A DNA stretch of 64,000 bases from Trichodelitschia bisporula (taxonomy: Eukaryota). Made by a program: the position numbers and the translations under genes. The stretch lies in contig ML996700.1 of NCBI GenBank assembly GCA_010356995.1, positions 310,001-374,000 on the forward strand, in the 5' to 3' direction. Under the pieces are notes generated by a model, which was not told the origin of the DNA, made no database searches, and saw nothing but the letters and a program-made list of their open reading frames with translations. This document shows positions 1 through 64,000 of this stretch, one piece after another (position 1 is the first letter of the stretch; each line of letters opens with the position of its first letter).

Positions 1-287
1 TTTCTGACAGCTTGTCACTTTCTTTCTTCGTCACCAAAAAAGTGACCTGACAGAGACCCACGTGCGCTGAATGTGAACGCCTCATTTGCTTGGAGCCCGC
101 TTCTCGAGGCGCGCTACCTTGAGCTTCACGCGCTTGACCCCCCCCCCCCACCATCCTCTGCAATCACTTCCATAAAACCCGCCAACCACTCGCCGAGTTT
201 GTGGACAGAATCAGCCTCGCAGCAAACACATATTCCTATGAAACTCACTCGTTGATCAGTCATGCGCATTGGCCCTGCATTCCCATC

Positions 288-3200
288 ATGTCGCAGAACG
301 TCACCCAAGCTGCTGCTGCTGCTCATGCCACAGCGGCTGTTGCCAAATCCGCAGACACCAACACAACCTTTGGCCTCTTCGCTTGGGTCATCCTATCCGT
401 TCTGAGAGTCATTCCAGGCTTGCTCTACCACGTCGTCACCTTCACCACCATTACCATCCCCACATGGCTCTACAGGGTCTTGTCCATCAGCCTCACTGTC
501 ACGGTCAATTTCAGTACATTGGCCTTCATTGGTGTTGCCTGCCTTTCGACTGTCAGCTATCTCGTTCGATACCGCTACCACACCTATGCTCGTTTGCCAG
601 CCGAACCGCCGCGGAAAGAGCCCGAGGTTGAAGTCTTTCCAGACCCCCAATCTGGCGACGCTAAACCCGGCTTATCCAATTATCTTGATGAATTCCTGAG
701 TGCCATCAAGGTTTTTGGCTATCTCGAGAGGTTGGTGCATCATCATTACAGTATCAGTCGTTTGCTAAGCAGCCAGACATGTTTTTCATGAGCTCACTCG
801 AACCATGCAAACGCGAAAGCTGGTTGCTGGTGAGACAGTGTTGCTTGAAGACGAAAATGGCTTCTGTCTAGTGGTTGAAGGTGCCGTTCAGATCTTTGTT
901 CGCTCCAGGCGTGACGAGTATGAGGCAAAAGATGGCTTCGAGTCGGACGATGAGTCGTCGCCTCCAGGAAACCGACAAGGATACCAGCTAATCACAGAGG
1001 TCAAGAACGGAGCGCCAATGTCATCTCTCTTCAGCATTCTCTCATTGTTCACAGAAGACGTGAAACTAAAACACGGTGACGACGAGCCTCCTGCGTCTGC
1101 CGGGTTTAGCCCAACGCATGTGCAAGGGGATGCCGCTCGTTCCCAAGCGACACCGGAACCCAATACGCCGCTTCAGAGTCCCGTCAATTTCTTCCCTGAC
1201 CCCCGTCAAGGCTCCCTCCACAGGAGGACGCAGTCGAACCTTGCCAGTCCCGCAGTCGGTGGACGACTTCCCATACCACCTCTTACGCTCGACCCAACGG
1301 AGGATGCAAAGAAATCCCGGAGCCATGTTCCTCACAACCATCGCGAATACCGGAGGCATCTCTCAGCGCATCCCGATATCGTTGCGAGGGCCGCGGTGGA
1401 CTCGACCATCGCCATTATCCCGGCTTCGGCATTCAAGCGCCTTACCAAGATGTACCCACGCGCAACTGCTCACATTATCAATGTGATTTTGACCCGCTTC
1501 TACCGGGTTACGCTGGTTACCGGCCACCAGTATCTTGGATTGACGCAGGAGATACTGCGGACCGAGAAATTGATGAACCAGTACACCACATGCGACTTGC
1601 CGGACTACCTCCGTGATTCGGCCTTGGTTCGACTCAAGGAGAAGTTTGCAAAAGAACGGGAACGTATCGGACCTGATGAGAGAATGAAGGGTCTCGCCCT
1701 CCATAACCCTCGAGTTGGCCGCCGCCGAGGCTCTAGCTCCGCTTTACGGAAAGAAGCCTCGCTACAGGCACGACTTGCGGCCGCCCGTTCCATGGGCGCT
1801 CGATCTCCGGATACCCCCTTTTCAGAAATCGACAGAGTAGGTATCAGTGCGGGCGATTTGCTGGCCAATGGACGCAGATTTTCATTCTCGCAGCCGCTCC
1901 AGACGCCGATGGTTACGCGACGTGGTGCTCGTTCTCCCCTCGACCAGAGCTATTTCCGTCCTCGTACCATGAAATACGACCACCAGGAGTCTGTTGACGA
2001 GAGCGAGATCTTTCGTGAGGCGATCCTAGAATGCATGTTTAAAGTCATTGGCTTGACAAACATTAATAACCTCCCTAAACCGGAGTCAACGGAACATTCG
2101 CCGCGCCTCGTCTCCTTCGACTCAAGACGACAAAAGGCGGTGTTCAGCAATGGTTTTGGCTTTGACCAATTCGACGGCTCGACAGAGGCTGATTCTGAAT
2201 CGGTAGCTTCTGCACCGCTGTCGTCCGCCAGCACTCTGAATCCGCAAAAACTCGTGGAGGACATGATCAATGAGCTTGATATCGTCTATTTTGACAAGGG
2301 CTCGGTATTGGTTGAGCAGCAAGAACGCCTCCCTGGGCTGTATTATGTCATTGACGGCTTCCTCGAAGTCAGTATAACGGTGGAAGAGGAGTCAAAGGAC
2401 TACAACATCTTCGGAACTGCTGGGTCAACTCCTGATGGCATGCCCACTCCACTGAAGAGGGTCACAACTCAGGACGCCCGGAAAGGTTCCTCTCATCATG
2501 GCTCGGGAAAGCCTAGCAAGCCGGGCGACAAGCGGAGACTACATCGTCAATCGTTGTTCCTTCAGAAGCCGGGATCGCTTGCAGGGTACTTGCCAGCCGT
2601 ATCGTCATACCGGTCATTTGTTGATGTTACCGCGAAAAGCGACGTCATCGTCGGCTTTTTGCCCCGCAGTGCGCTTGAACGCCTCATTGAAAGATACCCC
2701 ATCATTCTGCTGACCTTGGCAAAGCGCCTGACTTGCCTGCTGGATCGTATGATTCTGCACCTAGACTTTGCTCTGGAATACCTCCAAGTCAACGCTGGCA
2801 ACGTCATTTACAACCAAGGAGAGCAGAGCGACTCCATTTACATTGTTTTGAATGGACGTCTGCGGGCAATTCAGGAGCAAGAAGACAAGCCCATCCGTGT
2901 GCTTGGGGAGTACGGGCAAGGAGACAGTGTGGGAGAGCTTGAAGTGCTAAGCGGAACCATCAGACCTGGTTCACTTCATGCCATTCGCGACACCGAATTG
3001 GCGAAAGTTCCACGTGTACTCTTCAACAGCCTTGCGCAAGAACATCCCGGCGTCACCATGAGGATGTCCAAGATTCTTGCCAGACGCATGCGTGCTCTGA
3101 TGGAAGAACGGCTTGCTGGACACACTACGGATCGGACATCAACTGGGCCCGGTGTGAACCACTCTTCAACCGCGAATCTGCGCACTGTGTGCATAATGCC

Positions 3201-4813
3201 TGTAACTTCGGGTGTTCCTGTTGTCGATTTCGCTGCTCGCCTGGTCAACGCACTCGCCCAGATTGGCACTTCAGTCGTCTCGCTCAATCAGGCAGCCATT
3301 CTCAACCACCTCGGGCGACATGCCTTCAGCAAAGTTGGCAAGCTTAAGCTGTCGCAGTATCTCGCCGACCTCGAGGAAAAGTATGGACTGGTACTTTATG
3401 TCGCAGACACTACTGTTCAATCTCCTTGGACAAGCACCTGTATCACTCAGAGCGATTGCATACTTCTCGTTGCTGTGGCCGATGCATCACCTGCCGTCGG
3501 CGAGTATGAGCGCTTTTTGCTCACGACTAAAACAACGGCACGGAGAGAGCTTATCCTTCTACACACAGAACGGCTTTGCCCCCCGGGCCTCACTCGCAAA
3601 TGGCTTCAGAATCGGATGTGGATCAACGGTGGCCATCACCATATGCAAATGGCATTCAAAACTTCCCCAGAGCCGGTCCATCAACCCAACCGGCGGTTTG
3701 GCTCGGCATTGAAGCAGCGCGTACAGGTCATTCAAGCGGAAATCCAAAAGTACACTAGTCGCAAAGTGCCGCAGACGCCATTATATTCTGCAGAGACGCC
3801 ATTCAAGGGTGATTTTCACAGATTGGCTCGCAGACTTTGCGGCAAGTCTGTGGGGCTGGTGCTGGGTGGTGGAGGTGCTCGCGGAATAGCCCATGTTGGT
3901 GTAATTCGAGCTCTGGAGGAGGCCGGGATTCCAATTGACATGATCGGTGGGACGTCAATCGGTGCTTTTATCGGTGCCCTTTACGCTTGGGATGCGGGTA
4001 TCGTCCCAATGTACGGTCGAATTAAGCGCTTTGCTGGTCGTATGGGCAGCATGTGGCGCTTTGCTCTCGACCTGACCTACCCCTCGTGAGTCGCCCATTT
4101 TTTCTCTTTTATGACTAACGATTTGAAGTGCTTCCTATACCACTGGGCACGAGTTCAATCGCGGTATCTTCAAAACGTTTGGCAACTACTCGATTGAAGA
4201 TTTCTGGCTTCCTTTCTACTGCAACACAACCAACATTTCCAAGTCACGCATGGAGTACCACACCTCAGGATACGCGTGGCGCTATATCCGCGCATCCATG
4301 TCGCTCGCTGGTTTACTCCCACCACTGTGTGACGAAGGTAGCATGCTTCTGGATGGTGGCTACATTGACAACTTGACGGTTGTGCATATGAAATCTCTCG
4401 GGGCCGACGTCATATTTGCCGTTGACGTCGGCAGTCTCGATGACAATGCACCACAGGAATACGGCGACTCGTTGTCAGGCTTCTGGTCGCTCTTCAACCG
4501 GTGGAACCCCTTTTCCGTGGCACCCAATCCGCCAACGCTTAGTGACATCCAGTCACGCTTGGCCTACGTCTCGAGCGTAGATGCCTTGGAGCGAGCCAAA
4601 AATATGCCTGGCTGCCATTATATGCGGCCAGCCATTGACCCATTTGGCACGCTACAGTTTGGGAGTTTCGACGAGATTTATAGGGTAGGGTATGAGTATG
4701 GGAAGGAATACCTCGCCCACTTGAAGGAGCAGCGCGTGTTGCCACTGATGGAGGAGAGTGAGGAGAAGAAGAATTTGAGGAGGACGACAATGGCCAGACG
4801 GGCTAGCATTTGA
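288..4813 (+). CDS. NTE1: Lysophospholipase NTE1 (neuropathy target esterase family; cNMP-binding domains plus patatin domain), 3 exons
   Basis: ATG 288. GT-AG introns 731-776 and 4086-4128 join [21 protein letters not shown] and [18 protein letters not shown]-terminal hydrophobic segments. Patatin motifs [13 protein letters not shown] and DGGYIDN. TGA at 4811-4813. Confidence 0.96.
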
Positions 4814-5007
4814 GGCAAAGCTGATTGCAACCTGGAGTTTAGGCAGTCTCCTCTGATGGCGGTAGAATGTAGAACGACGATACATCTTCATCCTGGCGGT
4901 CGTGCCCTCCCCGTAGTATCAACTCGACGGTAATACTGCAGACTGAATGGCAAACTCCGAGTTTTATTCATTTTCTCCTTAGCATGTTGCCGGTGACTCG
5001 TTTCTCT

Positions 5008-6605
5008 TTATGTCCGTTTCGGGACATTCAAGTTAACGTGAATCGTCTTGATGTTAAGGTAGCCCCGGAGGCCCTCGATTCCGCTCTCGCGACCGTATCC
5101 GGACTGTTTGATGCCGCCAAACGGGGTATGTATCGACGTATTGAATGCTGCGTTGATGCTCACAGTTCCTGCTTCGATCTTCCCGGCCAAACGGAGAGCC
5201 CTAGAGATATCCGACGTATAAATGGCCGCTAATCTTATGAGACATGAAAAACTCTGAAGTTGACAATCGACTCACATCCGAGGCCATACTCCGTGCCATT
5301 TGCCAGTCCAATCGCTTCCTCTTCGGTCTTGAATGTCCTGAGGCAAAGAACAGGGCCAAATATCTCCTCCGTGAACCTGCGAAAGTCAGCGAGCTTTCAG
5401 GAACCGTCTCCCGGCGTACACTCTGCTATCAACAGCCGGGTTCAGTAGCACAGTAGGCTGCACAAATGCCCCTTTGTCGCCTAGCCTGTTCCCGCCAACC
5501 AGGACCTCAGTGCCCTCGGCCTTAGCACCCTCCAGGAAGCTCATAACACGCTCAAACTGCGCTCGGTCCGCCAGCGGGCCGATTGCCGTGGTGGCACTCG
5601 AAGCGTCTCCCATCTTTCCACTGGCGTTCTCAAAGGCGAACTTGAGTTTCTTCACGAATTCCGCCGCAATGCCCTCCTGGACGAGCACTCGGGACGCGGC
5701 AAAGCAAATCTGACCCGTATTGCGTAAGAATCCACTAGAGTTGGCCTCAACGGCGTTGTCAAGATCCGCATCATCGAAGATGAGCGATGGCGACTTCCCA
5801 CCGAGTTCTAGTGACACATGCTTCAGGTTGGACCGCGCCGCCGCTATCTGGACCGCACGCCCCGCAGCCGCTGAACCCGTGAAGGCAATCTTCGCAATCT
5901 GCATATGCGATGCGAGGTGGGCGCCCACAGAACCCGCTCCGGTAACAATGTTGATCACTCCGGGCGGAAAGCCCGCCTCCTTGATCAAGTCACCGTAAGC
6001 CAGCGCTCCAAGTGGCGACTTCTCCGACGGCTTGAAGACAAACGTATTGCCCGCTGCCAGGGCAGGCGCCATCTTCCACGCCGCAAGCACGTGCGTCGCG
6101 TTCCAAGCCGCGATGCCCGCACACACCCCCAGTGGCTCATATTGCACGATCTTGTACGTGCCGTCGCCGTCTGGCGGGTAGCTCTCGCCAGCGATGCGGC
6201 CGGCGTAGCTGGCGTAGAAGCGCCATAGGGCAGCGGGACCGCGGCCCACGCCCGCGGCTGCAATGATGGGCAGGCCCATGGCTATGCTCTCGAGCTTCGC
6301 CAGCCGCTCTGCATGCTGCTCCAGCAGATCAGCGAACTTGAGCATGCATGCTGCGCGATCGCGGCCGGGGAGTGCGGCCCAGGATGGGAAGGCGCGTTTA
6401 GCGGCAGTGACGGCAGCGTCGATGTCAGTTGGCGAAGCCACTTGGACGGCGTCGGTGACGAGAGAGTCATCGCTGGGGTTGAAGATGGAGAGGGCTTCGT
6501 TGGTGGTGGCGGGGACGTACTGGAGCGGTTAGTGGGGGGTTTGGTGGGGTTTGGTGGACGTGATACTTCATTGTTGATGAACTGGTTCGTTTGGAACTCA
6601 GCCAT
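5008..6605 (-). CDS. NAD(P)-dependent aldehyde dehydrogenase, 4 exons
   Basis: ATG 6605 ([13 protein letters not shown]). Introns 6520-6566, 5377-5419 and 5229-5275. ALDH motifs [18 protein letters not shown] (catalytic Cys), EEIFGP and [13 protein letters not shown]. Confidence 0.95.
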
Positions 6606-7267
6606 GATGATTTGTAGCTTGCGTGAGCTTATAAATTCGGGATGGAGATGGACTGGTTATTATGAAGGATACTCTCTGCTTGCTATTTATTATTTATCCC
6701 TATGATGAAGACTGATTCCCCTCATGAGGCCGTCCGAGGTCCCACGCACTCTACCCCGCTCCAGGCCGCATTGGGAGCTGATCCTGGTACGGAGGGAACG
6801 GCTAATATCAGTTGCTGGTAGGGAAGAAGGCTCATATACTTGAAGACTGAAAAGTACCCTTCAAACGGAACTTGTCAGCCTTAATTAGACGGGAGACTGT
6901 GTGTCGTTGGTGCACTCCTACTGGATTGCCATCGGACCTGTCCATCTTTGCGGGGTTTGGAGCACGCCATGGTCTGGGTATGATGATTCCCACAGACATG
7001 GATTCCACTTCGGGTTTGTCGCATCTGGACAGACTTAATGTACCAAGGAGGGTGGTGAGCAGACGTCGAGATAAAGCGGACGCCGCGCGTTTTCACTCCA
7101 CCACGCTAAAGCAGGACTTCGCAGGTTCTAGAACCTGTGCCACGCAAGCACATCGAGGATGAAACTAACACATAGGATCGAAGGTATAAAGAGGTACGAG
7201 CTATCCGTCATATTCTGGCAAAAGTATCCCAATTCATATCAGCTGCTTTGCAGTCAACCTCAAGTCC

Positions 7268-7711
7268 TCAAAGAGGACCGCCCCGGACCGCCGAAGTCCC
7301 GTCATCTGGCCCAGGAAGACCCTTCATACGTCAACGTCAACGACTCACGCCCATGAAGGCCATGGCTCGATACCTACCTCTTCATCGCCCGGTTCCCGGT
7401 ATACACCCCGCGGTTTCTCAACATCTCGCAAGCGCTCCTTGACAATGTTGCTCGTATCAATCGCTTCGACGTCATCCCGTTCTAGAGATGAATGCACCGG
7501 GTCAGCCATCTATAATCCTGGAGGTGGAGACTCAGGTATCATCCATACCAAGCTGCGCGTCGCTATCTTCTGTGGCCGGATTCACGCCACTCGGCACCGG
7601 GTCTGTGTCTTTCAGGACGGGAACCGCGTCGTGGTCTTTCCGGGCGTAAGCACCGGGGGCGAAGTTGTCGCTGGGGTAGATGTCTTCAACCTTTCTTTCG
7701 TCGGCAGGCAT
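7268..7711 (-). CDS. Small acidic hydrophilic fungal protein (about 106 aa; possibly CHZ/histone-chaperone-like), 3 exons
   Basis: Manually spliced: ATG 7711, introns 7482-7548 (GTATGG..GCTGAC..TAG) and 7322-7377 (GTAGGT..GTTGAC..AAG), TGA 7268-7270. Product MPADERKVEDIYPSDNF...DSDAQLERDDVEAIDTSNIVKERLR...YREPGDEEGLPGPDDGTSAVRGGPL. The family label is from recollection of similar motifs. Confidence 0.8.
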
Positions 7712-9873
7712 CGTGGATCAAGATGTGGATATGGTATTTCGGGTTCAACGCTGAGTAGAAGTCATCCAAGTTGCTTGGAATGGTCGTCCTCAAAGGCTTT
7801 CATTTATGCCTGTGGGTTCTCCGAGTACCTCATGGAAGGTTGTGTGTTGGAGCGTCATCGTGACGTAAAATGTGGTGATCAGTTTGTGACGGGAAGGCAC
7901 GTCTTGGGCTGACGGGCTACAAGAGATCGCGATGCCGCATACTGGCAGATCAGTGTAACATAAAGCTAGGCAAAGATCAGAGAAGAGCGCCCTCGATGAT
8001 GGGGGAAAGTGCTCTCTTTAAGGGAACGATCCCGATCCCGCGGGGTCCGAAGGCAAGAGTCCGGGGGTGGGGACACCGCTTAGGCGACCGGAACAGTTCG
8101 CAACTTCCGCCTCATCACGGCCGGCCCAGACCAACCATCGATTGTGTTACTGGCCTGGGGAAGTCTACGTTGCGTACACCTCTCATTCGGGAGTTGACCC
8201 AGACACTTGTATAGCATACGCAGCATCATGTAACCAGCATCCGCCACACGTCACCAGATTCATTGGTCCAAAGGAGATATCTAACAGCGACTGCCGGGTC
8301 CAGGCCGAGCCGAGAGCTCCACGTCCTGCAGCCTTTTTCCACGCTTAGAAGGCCGCCTGTTTCCGCTATCTAGAACTAGCTCGGGCACTTGGCTAGCGAA
8401 TTTAAGAGGACCGGTGAGCTGATATGAGGGCTGTCAAAGCATCTGAAAAATTGCGAGCAGGTAGAAGTCTGGATGGTTCGAGCAAGACCTGAACGTAATT
8501 ATGTACTTCGCGTCCAAGATTCCATCGAAGATGCGCTTATTACGCATCCTTTCATTGGTTCTTTTTCACGACACGTGCTCCGCAAGGCTGAAACCCACCC
8601 TTGTTCTTGGATGAAAGAGCGAAAGTTCATTGCCTCTGCTTACGCAAAATCAGCAGCAGGAGCATGTTTCGGCATTTGTGGATTTGCCTTGAATACTGTA
8701 GTTCTAGTTCTTGAGAACAAAAGGGTGGTCAATCCAAACCACGGTCTTCGTCAGTGGTACTCGCAATGGGTCGCGGAGCATCCACATTGCAACGTCCTCA
8801 TCGCCGTAGTGTACCACAATATTCAATCATCGTGGAAACAATGGAACCACAATCTCTGCTTACCTTTATCTTGGAGATCGGAGCCCGCCTAGAACAATCT
8901 AACACCTTTGGTCACCCGACATGGGTTTAGCTTCACCATGTTGCATACTCAGATCTACCTACAGCGCGTTCCTATCGGCCTCACGGGGATGATTTAAGCA
9001 TCAAGCATACTAGTTTGCCGAACTGTCCATAGGGCCCTAGTTCCTTGCTGAAGAATGTCTGGCCGGGAGGATATATGGCAAGTTTGTGATGAAGAAGCCG
9101 ACGAACCAAAGTGATGAGAGTATTTCGAAGTTCCATAATTATGGTGATGCAGTACGTGGTTGACAAGGCGTGAATCCCTCCTTCAATCAATGTGTATAAG
9201 CCAGCGGCTCAGAGTCAACAATCTCCGCAAGCAACATTGCAGCAAATCTTCAGTGTAACAAAACGGCATGCGCGAACAATAAAACAATACGTCACTTACG
9301 CCTAGCTACGTCACCGTGACGAAAGCGGCTAAGCACAAAGCCAATGCATCAATGCTTCCGCAAAAGCAACACGGTCGCGTTGTAAGGGGCCTGCGGTTCC
9401 GATTGGACCATTGGCCATCGATCGGGCGCGGGCATGGCTCGCGGAGCAAGCACTGACAGCCGCTCGGACATCGTGGTCGGTAGCCGCGGTGGGGAAGCCG
9501 GACCTGAGCGAGGGGCGTACGGTGCGGGGCTGAGGGGAAGCCAGGAGTTGGAGTTAGCACTCTCCAGCCGCCTGCAAAACACTGCAAAGAGCGCAACACA
9601 ATTCAAGATGGGGAGAGCCTGGTTCGATTCATAGCCGCATAGCTCAGCATAGTCATTTATCCCCGCGATCACTATATGATGTCTGGAGCTCCTTGGCCAT
9701 GTAAGCCTACCACTGTGGCATGGGCATGATGATCCTAACAACGCTTCATATCCTTCCCTTTCCCAGTAGGCTCGAAGAGCAAGAAGCATGAGAGCCCGAA
9801 TGCCAGCAATAGAAAGCCCTGCAGCGCAGCAGCCGAAAAAGCGCCGCTATTCACGAGACGGAGCGTTCCAGGA

Positions 9874-9903
9874 AGAGTCAGAAAAGAGTCAGAAAAGAGT
9901 CAG
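9874..9903. repeat. Short tandem repeat, unit aaaagagtcag, about 3 copies
   Basis: Sequence reads ggaagagtcagaaaagagtcagaaaagagtcag, downstream of the NHP6 stop. Confidence 0.7.
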
Positions 9904-10093
9904 GCTTCATTCCGTGCATACATGCTTCCGCAGCATCCCGCCAGTACACACACCCCGCAAATAAAACCCCAGTGAATCGAGAACAACCCATAACGTACTT
10001 GCCGCGTGCAGAGGAACATAAGAAAACCTACTCCCATTTCACAACCCAGCAAGCAGATAGTACAGGCGAAAAGGAAAGAAAACCAAGGGAAGA

Positions 10094-10582
10094 TTAGTCT
10101 TCATCCTCATCTTCCTCTTCGGCAGCCTACTCATCCTGTCAGGTGAGTTATTCCACGAGAGCGAGAAGGGATACGAGCGAGGGGTATGTGGGCACTAACA
10201 GCATTGTACTTGGCCTTCTCGGCTTCGTAGCGCTCCTTGTCCTTACGGGCCTGCTCCTCGTAAGGCTTCTTGTCCTTGTCCGTCAATTCCTTCCACTTCT
10301 CGCCAAGGATCTTGCCGACATCACCTGCAACGGTGGTTAACATTGAGCCATGGCCATGGAGGGGTGTCTAGACTTACCGAACTTGATGCCAGGGTTATCC
10401 TCGCGAACTTTGTCACGGTTATCGTTGGCGAAGAACATGTAAGCAGAGAGGCCACGCTTGGGAGCGTTGGGATCTACGGACGGTTAGCTCTACGACCGGG
10501 GGACTGGAAGACAAGACATACCCTTCTGGCGCTTGGTCGGGGCCTTGGCCTTGGACTTGCGGGTCTTCGTTTCCTTAGGCAT
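10094..10582 (-). CDS. NHP6: Non-histone chromosomal HMG-box protein NHP6, 4 coding exons
   Basis: ATG 10582. Introns 10474-10521, 10325-10377 and 10127-10199. HMG box [47 protein letters not shown]. Acidic tail [10 protein letters not shown]. Confidence 0.96.
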
Positions 10583-10600
10583 GGTGTTGAATGAAGAGAG

Positions 10601-10963
10601 CTGATTAGAATGTTAGCGATGTGCCGGATTCACAGCGATGATGAGTAAAGCGGAAGGAAGGAAGTGAGAGCGAGAGAGAGAGGCCTGATGAGGAGCTCGG
10701 GGACGTAGAAGTGAAGGGTGCAGGAGAGCGAACGCGTTTCGTTGGCATGAATGTGGGCTAACGCGCAGTCGAGATGCAGAGACTGCCAATGACGCGTCTG
10801 AAAAGCGGCGATGAACGCGCTTTTCTGCAACTTGACGCGACGATGAGAGAATGCGATGGTGGTGAGGGGTAGACTTGTCGCAGCCAGTGCATGCGCAACA
10901 CCATTGCAATGGTGAAGCGACGACAGAACGGCGAGTTTTTTTCTCAATTAAGAAAAGACTCAC
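10601..10963 (-). other. Probable 5'-UTR intron of NHP6
   Basis: Minus-strand GTGAGT donor near 10963. GCTAAC branch and CAG acceptor at about 10601, 18 nt upstream of the ATG. Confidence 0.6.
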
Positions 10964-13900
10964 TCTGATGAGGTTCGCGATCAGGAAAATGAAGCAGAGA
11001 GTTTATGCGCCTGTGATGGGGATCAGCTGCTAGCTGTTGGAGGTGCACAGTAAAGGTTGAAGTGGGAGCGCAAGGCTTCGCGGGCAGGTTAGACGGGAGC
11101 AGGCTTGCGACAGCGACGACAGATGAAGGAGAAGCGATGAAGCTTCTCGTGCAGGATCTGAAAGCGTTTCGTTGAAGCAGGAGAAGTGAAGGGAAAGGAG
11201 AGTGGTATTTGTGAGTATTGGAAGAAAAGTGAAATTTTGTTGAAGATCGGAACTGTTATGCAGAGGGGTTGCTTGTGAGTATGAGTGCAGGCAAACGTAC
11301 CGTAGCAGAGTAGTATGGGGGGAGTTTGTATGGGGGAAAATGTGAGTGAGTGGGTTTGGGTGGGAGAAGCAGAGTGAGAGAGGAAGAGAGTGGTAGGAGA
11401 CAGGCGGGTGCGGGCACTGCAAAGTAGTTTGGGTGGACCAGTTGCTTTGGTTTGGGTGGCCGGGGGGATGGGAGGAGAGAGGGAGAGGAGGGGGGAGGGT
11501 GGCTTGGCAGTTTTTGGGTGAGAGTGGGCGGAAGCGGGGGACCCAGTCAGTGGTCGTTCTTGCCTTGTGCTTGCCAGTCTCCTGTGCACTCCCTACCGTA
11601 CCTACAACTACAGGGTGTTGCGGTGTCTCCGTTTGCGGTGTTAAATATCAACTAGAGAAATGACACTTGATTGGCCATATTCACATTACCACGTGTTGGT
11701 TGTGTATGATACAGGGTGCGCTAATAATCTCCAACGCTAGCCGTTTACGGGAGAGCGCAGGACCCCTGGCGACCATTTCATTGAGAACCGCGACAGCGGC
11801 ACGACTTGCACGAACACGATGTGGCAGAGAGCGACCGAATGGATATCGGTTGAGTGGCTCTCGGTCCCGTTCTTTTCCTATATCTCTCATCGGCCAACAC
11901 CCGATACATCAACGCTGGTGTACCGTATGGAGCATATGGCGATACTTGATGGATTCCGGTATCGGGGAATCGTACAACTGACCATGGTCGTACTTCGTCA
12001 AGCCATCATCAGTCGACAAGCATTCGATTAGCATCTTGCGAGCTCGATGATGGAAGCCGTGGAGCGAAGTGTGTGGTCTGAATCTCGGGTACTATCTTCT
12101 TTCTGATTGTTGTGGCGAAAGCGGACGTGCAGTGGGAGTTCCCAAGGTATCTTTCCGGTTGCCGGCGTACCACAGACGTGAACCATTCACCCTCGGTCGA
12201 TAATATCGGCAAGAGATGTGACTACGGCTGGTCCTTGGCCTATTCCGGGAATGTCTTTGCGTGGGGAACGACTCGGGAGTTCAGCTGTGGAATCAATTAC
12301 CCGTAGCTACGAGACCTTACCATATGGGAAAGAAGTCTCCATATGAAGACTCTAGGAAAACTGGAGTAATCGAAAACCCGGGTATCAGGCGAATGGACGA
12401 TCCCTTCCAATTCTCGGCGTCAAAGCAGTGGTTGGGGTGGAAACAGAGGTAGTGGATTTTGATAGCGATTCTCCAGTCGCTTGCATTGATACTCCAGCGG
12501 CAGAAGATCCATCGGCGGGCTTGCTGGAAGGGACGGCAGGCAGGAATATCTTGACTCTCCAGAAACGGTAGAAAAGAGGAGTTGTAAAGGAGACCATGGC
12601 TTCGGAGACAGACAGCAGATGTGTGGAGAAGTTGCGTTTAAGAAGCAGTCAGTCGTGGTGGGCAGAGATGCGCTTGCCGTGCTATTGCTTGATGCGCTAT
12701 CACATGACTATATTTCAGTGTAAGGTGCAAGGAAGGGAGTCTTGGCTGAAGCTCATAGTTTCGGCTCGAGTGTGTTTTATACAGGTTCAAGGCGACAGCA
12801 TCCGATCATAACCTTGTTTCCGCTTGTTTTGCTGTCTCTTCGCCAGCTGCCGTGTTCATCCGGCCATGCTCCGATCTGCTTGTGGGCAACACCACAAGCA
12901 TTTGATGTTCAGTCAAAGAAATCCCCTCCTTTAGCTTCTTTTGCGCCCGCATCTTCTCTTTCTCTCTCTTCCAGTACACCCGAACATCCTGATCTCGACG
13001 CTCTTCTTGCCCTTTGATAACTGGCACGAACGGTGGTCGGGGCAGGCGTGGCCGCAACCACCCACCATCTCCCTTTAACCAACCCCCCAACCCCGTCCCT
13101 TCCACCATCCACGGCCACCACCACCACCCAAATTCACCATCCACCATCTACGGATATACGCATCCCTCTCTTCCATTTCCCTTACATTTTACCACACACA
13201 CACAGCCCCTCCCCTTTCCACCAATTCAGCCGCTTGGGCTCTCACCGGCACCTAACCTAGCCTGCTCACCTCTTACCCTCCCACTTTGCCCCTCCTACCA
13301 TAAGTCCAGCCTCGAGGTAAGCAAGCAGGAGCTTGCGTGCTTCAGTTGTAGCCGTCTCTAGGCACTACTGTTGCAGCATTGTCTGCTCGCTCGGTATGAG
13401 CGCCCGCTTTTCCCACCTACCCCAGTCTGTTATTTTTGTTCTCCTTCTTAACCCCTCCCACCTTCACCCTCCCTCATTTCTCTTTCCTCACCACAGGATC
13501 AGAGGCGGAACGCGTCAGGTATTTCATGAGACGCCTTGCTGCCAGCCCGTAGCAGAACCGGGTCTGATATCATTTGGGAATTCCTATTGCCACCACGCTT
13601 TCGAGTACCTCTCCTTTATTTTCTTGTTCGACCCGAGAATGGCATAGGACGGCGCCAATAAATTGAGCAAGCTGCTCACAGCAGCTGCATGCTCCGGTAC
13701 GTGTGCATATACGTACTTACTGCACTGGGGTAGTGGTGTGCAGGAAGGTGAGGCAGGGTGGCCGAGAGGGTTGGTCCTCCAACTGGTGCTAACCCGCCAA
13801 ATATCCGCCGGGTGGGATACGCAGTACTGTACTGCGCAGGTCTGTTCCATTATGGCACACTATCTATCCCATCTCACATTAGGTATCGGCGCTCCCGCAC

Positions 13901-14990
13901 CTACAAGAGAGTGGCGGTAGTGTTGCTAGGAGCTACTTCGATGTACATGTCAATCCCAGGCCAGTTTCCTCCGTTCGCAGAAAATATAACCCTTCACAGT
14001 ACCTGAATGACGGAAGTTCTCAGGCCCCCGCCGGCCTCCGTTAACCTGTACGCGCGCCCCTTCCCTTCATTCCTCAAACCTGAGTTTTGTTGTGATCGCC
14101 TCAGCTGGAAGGAAAAGATGGCCTGCGCGTATCTGCGTCTCTGCCGACTCTGCAAAACTGACCCTCATCCCTAATTTCCCCGACAACGGGTTTAAACTCC
14201 GTAGAATACGCTTTTTGCACGGCTCAACGTCCATAAGTCAGCTCACTGATCAGAGGGCTCGTTCGCTGTTGGGTAGGGGCGTGCGAAACACGCCTGGCTG
14301 GCTGGCTGGCTCAAGCTGGGCTGGTTCGCTTTACCAAACGCAGACGCCGTCGCTGTACCTGGTGCGGTGAAAGGAACGGATCTGGAGTGGATTGCCTTCT
14401 CTCTTACGCTGGTCTTGCAGAGGCAGCTGTGCCCGACTCGCACCTCTGCGCCTTCCTTGGTCGTAGGCATCCTCCCCTCCCTTCCCTTCCAATCCCCTTC
14501 GTCTCTCACCTTACCTCACCGCACCCGTTCCTTCTCATGCCTCAGTCGCTGCTTCCTAGCCGGCCTGCCAGCCTGCCAGCAATTACAAGCAAGAACGCTC
14601 CCACACCAGCGGGATGGGAAGTCACGCCTTCCGCCTCCTCTGAGTGAGGGAATGAGCGGCCGCAGCCTGTCTGTCTTGCACCTGCCTCGCTAATCAATCC
14701 CTTGACCGCTTCCGTCTTGTTAGGCAGTCGCAACTTTGCCCATCCGCCCATCCATCCCTGCCCACACCCACTTTGCTGCAGCGTAGCGCCGGAGACCCAA
14801 GGGTGCACTTTCCGTCCTCAAATGCGCACGCAGAGTGTAGCACTGCGTCATCACGTGCATTCTTCATAACATATTAGTCTCGTGACTTCAATGCTTCCTC
14901 TACTGCCTCATCCCGAATGACGTAAGTACGTCTGTCTACACATACATCGCTGCTCTTCTTTCCCCTTTGATACATCAGGACTCTTCCCGT

Positions 14991-17900
14991 CTAAGATGAA
15001 GAAGACTCTCTCTCATTCCCACCCTTCTTTCCGCCACCATCCTCAGGCGCTGGCGCCGTCGGCACTTCCACCTTCCCCACCGCCCATTCCATCCCGATAT
15101 AACCATCACTCAGCACCCTGACCTCCACAAACCGCTGCTTCAAGCTCGACGGCAGCTTGACAACCGCTCTCGCACTGGGGCCGCTAGCCCTCGTATTCCT
15201 ACCACCACCGTTTGACGACCAGCCCACCCGCTTCAGCGCGATCAACTCATCACTCCCAGCCACCGATGCAACGAGGAAGAACCCCTCAGTCTGCGCCTTG
15301 GGAAACTTGGGCGCATACATCTTCCCATCCCTATTCTCCAGCGCGCGCACCCGCGTTATGCCCACCGTGAATCCCGTTGCCGAAACATCTGTCACTGTGA
15401 CTGTAAGATCCGGCAGCTGCCCCAGGGCGCCGAAGAATCGCCCCCTGCTGGCCTCTGTCACACCAACGGCATTTCCAAGGCGATCCAGTGCGTTCCGCGG
15501 CGCCTTGACTACCTCGTTGAGTGTCCGTAGCCGCTCCTCTGGACCGCTTACCCGCCTCTTCTCGCGCTCCGCGTCTACGCCCGGGAAAATGGCTAGTGGA
15601 CCGTCGTTGGCCCAGCGTGCCGACTTGACGCACTGCATCAGGCCGATCATTCCCCGCACGGCGCTGGTGTACCCCAGCTCGGCGAGCACGTCGATGGCAG
15701 CCTGGCAGACACGGATGCTCTGGTCTAGCACGCTGGTGAGATCGCCGACGTAGTCAGAGATGGGCAGGTCAATGCGCTCGAAATGGGCCTGGAGCAGTAA
15801 GAAGGCCTTGATATGTGGGTCCCACATGGGGAGACCGCCCAGGTCACCGCCGTCAATGGGCAGGTTGCGCGCCAGCTCGATGTTGATAAGATCTTCGTTG
15901 TGGCGCACGGGGAGTTCGTCGAATTCGCTCGCTAGAGAGAGGAAGGCAAGGCAGTCACCGAAGCTGGGGTCTTGCTTTGCTGAACCGAGGAAGTGGCGGA
16001 TGGTCTTATGTGCAAGGTAGTAATAGGACATGATCTTGCCAAAGGCCGTCGGCGTGATGTTGCCTTCTGCGTCCGCATGCATCTCTATGCAGCCCGATTT
16101 CTCCAGTTCCTTGAGGGATGCATCGACGAGGTCGATCATGAAGTCGTTGGCTAGACGTTGCGCTTCCATGGTGTTATGCTCCTCAGCCGAGATCTGCAGG
16201 CCATAGTAGGACGGGTTCTTGTGCAGACGCCGGAAGAAAAAAGTCCATGTAAGATAATCGAGCGCGTCCTGCTGTGTCGTGATAGTCTCGGCTGATATCT
16301 CAGCGCCCAGATGGTTATCGAGCACCTTGTGCAGCGTCGATTCCACCGGAAAGCCCGTGTGCAAGAAGTGCTTATAAAACTCCTTCTTCGCGTCCTGCGT
16401 GAAGATGCGTGCCACGCCAGACGTATCAAACTGTGGCCGGCCAGCGCGACCGAGCATCTGCAGCACATCCGTCAGGTCCATATCCTTATAGGTTTCCGTC
16501 TTCGCATCGAAGAACTGCGTCCCCTTGACGACGACCAGATGCGCCGGCAGGTTCACACCCCACGCCAGCGTCGCCGTTGCCACGAGGATCTGGATCTTGT
16601 TCTCTGCGAACAGCGACTCCGCCAGTTGGCGATCCCGCTCCACAAGACCAGCGTGGTGCAAGCCGATGCCGAAGCTGAGCGCCTCGCGCAGCGCGTCGTC
16701 CTTGACGCGCGCCGTCACCTCCTCCAGCTCTTCCTCCGACATGTGTAGGAAGCGCCGTGGGTTATCCTCCATGCCGCAGAAATTGATCAAGTCGCGGGCC
16801 GTGAGCCGGGTCTGCCGGCGCGAGGCGACAAAGACGATGACCGGCTTATCCGGTGAGTGAGCTTTGATAGCGAGAAAGGTAGGCCGGTTCATGGATTGCA
16901 TGAGGGGGCAAAAACCGCGCACGGCCGGGAAGCCGTCGATGAAGATCTCCAGCGGCACGGGGCGGACCGAGTGGCGGAAGTTGAACAGCGCGGGATCCTT
17001 GACCCCGAGCCAGTTGGCTAGATCGGAGGCATTGGCGCAGGCCGTCGACATGCCGAGCAGCCGGACAGATCCTTTCTTCTGCGACGCTATGTAGTTCATG
17101 CGCGACACGATGATCTCAAGTACGGGCCCGCGGTCGCCGCCCAGCAGGTGGATCTCGTCGATGATCACAAGGCTGACTTGTTGCACGTAGCCGCGCGTCT
17201 GCCAGCTGCGGCTGATGCCATCCCATTTCTCGGGCGTTGTGATGATGACGTCGGCATCGCGGATGGTGCGCGTGTCCGGCGTGTTGTCACCCGTCAGTTC
17301 GACGAGGCGCAAGCCGAGAGGTGCTGTAAGCCGCTTGCCCCAGTCCAGGACGCGCTCGCGGACGAGCGCCTTCATCGGCGCGATGTACACGACCTTCGAG
17401 CCAGGGTGATCGCGGAAAGCCCACCACATGGCCAGTTCTGCGGCGACCGTTTTGCCGCTGCCCGTTGGCGAGCCGAGGAGCACGTTGTTCGAGGTGTGGT
17501 ACATTGTATGGAAGAGTTGGGTCTGCATGGGATTGAAGTACTGGAAGCGTTGGCTGTAGATTTCCTCCAGCCTCGGGTTCTTGAGCGCTGTGATGGGCAG
17601 CGGTTGCAGATTCAGCAGATCCGTGTATACGCTCTCCGTGTCGGGCCGGATAAGATGCTGGAAGGAAACGGGGGTCACCGACTCCGCACCGAGCCATCTG
17701 TCAGAAACAGCGCGGACGTAGATTTGTGAAGGCAGGGGATCCGAAAGAGGGATGGTGAAGTTGAGTTCATGCTCATCGTACAGCTTCCGCCTCGTAAGTA
17801 GGAAGAATTCGTGGTGGTAGATCTCCGCAGTCTCAGAGTTCTCCACCCAGATCCAGTATGACTCGGAAGATCCGTGATGTCGGTCGTTCCAGGCGAAGTC

Positions 17901-20900
17901 AGAGGTGATGAAGAGCTGGATACGGAGCACATCACGATTGAGCGGAGCAATTTCAGCCTCGATGGTCAAAGTGGGAAAGTTGCCGACTAAACGGCTGATA
18001 ACGCCCCCCATTTTGTGGTTATGCACCAGCTGGCCAATCTCCGCGGAATCCATCTCCTTAAGCGACTCGATCGCAGTCGCAGGATATTTCTGGTCGAGGT
18101 TATTGAGTATTGGTTGAGGGAGGTCGAATTGGCGCAGTGGGTGTTGAAACGGCCACAGCTGCTTCTCAATAGCCTTGCACATTGAAAGCAACACTACGCA
18201 TTGCAGTCCCCAACGACGGTTGAGTGCGATCATGAAGACAGCTCGACAAATACGCGCGGCGTTCTGAGCGACGTAATGTGTGTCGGATACCAAAGTGTAG
18301 TCTTCGAGCCTCGCCCGTGAGATGTAAGCTTGCAGCAAGATGTTCGTCTTCGCCTGGGGATTGGAGATGTCCTTGGTTCCAATATCAGCGACAACTATAT
18401 CGTCGTTTTGCTTGAGCTGAAGCAGCTCCTTGAACTCGCTCTCTCGAAACGTGATGTTGTCGAACTCCCCGCTCATGCTCAGCATTTTTAGAATGTCGGC
18501 TTCAGTCGCGTCGGGCTTCATCTTTTCGTTGAAAATCTCGATGCTGGTATGTAAGATGTAGTATTGGCTGGCAATGCGGCCAATATCCTTCGCACGGAGG
18601 TCCTCCGTCGTCTCATTGAAGATGACCATCTGGTTCTTCTGGAGCACCCTGGCGGCATCGACAACAAGCTTTCGCCGCCTTTGGGTGAGTTCCGGGTCGT
18701 TGTATCTCTCGACTTCATCTATACCATACCAACGGCAATTGTTTTTCATCCGGATGAAGAGGTAAGTGTACCCCAACCATTGCACAGCTTCCGTGACAGA
18801 AGTGACAGTCCCAAGCGAGATTTCGGCGTTGAGGTTATCCACCATTTTCTTCGAAAAGTTAGACTCGATAGGCACCTGCTGCGTGACGGCTGTGAGGTAG
18901 TGTTGAATCTTGTCTTGAGTGGTGCAAATGTAGCCGACACCCGCATCTTGAAACTGCGGTCGACCCGCACGACCAAAGATCTGCAGGACGTCGAGGATGC
19001 CCAGGTCAATGAACTTGCCAGCATCAGCGCTGTATAGCTGTGTTCCCTTGATGACCACGGCCGCTGCCGGCAGATTCACACCCCAGGCGAGCGTTGCTGT
19101 ACAACAAAGTACTTTAAGAACACCTTCTCCGAAGAGACGCTCAATCAGGTTGCGGTCTGTCCGCGGCATGCCAGCGTGATGTGTGCCCATACCCTTGGGA
19201 AGGATTTCGCGCAGCTCGCGAGAGCGTGAACTCCTCATGTCCCGCATCGCCATTTCGTAGCCCTCGTGGCCGGTTGGATCGAAGAGATCCGTCTCCATGT
19301 TCTCCATAGCCTTCTCATAAAGCATCTGAGCCGTCTTCAGGGTGTCCTTTCTCGAGTGCACAAACACCATTACCTGCTTCCCTTGGCGAAGCATGTCGAC
19401 CACTTTTTCGTATGCTGCCTGATCCAAGTTATCGCGCGACGTCTTGGAGCCCGCCTTGCCCTTGACACCGATGAAATGCTGTTCTAGTGGAACTGGGCGG
19501 AAGGAAGCGTCAAAATAGAAGAGACCCGCCATGCGGTTGACCCTGAGAAAGTCGGATACATCGATGTAGTTGGGCAACGTAGCCGAAAGACCGACGATGC
19601 GGATGAGTGACTGGGTGCTCTCGACCTGCCGCACAGTGCGAGCTACCAACGATTCTAGGACAGCACCGCGCTCATCGTGCAACATGTGGACTTCGTCGAT
19701 GATGAGCAGGCGAACTTTCTGAACGAGCTCCGTGTCTCCCGTGCTCTTTCTTGTCACCACGTCCCACTTCTCCGGCGTTGTGACGATGATTTGAGTCTGC
19801 ACGATTTCGGCCTTTGTCAAGTGCATATCGCCCGTCAGCTCGCGCACCTGGACTCCCAGCCACCGCAACCGCTTCCCTAACTTTTCCGTGATTTCGGCTG
19901 CGAGGGCCTTCATGGGTGCAACGTAAACAATTTTGAAATCGTCCGTCCTGACGACAAAGTCCTTAGCGTCGGGCTCGGCTAACGGGTTGGGGATGGTATT
20001 TCTGGCAACGATGCTCAGAATGGCAAGCATTGCCGCGTCCGTTTTACCAGCACCGGTCGGGGCGCAGATGAGCATGTTCTCGCTCGTCTTGTACGCAACT
20101 GGGTACACCAGGCTCTGCATGCGATTGAGAGCCGTATATCCCTTGAAGGTGCCGCGGCACATGCCGTCCATTTCGCTGATCTCGACCAGCTTTTGTCCTG
20201 TGGCAAGGGTGCCAACTTTGGCGGCAGGAATGGTATACTCCTCATACTTCTCACGCTCCTCTCTGAAGCTTCCGACCGGCAAAGCGTACTTCTGGCCGGA
20301 CGTGGAGAGAACAAGGCCCGCTCCGTGGGCCTGGTAGACGTGTGGGTACTGAGCCGATCCTCGTTCAACGTGAGCAGCAAGCGGCGCAGTCTTGTGCTCC
20401 CGGTCAGCCCGGCGAAGTGCTTCCTCCCGCTCCTTCTTCGTCTGAAGACGGCCGAACAAGCCGTCGACTGCGGTCAGCTTGCTAGGCGGAGGACGAAGCA
20501 GCTCTTGTCGGTGACCGATGACCTCGGCAACGAGATCAAGCTCGTCGTACCCGAATATGTCGACCAGCGTCATTTGCAGCTCGTCATCGCTGCGACTAGA
20601 CTTCAGGACGGCCTCCACTTGCTCAAGGAGCATGTTGGCTTCGAAGCCTGAGCCGTTCTTGGAGATAACATGGCATTTCGCCTTGAGCCACTCGCTGTCG
20701 TAGCCCGGAGCATAGCCGGACGATACAGTGGCGGAATCCGTAGGGTCTGGCGTGTGCTCGTCTTCAGAGACGTCGCTGAGAAGATCCCAGATGTCCTCGT
20801 CCGGGGAGTCGGAACGAAGGTCATCGTTGTCCAAATCGATATCTTTGCCATACTCGTATTCAGCGGCACCATCTTTTGGCAGCTGGAGTTCAGCAATAGC

Positions 20901-20963
20901 TGCACGCATAGCAGCGAGCTGAGAGAGCCATGTCGATTCGGCCATGTTTAGCGATGAGGACAT
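14991..20963 (-). CDS. SLH1: Ski2-like helicase SLH1/Rqt2 (ASCC3 orthologue; two DExH helicase plus Sec63 cassettes), single exon, 1990 aa
   Basis: Two cassettes: APTGAGKT/DEVH/HHAGM/GRAGRPQF and SPTGSGKT/DEIH/HHAGL/GRAGRPQFD. Sec63-like regions (ELPVRHNED). The N-terminus is unlike Brr2. Confidence 0.93.
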   Translation of the reverse strand: MSSSLNMAESTWLSQLAAMRAAIAELQLPKDGAAEYEYGKDIDLDNDDLRSDSPDEDIWDLLSDVSEDEHTPDPTDSATVSSGYAPGYDSEWLKAKCHVISKNGSGFEANMLLEQVEAVLKSSRSDDELQMTLVDIFGYDELDLVAEVIGHRQELLRPPPSKLTAVDGLFGRLQTKKEREEALRRADREHKTAPLAAHVERGSAQYPHVYQAHGAGLVLSTSGQKYALPVGSFREEREKYEEYTIPAAKVGTLATGQKLVEISEMDGMCRGTFKGYTALNRMQSLVYPVAYKTSENMLICAPTGAGKTDAAMLAILSIVARNTIPNPLAEPDAKDFVVRTDDFKIVYVAPMKALAAEITEKLGKRLRWLGVQVRELTGDMHLTKAEIVQTQIIVTTPEKWDVVTRKSTGDTELVQKVRLLIIDEVHMLHDERGAVLESLVARTVRQVESTQSLIRIVGLSATLPNYIDVSDFLRVNRMAGLFYFDASFRPVPLEQHFIGVKGKAGSKTSRDNLDQAAYEKVVDMLRQGKQVMVFVHSRKDTLKTAQMLYEKAMENMETDLFDPTGHEGYEMAMRDMRSSRSRELREILPKGMGTHHAGMPRTDRNLIERLFGEGVLKVLCCTATLAWGVNLPAAAVVIKGTQLYSADAGKFIDLGILDVLQIFGRAGRPQFQDAGVGYICTTQDKIQHYLTAVTQQVPIESNFSKKMVDNLNAEISLGTVTSVTEAVQWLGYTYLFIRMKNNCRWYGIDEVERYNDPELTQRRRKLVVDAARVLQKNQMVIFNETTEDLRAKDIGRIASQYYILHTSIEIFNEKMKPDATEADILKMLSMSGEFDNITFRESEFKELLQLKQNDDIVVADIGTKDISNPQAKTNILLQAYISRARLEDYTLVSDTHYVAQNAARICRAVFMIALNRRWGLQCVVLLSMCKAIEKQLWPFQHPLRQFDLPQPILNNLDQKYPATAIESLKEMDSAEIGQLVHNHKMGGVISRLVGNFPTLTIEAEIAPLNRDVLRIQLFITSDFAWNDRHHGSSESYWIWVENSETAEIYHHEFFLLTRRKLYDEHELNFTIPLSDPLPSQIYVRAVSDRWLGAESVTPVSFQHLIRPDTESVYTDLLNLQPLPITALKNPRLEEIYSQRFQYFNPMQTQLFHTMYHTSNNVLLGSPTGSGKTVAAELAMWWAFRDHPGSKVVYIAPMKALVRERVLDWGKRLTAPLGLRLVELTGDNTPDTRTIRDADVIITTPEKWDGISRSWQTRGYVQQVSLVIIDEIHLLGGDRGPVLEIIVSRMNYIASQKKGSVRLLGMSTACANASDLANWLGVKDPALFNFRHSVRPVPLEIFIDGFPAVRGFCPLMQSMNRPTFLAIKAHSPDKPVIVFVASRRQTRLTARDLINFCGMEDNPRRFLHMSEEELEEVTARVKDDALREALSFGIGLHHAGLVERDRQLAESLFAENKIQILVATATLAWGVNLPAHLVVVKGTQFFDAKTETYKDMDLTDVLQMLGRAGRPQFDTSGVARIFTQDAKKEFYKHFLHTGFPVESTLHKVLDNHLGAEISAETITTQQDALDYLTWTFFFRRLHKNPSYYGLQISAEEHNTMEAQRLANDFMIDLVDASLKELEKSGCIEMHADAEGNITPTAFGKIMSYYYLAHKTIRHFLGSAKQDPSFGDCLAFLSLASEFDELPVRHNEDLINIELARNLPIDGGDLGGLPMWDPHIKAFLLLQAHFERIDLPISDYVGDLTSVLDQSIRVCQAAIDVLAELGYTSAVRGMIGLMQCVKSARWANDGPLAIFPGVDAEREKRRVSGPEERLRTLNEVVKAPRNALDRLGNAVGVTEASRGRFFGALGQLPDLTVTVTDVSATGFTVGITRVRALENRDGKMYAPKFPKAQTEGFFLVASVAGSDELIALKRVGWSSNGGGRNTRASGPSARAVVKLPSSLKQRFVEVRVLSDGYIGMEWAVGKVEVPTAPAPEDGGGKKGGNERESSSS

Positions 20964-21566
20964 GATGTTTGGCGATATTTATTCTTTGTATGTTTGACAG
21001 CTCCGAGGTTGAGGTGCAGCATTGGCGATTTGCAGATTACGGCGATGCAGGTGGCCCTATGTAGACACCGCCCGGTGATTACGGTTACGGTACCTTTCGC
21101 CTAGGCCGTTAGTCACCCGCGATATCATCAGAGGTAGTCCTTGAGCAGTCACTCTGATGTCTTGCCTTACAGATGGCAGTTCGGCTGGAGTTGAGAAGAA
21201 ATGCTCGACCGAGGACTCACCTTGAGAGAAACAGGCGTCCACCCCGCCGTTGTGGCGCACCCACCATGCAGCGCCACAATATCTCTTGTTCTTTTTCCTC
21301 AACTCCATCTCTACCTCCGTTGCCAGCATTAACGCCCACATCGCACAAGTCTTCCCTTCAGATGGATATTGTGTTAGGGAGCTATAAATCCTCGGTTCTT
21401 GTGCAGACCTAAGAGACCTAGCTACGGATGTAATGACGGTATAAAGCGTAGACGCTACTTGAACGCTATGGGATATCATAATACAAAGAAAAACATCGGC
21501 TTCGACATGCGCTCGTCCGTCGAGTACAAGGTCCAAAATGAGGGCTGCTTTCAGTCCAGTCATCAC

Positions 21567-23854
21567 CTACGCCTCCATCTCCCACTCCCCTTGGAAGACC
21601 TTCCTCTCCTGACCGGCCACAGGCAGGATATTGATGTCCCAGTTCTCATCCTCACCAGCAACGCGTTCCATGATGCACCGATTCCGCTCCGCAACCTCCC
21701 AGCTCACACCCCGCGATCCATGCACATCGAGAATATGCTCCATCAACGCAGCGACGCCCCCGAATATCCCCGTCCCCCGCCCCTCTCCCGTACAAAACGT
21801 ACACCCAAATGCACCATCCTCAGGCCCCCTCGCCAGTCCCGCCATCGAAGCCCGCTGTCCCGGCCCAGCCAGACTCTGTGATCCCTCACTACTGGTGCTG
21901 CTCCTGCTCAGCGGCCCACCGAACCCAAGTCCCGCACCCGCCATTCCACCACCCCCCGTGCTCATGGTTCCCGTCGCCGCCCCCGTCTTCCGCTTCACAT
22001 GGCTCTTAGCCAGAAACGCCCACCGGAACCGCACCACGCCGTTGCCAGAAGCCGCCTCGAACACCCGCACCCGTTGATCAAAGCCTACCCTGCTCTCTCG
22101 CTTCGTCCGTCCGAACAGCCCCTTCTTCTCGCCTGGCTTCGGCGCCGTTGCTACGGCCACGCCCTCAAAGGCGCACTGCCGACACCGCCATACTTGCCGG
22201 CTGGAGTACAGTCCTGCGGGTACCGTGTGCAGCTGCACGGCTTTGGTGAACTCTTCGCGGGCGTCCCACGCTCCGCGGCAGAAGCCCCAGTAGTTGTTTT
22301 CCTTGGATGGGCGTCCGAGAAGTAGGTGTGGAGCAGCGACGAGCGGTGGCGCGGCCTGGGAGGTGGTGTGGAGGTGGGGAGCGAGTGCTGGGTGCTGTGA
22401 GGGCGAGGGCGGTGCAGCGGTGAGACTCCATCTCTGGTACGAGGAATCCGCTGTGGGCGAGGGGAGCGTTGAAGGCACGGAGGCAGAGGAGACGGGGGAG
22501 TGCGGGGCCGTGAGGTGCATGCTCGGTACGGGGGAGAGGTGCGCGGGTAAGAGGGTGAGATTGAGTCGTGCGAGCGGCGAGGTGGTTTCTTCGTCGATGC
22601 TGCAGACGGGGATTTTGTCTGAGTAGTCGCTTGCGGACGACTGGCTCAGCGTGCTACGGTCCGAGGTGGAGGTGTGGCGCGAGAAGGTCGTGGCACTGGA
22701 GCTGGTGGGTGAAGTAGGTGCTGCACTGAAAGGCTGTCTGGCGTCTGGCCAGTAGGGTCCTGGGACCGGTGCGCTGATACGGTGATCCATTGGGGTGAGG
22801 GTTGGGGTTGGAGGTGCGGATCGAGGGGAGGTAGGGGCGGTGGAGGTGCTGAGGGTGCGACGTGGGGGTTGTGTGTGGCGGAGGGAGAGGAATCTGGCTA
22901 CTGGGCTTTGCGGGGGAGATGCCTGCGATTGCGGTTGTTCGACTGGTGCCGGTGTGGGTCCGGTGGTGAATGGGTCGGGTGCAGAGTAGGCGGAGAGATA
23001 GGTGCGAAGGGATTCGAGGGAGGGACGGCGGGTGGTCGGGGCTAAGTACTGGTGGGTGTGATGGTATGCGGTGGGTGCGGGGGCGGGGCAAGGCTGCTGC
23101 TGGTGGGAATGATGATAGGAATGCTGGTGGGCGTGCTGCTGTTGATACTGTGATTGGCAGTGGTGGAGGTGATGGTGGAGGTGGGAATGCTGCGACTGCG
23201 GCGAGTGGGGGTTGAGGGTGGGAGAGAGGGGAGCAGGAGAGAGAGTCGGAGAGGGAATCGCGGGGCTAGCATTCTCGCACCAAGCGCCAGCCACAAGGCG
23301 GCCACGCAGTCCGTCCAAGGCTGAAATGGTGTCGCGCCGACTGATCAAAGCGTCTTCCTGCAGCCGCGCCCAGTCCAGGCGGGCAGCATCGTGTTGCAGT
23401 GCGATTTGGAGGCTGCGCACGAGTTCTGACTGGAGTAGGATGGCGAGGCGGAGGAGGGTATTGCGTGCGATATCTGTGTCTCGTTATAAGAGCCCGTTCT
23501 TTAACCACGCAGCTATCGCGGACGATTCAACATACCGTCCCCGACCTGGAACTTAGTGCCCAGCTCGGCGTAGTGTGCGGCATAGCGCTGCGAGATGTGC
23601 AGCTCGCTGGCGGCGAGGCTGTCTTGCAACAGCTTTTCCTTGACGGTCTGTTCGGCCTTTGTGCACGCGACGGTTGGGGTGCCGGCGGTGGATGCGGATG
23701 TGGAGGCGGATGTGGAGATGGAGGCGCTGCGCCAGCGACTGGGCGCATGGTGTCGGCGCCGCAGTTGGCTTACGAGGTCGGCGGCGGCATGGAAGGCTGA
23801 CACGACGGCCGATACGGCGGCCGCGAGTTGAAGTGGAGGGGCGGAGTCTGCCAT
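21567..23854 (-). CDS. Hypothetical protein: helical N-terminus, long P/S/H/Q low-complexity middle, Cys/His-rich C-terminal domain; 2 exons
   Basis: ATG 23854. Intron 23474-23535 joins KFQVGD/DIARNTLL in frame with ORF 21567-23420. C-terminal motifs NNYWGFCRGAW, WRCRQCAF, RWAFLAKSHV and FGCTFC...LMEHILDVH. Confidence 0.8.
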
Positions 23855-25620
23855 GGCTTCTTGACTACTGGAGATAAAAGGCGCCTTGCGAGAGGGAGGG
23901 GGAGAGGGGAGAGAGGGTGCTGAGGTTATTGGAGTGAGGTGTTCATGATGTGTGTTGGAGTAGGAGGGTAGTTAGAGTACGAGTACAGTAGACGGGGGAG
24001 AGATGAAGGCCAGATCAAATGGACCCGGAGCTTTGGGGAATGCGGAGTCAAGACGGTTGTAAGAGGCAGGACGGTTGCAAGGTATAAGGGGTGTTATATC
24101 ACCAGCATCAGCTTCTTCCAGCACAACGTCAGAGAAAGCGAGAGCAGCGGTCGGCAATGGCCATGCCAGGCGGCCAGCAGCTGTGGCAGCTGTGGCATCA
24201 TGTATCACGGATCTAAGCCATGCATGTCCCGTCAGCCTCTCTCCGCCTTCTCCGCCTCCCCGTCTCTCTTCCTCTCTTCCTCTCTTCCATTTCCTCTGCC
24301 TCTTCCTCTTCCTCTTCCTCTCCTTCTCATTGTTCTCCTCATTTCCCCCAGCTCAACCAACACCCAACAACCCGGTCCCCCCCACATCATGGACAGTTAC
24401 GTTGCAAGGCTGCGGTGGCTACACGGCCGGCACCCGTAACACGGCAGCAACCCTTGAGAGGATCCAGCACAGCCCACGAACAGCGAAGCACCGCCCATGC
24501 CGCTATATCAACTGCGCTATCATACGTCCACTCACCTCCTTCCTCTCTGCCATGCGCCGACGCTGCGTGTTTGCATGCCTCCAAGCGAGATAATCGCCAC
24601 ACACCTCCAAATATAAACGAGCAGCGGTCCAAAACAAGCAGACGATAAAACAAACGGTGTGCACCCTCCCGCCCTTTCTCCTCAAACAGCTCCTCTCTCC
24701 TCTCCCCCTCCCCGCATTGCAAAACCCCCCTCCCCCCCACCCACCCACTCCGCAGCCCCCAAAAAACAAACGCAGGCAACCGCCACTTCCCATCCCCAGT
24801 GCACCCATCTACCAACCCTACCCTCGGCCATCCGTCCGTCCGTCCACCCCGCCTTCCCACAGCGCGGAAGCACGCGCCCGCGACAAAGGAAAAAAGCCGT
24901 TACACGCGGACGCGGGGTGCGAAATGGCGGCTGCGGCGTGCCGCTGCCGATATGCGGCTGGAGAAGAGGTCTACGTTATGCAAGGCCCTTGGAACCATCG
25001 GTCGGCCTGCTGGGGGGGTATATGCTTACTGACCACGCTTTTTCCCTGCATATGTTTGGGCTGAACCGTTTTTCCGACGCATGTCGCCCCTACGCCCAAG
25101 AGGGCAGGCGGGCGGACTTGCCCGTTTTGCGCGGTGCCATGGGCGCTGTAGTCGTGATTGTCTCGGGTTCACCGCACAGGTAAGTGGGCCAGGTGCGGCT
25201 GGCAAAGTGAGATGCCCAAACGGGCCCGGGAGATCCAACTTCCCACCAGGGAAAAGGCTGGATTTTCCATGACCGAATGCCAGCCCTTGTGCAGCTCAAG
25301 TGTTCAGGCACCAAAATGCATTTATGAACTTCCCTAATACGCCAACAAGTCCTGCTTACATACACGCTGCCCTGCCTTTGGATATCAGATAGAGATCAAG
25401 AAACGTCTATGAACATTTCCCACGTGAATTAGGAAGAATCCACGACGCCCCAAGCACAAGAAAAATTCGGATACCTGCCCCGTGAGTAACGCACAAGAGA
25501 AGGGAAAGCCCAGTGACGGGTATCTTGTAGAGAGAAGAGATCGTCATGACACAATCCCCAACCATCTTCATTTCCATCTCTCGTCCCTTCCCGCCCAAGT
25601 CCATCGTCAATCGTAAGACC

Positions 25621-27701
25621 CTACTCTTCAACCACAATCATCACGCTCTTCCTCGCCCGAACCTCCACCTCGACAACTCGCGGAACCATAGCCGCACGTT
25701 CAACGAACCTCTCTCCTCTTGCTCCGGCCCTCTCCGCGTCCCTCACAGCAGGGCCCATGAACCTCCTCCTCGCCTTCGTGACGCTCAAACTGCGCGCCAC
25801 CTCAACCTTTGCCTCCAGCGGCTCCACGCCCGCCTCTTCCTCTCCATGCTCTTCCCAAACCCGATTCCTCAACCACGCCCCCTCTCCCCGGTCCGCAACA
25901 TTGATACCTCCCTGCAGTGCAGACAGCCCCGAGATCCGATCGCCAGGTTCAACCACCTTTCCCACCGTAATCATCTCCCACTCCGGCTCCGTCGCACCCA
26001 TCGCCCATGATCCGACACGGCCCTCTCCACCACCCAAAGATTCGTCGCGCGGCGTACTAGGTGACGAAGGCGAAGACGGACTCGGTGTCAGACCCCGCTC
26101 ATCGGCGTACGGAGTACTATCTTCGACAAGAGTGGATTTAAAGGTAGGAGCGGGCACAATTGGGGTGGAAAACGGTAGAGGAAGCGGCTTTTCGATCGGA
26201 GGAGCCGGAGGCGCACGGCTCGGTGCCGGAATCGGGCATCTAACTACAGCTGGGGGCCCCTTTTTAGGCGTCGCGGGTCCATCTTTTGCGGGAGTTGCGG
26301 GCCCAGGGCTGGGATTGGAACCGATGCGCGGGCTGGGGACGGTGCGAGTGCGGCGGAGCGGTCGGGGGCGGTGGATGGTTGAGAGCGTAGGGACGGTATT
26401 GTTGCGGGGCGTGCCTGGCCCAGGGATGAGGGGCGAGTGCTTGTGGAACGAGGACTGGGAGCGAGCGGAGGCGGGAGGGAAGAGCAGGAGGCGGGGCGAG
26501 GGTTGCGGGGAGGTGTTTGCGCGGTGGAGGCCGGGTTTGGCAGGGAGAGCGAGCGTCTGGCGGGCGTCAGCTAGTGAACACGGCATAGTGCGGTGTTGCA
26601 GTGGTGCTGGTGTATGGTTTCACAAGAACGACGCTGTGTTGTGGTTCGCGGATGGCTTACCTTGAGCCCATTTCCACCGCTCTTGGTCAGTCTCCTCGCA
26701 AGCAACCCCTCGGGCTTTTGCTCGCCTTCACTTCCAGGCAAAACGCCGCGAAACATTACACTGTATCGCTCCATCTGCGCCACATTCGGGATGTTCACGT
26801 CCAGCATTAAACCCCTCGGTGTGGCGTTCATAGTACCGGGGGAACGGTCCGGACGGGGAGAACGATCTGGACGAGGAGAGCCATCGGGTCGAGGAGAGCG
26901 GTCAGGCCGAGGACTATTGCCCTCTCCCCGGTTGAGCCGGTCCGACGGTACAGTCTGGCTGCGCTTGACAACGTGCCTCGGACCTCTCTGAGCCGTCATT
27001 CCACTCTCCACCACCTTGGGCAGGCGAACCACTCTCGGCCCCTCAACATCACTCCCACCTCCATTAATTGGCCACGTACCCTCCTTCCTCACTCCCGGTG
27101 AGGCTTTCTTCCCGAACAACCCGCCCAGCGACCGCCACCGACTCAACTTCGGCCTCTCCGCCACCGGTCCGCCAACCACCTCTACCGTAACCATAGTCTT
27201 CCCCTGCCACCCAGCAGTACCGTGCCCCACACTCCTGTTGCTCTCAGGCGTGAGCACATCCCGGCTCGAGGTCAATATCTCTTGGCTAGGCACCTTTAAC
27301 ACGCGCGCAGGAGTATTCTGGCCCGACGCCCGCGTAGGGCTACCGATGGCAAGACCGATCTGGGAGGCCGGGGTAAGGAGCGGCGTGGGTGGATTACCGG
27401 CGAGGGGATTCTGGTGCTGACCCATGGTTGAGGTGCTGATGCTCAGCGGCGAGGCTGCGGGCCGTTGTTGTTTACGGGAGGGGGGGAGGCGCGGGCTGCT
27501 AGAAGTACTATTGCTGCCGCTATTGTCATGAGGGGCGGTTCGAGGACGTAGGGACAAAGCTGTCGCTACGGTTCCTGTGCTGTGGTTTCCGTGTGGGATA
27601 AGGAGGTAGGAGTTTCCTTTTGGTGGTGTCTCGGGTGCATTCTTCTGTGGTGGGTCGGGACGGAGTCTCAGCGAGCGGGAGCGGCTGAGGAGTTTCGCCA
27701 T
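25621..27701 (-). CDS. Hypothetical low-complexity P/S/R-rich fungal protein, 2 exons
   Basis: ATG 27701 (MAKLLSRSRSLR). Intron 26557-26660 (GTAAGC..CTGAC..CAG) joins NGLK/TLALP. Contains islands WRSLGGLFGKK, LDVNIPNVAQMERYSVMF, EPEWEMIT and VARSLSVTKA. Confidence 0.78.
26838..26915 (-). repeat. Coding 18-bp minisatellite encoding SPRPD[R/G] four times
   Basis: Translation SPRPDRSPRPDGSPRPDRSPRPDRSP. The DNA units differ mostly at synonymous positions. Confidence 0.8.
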
Positions 27702-27960
27702 GCTTGAGACGGGCGAGAAGTCAAATTTCCAGACGCTTTCGAGTTGGTGAAGACGTGAAGATGTGAAGCCGAGGTGAGATGGTGAGTGGGTGTAGAAGGC
27801 AAAAGTCGGAATGAAAGGTATATTTTTGGTAAATGAGCGTATGAACAGATCAAAAGCACACAGTACTTGACAATGATTCAAAACATAGAACAGCGAAGGT
27901 CAAGGAATGGACGGCCCTCTCAGAGAAGCCAGACACAAAAGGGACTGTGTTTGTGGTGAA

Positions 27961-28006
27961 GGAAGAGGAAGAGGAGGAGGAGGAGGAGGAGGAGGAGGAG
28001 GAGGAG
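27961..28006. repeat. (GAG)n microsatellite within a purine tract
   Basis: ggaagaggaa followed by about 12 GAG units, upstream of the minus-strand gene starting at 27701. Confidence 0.9.
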
Positions 28007-29583
28007 AAAGCGAAGGAGAGTGGAGAGTGATGAGCGGAGGGGGACTGGGATGCAAATGAAAAATGACGAGGGGTGGCATGTACTCTACAGAGGAGAAAAG
28101 CCGCGAAAGAGGGTGACTAGTCTAGCAACTCTAAGACCATCCAAACGCCAGCAAATTCCCAAACACTCCATCCGCCAGGGACCAACCATGGCTGACGCAA
28201 ACCAACAACGGCAAATTCATCACCACAAACATCACCTCTCCTCCTACGACAACGCCGTCAATGCACTGAGCGCGCGCCAAAAGGGGATGCCGGATTAAGA
28301 AAAGAAGAGAGAGAGCGGGAAACACGAGTACAGTTGCATCCGTTCCCGTCACATCCCGCGCCCATCTCTCGTACTGTACCCTCACCACTCTCTCGTCTTA
28401 CATTCAAGTCATCACCAATGATCTGAAGTGGTCAGCACGAATTTGGAGGTTCCAAAAAAGAACGCCACTAGACCGCAAGAAAAGTGCAACGTCTGGCGTT
28501 TCACCCCTCTTCTAGCCTTGCGCCATTCCCGCCCGCCAATCTCGCTACGCCCCGACCTTATCAAACCTCCGGCCTGTCAAGGCTAAGGAATGCCATGACG
28601 CCTGCCATTTGACCACGCCTCCGCGCCTCTCATGCGCGCAACCTCCGCCGTGCTGGGCAACGCATTGGATGCCAGGCAATATAAAGAATCACCGGTACCG
28701 CCGTGCTCGAATGAGTGATGCCCTGCTTGCTCTTTCACTCGTTGAGGGACCCCTGTTCACGCATACTATGGACAGTGTAATTTGAATGGTTTGTTTATGT
28801 TCTTGAACACGAGCTGATCAAATTGTCTAGATCGACATTCGACGCGTCTTTACCTTAGAGCTTGAAGTCGACCATCTAGGCTGCCTCAGCTACTTCCTCA
28901 CGTGCTCAGCCCGTTGAAGGGTATGGGTGGAAATCGCAAGTAGTTTTTAGACGCTCTTTCGACACAACGTGGTGATCCGTGTGTGCGAGGTTGGGAGACT
29001 TCGATTCGAGGGTTACCCGGTTGTAGGCGCAACCGCGTTGGTCATTGACTCGGACCACAACGCATGTCGTTCTGGAGGGCACGGCTTTCTGGACTTGCAG
29101 CGGTCCAAAGAGGACAAGAATATGGCCTCACGCCAAGGTTGTCACAGCGGAGGAGGGCTGTCCTCCGGTAACTGTCTTCGTGTCCAAGAGTGCGAAGACT
29201 GAGTTGAATGTCGATCGACAGCCTCGTAGTCTGCACACAGCTTTAATGGTACAGTTACAGCAGTTTTCGCTCGCTCCAGCCTCCTCATCCTCATCTGACG
29301 CCTACTGTGCATCCTGGATGTGGTAACCTTCATGTCCGACGTGGGCCCTCATCCGGATCGAGAACCGTCATCGATACCTTTTGATCACCGAGAATTCGGA
29401 CAACATGGCTTCTGATAAGTGGCTGTGAAGATCCGCACCCGACCGATGCCTGCATTCGTGTGGTCGGCACAGTGGTTGTTGGCTGATATTTTATGGCGTT
29501 CCTTCGCGTTATGGCGTCCCTTGGCGTTGTAGGCAGGCGATCGCCGAATCTGAAATCGCTTGAGCTGGCTCTGAACCATCCGC

Positions 29584-30416
29584 TCATCGTTGATCCGAAT
29601 CGTGAATGAACGTAGGAGACCAATATTCCGTCTCATCGCACTGCAAATCAACCCACACCAGTGAATCGGCAACCAAATCATCCATCACGGCCATGGCTCG
29701 AGCTTGTTCCCAATTGAGGTTGTCCAGCAGCATTGACACCGTGACGAACCCTAGAACCTGAATTGCTTCCAGCACAGTCGACTGATCCGTATTCAGCTCC
29801 TTGGGGATCGAGCGTATCATTTGCTTCTTTCCAAGATTCATCACCGTAAAGCCAGATCCTAATGGTTCCAGCGATTTGACTGCTCGTCCGATATCATCAC
29901 TAACCACATCCATCAGTAATGGACACAAGGAGGAAACAAAGAGGCGTACTCGGAAACCTCCATGCCACCACCGATGCTTTTTCCCTTCTGGATCCGTCGG
30001 CGAATTTCAGCGACCTCTATCATTCCGCCATTCTCGGCTCTGGTCTCGCGGCAGAGTTGCACCACTCTTACTGCCACTTCAAAGTAGAAGTCGTTGACGT
30101 TACCGCCTAGCACTTGCGCCCACATGTTACTACCCGTTCCCTTTCCGCCCTCCTTGCTGGTGTGAGAAGAGGCGAGAGGATCTACGCCGATAGCATTACA
30201 CATGCGAGCGAATTCGGCACGAAATGTGGGGTTGCTCCGGATCCCCTTACCATGCGTGATGCTGAACTGGTGTAATAACTGCTGGAACACAGACAGCTGA
30301 GTCTGGAGTGACTCGACATGGGCAGCTCGTAGTGTGGAGCCATGGTTCGTGTAAGCATTGTTGATTGCAGCATTTGAAAACGCAGACAAGCCGACTCCTC
30401 GGCGAGATGAGGCCAT
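29584..30416 (-). CDS. SNF8: ESCRT-II subunit SNF8/VPS22 (EAP30 domain), 2 exons
   Basis: ATG 30416 (MASSRRGVGLSAF). Motifs FRAEFARMCNAIGVDPL, DFYFEVAVRVV, ENGG and RSIPKELNTDQSTVLE. Intron 29900-29949. Confidence 0.95.
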
Positions 30417-30619
30417 TATTGTTTGGGGACATGTCAGTGAATGGCGGGGCGTGGTGTTGAGATGAGGTGCAGGGGTCAGAGTGTCCAAGCTTCTAGCGCC
30501 AAGCGTATCGGTCCGGGAGAACCAAGCGCCGGCGCGCACTCAAGTTTGATTTTTCCCACTTCAACTCCGCTACCTCCTCGATATCGACGACCGCTCGCAC
30601 ATCGACAACCACCGACAAA
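30417..30619. promoter_or_regulatory. Compact divergent promoter region shared by SNF8 and RPL7
   Basis: Only 203 bp separate the two head-to-head ATGs (30416 on minus, 30620 on plus). Confidence 0.6.
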
Positions 30620-32057
30620 ATGGCCCCTTCAAAGACGTATGTGCTCTCCACTTTCATCACTGATACCTGGGTAGAGATTGCAGAATAGTCATGGATCCTC
30701 GCTGGAGCCGCTTGCGGCTATAAACCACTCGAACTTTTCCTGAACGTCGGTCCTCACACGCCTGTGCTCTTTCGGCTCGACGTGTGAGAATGCGACTTCG
30801 GGGCGTTGGAGTTTAAGATTTTCTTATCCCCTAAATGCATGTGCACAATGGTTGCTTCGGCGCCTTTGCGCAGTTCTCTCGAGCTTGTCGCGCTGTTGGC
30901 GATCGCGAGCTTCCTCTGATTGAAGGGTGCAACTCGAGGCTCGTGCCTGTCAGCGCCCACACTGGGACTCGTTGATCGACTTCAGCCGGCATCCAAGAGT
31001 ATCTCCAGTGAGAATGCCGCACTTGCTGCAATTCTCTACTCGGAGTACTATCCAATCGCCCGACTATTCTGACATCTGCCTCCAGGAGCGTCCCGACCGA
31101 GAAGGACATCCTTGTCCCGGAGACTCTGCTCAAGAAGCGCAAGTCCCAGGAGAAGGAGCGCGAGCAGCGTGCAGCTGACTTGCAGAAGAAGCGCGCGGTA
31201 CGTTCATCTCAAATTTTCTTTGGAGGGCGTTTTTGTGATGATAGCACACACCACGCGACTAGGCTACGGCCGATGCTGTCGCTTTATTAACCATCTTTCG
31301 GGTCTGAAAAGAATTTACGTCGGGAATACTGCAGTTGGGCACATGCGCATTTCCGAATCCATGGCTAACTGATGTTCTCTATAGGCCAATAAGGAGAAGC
31401 GCAAGGTCATCTTCAAGCGTGCCGAGTCCTACATCAAGGAGTACCGTGATGCGGAGCGCGAGAAGATCCGCCTGTCTCGCCTCGCGAAGCAGGATGGCTC
31501 CTTCTACGTGCCCGCTGAGCCCAAGCTCGCCTTCGTCATCCGCATCAAGGGTATCAACAAGATCGATCCCAAGAAGCGCAAGACCCTCCAGCTTCTGCGC
31601 CTTCTGCAGATCAACAACGGCGTCTTTGTTCGCCTTACCAAGGCCACGATCGAGATGTTGCGCATTGTCGAACCCTTCATCGCCTACGGTTACCCCAACC
31701 TGAAGTCCGTCCGCGAGCTCGTCTACAAGCGTGGCTATGGCAAGATGTGAGAACCTTCCTATTGGTGTCTGTACAGCGCTGACCCATTCCAGCAACAAGC
31801 AGCGTATCCCGCTCACCGACAACGCACTGATTGAGGAGACGCTCGGCAAGTTCGGCATCGTCTGCGTTGAGGATCTTATCCACGAGATCTACACTGTTGG
31901 CCCCAACTTCAAGCAGGCCTCCAACTTCCTGTGGCCCTTCAAGCTGTCCAACCCCACTGGTGGCTTCCGGACTCGCAAGTTCAAGCACTTCATCGAGGGT
32001 GGTGACCTGGGCAACCGTGAGGACCACATCAACGCTCTGATCCGGCAGATGAACTAG
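30620..32057 (+). CDS. RPL7: 60S ribosomal protein L7 (uL30), 4 exons
   Basis: ATG 30620. Introns 30637-31085, 31198-31384 and 31747-31792. Motifs [61 protein letters not shown] and GGDLGNRE. Codon usage looks strongly biased. Confidence 0.98.
31230..31311 (+). ncRNA. Intronic box C/D snoRNA of the snR39/snR39B group (25S rRNA 2'-O-methylation guide)
   Basis: Box C GTGATGA 31235-31241, box D CTGA 31304-31307, terminal T-run/A-run stem. Guide ACCATCTTTCGGGT is complementary to conserved LSU rRNA ACCCGAAAGAUGGU. Yeast RPL7A/B introns host snR39/snR59. Confidence 0.9.
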
Positions 32058-35000
32058 GCGTTGGTGGATAGTTGATGGGTTACGGCGTCATGATGGCAAA
32101 ACAAGCGGGCTGGTTTGGTATTACGGCAATTGAGTGATTCTGTATCGTCAAATCCGCAGCCTAAGCAGCGGTCCGAATAGATACTTCAACGGGACCACGA
32201 GGCCAGAATGTTGCCGAAGCACGTCTTCAAACTCGCACAGTGACATCCTTGTAACGAAGCAAATTAAGGCTTTCCACGTGCTCAGCGTGTGGTTCACGTG
32301 TGGTACAGCTGGTGTAGGTTTACCAGGAGCCTTTAGCGATGGGGCCTGCGGCGTTTACGTCGAGGTGAAGTGGCATCGGAGCGGCAGAGTGGAGCAATAT
32401 CCGAAGGTACCTTGAGCTCCCTGCAGACCGACCTCCTCTTTCAGCTCGTCTAATGGCCTGCGTAGCTTGCCGGTACCGTCGCAATGGGACATAATAAGTC
32501 CGACCTTCTTGTGAAATGCCTTTCTCGAGACCGATGGCTTCGCTTTGCCCATTGGGACATGTCGTAAAATTGCCCGGGGATACCCAGCCACGTCTGGGAG
32601 GGGTGATGTATGGGAAATATAGGCGGTCTAATATGGGGAGCCACGTGCGGAAATAGCAATTAGGTACCTGGGGATAGAGTGTTGTTAGACTGGAGGGAAA
32701 TTAGGATGGATCTTCGGTGTTTTCGGGGTCTGGGCAGCGAGAGGTGTTGCACACAAAGGAGTGCCGGCTCGAGGCGGAGGTACTTCGGTTTGCGTGCTCA
32801 TGCTTCCAGCACGTGGGCGGTGGTGTGTACTCCGGTATGTCAGCTTCCTGGCTGGTGGAGTTCTTGAGCGCGGAGGCTTCGAGGCCTTTCAGTCTTGATT
32901 CTCTACTCGCGTCACACATGCAACGGGAAAGGGGGCTTGGATTACATACTCCACATTCGCACAGCAGGTTTGACGAAGTGGGTCAGCAGCAAATGCACGA
33001 TGATTACATTTTGCCACCGGAAGTGGTAGGGGAGAGGATGATGAAGGCGGCGCTTGGAGGTTGGATTGTGCATTTCTGCAGGCGGGATAAGGGCTGGGTG
33101 GGGACGAGGTGCAGATCTCGGAGCGGCGATGGGTCGAGAGCGGCGCTTCTCGTGACGCATAAATGGAATGCGTGGTTTAATTGTGCGCGGCGCGGTTGTG
33201 GGTGCCGCGCGTGCTTGCGATGTTCGTTTATTGCGCTGGTCAAGAGGTCATTCCGACCCCGCGATCAGAGGCGGCTTTGGACGCCTGTCAACCACGCTTT
33301 CTGCTCTTGGCAGACGGCAGCGGGCCGGGATGGCGTCCTCGAGGACGACGATTTTAATGCTTCCTGGCCCTGGCTCGGTCTAGGGAGGTTCTTTTCCCGT
33401 CTTCTTTACGAAGTACTTCTTCTGCTCATCTCAACAGCTTCGACGTTCGAGGCCATGTCACGGGTAACCCCGCTAATCCCGCGCCGAGTCCAGGCGGAGC
33501 CCACACCGTGGCCCCGCCAACATTACGGGCCGGGAACCAAATCGACGCGCCAACGGGCGCCAGCGGAGAGTGGATGCTTCTACGGTAGCTCCGGCATATC
33601 GAGACGACGGAACGGTCAGACGGCGAGCTTGTCGGTCGCTTTCGCGCACTTCCTACATCCAATATCCCAAATTTGAGCACTCTGGAGACCTCGCGTCTCT
33701 GGGCTCACCGACACGGGACCATGGTGACGGCACGATATGCTGCGTGTGGTGGAGAGCCACTCTCTGGCAATCTACTTCATGCCTTCTGTTGAATATTAGA
33801 CCTCGTGTGCGGTGAAGTGGTCTTGAGGCCAAGAGTCCGAGCCCGAGCCGAGATGTTGCATGATCGCCCTTCCGAGAAACGCGCGATAAAAGCCTAAAGC
33901 CAAAGTCTGATGCCGTAAATAAGCGTCCTGGAACCCGCAGGGCTTCATATTGCTGAACCGGATGCGTGCTGTGTCGGCGCTTCGAACCCCTACAGCGTCC
34001 GCCACCCATGCAGCTTCTGTTGATTTAGCGTTAATATTGCGAGGGAAGATTCGTGGTGTGGACACAACTAGCTTTGAACAGTGATGAAATATATCATCTT
34101 ACTGGACGCTCAAGCGGGCCAGCAAAGCACTCCGGTCTCGGAAGGGTTGAGATGCATCAAACTTGCGGGTGAACACGTACCATATCCTCTTGAAACTGAA
34201 AGTCTGGGCATATCCCTCGCGGGAAGCACAATGAAAGCTTCCATTCACACTTTCTCATGGGGATTGAAGGCGTAGTGGGCGGATCCGAACCAGGGACCCC
34301 GGAATAGAGAGAAGAATGGTCACTTCCAAATTAGGCACATGTCGATTGACAACCGACGAGAAGGATTTTGGAATGTCGTGCCCCTTGAGAGAATCAAGCC
34401 CAAGAGCCTTCTATGAGGCCCCACAGTGAAGTCTGTAAGTTAGCGCAATTCCTTCCAGCACCGAGGCCCCAGATAGATCTGTGGGCCGTGATCTCTGCAT
34501 GACCCCAGTTCAACACTTTTTGCGGACGGGGCGGAGGAAGAACTTTGGGGATCCGAAGTTTCAAAGTTGAGCCCGGGCTCTTGAGTTCCTGCGGAGGGAC
34601 GAGGGGTTCTCCGCAATTCGGTGTGCTGTACTCTGTATGACCAGGACACTATCCTGCGAGCTATGTTCAGAGTACATTGGGTCGGTTAGCTCTACCACGT
34701 TTCACGCCGCAGGTGGTGGAGGCCACAGTAGGTGGGGTACATCGGACAGTTGGACTCGCACCGGCGAGGTACTGAACCAATGTTTGAGACGGCTATCCTG
34801 TTGAAAAAGCTGCAGCTCTGAGGCAAGTGCATATATACTGCGACGGTTCGAGTGCTCTGAACAGTCATTTCGTGGGCAACTAAAATTGTTGAGACGGTTT
34901 TGATCGTGGGTTAGGACGACGTCTGGTCCCTACCCACGCTGCAGGCACCACGATGCGCGAGGGCCTGGTTTTTAGGTAGCCCATACATTCCTCCGAGCAG

Positions 35001-37680
35001 GTACACCGCGTGCCTGCCAGGTGCTGTAGTTCCACGTAGTAGTTCTAGGCGGTCCTTGCAAGGTCGGCGGTTGGGTTTGGTGCAGACTGCAAAACGTGCA
35101 GTTCGAGCTTTCCGACCATCAACACATCCCACGCCCACACACCTGCCTGCCGCTTGTGGCTCCCTCACAGGAAGTATTGGAAATTTTGAGCTGGTGACTA
35201 GGCTTGAAGATGTGGGGGGGTGGATAAATTAGTTAGGCTGCATTAAGCCTAAAATACGAAGCAGGGCTTACACAAACACCAGTCCGATGCTGTGGTGTTG
35301 GTTTTGTTGCTTCCCGCGTTTTTATCGTCAGGCACCCACTCTGTCGAACCGCCAGGCTGGATTTTGAGAATTGAGTGTGTGTGGGGAAGCTGCCTGAACG
35401 GGCAGGCGCGGGGGCACATGGTGTCATAGGTCATCGGGAGTCAGACCACAACCCATCGGCCATCAGCGCAGCAAGCACGGCACTCGAGACGAGACGACGG
35501 GGAAGAACGGACCAACAGACTCGCATGCTGCAAGCAGGGCCGCAGCACACCTCACAGGCGGATCTTGGTCATCTTGGGGAGAAGCCTCGAAGGTGATGGC
35601 CGGTGGGCATGGGTTTGTGCGAAGCGTGGAGTGAAGTGAAGTGGAGCGTGGGAGTGGGCGGCGGGGCGTGCAGGCTGCGGGACGAGGCAAATTACGACAT
35701 GGACATCTCATTCGGCGGATCGCGCGCGCAAATCACCTGGTGCGCGCGTGCAAAGAGCGCCGAGATGGTGTGCACAGCGGTGATGGTGATGGTGGTGATG
35801 GTGGTGCGGGCCGAGTGGACTGGCGCGGGAGGCGAGAGGTGTGAGTGTGCGCGTGTGTGGTCTCAAAAAGAGAGGGCGGTGGGAGAAAGCGTTACTTTCC
35901 ACGAGTCCAGTCGCCGAGCAGGCGTTGGCCGAGCTCTTTGGCTGGGTTTTTTGCAACTCGCAGGTTGCGGACCGCGCCAGGCTGGGGTCGACGTTGCTAG
36001 TTGGCCCGGGGGAGCAGTGAGGCAGCAGGAGACATGCTTTACGCAGGTGGGGGACAAGGAGGATCGGTGACAGAGGGGAGAGGGGTGGGCGGCGGCGGCG
36101 GCAATACGTCAAGCTGTCTCTTCGGTAATATTGCATTGGCAGCTTTACTTTCGGAGCGGATGGACGCGCAACTTTGCAACGGGGCGATGTGCGCGAATGA
36201 CTGGCCATACGACTCCGCGTGGCGAGCTGATTGAGGGAGGCAAGGGGAGTTGATGAGAAGAGAGTGGCCGAAGAGCGGGGAAGAGACCGAAAACGCAGTA
36301 ATAATATCGCTTGGCCTAACATACCCTTCCCGACGAGAGCGTTAGGTTGCCGAAAGCCCAAGAAAGACATCGGAAGTTCGCGCGATTCTGCTAACAAAAG
36401 TGACTAGGCTGCGAAATGCAACATCCACCACCCATCCGCACCCATGTCGGCATGTCTCGGGCTTCATTCGTCGGCATGTCGGGCAGGACAAAAGGGCCAA
36501 AAGGCGGAGTGGCCGCTGACTTTACATTATGCTTGCCGCTGGCTGGCCGCTTGTCCTGCTTGCTTGCTGCAGCCAGCAAGCCTGGGCGGCCCGCGCGGGT
36601 CGAATTACTCGTGAGATTTGATTCGCGGGAGAGTAGCGCTTGGACTGTTGAAGAAAGCGGAGAGGCGGATAGTACGGGAGTGCAAAGAGAGGGGTTTGAG
36701 TGACAAGACGCCTCGCCGGTCAGTGATGATATGGACCAGAAATGGAATGGAGATGAAGGTATCGAAGGATGAATGGAGAGATGGGCACGGAGCACTGGGG
36801 GCGAGTGCGGGGGGGGAGGATTAGCGGTTGGGTTGTGCAAGAGAGAGATGACTGCAAAACGTCCTATCCCATCGCCTTCGTCTCCGCGAGGCTAGGAATG
36901 ACATGCAAAGATGGTACATGGAGATTAGCCCACTGCACTGTACACTTATGAGTAATGGAAAGGGTGCCTGGGTGTTGTGTGGTTTGATGAATGAGTACCG
37001 TGACTAGAGAACCTTTTTTTGCTGCCCTTTCTCCGGTCTTTGCGCTCCCTATCTTGAGTGACAGTTTCCACAGTGGAGTCTCTTAGGACAGATGGAGAAA
37101 TCTCAACACTTCAACTGCAGAGAGAATTCGTGCCTTGTTGTGGAGCCCTTTGGGATTTTACACAGTAGTTAGCCGGGGGAAGGGGAAGGAAAGGGAAGCA
37201 GAATGGGGACGGGGATGGAAGGGGACAAGGATAGGCAAGAGGCTTTTTATTTTTTGATGCCGATGCAAAGCGATTTGTGCTTGTCTTGCAGAGAAGGCAC
37301 ACTTCGTGTGGGGAACTGAGGACTGGGAACCTGGGGAGACGTTGCTTGCACTTTGCTTAGGTGAAGAAATGATGGGCCAAGGCAGAAGTGGAGGGAGATG
37401 GAGATGGAGAGAGGAAGAGGGAGAGAGAGAGAGTGTGGGGGTATGATGAAGTTCAGTAAGAGAGTTCAGTATGGGAGCCAGCCTCCTCGCACCAAAACAT
37501 CATGACCACCCCTTGGGTCCATCCCATCCCATCCTCATCGCGCGTACATCCGTAATGATTTTTTTTTCCCTTCCTCATCCCCACGCCCTCACTGGACTGG
37601 ATCTTCGTGCCTACCCTCAAAAATCCTTCCCACCACCAGCCAAGCCGCCCTCCACTCCCCCAATTCAGTCCAATTGAATG

Positions 37681-39191
37681 CACTCCAATCCCAACGCCAT
37701 CAGCCGCCGCTCCCGGGCCCGGCACGCAAATCCCACACCTCCTTCTCCTCCACACACAACCACTCTCATTCATCACACTCCCTCTCCTTCTTTCCCTTTA
37801 CCTCTCTTCTCTCTCCCCTTCATCATTCTCCCGTCCTGGTTCTCCTCCCCTCGACGGGTCTCCTACAATAATCTCTCTCCCGTTTCTCCACCTCTCTAAA
37901 CTCATCGCGCTCCGCGTGTGCCGGGCAGGGAAAACCTTCAATTTCGGCTTGAAAGGGTTTTTTCTTCTCTTCACACATTGCCATCTCCCTGGTCCTGGTC
38001 CAGTTCTTTGCGACCTCCGTCACTACTCTCGCCTCCCGCCATCCGTCCCTCACAGCTTTACAACAATACACCCCCCCCTCCCCACCTCCCCTACCTCTCT
38101 ACTACCCCCAATCCCGAACCCTACCTAGCACGTTAGCTTGTCGGCTGTCACGCCTCTCCAGGCTGACCTGCTCCCCTCGCTGACCCGCTCACCCACTCAC
38201 CCACCCCCGTTAATAGCAACGGCTCGCCACCTGCTGTGATCCGCAGTCTCGAGACTCCCTCCCCTCATCCTCCTTCCGCCAAAACTTCGTCATCAATCGG
38301 CTTCGCGCGCCTTCTTGCTGGAATAACACTGGCATAGATCAGGAACATCTCTTGCTCTTGCCACAAATCCTTTTTGTTCCAGCCGACCGCAGCTTCCCAT
38401 CCTCCACCCCCAGGCAAACTTTCTCTCCCTCCCACTCACCAACCACAATCAGCCTTCTTCTCATCGCCTCCCCCTTCAACGCCTACCCTTCCACTCAGCT
38501 TCAACCGTCATCGCTCCGCCCCTTCGGCTATTCGTCATACGCCTAGTGCAAGCCTTGACCCAAAAGAATTTTCAAACCCATCCACGGTTCATTCCAACGT
38601 TCTTGAACTTCCCCTCACGTTTGGCACCCGCTTCAGACAATTTGTGGTTGTCAGGACACCACCGTCAGCGAACTATTTACTTAGGATCGCTGTTCGCACG
38701 ATAACCCTGGGTGTTCCCCGCTGGTTGCTTGGACCCCCAAGAACTCTTTCGAAGTTTCGCAACTTGACAATACACCGGCCGTTCCTTTGCCGCCTCAAAC
38801 ACCCGAGCAACATCCGACCATTATTCTATTGCTCAGCGTTGCAAATCTTTCAACGCTGCCTATCTCGCGCAGAGACCCAACACCCGACAGGACCCAGCTC
38901 ATATTTGAGAGTGGTTGCCGCCGCTTCCAACAAAAGCTGACTTCTGCCCTTTCCCGCCCTTACCTCACGCAGCAATCTCACCCTAACATCACACTCGCCT
39001 GCTTCCTTCGCATGTCAGACCTTTGCTAGGAGAAGTTGTGTACGGTTCGCAAGGAGCACTTGCTCATCTTCCGCGATCGGAAGTGAAGGAAACGGTAAAC
39101 TCACCCTGCGCGGGTCCGTTGCTGGTTTGACTGACCTGTTAGCGTGTGTTCTCCACACCCGTCTCCTCCTCTCCCTCGCTCCTCGCCCACC
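37681..39191 (+). promoter_or_regulatory. Long pyrimidine-rich putative 5' leader of the CLG1-like gene, with an intron (acceptor 39142) and a 5-codon in-frame ORF MSDLC (39012-39029)
   Basis: No ATG found by eye in 37681-39011. Branch and acceptor CTGACCTGTTAG ends at 39142. Candidate donors at 39083 (GTGAAG) and 39095 (GTAAAC). The transcription start is unknown. Confidence 0.6.
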
Positions 39192-40646
39192 ATGCCTCTC
39201 ATGGGTATGCATCAGCCGCCGACGCCTCCCGAGGTGATCTTTTCCCAGAGTGCATGCGCACCGATGCACTATGGACCGCCTCGATGGACCCCTCAAGAAG
39301 GCGCCGTACGGCGCGACGATGCGGGATTTGACTACACCACGCGTTACGGACAGCAACAATGTCAACAGCCGCCTCAACAAGCTTCTGTCCCGACCTGGGC
39401 TAGCGTCGTTGCATTACCTCCTGTCGATAGCGCACCCGCCTCGCGCATACCCTCCTACGAGCTGCCGGCTCTTGCCACTCAGCAGCAATCGCAGCATCGT
39501 ACGCAAGAGTCTCGTCCATCCTACGAGCAGCAGCAGCAACCGGCCAAGGAAGAGAAGCCCGTTGGCGGAGTTTCTGCGAAGCTTGACTACGAAATGGACT
39601 GGATGACGGACTTCGTAGCCGAGTCAGCACATCAGATGTATGCCCTTAGCCGGTCTCCCCTGGTTTTGGCAGATATTGACTTAGTTCGAAGCATCATGCC
39701 TGGCAAGTCACATCATCAGGATCCGCGCGAGTTCCACGAGTTCCGCCAGTGGGTGCATCAGGTGCTGTGTGCCACTCGGCTTCCAGCATCGACCATCATG
39801 ATGAGCCTGGGGTACCTGTCCCTCCGACTCGCGAAGCAGCAGCATCTCTCGAGCCCACAAAAGGATCTTCAGATTCATCACCATGTTACGGTTGCCCTAA
39901 TTTTGGGGAGTAAGTTCTTGGATGATAACACCTTTGTCAATCGCTCGTGGTCCGATGTCAGCAACATCCAAGTCACTCTGCTGAATCAGCTTGAGCGCGA
40001 TTGGCTTGCGTCCATCGACTACAAGCTCCATCATCTGAGCGACGACAATCAGGGCTTCAAGCTATGGCTCTCACGATGGAAAGACTTCGAGAACCAGGCG
40101 CTCTCTCGCGGCTCACGCGCTTTCAAGCTCAGCCCGATTGACACCAACGTGACGAAGATGTCGGCTAGCTACTACAGCAAGCCGCCGACTCCAAATAGCG
40201 CGCATTTGACCTTCCAGGGCCCCATACCCCAGGAGCTTGTGTCGCGTCCCCAGACTCGCTACCATACCCCCGTCTACTCGCAATATGACCCCTGGCTGGT
40301 TCCGCGCTCGGCAAATGAGAACTCACCTGCCTCGGCTCCGCATACTGGTCCGACGACCCCAGAGTATTATGGCGGACCTGGCACCTGGGGTCCTCAAGCC
40401 TTTGTTCCTAGGCGTCCTACCTACGGATTCGGGCCTGTCGCACAGCCTCAGGCGCAGCAAGGCCATGCTCAGCCACAGCCACAGTCCGCGAACAGCACGT
40501 ATGCCCACACGCCCTTCACGCCAGTATACAACCACCACGCTTGGGCTCCGGCGCATGGCATGGGTTGCATGTGCTCGTACTGCAACCGCCAGCAGATTCC
40601 GTGGTTTGCACCCAGCTACAACAATATGCTGGCCGTTGCCGTTTAG
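39192..40646 (+). CDS. CLG1: Pho85-type cyclin, CLG1-like (the true start may be 39012; see findings)
   Basis: Motifs GGVSAKLDYEMDWMTDFVAE, FRQWVHQVLCATRLPASTI, ALILGSKFLDDNTFVNRSWSDVS and LERDWLASIDYKL. P/Q-rich flanks and a C-terminal CxCxxC. ATG 39192 is in ACCATG context. Confidence 0.88.
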   Translation: MPLMGMHQPPTPPEVIFSQSACAPMHYGPPRWTPQEGAVRRDDAGFDYTTRYGQQQCQQPPQQASVPTWASVVALPPVDSAPASRIPSYELPALATQQQSQHRTQESRPSYEQQQQPAKEEKPVGGVSAKLDYEMDWMTDFVAESAHQMYALSRSPLVLADIDLVRSIMPGKSHHQDPREFHEFRQWVHQVLCATRLPASTIMMSLGYLSLRLAKQQHLSSPQKDLQIHHHVTVALILGSKFLDDNTFVNRSWSDVSNIQVTLLNQLERDWLASIDYKLHHLSDDNQGFKLWLSRWKDFENQALSRGSRAFKLSPIDTNVTKMSASYYSKPPTPNSAHLTFQGPIPQELVSRPQTRYHTPVYSQYDPWLVPRSANENSPASAPHTGPTTPEYYGGPGTWGPQAFVPRRPTYGFGPVAQPQAQQGHAQPQPQSANSTYAHTPFTPVYNHHAWAPAHGMGCMCSYCNRQQIPWFAPSYNNMLAVAV

Positions 40647-43600
40647 ATCTTACGGTCGTTCACGGTCCTTCCCTGGTTCTACCATGTGTGTGGTTTACCC
40701 GAGGCCTTTTCCAGGCCATCGGGCTCCACTCTCTGCTAGAGTCACCCTTTTCCCTGTCGGATATCCCAAAAGTCGATTTTGTGCATTACTAAAAGCGGTT
40801 CCAATTGAGTCCGGCGCTAATACGATGCGAATACCCTTTGTTCTCGGGTTGCCACTGGCCATTTCGATATCATTTCCACGCGTCACGATTCTCTTGCGGT
40901 GGCGTACTGAGCAGCATATTTCACGCGGCTTCAATCGAGTCGGGTGGCTTTCTCTTCTGCACAAAATTCCCCTTCTGCATGTTAGATATTTCCCTTATGC
41001 GTTTCTGCTGGCTTATTGTGCCTGGGTTATCGGTGTCGACAGTTTATAGACCATTTGATTTGCAGGACCTGGGTTTCACGGTTCACGGGAGTTCATCGGG
41101 CTCTTCCATACTTACGGCTTATGGGGAGCGCATGTTCGATTTGTTTTTTTGGACCGGGTTTATGCATACGGTCGGGATTGCTTTGGTTTTAAAGCAGCTT
41201 CTGTGTTTATGGGCTGGCTGTTCCCCGGGGTTTGCTTGATGACTTCTCACCATCGTTCCGGGCCATGTTTCGGGTGCCCCCAAAAACATTTGTCGTTTGT
41301 CCGGCCTGTTTGTTTGTACCGCCTTAGGGCCCGGACATCTCCTTTCGCTGTCTCTGAGCATTTGCATCTAGAATGGGGGCTTGTTACGACTTTTTCATCT
41401 GATATCCTCACGAAAGCGGGAAATCGGACGCTGGTCGGCTATCTGTTGGGAGGCGATCGGGACATTTGCACATTATTCTTGTCCACACACTTTGTGCATT
41501 CGAACATAGGCCGAGGGCGGCATTGGTTTACGTTTTTAGGCTGAACAAGCTTGACACTGGGGACAGGCTCTGGGTATGTGAGGGGTGGAAGGAGGTTTGA
41601 AATGGATACAGCTTTAATGCACAGACCCACATCATTCTTCGGAGGCGGTCACATTCTTCGAGTCGCGGCTGGTTCTTCTGTCAGCCTGTTATTTCATCGG
41701 CGTGGAACAGACTAGCTTTGGCGCGGGGATCCGATGAAGAAAAGTTTTGCTGGGAGGGCTTGGGTTCTTTTGCTTATGTGGGGGGATATCCGCATTGGCG
41801 AGGGTTTGGCTGAGGGATCTCTCGGCAGGATAGAGGAGTTGCATGGACTGGGGAGATACTGTGCATACTACGTAAAAATTATACAGATGATGGCCGCGAG
41901 GTTGGCGTTCGCCATTCACGTACCTCATCATTGGGTTCTCCTCATTCTTGGACCGGTGTGAAGCTGACGTCAGGTTGACTTGATTCTGCTTGCATGCCTA
42001 GCACTTGCTAATAAGGGACGATATGTTGGCACCGTACTGTCAGCCTTGGGCAGGGTAGGGGGGAAGTTGTCGTTCATCTCCGCTAACAAAAGCAGGAACG
42101 ACGTCGGTTTCGTTACCCGTAGCGCTTAGCCCCGGATACTTCAGCCGCGGAATTCGTACATGCTATGACCGGGTTGCGCCTGTCGGGCTGGGCGCTGGAG
42201 ACACGATAACCACGGTGGACAATGGAGCTGCCTGCTAGCAATACGGACTTTGATCTTGGTTGACGCTTCCTTCAGCGCCGTGTCAGGGTCGAAGCACCAG
42301 GCCCATGCCGATTCTCCAGGGCAGAGGAGAAGTACCTCACGAGGAACTTTTCAAATGAGACCCGATCCTTGACATGTGTCTGAAAGGGTGTAAGAGTGGA
42401 GGACCTGCGTTTATTGTCGTGCGTTACAATACTAGGACGATGCTTTCAAGCTAGCCCGCCATTATGATGGAAGGCTTGAAGATTATGTTTTTCTCGCGTC
42501 TCCGAACGAATGTTAAATCAGTTACGGGGCCACTTTCCCTTCATATGAGCGAAAGGTTTCCTGCTCTATCCCGGGGATTTGGTCGTCTGCGCCCATCCTG
42601 GCCGCAATAGTGCATGGTATACCGGCCACTTGGAAAACTCCTACTCGGGGCCGCAGGAAGTGAAGGAATTCTGGTCTTCGAGGTTAGAACTGATTCGGCG
42701 CCAGGACCGGTTCCCCGGTCGAGTATGGATCCGAGGAGCCGCGAATAGTTCCTGAGAATCAGCGAGACTGATCTGAGAGTTATGGATATTTTGAGTTTGG
42801 TCCGGGAAGAACTTGAGCCGCCGCAGCATACCACCGAGCTCGCGAACGATCATCCTGGTATCCAGATTCATTCCCCATCTGTCGGGATGGAGGGGAAGAG
42901 TCCAGAAGAGCGTTCATAAACTCCATCATCAAGGGTGGAAGGTCAGTGAATTGTCCGAAGCACTTGCTCTCCGATAGGGAGTGCTAAGCCGTTGATCGCG
43001 TTCTGCCTCCAAGGTACCCATACGTCATCGCTTCATGAGTTGACCGGAGCATAGACGTGACAGCAAGAGAGCAGAGCTCCTTCAAAGCACCGCCCGACCC
43101 ATCCCCTATTCGCCTGAATTAACACAGGCCTGGACTTCACTGGTCGTCAGACAGTATACATCATCTGGCCTCACTCCGGCGGTACAGGGCACCATGACTG
43201 ACGATTTGGGAGGCTCATCGGCATGTGGAATAACCTTTCCAATGAGAAGGAGCGTGATGTGACTGTACGACTGAGGACTATGTGATAGTTGTGGCAGCGG
43301 GCCAGGTTTGCTGCGATCTTCAGGATAGAAGTCGGTACTCCAATAGAAGGTGATGAGAATGAATTGCATGAATTTCATGAAGGGAGGTTATGAGTTTACC
43401 GAATCTTCGCTGGAGCAGATAGACCGGAGCTCGTGCAAGATCCGCGTCGTTTCTGCCCTCGGAGCGTCGAAAGGGAGACCCGAGCGAAAAAGCTCTTTGC
43501 GGGTCCTTGGGAAGACCATACGGTAGTTTCACCTTAGGGCTGCAGAATTCGATAGTTGTATCGCCGGAGCGACATGGTACGACATCTCGCTCCCTAAGGC

Positions 43601-43867
43601 GCTAACGGCCTTAATCTCCTGAAAATTGAGGACGGTGATAGTGCCAAATTGAAAACTTGGACGATGCGGAGCAGAGGGACGAAAATAGTCGAGTTGGTGG
43701 TTTGCTCAGCGTCAGCAAAGACATAACTCCTACTTCGATACTATGCCGTCTTTCCTAGCATGTAGTTTCGTGTAACCTTCCATCAACAGGTACCGCAGAG
43801 GGAATGGACGTCGTCGTTGGTCCAAGGCTGTTGTTGGTCATTGCCGGTCGCCATGCAGTGAGGTCCG

Positions 43868-43952
43868 AAGGGCCACCCGAAAAGAAGTCATGGCTGCCCT
43901 CATCCCCAAAATCGCCAGGGCACGGTGACCACTACTTTTTCGGGTGGCCCTT
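43868..43952. repeat. Intergenic inverted repeat / long hairpin
   Basis: Arms aagggccacccgaaaa (43868-43883) and ttttcgggtggccctt (43937-43952) are perfect 16-bp reverse complements. An inner tgccct/agggca stem is also present. Confidence 0.85.
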
Positions 43953-45640
43953 ACAACTCCCAGATTCCAGCGACTAACCGCCGATTGGCCAGTGCTCGGG
44001 TCGAGTCACGGTAAGGACAAGGCGATTCTGCGGGGGATCAGCCGGTGGAGATGGCGGACAAAGCAAAAATGAGGAAAATTAGCAACAACCTCGTTGGCAG
44101 GCAAGTCGGGACGACATTCCGATGCGGCGCGCGATAGGCTGAGGACGATAACACGAGGCCCCCCTCCATCCATTCATCCGTCACCCGCCATCCCCACCAC
44201 ACCTGCAGCGTCGCAAACACTACGCAAAAGAAAGATGCACTCTATCCGATTTTCAGATGTGACCGCGACTCGCAAACTTGCAATCCTTCGCGGTTGTGCG
44301 CTCTGTTTGGTCGGCTGGCGGGCCTGGAGACGCACTTGATGGGTGGATGCCGAGTCATGGGCAACGCACTCCGCTGAGGGTTAGCGACCCTAGCCTTGAG
44401 GGACATAACGGCGCGGCTTGAGACTCGCCCAACGAGCTGAAGATGACAGGCGCAAACTCAGGGGGGCGGACTGGAAGGGTCTATCTCCTCGACAGATGCC
44501 ACAAAGGTCACAGTCTTGCGGTGTTTATGGAGTATAGTAAGTGATGATATTCCCGTGAGCCATGAGGTCAAAGTAAGACTTGCAACTTCTGAAACATGAA
44601 CAGGTACGCGAGCCCCTGCGCAAGGCCCAGGTCCATCATCAAGTTGCGTGCAGTATGCAGTGGGCAGCGTGCAAACTACGGTGCAGACTAGATACAGACT
44701 AGGTACAGACTACAGAACATGCATTTCGGCATGTGGACGTTCAATGCTCACATGCGGAATGGCTGCAACGTCTGGAACGCGGTGATCGCCCGCATCCTGC
44801 CGGGCCAATTGTGGGTCAGCGGCCCGGGGTGGGGCGTTGCGCAAAGTGTGGGCGCATTTTGGGGTACAGGTCCCGTATTCATTGAGATGTTGGTTTATGA
44901 GTCGGCATCGGATTGCTGAAGAAAAGGACTCAGGGCCGCCCGACAAGGTCATGACCGTCTCGCCTGCAAATACTGTACGTCCCGGTAGAGCGGCCGTGAA
45001 TTTTCGGGTAGCCTTTTGGACCTGCAGGACATATGAACCTTAAAAGAAGCCACACCATCACCGCACCGCCACAACCACCCAATCTCCCCTTCTTCACGCC
45101 AAGCGCCTCCCCCGCCCAAGCGTTTCACCACCGCCCATTATACAGCCCGTGCACTAACGCCACGAACCAGCTTTTCGAGGCGCTAGACCGCCGCTAGAAC
45201 CCAATGGGGACAGCGCGCAAGGGCCACCCGTCTGCATGGAAGCTCGGGCCAGTGATCCGTTGGCTGGGTGGCTGGCCAAGACCCCATTTTGCGGAGGTGC
45301 AGGCGCAGACGTCCGATGGTGGTGGTTGCGCTTGCCGAATTGGCGCGGCGCATTGGACGCTTTCTAGACGTTCCCTTCTCCGCATCGTTACTTCCCGGGG
45401 CAGCCTGAAGGCTTGCAAGGATGGGTCTGGGGGGGCCAGGGGGAAGGAGAGGAAGGATGTGGAGGGGGAAAGCGCGCGTCTGAGGTAGTATATAGCTTGA
45501 GGGGCGCGCCGGATTGAAGAACTTGTCTTTGTCTCTTGTCACTCCAGCTTCACACTTCCTCGCCATTATACCGCTTCTTCGCTTCAAACAAAACCTTCGT
45601 AATACCCTAATCAATCTTTCGAATCATCCAGACCATCACA

Positions 45641-46226
45641 ATGAAGTTCTTCGCCGCCGTCGTTCTCTCTCTCGCCTCCCTCGCCGTGGCTGCCGATGTT
45701 GAGCTGCCGCAGTGCGCTGTACGTTGAACCTCCACACACGTTAGACCTTGCTCGACTCCAGGGCGAGATGACAGGTCATTGGTTTGTTAGAGATGTTAAC
45801 ACGCAACAGCTCTCCTGCTTTGCCACCGCCATCGCCAGCTCGGGCTGCACCCTCGAGGACACCTACTGCCAGTGCACGACTGGCAAGAACGCCATCACCA
45901 CGAGCGTGACGCCGTGTGTGACCAAGGCCTGCAGCAACGAGGACCTTGCCAGTACGTTCCCCCCCGAAAGAAACATAAAACGGACAGCTAACACGCCCAC
46001 AGAGGTCCTTCCCGCCAGCACCAAGACCTGCGTCGACGCTCTTGCTCAACACTCGAGTGCCGCCGGCAACGCTAAGACCTCTGCTGCTTCCGGCGCCAGC
46101 TCGGCCAAGACTTCCGCCACTAGCTCGGCCGCGGCTGCTCAGCAGACTGCCAACGCTGCGGGGTCGCTGCGCTTCGAGACCGTGGGCGCTGGGCTCTGTC
46201 TCGCGGCTGTTGGCCTGATGCTGTAA
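45641..46226 (+). CDS. Secreted CFEM-domain protein, probably GPI-anchored, 3 exons
   Basis: Signal peptide MKFFAAVVLSLASLAVA. Eight-Cys CFEM pattern PQCALSC..GC...DTYCQC...PCVTKAC...TC. S/A/T-rich stalk, then NAAG plus a hydrophobic tail. Introns 45719-45810 and 45952-46002. Confidence 0.92.
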
Positions 46227-46462
46227 ATGCTGTCTGTATGTTTGCTGTACATGATTCTCGGGCTGGGTTTGGTGTAGGCGTGTACTCTATATTTTGGGTT
46301 GCAGGGCCAGTGAGCATGTGATATCCAGGGGCTTCTTGTTCTGGGCTTGGGTGCTTGGGACTGGAGGGTGATGAAGTAGGGCACTTTGTTGGATGTCCGA
46401 CGAAGTTCAACCTGTTCATCTGCTGGAGGGAGTTCTTCTTGTATAGTGCTTTCAGCCGTCCC

Positions 46463-47620
46463 TCATCCAGTTTTGTCTGCTGATTCCATCGGCGTGATGA
46501 CCTGCTTCCACTTTTCCAGCCATGCCGTATACTCATCACCCTTGCCGCCATCCCATGGCCGGGACACCTTCGAAGCTGCATCCTGGGCTTTGGTGCAAAT
46601 TTTGTCCAGCCTGGTATTGGCATCTTCCGCGTCGAGATCGTAGAGCGCCGCAGCCAGATCGTCGATGTCGTCTGGGATGCCACTCAAGGCGTTAAGAAGT
46701 TCGTCCACGGCCCGGGCCCTGCCACTCACTTCCTGGACCTTGTCCTCCTCCACCACACCTTCAAACGGAAATGTCTTTATCCGCCTCTTGACCAGTGCTT
46801 GGAAGAGTATGTCTACCAGCTTTATCCTCCGCAACGTCTCCCCAAGTGCAACCTTCACGTCCGGCCTCCCTTTGGGCAAGCGATTCGCTGCGCCGAAAGC
46901 GTCGTCCAAGCTCTTGGTATCCTCATCCTCATCGTCACTTCCTGTCACTTTATCCTCGGCCTCCAGTTCATCTTCCTCGTCCTCTCCCCACTCTTTCAGC
47001 TCCCCCAGCGCATCCTTAATCACTCCTCGCAATTCCTCCACACGCCCCACAAGTATGCTTCTCAATCCGTTCTTCTCCAGCGCGATCAGGGCATCACACG
47101 CACCCCACACACGCCCCGTAGTGCTGAGAACACCCTCTCGGCGGTGCTCGACGCCTTTCGTGCCCTTCATATATGCCTGGTTACCCGCTTCGCCCATAGT
47201 CGCGAGGTAGATTTCATTCAAAAGGTCTCCAAAGGCACGGAAAGTGGTCTCTACACAACGGCGCGTCTCCGTCGATACCGTGGAAGTGTACAGCTGCGGG
47301 CCGAGGAGCTCGGCGGCAGTGAGCATGGCGGGGAGACATTCTGACTCGCAGGTCTTAAGGATGGGGAGGATGGCGGACGGCGTGAAGGGAGTGTTGAGGA
47401 GGAGGAGGGAGAGTTTGGTTGTGTGGGTGCGGAGGAGAGAGGATGTGTCGCGGAGGAGGGCGAGGGGCGAGGGGGAGGCTGGCGTTGGGAGAGGAGTGGC
47501 CGTGGAGGGGGGTTGGGCGAGGGCTGAATAGAAGTGGGTGAGGAGAGATCGGACTTGTGACGCTTTGGTGAGGAGAGCCTCAATGTGAGGAGGTGCAGGA
47601 AGAGGTGGACTAGGAGCCAT
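46463..47620 (-). CDS. GCIP / cyclin-D1-binding protein 1-like helical protein, single exon
   Basis: ATG 47620. Motifs HTTKLSLLLLNTPFTPSA, STTGRVWGACD, IKDALGELKEW followed by an acidic loop, and IDDLAAALY. Confidence 0.8.
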   Translation of the reverse strand: MAPSPPLPAPPHIEALLTKASQVRSLLTHFYSALAQPPSTATPLPTPASPSPLALLRDTSSLLRTHTTKLSLLLLNTPFTPSAILPILKTCESECLPAMLTAAELLGPQLYTSTVSTETRRCVETTFRAFGDLLNEIYLATMGEAGNQAYMKGTKGVEHRREGVLSTTGRVWGACDALIALEKNGLRSILVGRVEELRGVIKDALGELKEWGEDEEDELEAEDKVTGSDDEDEDTKSLDDAFGAANRLPKGRPDVKVALGETLRRIKLVDILFQALVKRRIKTFPFEGVVEEDKVQEVSGRARAVDELLNALSGIPDDIDDLAAALYDLDAEDANTRLDKICTKAQDAASKVSRPWDGGKGDEYTAWLEKWKQVITPMESADKTG

Positions 47621-48907
47621 GGTTGGGCTGCGAATAGGGCAGAGGTGGACTGGGAGAGTTGTGGGTTGATTGCGTGTCTGACGTACTGCTCGATGAGGGG
47701 TCGCAGCTTTTTTTCGCAACCCGGAAACTTCACTCTCTTGGCTCCACGTGGGCGGGGTACAAAAGTATGGGTATGAGGCACACAGGGCTGGCGGCCTGGG
47801 GCAGGTATCGAAAATGAGGATCACCTAGTACAACGCGAGACTGCGAGCCCTGTCGCGCAATTTATGGAGCCGACACTTTCATCAAACTCGGCAACGTATC
47901 GTGCACTCCCTAGATCGGCGAGTTACGTCACCAAGGATTTGATATCCATTCGCGCTCCCTTTGGTCCGAAGAGAAAAAGCCCTCGGAGACACATCCAGTC
48001 AGATATTCAGCCTTGAGCGATCGAGGTACCCTAATCCGTCAGCCGAAATGACGTCCACGACATTTACTCCCAAATAGGACCTGCCGCCTTAACCTTCCAC
48101 CATCATGATCTCCAGCCCATTCAGCCCTTCCATGCCCGAATGCCCAACTCCCTCTCATCGATCTCCCGGTATCGCCTCACCACGCCTCACCACGCATCAT
48201 CATGCCCACAGACCAACCCAATCTTAAGAAATTACCCCACCCAACCGCGCAATCTCGCCTCTACCTTGTTCCCGGCTCAAACCCGGTCCCCAGTCCCCAA
48301 CCCACGAGGCCCCCCAGCCCTCCGGTGTCGTCCCAACGCTCCGGCGACTATTCGCAGAACAGCAGGTTCGCGTGCGATGCTGCACCGCACTACCGTACGT
48401 GGTATACACTTTGACGAGACACGCGGATGCGCGGGGCCTCGGCTCCGGTCAGCTTACCACCGGTGCTGTGGGGTCGTGAGCATATACTGGGATTGTGCTT
48501 ATGATCCTTCGCTTCCACCGTGGAGTATGCAACCGGTTATGCGCAAAGCGTCTGCTCATGTGTGTTGCTGCTGTATGAAACGATTCCGTCCACACCGGGC
48601 ACCGTTCGGCCGGGTCGCATGTGAGGTTCGCTGGAAGCCGGTTACGTACGAGCGAACATCAATGCTGTGGAGGCATGAAAAGTGGGACAGAAAGTATGCG
48701 GGGAAGTGGCACAAAGCCAAGTTCCCCTAGCCCTACAATCGGACCAGAGGGTATCGTTACTGTTGTAGATGGTATATACAGAGCCCAGTTTCGTGAAGCT
48801 TTGATCGTACGTCCGTCCAGCACCATGAAGTACACCAAACTTGCAGTTCTCCGGCCCAAGACTCCATTAAGAATTTTTGCACTTTTTCCACTCCCGCACA
48901 TATATCC

Positions 48908-50300
48908 CTAAACCCATCCCTTGTTCTGCTGCGGCCTCGCTCCTTGCGGCTCATAGTCTCCCCTTGAGCGCGGTTGAATGGGTGAAGGCGGCATTGGCGC
49001 AGGGACGTTATGTGTTCTCGTGACTTCCACCTCCTCCACGGAGTATATCCCGGCGTGGTTTGTCGCATGCTCCGTAAGCTCAACGTCGCTGGCCATTTCG
49101 TCGCCATGATGGGGCCGAGCAAACTTTTCGTTTCTCCGCCAGCGCTCCTGCTGTGACGCACGGGAGCCGCGCGAACCGAAAGATTGGGGCTTCTTGTTCG
49201 ATTTGTTCGATTTTTGAGGGGAATGCGACGAGGCCCAGGTGCGAGATATTGGCTCGTCGGAGTGGTCCGGGCTGGATGAATGCATGATACGGCGAGATTT
49301 GCGGAGAAGAGGCCGTAAGGACGGGAGAGATGACACCATTAGGGCCGTGCACATTTCGGCCATACTCCATACATCTGGGCTCATTAGTCTCTGTGCAGCT
49401 CTTAAACAGGACAGCTTACATAGCGGCAAGAAATCACTGCTTAAGAAAGCAGCACATCGCCCAATGCTCACGGCGATCGTGATTGCGCCTAGTCCAAACG
49501 TGACGCAGAGTCCGATAAGTTGACGCTTTGAAAGGGAAAGAGTAGCCAAAAGGGGGAATGGCAGCACAAAGACTGTAAAGTCAGGAGATGTCCGAGGCAG
49601 GCCAACCTACTTACTGAGGAGATCGGTCGAGATGTTCATAGCAAAGCTGATTTTGAACAAACGGTGGTCATATACGCTGCAAGCCTTCCGCGACGGATTT
49701 TTGGATGGTGCCCAGTTCCGTGATACGTTCGGACCACACCAGAACACGGCGAGAAACACGGCCACGAAATAGCAACATGCGCAGTATACCATCACAATTC
49801 GACAGGCTTTGCGGAGCTTGGGGAGAGATCCAGGGAATAGCTTTGCGTAGAAGGCGAGGATGCTGAATTTGGTGCAGTATATCCCTGTGGCATAGAGAGG
49901 GACTGTGGTGTATGCCAGCTGCTCGGGTCAGAACCGCCCTGGATACTCAAGGCTGCAGTTACCTTTCTGATGGCAGGAGTCGGTAAAGAACCTTCAATCA
50001 TGGCCCCCATTCCGTATTCTACGGAGAAGAGTATCATCACACACAGCGCAGCCAGCGCACCGACGCAGAGGAAAAGGTCGGATACGGTGAGGGCTTGTTT
50101 GAGGTGCAAAAGTCTGAACCATAATCGTACTCCGACTAGTATATACGCCTGTCAACCGTGAGTACAAGTCCAAGTGCACAGTGTTTCGACCATACGCAGC
50201 CTATCAAGATCCAGTCCGCCACCTAAACATGTAAGCAGTGGATCGTGTGAATGGAGCAGAGACTAACGATGACGGACTGGCCCGTAAGGTACGACACCAT
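48908..50300 (-). CDS. PTH11-like (fungal rhodopsin-domain) multi-pass membrane protein without CFEM, 6 exons
   Basis: ATG 50300. Introns 50223-50267, 50149-50195, 49919-49962, 49573-49614 and 49375-49419 keep the frame. Motifs VRLWFR..SDLF, TKFSILAFY, VFWCGP, NISTDLLIFVLPFP, FGLG..SIGR and WSMAE..SLPSLRPL. Confidence 0.9.
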
Positions 50301-51638
50301 CCCAGCCGTTGTAGGAGGTGTAGATTCGCCGAAGACTAAGTGTTGTGGAAGGCGTACGATTTCATTATAGGCAAAGAGCAAGAGCACGAGCAGAAGCACG
50401 AGCAAGGCAGTGGACGGGCAACAACAGGTTACATAGTACGGAAAAGCAGGCCGGGTAAGTAGGCTTAAAGTAAGATCAACATACTATGGCAGCATTTCTG
50501 GGTATGGATCGAGGCGGGAAATGCTTTCTGCGCCGCACGGATCCCAGCTCAACAGGGTAACCTACTGCTGCGGGCATCGTAGAAGGCTAAATTCAAGGAT
50601 CATTCCGGCGGATACGCAAGGCTCTCATTTAGTGTCCGTAAGCACCTTGCGGGGAGAGACTTGTCGCGTGGCGGCAGGGCCCGTGAGGAGACTTGGATCA
50701 AGGGAGATTGGAGTATATTGACCATATCGAACAGCCTCGCTGTGATTGGGGGGCGGTGACTTCGCCTTCTTGGATCCAGTCCGTGCCACTCTGGCCTGTA
50801 GTAATCAGGACATTTACACAGACATATGATCCGAGGGCCAGAGTCCCGCATATTGCGGCGGGTTCGGCCGGGTTAGGAGTGAGGGGAAGTGGAGATGTGG
50901 GGAAAGATGAAGGGGAAAGCTTTCAGACTGGGTGATAGCAGACTGCAAGAGCCTGGATAAGGTTACGAGAGGCAAAAGAGGATGAAACCCCAGATAGCCA
51001 GGCAGATGTCTCGAAGCATAGTAGAGCGATAATAGACTCCATTAATGGTTGGATGGCACTTAAACGGGCTCGCCGACGAGTGTATGAAGTGTCCTGGCAG
51101 GGGCCGGGGGAATGTCGAGATACAGAAGCCAGGTACCTAGCATTATGCGGGGAATACAAGGATAAAGGCGGTTGAGGAAGAGGCAAAAGGTCCCCAAGGC
51201 AAGTATCAGCCTCGTGATGGGACGTTGAAAGAGGAGGAGGGGGGGGAGTGATGTGTGGTGGGATGGTGTGGGAGGGTGGTGAGGTGGAGAGGTTGGCTGA
51301 AGAGAGAAGGTCGGGACCTGGAGATCTTCCTTGTGGCGTCTGCTTCAGCCACCCGGATGAACATCGGTAGGGCTTCTCGAGCCCTCATTGCTCGCTTCCG
51401 CCTTCCGACTTTTGAACCTGCCACCCTGCGAGTACCGTACTTGCATCCCATCCTGCGCTACCTTTTGCCTTTACATAGCCCCAAACCAGACTTGCAACGT
51501 CGTCATCTTAACCCATCTGTCTTCTGCCACCGGATTCGTCCGCCCAAATCATCTCTTCCATAGATAGTCCAGTCCCTTTCACCCCCGCATCAAACCGCCC
51601 CCGCGTCAACCCCCCACCCCCATGCGAAGCGAAGAGAA

Positions 51639-53165
51639 ATGGCCCCGCGATCAGCCAAGGCGGCGAGCACAGCTGGGGTCAAGAACCAGACTCTCGTGAT
51701 AGACAATGGAGCGTTCACCATCAAGGCTGGTGTGGTTGCGTCTAGCCCGACCATTGAAGATTGCAAGGTAATCCCAAACTGCATTGCCAAAGACAGTGTC
51801 AAGAAGGTCTGGGTCGGCTCTCAGCTCGATCAATGCAAGGATTTTGGCGAAATGGCGTTTCGGCGCCCAGTGGAAAAGGGATATCTGGTGAACTGGGAAG
51901 CCGAGAGGGCTATCTGGGGCCACTCATTTCTCGCTGAAAATGCTGTCGCCAAGGTATGTGTATTGCCTATACGCGTATCATTGCGGCTCTGGGCTTACAT
52001 GTCTGTCATAGTGCGATCCACACGAAACGAATCTGCTGCTCACAGAGGCTCCCAATTGCCCTCAAGCCCTCCAAACTAACACGGATCAAATCATTTTCGA
52101 GGAGTTTGAATATGCCTCTTACTGTCGGACCTTAGGTTTGTGCCTTCTAATCCCGCAAACTCGCATATTGACGGCGTTGCAGCTCCTACGCTTAATGCAT
52201 ACAACGATATCCCATCGCTGTTTGGAGGCCCGTCTAGCGGGGATAGCTCACAGGGGCCAGCCGAATGTCTTCTTGTCGTGGATTCTGGATATTCCCACAC
52301 CACCGTCACGCCACTGATCAATGGTCATCCAGTTCAACAAGCCATTCGCCGCCTAGATATTGGGGGCAAATTTCTCACCAACTACCTTAAGGAGCAACTT
52401 TCCATCCGTGCATTCTATGCCATGGATGAGACATGGATTGTGAACGAGATCAAAGAGGCGACGTCTTTCGTGAGCGACAATTTCTCTCGGGACCTCGAGC
52501 GAACGTGGAAAGGGGGCAAAACTGACCGTCGCAGCATGGATCCTAGCTTGCTGGTCGACTACGTGCTGCCAGATTTTGAAAGTACCTTTCGAGGTGTTGT
52601 GAGGCCTTATGACCATACAACTCCAAAAATGAACTCGCGGGCTCCAGTAACGTCGGCTTCCCGGGACAAGATAGTGACTCTAGGTAACGAACGGTTCGCC
52701 GCCCCGGAGCTCCTCTTCAATCCATCCGATGTAGGGATGAAGGAAGCAGGCCTGCCTGCGGTAATCATTGAGAGCGTGAATGCTCTGCCGCTGGGACTTC
52801 GCCCCTCCATGTTCGCCAATACCATTGTCGTTGGCGGCAACGCTTTGATACCCGGATTTTTAGAGAGACTGTAAGTTAAAGCTCGGGTCATCCTTCGCTG
52901 CTAATTGTGCCCAGAAGGCGAGAGGTGAGAGAACTTACGCCCAGCGAATATGATGTTAGAATCGCGAGTCCAGAAGAGTATGTTGCCTCAAAATACTGAG
53001 CCGCATCAATTAATTGCAAGTAGTCCAATTCGCTCAACATGGCTTGGAGGCGCGCGCCTGGCGGCACAGCACCAAAATCTGGCCAATATTCTCGTTACCC
53101 GTAAGGAATACCTTGAGCATGGCGCCAGCTGGCTCCTGCGGCGGTTTGCGACGCACGGTCCGTGA
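51639..53165 (+). CDS. ARP6: Actin-related protein 6 (SWR1 complex), 5 exons
   Basis: Motifs LVIDNGAFTIKAG, PNCIAKD, FRRPVEKGYLVNW, LVVDSGYSHT, DYVLPD, LGNERFAAPELLFNPSD and STWLGG. Introns at about 51954-52010, 52136-52182, 52871-52914 and 52978-53023. Confidence 0.95.
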
Positions 53166-56100
53166 TGTATAGCCATATTAACCCTGGGCTTATCCGCGCT
53201 GTGCCGTACCGAGCACCTCACAACCGAGCTTCTGTTTGCTGTGTAAGTGCACACCTTGGTCAATGCTCGGCAGAACTGTCCTGACGGCTGTCGTTCACCT
53301 CCGGTGAAGGGGTTCCCCAGATATTTTGCGACTGGGAAATTTGTCGATCGGATTCCACCTCCGCGATAAAAACGGCCTGGCTCGGCCGCGCCGGAAGGCG
53401 TTCATGTGGACTTCCACCATGTGCTGTGCCAAATCGGGGATGGCGCTGCTGGCTTCTTGGATCACTACCCACACTGAAGCCGTAAAACGGGGTCATCATA
53501 CGGTGCGCATGTACCTAGGCGCACACTGCGCGAATATACAGGCCCAACTTCAGTGCACCCTGGGCTGGAGGTCTTCGACCCGAGTTGTCCACGCCTCACG
53601 ATCTTTCGGCATGCGCCTCATCTCGGCTCGGACAATAGACATCCGATCAACCCCTCTCAGTGTGAAAGCACTATCGGGGGTACCGAGGTAAGCGAAAGCA
53701 GATGGGGCTTTTGGATGCTTCCGCTGGGCCTCTCAAGCCAATGGGGTTATCCCAAAAGCGTTACTGCGCAGCATCACACAGCGTCGCCGGCTCGACCGGT
53801 CAGAAGCTGTGACTCCAAGAGAAGGGCTCCAATGCCCTTGATCAATACTTTCAGCTGAATGGCCAGAAGGTCCTATCAGCTCCTGGGTAGACCTGATACC
53901 GTACCGTGTGGACAACCCAGATAGGAATGCGAAGTGGGGCTTCGCCATTCATCTCTCACGACCCGAATGAACTCTCTGCGAGACTAACTGGCCGGTATCT
54001 GAGATTCTACATTCTGTGAGCAAAGAGGATATCGTCCTGCGACATAATATGGCAAGATATTCGGTTTTTCTGAGTTTGTCTCAACTTTTGATTGGGGGCT
54101 TCTGCGGGTCAGCCGTCCAACAACGGCCAGCCAAAAGTGCAGTGAGCATTAGTGATCGCCAGGGGAGCGGTATATTCGGATAATAGTCCATTTTAGCTAT
54201 CCCAACACCTATTTCACATGCTCAAAGATAGGCTCGGAAAGGGTTCCGATGGGTGACGCCGATGGCAGGTGGTTCAGTTCCATTCCCGATCAGTACTCAT
54301 GCAGCAAACCATTTCTATGCACACCAAGTTTATTCCTGAAAGCCATCGGACAAACTGCAGGAGAGATTGGGAACACTTCACACCACCTCTTTACGTAGTC
54401 GGGAGAGCACGAACGGTGGAACCAGAAGCGACGCGAGCTCCGAAGCTTGACCCCTCAACTCAAAAGCTTGTGTGACTTGGCTTTGGCGGGTGGCTTGCAT
54501 TCCCCGCAAATCGCTCAAAGATAAGCACTGGCGGCGCCAATTAGCGTCTTGGAAGCGCTAGTCATCCGCTCCGATTTGGTAACGGGGAATGCATCCATTA
54601 CGACGTTGAGCGGTGACACGAGCGACATGTGGCTCACAGCCCGGGGTCGCGTGCATGCCAGGGCGCTGCTGATGCATTTTACCAACCTTCCCCGCTCTTC
54701 TTTCGCGGCAACATCAGTTCAACAGTCTTCGCTTCGTCCTACCCTCCGAAACGCCGAAATCGCTTATGGACTTCGATCACGATCGTCTGTCGACTGAAAC
54801 ATTTGTTTGGAGGATCTCCACCGACAGCGAGCGCACGCTCGTGCAAGGCCAGGTGCCGGCGGTGAAGCTGAGGCGGGTGTCGTGCGGCATCGGAGGGGCA
54901 GGGAACTACCGTAAGCGCTTCTAATACACCTGGGAGCGGCAGATTTAGTAAATGCTAACTTGCTTAAGATTGTCCTGGCCAATATCCGTACGGCAGGGAG
55001 CGCGTGGGGAATGTGAACTTCATTCAACGAGCCTTCAGGCGGTTATCTTTAGCGTTGAGGGCGCGGGAGGGCGGCGAGTCTTGACATTCAACAATGCGCT
55101 TTCCTTGAGGGGGTCTTTTGCGGTCCCGGGCTCGTCTCTTCAAGTGGTTCTTCCTTCTACGTAATCCAGGATTGGCCTTTTCATGGGTCAGATGATACCC
55201 TAATACAATATCGCGCCGCACCGCCACTTGACCTCACTCCGGTGACATCTGGAGGAGCTTAGCGGCATTCGATCTACTGATGCCCCACTGAATGCCTATC
55301 ATCGTGAGGATGGCCACTGTAAAGATATCCGATAAGCGTTTCAGTTGATGAGACACGCTGGGACACAATAGTGAGAACTCGGTGGGTGAATATGGCTGCG
55401 ATTCTTAATGGTAACTGCATTTTCGAGGTCCAAGGATGACTACAGGTAAGCCGACGCCCATCGAAATCTGACCGACTTCGGATGTCTGTATGGCCCGTTG
55501 AACTAATTTGCGCCACAGGCTGACATCGCAACTTACTGATGCTACCTTTTATCATCAACCTCACCGTGTCCCAGGAATGCGGTCCCCAGCAGCATTTGCA
55601 TGGAAAGTCCTCCGACTTCAAATAAATACGGCAAACTGGTGCCGGTAGTAGATGAGTTAGTGTTAGCCGAGCCGTATCGCGCCATAACCGAGGGCAACCC
55701 AAATTCAACCCTTCGGCGCTTCGGCGCATCGGCAAGCATATCGGAAATCGGCACATCGGCTCCAAGGTTCGGCGGCCGATAGTCGACGAAGATTTGTGAT
55801 CCAAGTGAGAGTTGGCACAGCGGTCAATGAATACGGTGCCGGGCATATCGGGCTCGGCTCTGCGGCGGCATCTCGGTACGACGCTGATGCGCCACCGTGA
55901 GCCGGTTAAATGACAACCTATTGACGACGTGAGCTCGCGATGTGCATTGCTGAGATAGCTCTAGTCTTACTCAGAACATGAGATAGCCAAAAAAATGGTG
56001 GAGACCGCGAAAAACCTCACTATATGTTGACCGCTGCGTCGCTAGGCCTAAAAAATAGCAAAGAATGTGGATTAGCAGCGGAGACGCTAATGGCAAAACG

Positions 56101-59100
56101 GTGAACCGAGGGATGAGTCTTTTGAATATCCCGCTCCAGCACCGAAGCAACTCCGCGCTCAAGATCTCGACCTGCTGTATTTGACCGTCTTTTCACCATA
56201 GCGTAACTTTCAAGCTGCCATGAAGCTATGGCCAAACAGCGGCAGCAGCTCCCTATGTTGCGGATCTGGATCCGCCTGTCCCTAAGTAGTCACATGGTGA
56301 CGCAAAAACCATATCGAAAGCGAGTCGTGCGCTTGGCGACGCGCGATTCTGAGTCTAAATTTAGCTCCCCTCACCCACGGCGGAAGTCCTACCGTAGTAC
56401 CGGTAGAGAAACTTTTCGCTTGTTAGTTCCCGCTTCATGATTGTTACCTGCTTGCCGGCGAATTGTCGGTTCTTCTCAAGGGTCCCGATTCATTAGAACC
56501 GAGGGCCGACCATTGAAGAAAAATATGTAGCCAGAGGCATATCCGGATGTGTCAACGAACCGAGCAACCAATTTCTCGGCGTTGAAGTTCCCGCTCAAGG
56601 ATGGAGAGGATGGGCCCGGCAACAATAAATCCACCCTCCGAACTCGGCGCACCCGAAATTGCGTCTCGTCTACCTCGAACCCGTGAGCTGAGTGTCCAAC
56701 AGCAAAAGCACTTACACGGTCGAGTACGTACCACATCCCTCCCTCGAAAACTCCTAGAATAGAAACCGCGATGTGCAGACCCAGCAACCCCATCGCCCGT
56801 GCAACGTCCCGTTCTACGGCCCCACATCAACGGCTACTACCGTACCGGTACACCCCCTACCAGTAGACGCATCCATCCGACCGACCAGACGCCGCGGAAA
56901 AAGCCATCACAAAGCCATCACAAAGCCCTCGTGAATCCTCCTTGCTTGCCGACCCCACATCAGCGGTGCGAGTCTCGCCAGACGCGGTAACCGCAATGCT
57001 ATCAGTGCAGTGCCGCTGCAGTGCCGCTGCAGCGCCCGCACCGCTGCCGTAAGGCGTCTTCAGCTCTGCTTGGGCTTACCTGATCCGGGGATCTTGGCGT
57101 AGGGCTGACATGGAAGCTGCGTGGAAGCTGCGCAGGGCCAATCATTGAGCGCCGAGCTGGTGCACGTACCACTTGATGCGGCATGCAGGGCTGAGGGGCT
57201 GGTTGCGGTGCGTAGGGCGTGGATGGTGATTTGCGATACCGGATGCGGGGCGAGGATACGCAGTTGAAGCTTCGACGTCTGTGGAATGGCGGGGCGCATG
57301 CAGAGCGCCAAGGAGAAGGTGTACACTTTGAGGGAAATACGAGCGAAGTACGAGCGAGGCTGGAGGCTACGAGGTATATGCTTAGTATGGAGGTGAGGAA
57401 TGCCGCGCGCAATTTGCGCTGGCTGTCTGTGTCGATACACATCGCGCAAGCGACTGCAACGAAATGCACTGCAACTCAGAGCAGCAATGCAAGTGCATCA
57501 CCAACGCCTTGACTACATCACAACGACATCGCAACCCCTCCTTTATCGCAGACGCGCAATCCGGCAGAAAGGTGCGCCTTGATAGGTAAATCGACAGGCT
57601 TGGGCATGACGTTAGGAAAGACGTCGGTGATTTGCCCCCTCAGAGCTCTGCTCGACGTCTCTGTCAGCAACCTTCCAAGTGACGTGGATTTGCAGGGCTG
57701 GGGATTGGCTCTGGAGTTATCAGTCAGCTACCACCCCCATAACGCCGAGCTCCTTGTAACCCTGTAGGGCTGATCAGGGATTCCCGTGCGAGGACGAGCG
57801 ATGGCAGACATGCCGCATTGCCGAACGAAGAGGGGTTGGGCGCATGGAAGGCATAGAAGGGACCTTCTGTGCAGGGAGCATACACCGGATGCAGTGTCCT
57901 TCCAAATCACCCCGATGAAGGGCTGAGACCATGGCGCCATGCAATGTTTTTGTCAGGTGGCAGGTGTCTGGAACCTGTCACCGTGACGAGGCTATGAAAT
58001 GCGGGGTGGTGAGCGTGTTTGGAAATGCCCCACGGGAGTGCCCCATGGCACAACAGTGCGACATCATGGTGCACAATCCCCACGTGCATCTAATCAGCGT
58101 GCGACATGGCCAACAGCGGAAGCCTGGCCGTTTTATCAAGGCATTCGCAGGGTCGTGGGATTGCTAATCCAGTGCAGTGAGACATGCAGATCGCAAGCCA
58201 TTATATCAGCAGAAAGCGATCAGATAATGATGTGCCAGAACCCGATGATAGGTGCGAGGTGCATAGGGCAGAATGGATTACAAGTCCAAAAGCGTGTGCA
58301 TATTGCAACTGCTGCTGCTGCTCCTGCTGCAGTGTCTTAAGAATGGAAAGAGGGGTTGATCATGAGGGCAGAGTCAACACACGGCGAGCAGCAGGAGTAC
58401 CGTAGTTATCGAGCAGCAGGGCCGTGATCGCACAAGTGTCCTCTGAAGGGTTGTTGAGACAACGACTGCACGGATGATCTTTAGACGAGCCACGTTGCGC
58501 TGAAAGCATCAGGGTACAAAGAAACAAAATCTAAGGTGCTGTCCGGTCTCTCAACAAAGCTGTAATTGTCACCATGGAAACAACGGACGAATTTGAGAGT
58601 GCAACGGGCTGTGCAGTGGGCACTGATTTCCTCGTTAGCGACGTACGCCCTGCCAAAGCGGCGGGGTACTCAGCAAATACATGTACGGCGTGCCCGAGAA
58701 GCCTGACAACAGAGGGTCCGACCCCGTATCCAGGCGCTGGACGGCCTCTAGGCAGTGGCTTGTATTGATGCTAGAAATTGCTGGCGACAGTGATGCTGCG
58801 AAGCGAGTTCAGGCAGCCAGAAAAAACACGTCAGGATTGGCCAGCTCGCAACTCTCAACCCCACCTTTTCGCATGCTGTCCAATGTCGGCCACGTTTACG
58901 TCCACATCAGCGGTGTGGCCTTTACGAATTACACGGAGTATGGTGTACACACGAGGATGCCACTGCTGCGGCAAGCTGTTCGAGTGCGGGGATATTTGGA
59001 AAGTGCTGCCAACAGCAGTGCTTCACACACCGGCCAACTACAGAAGGGCGTAAGACTTGATTGACCAACTCGAAAAGCGGATGAACTGGATGAGCAATTT

Positions 59101-60337
59101 AGGAGTTCGTCCGAAGCGCCGCGGAGGAATCGACGGTTCTTCATCTAATCCGCTCAACTACTGTAAGGCCGCATCTTCGCCGTAGACCAGATCACGATTG
59201 AGTCAGGACAAGGGGTATCTCGTGCACTTCTTTGACGCATTCCGGGCTTTGCTGGAATTAAGCGGACTGGTTCGGGTGGAGGTAAGGCCAACTGGGAGTC
59301 CCCGCAGATAACAAATCCTACAGGCCCTGCTGTCTCCGAGGGGTACAGTAGGAAGACAACAGAGTGGCTTTCTTGTTGGTGGGCTCGGGCGCGCTGTGTA
59401 ATCAAGCAGGGCTGACCAATGTCCGAGGAGCCGGCATGTTTGCTCTGTACTGCTTGCGGCATGCGGGAGTAATGAGTGGTCTGCAGAGTCGGACAGTGAG
59501 AGAAGCCTGCGGGCAGCGGTGCGTCTGTTCGGCCAGCTCGGCCGCTCGGCGACAAGCACAACGAGCGGTGACGGGGGTGACAGCTGGAGGGATGTGTGGC
59601 TTTTTCCACTGACGAGCGGGGGGGTGAGTGGCAGGGGCACAGGGGTGCTGCTAGGCGATGCTCATGCAATGGAGTTTGGAGTGATGCCTTTCGCCGCGAC
59701 ATTTCTCGGACTCGGACATAGTAAACCCCCCATTACTAAATTATGTCATGCGAGCAGACACCGAGAGCGCCCGCATCTCCATTACGGAGCTTAGAGATCT
59801 TAGAATCGCCTATAACAATCCATCCATCCCCATGGCCTGAGATGCTGATTATCAACTGATTACACCCTACCAGCAACAGCTCTCAAACCTGTTCCATCTG
59901 CTACTAAAAAGTCCCCCTTCCCCCACCTTCCAACACACCAATAACCCCACCAACAACCCCACCAATCCACCATCAGACACAGTCTCATATTCCACTGGAT
60001 TGAAAGAAAGAGACACCACAACAGTCTTCAGCCTTCTCTCTCCTGCAGAAACAGCCTCTCGCCTCGCTTGTTCGGTTCATTCAAGCAGTCTCCACCGCAC
60101 AGCCTAGACCCATACCACCCAAGGCTCACCTACCCCCCTCACCCCCTTCCACCGCACCCACCCCAGGCACGACACCGCCCCGGGACCCTTGTGACGAACG
60201 CAATTGGCCCGTGCCAAAGCAACCGGTCTAGTCATAAACTCCCGCTCAGAACTTCAGAAGGCGCACAATATTGCAGCCTTGAGTCACCATCGATCACTCA
60301 CACCCTTTTTAACCGATCACACCTCCCTTTCTTCACA

Positions 60338-61150
60338 ATGCCTTCAAGACTTCAATCACAAATCTCCTTCGAGCCATTTTCGGCCACACCAATTCATCGC
60401 CGCACTCAGTCCCCGCCTTCTCCTCTCTCTACCGAGCCGACTCAGAAGCGTCAGAAGAAAATGTCGCTCACTCAAACCTACTACATCGCCTCGACGGCCC
60501 GCGGCAAGCTCAACAAGGAAGCTTCGCGCTCCGACTTCAACCTCCGCCTCCTCGTCGGCCACGCCAACCTCCTCGACGCATTGACGCTTGAGCTCGCCGA
60601 CGCTGAGCGGGAACAGGAAGCCTGGTTCCACAAGCAGGTCCACAGTGCCGAAGAGAAGGAGCCTCGTCGGGTGCAATGGATCGACCGCCTCGCCGAGGTG
60701 TCGGAGGAGGATGAGGACTCGGCCTCCGAGGCCTCGGACAGCGATTCCGACTGCAGCGACGACGACTACGAGATTGCCATCCCCTTGACCCGCATCCGCA
60801 GCCCACCAGTCCGCGTGTCATCGCGCGAGGTCGAGGAGGATTCGGAGGAGGACTACGATACCGAAAGCGACGACGAAGACTACTATGACGAGGATGTACA
60901 CGCTCCCGAGCTCGCTCTTGTTCGGACCGTTTCCCAATTGCAATCACCTCCCGAGCTTCTTGTCGACGACTCCGAGTCGGATGACGAGACCCTGCCGCAG
61001 TCTCCTCCTCAATCCAATCTCGACCTCACACTCTTCGACGAGAAGTCACAAATGGTGCTTCTGGAAGAGGAGGACGAGAGCGCGCGCGATCTGTTGATAC
61101 GGGAAAGCTACTATTTGCCCAGGAATGCGCCAATGATATCAGCTTGCTGA
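60338..61150 (+). CDS. ECM13/YJR115W-like acidic protein (alternative start 60461), single exon
   Basis: Motif MSLTQTYYIASTARGKLNKEASRSDFNLRLLVGHANLLDAL, followed by D/E-rich tracts and PEL motifs. First ATG 60338. Confidence 0.82.
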   Translation: MPSRLQSQISFEPFSATPIHRRTQSPPSPLSTEPTQKRQKKMSLTQTYYIASTARGKLNKEASRSDFNLRLLVGHANLLDALTLELADAEREQEAWFHKQVHSAEEKEPRRVQWIDRLAEVSEEDEDSASEASDSDSDCSDDDYEIAIPLTRIRSPPVRVSSREVEEDSEEDYDTESDDEDYYDEDVHAPELALVRTVSQLQSPPELLVDDSESDDETLPQSPPQSNLDLTLFDEKSQMVLLEEEDESARDLLIRESYYLPRNAPMISAC

Positions 61151-64000
61151 TCGGTGTGTCTCTGCTTTGGTATTCTTTCCTGCGATTCAGCGAGCGACTG
61201 GTTTCATTCCTCTCAGCATGGAGTTGGGAGAATATGACATGGTCATATCTTGGGCTTCATTTCACATTTGCATTACTGGGACCGATTCCGCTCAAACTGG
61301 CATTGTTTTTTTCCAGCACCAAGGTGCTTGGATTTCTTTTATTGTATGGGTGGAAGTGAAGGACTGCAGCTTTGTTCTCCCTCCCTCTTCTGGAATATGG
61401 TAGAGGTTGAGACTCGCTGCTCATGGTACGATAGATAAACAACCAATCAGAAAAAATGATTGATGTCATGACACTGGTCCCACTTGCTGTGATTGATGCC
61501 ATTCCAGATTTTTCTGTCGAAGATTTTTGCTCGCCTTAGTGGCAAGAGTAGTAAGTGCGTCATGACTACCGTTCCAGGATATTTGGTTGACAAACTTCTA
61601 GCTCGTTACTGTGAAGATTCTGGTCGACCCAATGGGGACGGGCAAACCAGACATTGCCCCTCGAGCGGTTGGACAGCGTTCGCCTTCAACCTCAACAGGC
61701 CCGACAAACTATTGTATCAATCTCTCACTCACGGCCCGCGGCAATCAACACCCCAGCGACCACGCTCCGTCTGCACCCGCAGCCGACCGAAAGAGAAGTC
61801 GACAGTCGAAGATTCAACGACAGCGCTCCGAACTCGGCGCCAAGCGGGGTCGCTTGGGTTGACTCGCCGTTACCAGCGTATCACCGAGCAGCCCTTGATG
61901 TCATGCACCGATCTCTGGTCATGATCGTGATCGGTCATAGCCAGACTTCATCGCCCATACCCGTAACCTGTTCAGTCTGCGAGAACCGATACTCGCTGTA
62001 CACTTCGATCGAACAAATTCGCCTAATTTCCCATGCCAGCGCAATTCGTATGCGCCGCAACTCCACTCCAGCTGGCGCTCGTCGTTCATCTCCGCCCAGA
62101 GGTCACTTGATAGTTCCCCTGGGCGACGGGGCGCGATAAGTGTCTTTGGTGCGACACCGTGCCAGTGTCAGTTGCAGTTCGCTGGCAGGCGGACAGCCTT
62201 GTGGACCATTGACAGAAACACGAAGGTACATCCCTTCGCTTCCTCTGCTTCCTCCCTGAGCTGTGCATTATGTGAGACACAAGTGCACGCCCCCCATGAT
62301 TCACAACTCGCGGTCATTCCGCCTTGCCATTGGATCCCGATACTTTATCCCTTTTGTGTGCCTTGACAACTCGCGAGTTCCGCGCACGACAGAAAAGGAG
62401 TCGAATTCTAGACCTGAGAAAAGGAATGCCATCTGCGGTTCCTGAATCAAGAGACGGCGATTCCGCAAGGCGCCGCGCAGAAATGCGACACGGATGGCTA
62501 CGGGATGGAGATCAAGGCGCAAACGGAATTGCCTCTTGAAATCGGGTTTCGGCAACAGTGCTTGCCGCACAGCCGCTCAAAAGGCAGATCAGACAGCAGA
62601 AACCCACGATCGCAACCCCTCGCCGCGAGAGGCGGGCACCTCCCCGTGACCCCTCGCCCTGCCCGCCTTTCACGCGCGCACATCCTATTCGCCCTGCCCA
62701 AGCGGAACACCGGATAATGCTTCACCCGGCAGCAGACTTCAGAGCGCGCGCACAATGCGCTCAATTCCGAGACCCGATCCTCTATCCAGCTGCCATGCTA
62801 TGTGCAGACCGGTTGATAGCTTCATGTGCGCCTTATTACGGTACGCGGTGATTCTGCTGTCGTGACTCCTCGGGTTTTGCCCGCCAGCGTGGGCGTGGGG
62901 GGTCCACCCAGCCGTTAAATCCGCGCTGCCGGAATCCCTGTCAACGCCACGTTGCCCTTTTTGGCATAGAGCGACACGGGCGCTTAGCGGCACGCGATCG
63001 GCTGGGGCAGGGCGCCGAGACGGGGGAATTTACTGCCGCCGGACCCGAGGCTAGGCCGATGATTTATAGCGGGCAGAAGCGGGTAGGAGATATCCCCGGC
63101 GCCGAGGGCTGCGGCAGTGCGGTCACCCGCCTGGAGGCGACTAGGCTCCCAGAATGGAACATGCTGTGCAAAAAGCGTTGCTATAGGCGTTGTGCATACA
63201 TAGTCCAGCAGTTATGTGGCTCGGCTTTCGGGCCTCGTATGAAGTACGAATATTTCGTCCCTAGTGTCCCGATCAGTGCCTTGCGCCGAAGTGCATCTGC
63301 AATGTCGGCCTTGACACAAATTGCTTGCATCGCCGCAGCAGAGGGTAAGGCAACGCCATTCCGCAGCCCATCATTGGCTGTTCCAGGAGATGTCGTCTTG
63401 ATATGTGGTCTGCACGTCCTTAAGGCTGCCCTCGCGTCTCACGTAACCGCGACCGCTTGGAGGCTGTGGCTTGACCGCTGACGTGGGGAAGCGGGGTTAC
63501 ACTACCCCGCGTCTTACCTCCGGCTCCTGCGCTATGACTCCGCCCCCATGCGGGGAAACAGCCTTGTGCTTGTGCATCCCGCACTTGGAACACGTAAGGA
63601 TGCTGTGGATGAAACTACGAGGTATATGCTGCTGCTTGTGAGAGAAGACGTGTCTAGCAAGATATTTGCTGCAATCAGGCATACGTAGTTCGTGTAGAGC
63701 TCGGATTACGAAGAATCAATCCCCAGGCCCGGAATGACCGCCATTCTTCGTATGGAAGGCGTGTCTCGACGCGTCAGGTTCTCATTGGCAGTCAATAAGA
63801 GAATTTGTGTAATTACTTGCAGGAGGCGGAGTGAGACATGGGGCTGCCTGGCAAGGCTGTGCTGGGACCCTACCGTAGGGCTGAATTTGAGTATGGTGAA
63901 CTCACCAAACCCTACCACTGTTAGTGTGCTACAGCAATGCCTCCTACCCCGTAGTAGTGCTCGACTGACAGGTGCGTTGAAATCAGCTTCAGCCAATGGA

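Follow-up and report, generated by a model that had tools for sequence, protein, structure and literature searches.

Fungal upstream open reading frames (uORFs) of the arginine attenuator peptide type act by ribosome stalling, which is brought about by the conserved peptide that they encode (about 20 residues or longer). To our knowledge, few uORFs are conserved across fungal classes, and those known are mostly peptide-acting. In the leader of Saccharomyces cerevisiae CLN3, a short uORF was reported to limit translation when ribosome availability is low (PMC10647266). For GCN4 uORF1 and the YAP1 uORF, which are very short, resumed scanning reportedly depends on conserved flanking sequence and structure and on the intercistronic distance (PMC3131280). 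In addition, sexual-stage A-to-I editing of stop codons was described in Fusarium graminearum, e.g., for AMD1 and DBF2 (PMC5496914, PMC13123824).

Here we describe an upstream ATG, at position 39012, in the leader of a Clg1-like cyclin gene of Trichodelitschia bisporula, which very likely opens a genuine, stop-terminated five-codon uORF within an old cis-regulatory module. As in CLN3, a short uORF is found in a long cyclin leader, and by the logic proposed below cyclin output would again depend on translational capacity. The two are likened by logic and not by sequence: CLN3 is a Cdk1 cyclin, whereas the product here is a PHO80-type Pho85/Cdk5 cyclin, whose uORF is accompanied by two conserved hairpins and a leader intron, is conserved across classes, and has a function that we infer. 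With GCN4 uORF1 and the YAP1 uORF the element shares a length of 3–5 codons, conserved flanks, and a conserved spacing (here about 110 nt), but the structures conserved here lie mainly downstream of the uORF instead of upstream, and there is one uORF compared to four in GCN4. The likeness to GCN4 concerns the layout of the leader; eIF3a dependence and the starvation response belong to the known system. Since the single uORF directly precedes the main ORF, repression or buffering would be predicted rather than induction of the GCN4 type. Conservation across fungal classes is shared with the arginine attenuator peptide, but here only 3–5 residues are encoded, and Ser2 alone is semi-conserved. 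In titles and abstracts on Clg1 uORFs, on conserved uORFs of filamentous fungi or Pezizomycotina, and on Pho85 cyclin uORFs (subscription journals and supplements lay outside the scope), the element was not described.

The Clg1-Like Cyclin Gene and Its Leader

The source of the DNA, T. bisporula, is a Dothideomycete. All positions refer to the window, i.e., the whole 64-kb stretch that was analyzed. The gene and the region in front of it comprise the following features:

37681..39011, + strand: ATG-free, C-rich 5' leader or upstream region (ATG scan; covered by RNA contigs)
39095–39142, + strand: 5'UTR intron of 48 nt, GT..AG (GTAAAC...CTGAC...TTAG)
39192..40646, + strand: Clg1-like (PHO80-type) cyclin ORF; the base at -3 of its start codon is A (Pfam, homologs, RNA contigs)
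39638–39691: in-frame coding intron of 54 nt inside the cyclin ORF

The ORF 39192–40646 matches the Pfam family Cyclin (PF08613) with an E-value of 1.6e-6 and 29.1 bits (cut-off 21), and named relatives in Plenodomus and Penicillium are annotated as 'Cyclin-like protein (Clg1)'. It is a PHO80-type (Pho85/Cdk5) cyclin of the Clg1 group, the label Clg1 being based on PF08613 and the annotation of these relatives. Met1 and Pro2 are invariant in all 21 aligned homologs, and 80 of the 120 listed homologs begin with MP[SAT]F. This conserved N-terminus aligns at ATG 39192, which is the start codon of the cyclin. In the deposited gene model, both the start codon and the coding intron are corrected by the present analysis.

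Transcripts were represented by contigs assembled from two runs (X1 and X2) of one sample from one study, with the growth stage unrecorded. Spliced joints demonstrate that both runs are RNA; the contigs drop rare variants, and minor splice forms could escape them. ATG 39012 is covered by the X1 contig 36967–41895 and the X2 contig 38951–40119. Because these spliced contigs span it, the upstream AUG is present in the mRNA. In X2, RNA depth rises about tenfold near 38309–38509.

The acceptor ending at 39142, predicted by the initial annotation, is real: one contig in each run joins 39094 to 39143 (39093/4 to 39142/3). Of the two donors proposed with it, the one at 39095 is used in the RNA contigs. 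The donor at 39083, which would give a 60-nt intron, was seen in no contig, though contigs lose rare forms. The leader intron lies at the same place in relatives, where L005 and L006 are spliced and L007 is unspliced.

A Short uORF Is Conserved in the Leaders of Related Cyclin Genes

Two features of the window leader define the upstream frame:

39012..39029, + strand: five-codon uORF ATG TCA GAC CTT TGC TAG (MSDLC*) with C at -3 of its ATG
39084..39086, + strand: second in-frame stop, TGA, still present after splicing

The initial annotation had placed this ATG 180 nt upstream of ATG 39192 and in its frame, with the first stop, TAG, at 39027 and TGA at 39084; all of this was confirmed, and the frame is shared before as well as after splicing of the leader. 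In the spliced leader, the TAG (39027–39029) is separated by 114 nt from the main AUG, without overlap between uORF and cyclin ORF. Its claim that about 1.3 kb without ATG precede the uORF was likewise borne out. The plus strand from 37678 to 39012 lacks any ATG over 1334 nt, the longest such gap in the window (the runner-up measures 555 nt), where 6.8 (first-order Markov) to 9.5 ATGs (mononucleotide) are expected from the composition of the stretch.

We compared 42 representative leaders of relatives, i.e., 30 leaders and 12 from more distant lineages added later, and chose the upstream ATG by hand in each of them. The relatives are metagenome contigs that are not phylogenetically independent, so that the following counts overstate independent events. 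A uORF of 3–7 codons was found in 40 of the 42 leaders: five codons in 26, four in nine, three in three, and six and seven in one each. The two exceptions, L003 and L037, have uORFs extended to 15–16 codons. A pyrimidine occupies position -3 of the upstream ATG in all 42 leaders. The stop is TAG in 32, TAA in seven, and TGA in three; its nucleotides vary while the stop itself is kept. The encoded peptide is not conserved along the uORF: residues 3–5 vary freely and only Met-Ser recurs (26/42), with serine encoded by AGY as well as TCN.

Position is conserved, too. Among the 30 representative leaders for which 235 nt or more of upstream sequence was available, 29 have a uORF of 3–6 codons located 123–233 nt 5' of the main ATG. 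In 17 of 19 spliced leaders, the distance from the uORF stop to the main ATG is 105–116 nt. The zone from -1000 to -260 contains 17 ATGs, compared to 121.3 expected over 18,280 nt. Several leaders contain additional ATGs closer to the main start (L004 at 95, L014 at 94, L034 at 69, L037 at 83, L038 at 111 and 200, L078 at 80), most of which lie at or within the predicted intron, and L019 has a second uORF of 32 codons. Concerning the taxonomic range, clustering at 90% or more groups the L036 protein with Penicillium Clg1 proteins (Eurotiomycetes) and the L033 protein with Pleopsidium flavum (Lecanoromycetes).

A neutral upstream ATG that arose by chance and has no function could open so short a frame: among more distant ATGs used as a control, about one in four (33/135, 24%) opens a frame of at most five codons. 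However, chance does not account for a position, length, weak context, and spacing that are conserved in 40 of 42 leaders from at least three classes, and we regard this explanation as having next to no probability. The presence, position, and length of the uORF are conserved beyond chance across at least three classes. The initial annotation had suggested a five-codon uORF controlling initiation at 39192 that derived from a former N-terminus; the uORF is upheld by its deep conservation, but its origin from an N-terminus is not, as a uORF is found in every relative examined.

Recoding of the UAG Codon Is Improbable

Alternatively, A-to-I editing (UAG to UGG) or readthrough of the stop at codon 6 could let translation from AUG 39012 yield an N-extended cyclin. 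This was suggested by the frame that the upstream AUG shares with the cyclin ORF and by a supposed N-terminus of some Pezizomycotina Clg1 proteins, MSD[L/V]CW..LC..RK, which would place a conserved Trp at the TAG. The predominance of UAG among the stops of relatives and the reported existence of such editing in F. graminearum would fit as well. However, none of the 120 listed homologs has the extension, an MSD start, or any of the motifs MSD[LV]C, CW..LC, and LC..RK. TGG was found at the uORF stop in none of the 42 leaders, and in seven of them the uORF ends with TAA, which a single edit cannot convert into a sense codon. Since the donor in use, 39095, keeps TGA 39084, the frame is closed by two stops once the leader is spliced. 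Relative to the main ORF, the uORF is in frame 0, 1, or 2 in 6, 5, and 8 of the 19 spliced leaders, respectively. Furthermore, the sequence past the stop is kept as hairpins, not as codons. At position 39028, the X1 and X2 contigs show no alternative letter, a result limited by their loss of rare variants and the unrecorded stage.

The case resembles stop-codon editing in F. graminearum in that the UAG shares its frame with an ORF further downstream. There, however, the stop breaks or ends a conserved coding frame, whereas here the sequence past the stop is non-coding, its frame is unconserved, and a second stop follows. T. bisporula is moreover a Dothideomycete and not a Sordariomycete, and in the part of the literature on A-to-I editing and Dothideomycetes covered by our search, no report of editing in this class was found. 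Recoding into an N-extended cyclin therefore appears extremely improbable, and the shared frame of upstream AUG and cyclin ORF in T. bisporula is a coincidence.

Editing could also act on the length of the uORF. Stage-specific editing of UAG would then produce a 24-codon uORF ending at TGA 39084 and thereby alter reinitiation at the cyclin AUG. The dominance of UAG would fit this switch, as would the next in-frame stop of the window, 19 codons on. The objections are that lineages with TAA and TGA stops exist, that the frame past the uORF stop is not conserved, that the literature search on Dothideomycetes returned no mRNA editing within its scope, and, as a weak point, that the RNA contigs lack a variant. 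We consider such a switch very improbable.

Predicted Hairpins Downstream of the uORF

In the window, the region between uORF and main AUG can form two hairpins:

39054..39065, + strand: hairpin 1, GAGCACTTGCTC (GAGC-N4-GCTC), beginning 24 nt past the uORF stop
39073..39094, + strand: predicted 5' half of hairpin 2, reaching up to the end of the exon (in-silico fold)
39143..39186, + strand: predicted 3' half of hairpin 2, ending 6 nt 5' of the main AUG (in-silico fold)

In the 70 nt that follow the uORF stop, 22 of the 42 leaders contain the motif GAGC-N4-GCTC, against a background of 0.0116 per 70 nt; the exact motif is missing from the other 20. Its fifth pair is G-C, A-U, or C-G, depending on the lineage. 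A pairing of the uORF start (AUGAGCG) with CGCUCA of hairpin 1 was rejected: single-sequence folds were inconsistent, and it is absent in the window.

The spliced leader of the window folds in silico with -24.5 kcal/mol (z -3.5, mononucleotide shuffles). Hairpin 2 was predicted in all ten natural spliced leaders that were folded, with -15 to -28 kcal/mol and z between -3.5 and -5.6, and in nine of the ten none of 200 dinucleotide shuffles folded as well as the natural leader. MAFFT with RNAalifold, applied to whole leaders and to hairpin 2 alone, found only the outer and middle stems, the 3' arm being misaligned. Therefore, we made a covariance model from two sequences and a hand-written structure. 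It gave 12 matches in 450,786 nt (both strands), all of them just 5' of a cyclin start. The window's own hairpin 2 was missed by this model, and its prediction comes solely from the in-silico spliced fold. In the alignment, 93.8% of cells were paired compared to at most 51% with slid partners. Four pairs showed compensatory changes, which 2 of 500 shuffles matched, counted on an alignment fitted to the covariance model itself; covariation is modest because the core sequence is conserved. The G-U pairs are consistent with the sense strand.

RNAalifold additionally predicted 7 pairs between GCAUG at the upstream AUG and CAUGC at the main one, which is possibly trivial since both are conserved start contexts. 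A search of window positions 36900–39400 against Rfam gave one chance-level match (E = 1) on the opposite strand, away from the module.

Alternatively, the conserved block could serve recognition at the RNA or DNA level, e.g., as a protein-binding site with hairpins, in which ATG...TAG is never translated and is a mere by-product of sequence conservation. Within the core group, the nucleotides flanking the upstream ATG are conserved (yTTTGTGC ATG AGC G), the palindromic GAGC-N4-GCTC could equally be a dimer-binding site, and in so weak a context many ribosomes would bypass the upstream AUG. However, the inner codons are free to vary while the length is held at 3–5 codons, even where the flanks of distant lineages differ. 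TAG, TAA, and TGA are interchanged, yet a stop persists in 40 of 42 leaders, and serine at codon 2 comes from two unrelated codon families. Finally, ATGs have been largely eliminated elsewhere in the leader (17 vs. 121 expected), which argues that ATGs are under selection in this leader and that the upstream ATG was kept. An untranslated recognition element is accordingly unlikely. The uORF and the two hairpins behind it probably form an old translational control element.

Discussion

The conserved features point to a module of five parts, kept across several classes of filamentous fungi in a leader that is otherwise nearly free of AUGs. It would consist of an upstream AUG held in a weak context with a pyrimidine at -3, a frame of 3–5 codons that often begins with Met-Ser, a small GAGC/GCTC hairpin about 20–25 nt past the stop, a stable hairpin with its arms on either side of the conserved leader intron, and a main AUG in a strong context about 105–116 nt past the uORF stop.

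Such an arrangement suggests that cyclin synthesis is controlled by leaky scanning and reinitiation. A fraction of the scanning 43S complexes would skip the weak upstream AUG, while others would translate the tiny uORF up to its UAG. Following termination on so short a frame, 40S subunits may go back to scanning; they would then have to cross the hairpins and regain a ternary complex within about 110 nt in order to initiate at 39192. In this way, cyclin synthesis would follow translational capacity or nutrient state.

More tentatively, the uORF, the GAGC/GCTC hairpin, and the junction-spanning hairpin could together be an ancient gate on the Clg1 cyclin that arose before Dothideomycetes, Eurotiomycetes, and Lecanoromycetes diverged, a reading that we hold to be possible but doubtful. 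The gate would sense initiation capacity, i.e., how much helicase or eIF2 ternary complex is supplied. Moreover, translation would be coupled to splicing of the leader, since the apical portion of the predicted hairpin 2 would be complete only once the intron has been removed. If true, fungi at large would have an analog of CLN3 control, acting on the cyclin of a nutrient-signaling CDK5/Pho85 kinase.

The analysis removes a tempting candidate for stop-codon recoding, indicating that an in-frame upstream AUG followed by UAG can be pure coincidence. What takes its place is a minimal uORF in the leader of a cyclin for the nutrient-responsive Pho85/Cdk5 kinase, with a weak start context, spacing, and predicted downstream structure that are all conserved. 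This element is amenable to direct study in Penicillium or Aspergillus. In yeasts, the Pho85/Cdk5 CDK is reported to govern nutrient responses, lifespan, and meiosis; if the proposed mechanism is true, it would link translational capacity to this kinase.

Start of the cyclin protein

The initial annotation had described an ATG at 39012 with TAG as its sixth codon, in frame with a Clg1-like cyclin and 180 nt upstream of the cyclin ATG at 39192, and the sequence agrees:

39012-39029, + strand: uORF ATG TCA GAC CTT TGC TAG, read from the sequence
39084-39086, + strand: second in-frame stop, TGA, read from the sequence
39192-40646, + strand: cyclin ORF of 484 codons opened by ATG 39192, ORF call

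The ORF matches the Pfam family Cyclin (PF08613, E 1.6e-6), and a deposited Trichodelitschia bisporula protein is identical to it at 453/453 aligned positions. The species belongs to the Dothideomycetes (order Phaeotrichales), not to the Sordariomycetes. Among the 120 homologs listed out of 576 at E <= 0.001, 80 have MP[SAT]F at the N-terminus. The motif is slightly internal in 7 models that were called too far upstream and whose extensions are mutually unrelated, and the other 33 are shorter models beginning at a later Met. When the ORF was aligned with 20 homologs, M1 and P2 were invariant, followed by P12 and P13 (of ..TPPE), indicating that ATG 39192 is the ancestral start. Its -3 base is A, compared to C at ATG 39012. 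An N-terminus of the form MSD[L/V]CW..LC..RK, suggested in the initial annotation, is absent from the 120 listed homologs: in no case does the protein begin with MSD or contain MSD[LV]C, CW..LC or LC..RK.

The deposited protein begins at ATG 39207 (MHQPP...). The invariant Met-Pro (21/21 homologs) aligns to ATG 39192, which has A at -3, so the deposited model probably begins five codons downstream of the true start.

Transcription and splicing of the leader

Two public runs from the same sample and study (X1 and X2) yielded contigs matching the locus. Their RNA status is presumed rather than recorded; we took them as RNA because the contigs carry two GT..AG joints, which are not expected from DNA. 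The X1 contig (4827 nt) spans 36967-41895 and the X2 contig 38951-40119, and both lack 48 nt (39095-39142) and 54 nt (39638-39691). Since the contigs span 39012, AUG 39012 is part of the mRNA, and since they join across 39095-39142, the leader intron is real. Two candidate donors had been put forward for this intron; the one at 39095 is used in the contigs of both runs, so that TGA 39084 is kept and not removed. The leader spliced in silico translates as MSDLC*EKLCTVRKEHLLIFRDRK*RKRVCSPHPSPPLPRSSPTM, with two stops ahead of the cyclin start. Only reference letters were reported along this stretch, which has little bearing on editing, as rare variants are lost from contigs and the sampled growth stage is not given.

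In the bin 38309-38509, X2 depth climbs from about 900 to about 10,000, a hint of a main transcription start near there and of weaker transcription further upstream, bearing in mind that 5' ends are not resolved by contigs. Between 34000 and 37700, a stretch of several kb ahead of the cyclin, we found no convincing ORF (none of at least 90 aa was gene-like). RNA contigs span 36500-37700, and X1 depth jumps at about 36970; this RNA could be an upstream non-coding transcript or come from a minor far-upstream start. At the other end, the transcript contig extends about 1250 nt beyond the stop codon (40647-41895) and depth falls after about 41926, so that a very long 3'UTR accompanies the long leader.

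The 54-nt unit 39638-39691 inside the cyclin ORF (GT..AG, phase 2, in-frame and open in frame) is spliced out in the contigs of both runs. The deposited model instead leaves out 78 nt (26 aa, 39663-39740), an omission seen in no RNA contig of either run. The equivalent conserved stretch (..MYxLxxSxICLADIDxxxS..) is kept in about half of the aligned homolog models and skipped in half, and all 19 relatives checked have a single uninterrupted ORF. The unit may therefore represent a conserved retained-intron ('exitron') choice.

Conservation of the uORF

Metagenome contigs were scanned for relatives, giving 80 loci at 34-51% identity. With a first start pattern, the conserved start could be located in 49 of 81 sources (window included), and a relaxed pass found it in 19 further loci with enough upstream DNA, 17 of which were taken further. 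Left out were L018, L030, L031, L055, L080 and contigs matching from base 1-170, which begin in the gene or less than about 140 nt upstream. Merging near-identical leaders gave 36 representatives, and 42 after 12 more distant ones were added. The uATG of each relative was picked by hand, and the loci share kinship, so that the counts do not represent independent events.

A uORF of 3-6 codons starting 123-233 nt before the main ATG was present in 29 of the 30 representatives with at least 235 nt upstream; L003 has a 15-codon uORF in the same place. Across the 42 leaders, the uORF has 5 codons in 26, 4 in 9, 3 in 3, 6 in 1, 7 in 1, and 15 or 16 in 2. The 135 ATGs found more than 260 nt upstream served as a control, and only 33 of these opened frames of at most 5 codons. 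At -3 of the uATG, all 42 leaders have a pyrimidine (T 32, C 10), and codon 2 encodes Ser in 26/42, with both AGY and TCN codons in use. The stop is TAG in 32, TAA in 7 and TGA in 3. Within the core group, the uATG is flanked as yTTTGTGC ATG AGC G.., and the final codons are ..T TnY TAG.

The leaders are also depleted of other ATGs. In the window, the + strand gap 37678-39012 (1334 nt; C 543, T 339, A 254, G 196) is the longest ATG-free stretch of the 64 kb, the runner-up being 555 nt, and 6.8-9.5 ATGs would be expected in it from composition. Between -1000 and -260 of 36 leaders (18,280 nt), 17 ATGs were observed vs 121.3 expected. Nearer the main start, extra ATGs occur in L004 (at 95), L014 (94), L034 (69), L037 (83), L038 (111 and 200) and L078 (80); those of L004, L014 and L038 (111) lie within the GTATG of a predicted intron donor. 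L019 has a second uORF of 32 codons.

In L003 (380-427) and L037 (uATG 188 nt before its start), the early stop is lost, leaving uORFs of 15 and 16 codons at the homologous uATG. The new stop of L003 falls within a hairpin 1 remnant.

The distance from uATG to main ATG is 123-134 nt in short transcript-like contigs vs 176-233 nt in genomic contigs. Three of the loci share one sequence, L007 (220 nt) with a 90-nt GT..AG stretch and L005 and L006 (130 nt) without it. We compared 19 spliced leaders, from which predicted introns had been removed in silico (the window's intron being RNA-supported). The uORF lies in frame 0, 1 or 2 relative to the main ORF in 6, 5 and 8 of them, and its stop lies 105-116 nt from the main ATG in 17/19. 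By this comparison, spacing is conserved and frame is not, and the shared frame in the window is a coincidence. Recoding of the UAG to give an N-extended cyclin, one of the two options proposed initially, is refuted for practical purposes: TGG occurs at the stop position in 0/42 leaders, none of the 120 listed homologs has this extension, the frame varies, and TGA 39084 is kept. The alternative, a five-codon uORF, is supported by its deep conservation across the relatives' leaders.

The L036 protein (uORF MSFN, TAG) clusters at 90% identity with Clg1 of several Penicillium species, and that of L033 (uORF MTTN, TAA) with Pleopsidium flavum (Lecanoromycetes). L077 resembles L034 and L036 at the N-terminus; its leader combines a uORF and the GAGC/GCTC motif with a hairpin of -27.5 kcal/mol whose core is related. 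From these three leaders, the module seems to predate the split of Dothideomycetes, Eurotiomycetes and Lecanoromycetes.

Predicted hairpins between uORF and cyclin

Two predicted hairpins follow the uORF:

39054-39065, + strand: hairpin 1, GAGCACTTGCTC (GAGC-N4-GCTC), motif about 20-25 nt after the uORF stop
39073-39094 joined to 39143-39186, + strand: divergent version of hairpin 2, as predicted by folding the spliced leader (-24.5 kcal/mol, z -3.5)

The exact hairpin 1 motif (loop 3-6 nt) occurs at most 70 nt after the stop in 22/42 leaders, against a background of 75 in 450,786 nt (0.0116 per 70 nt). Its fifth pair is G-C, A-U or C-G depending on lineage, and in a few lineages it is mismatched.

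Hairpin 2 is predicted to consist of three stems: GCGG/CUGC on the outside, GAAC/GUUC in the middle, and GAAGAGACUG/CAGUCUCUUC with its variants on the inside. The leader intron interrupts the hairpin in its apical part. It folds between hairpin 1 and the main AUG in 19/19 spliced leaders (-15.6 to -32.9 kcal/mol; z -1.2 to -5.0, mononucleotide shuffles). Ten natural, unaltered spliced leaders gave -15 to -28 kcal/mol (z -3.5 to -5.6, dinucleotide shuffles), and in nine of them 0/200 shuffles folded equally well. When a covariance model built from two natural spliced leaders was run over both strands of 450,786 nt, it gave 12 matches (E <= 1). Each lies directly upstream of a cyclin start, and two of them bridge an unspliced intron; the window's own hairpin 2 was not detected in this search. 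In the alignment derived from the search, 93.8% of cells are paired vs at most 51.2% with partners slid, four pairs are changed on both sides (equalled by 2/500 shuffles), and several are G-U, matching the sense strand. These statistics are supportive rather than decisive, because the alignment was shaped by the model and the helix core shows sequence conservation. The leader matches no Rfam family.

GUGCAUG at the uAUG is complementary to CAUGCCG at the main AUG, and RNAalifold pairs both in 9/9 natural spliced leaders (alignment A2, columns 48-55 with 190-196). The pairing may follow trivially from the conservation of both start contexts, or it may form a helix that closes the leader.

Proposed function of the leader

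The cyclin leader thus carries a transcribed, stop-terminated minimal uORF of conserved weak context, length and spacing, is purged of other AUGs, and continues with conserved predicted hairpins and a main AUG in strong context. We propose that a fraction of scanning complexes bypasses the uAUG, while the others would translate five codons and terminate. The 40S subunit would then scan onward, as after other very short uORFs, and would have about 110 nt, including a hairpin of -20 to -28 kcal/mol, in which to pick up initiator tRNA again. Cyclin output would thereby be tied to initiation capacity, with flanking cis elements and distance as further determinants. PMC10647266 describes the CLN3 uORF as making cyclin output depend on initiation capacity, and PMC3131280 a dependence of GCN4 uORF1 on flanking cis elements and distance; the Clg1 uORF would resemble the former in its coupling and the latter in its reliance on surroundings. 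A single uORF has also been modelled as able to stress-protect translation (PMC6033536). The effect of the module may be repression, buffering or stress protection, among which sequence does not discriminate. Hairpin 2 is predicted to be complete only once the leader intron is removed; that leader splicing is coupled to translation is speculation.

In open-access full text and bioRxiv, we came across no account of a uORF in the Clg1 leader. The module appears to be a conserved regulatory uORF with flanking structure. Its principle is ordinary, its conservation is unusually deep and detailed, and it is open to direct testing in model Eurotiomycetes.
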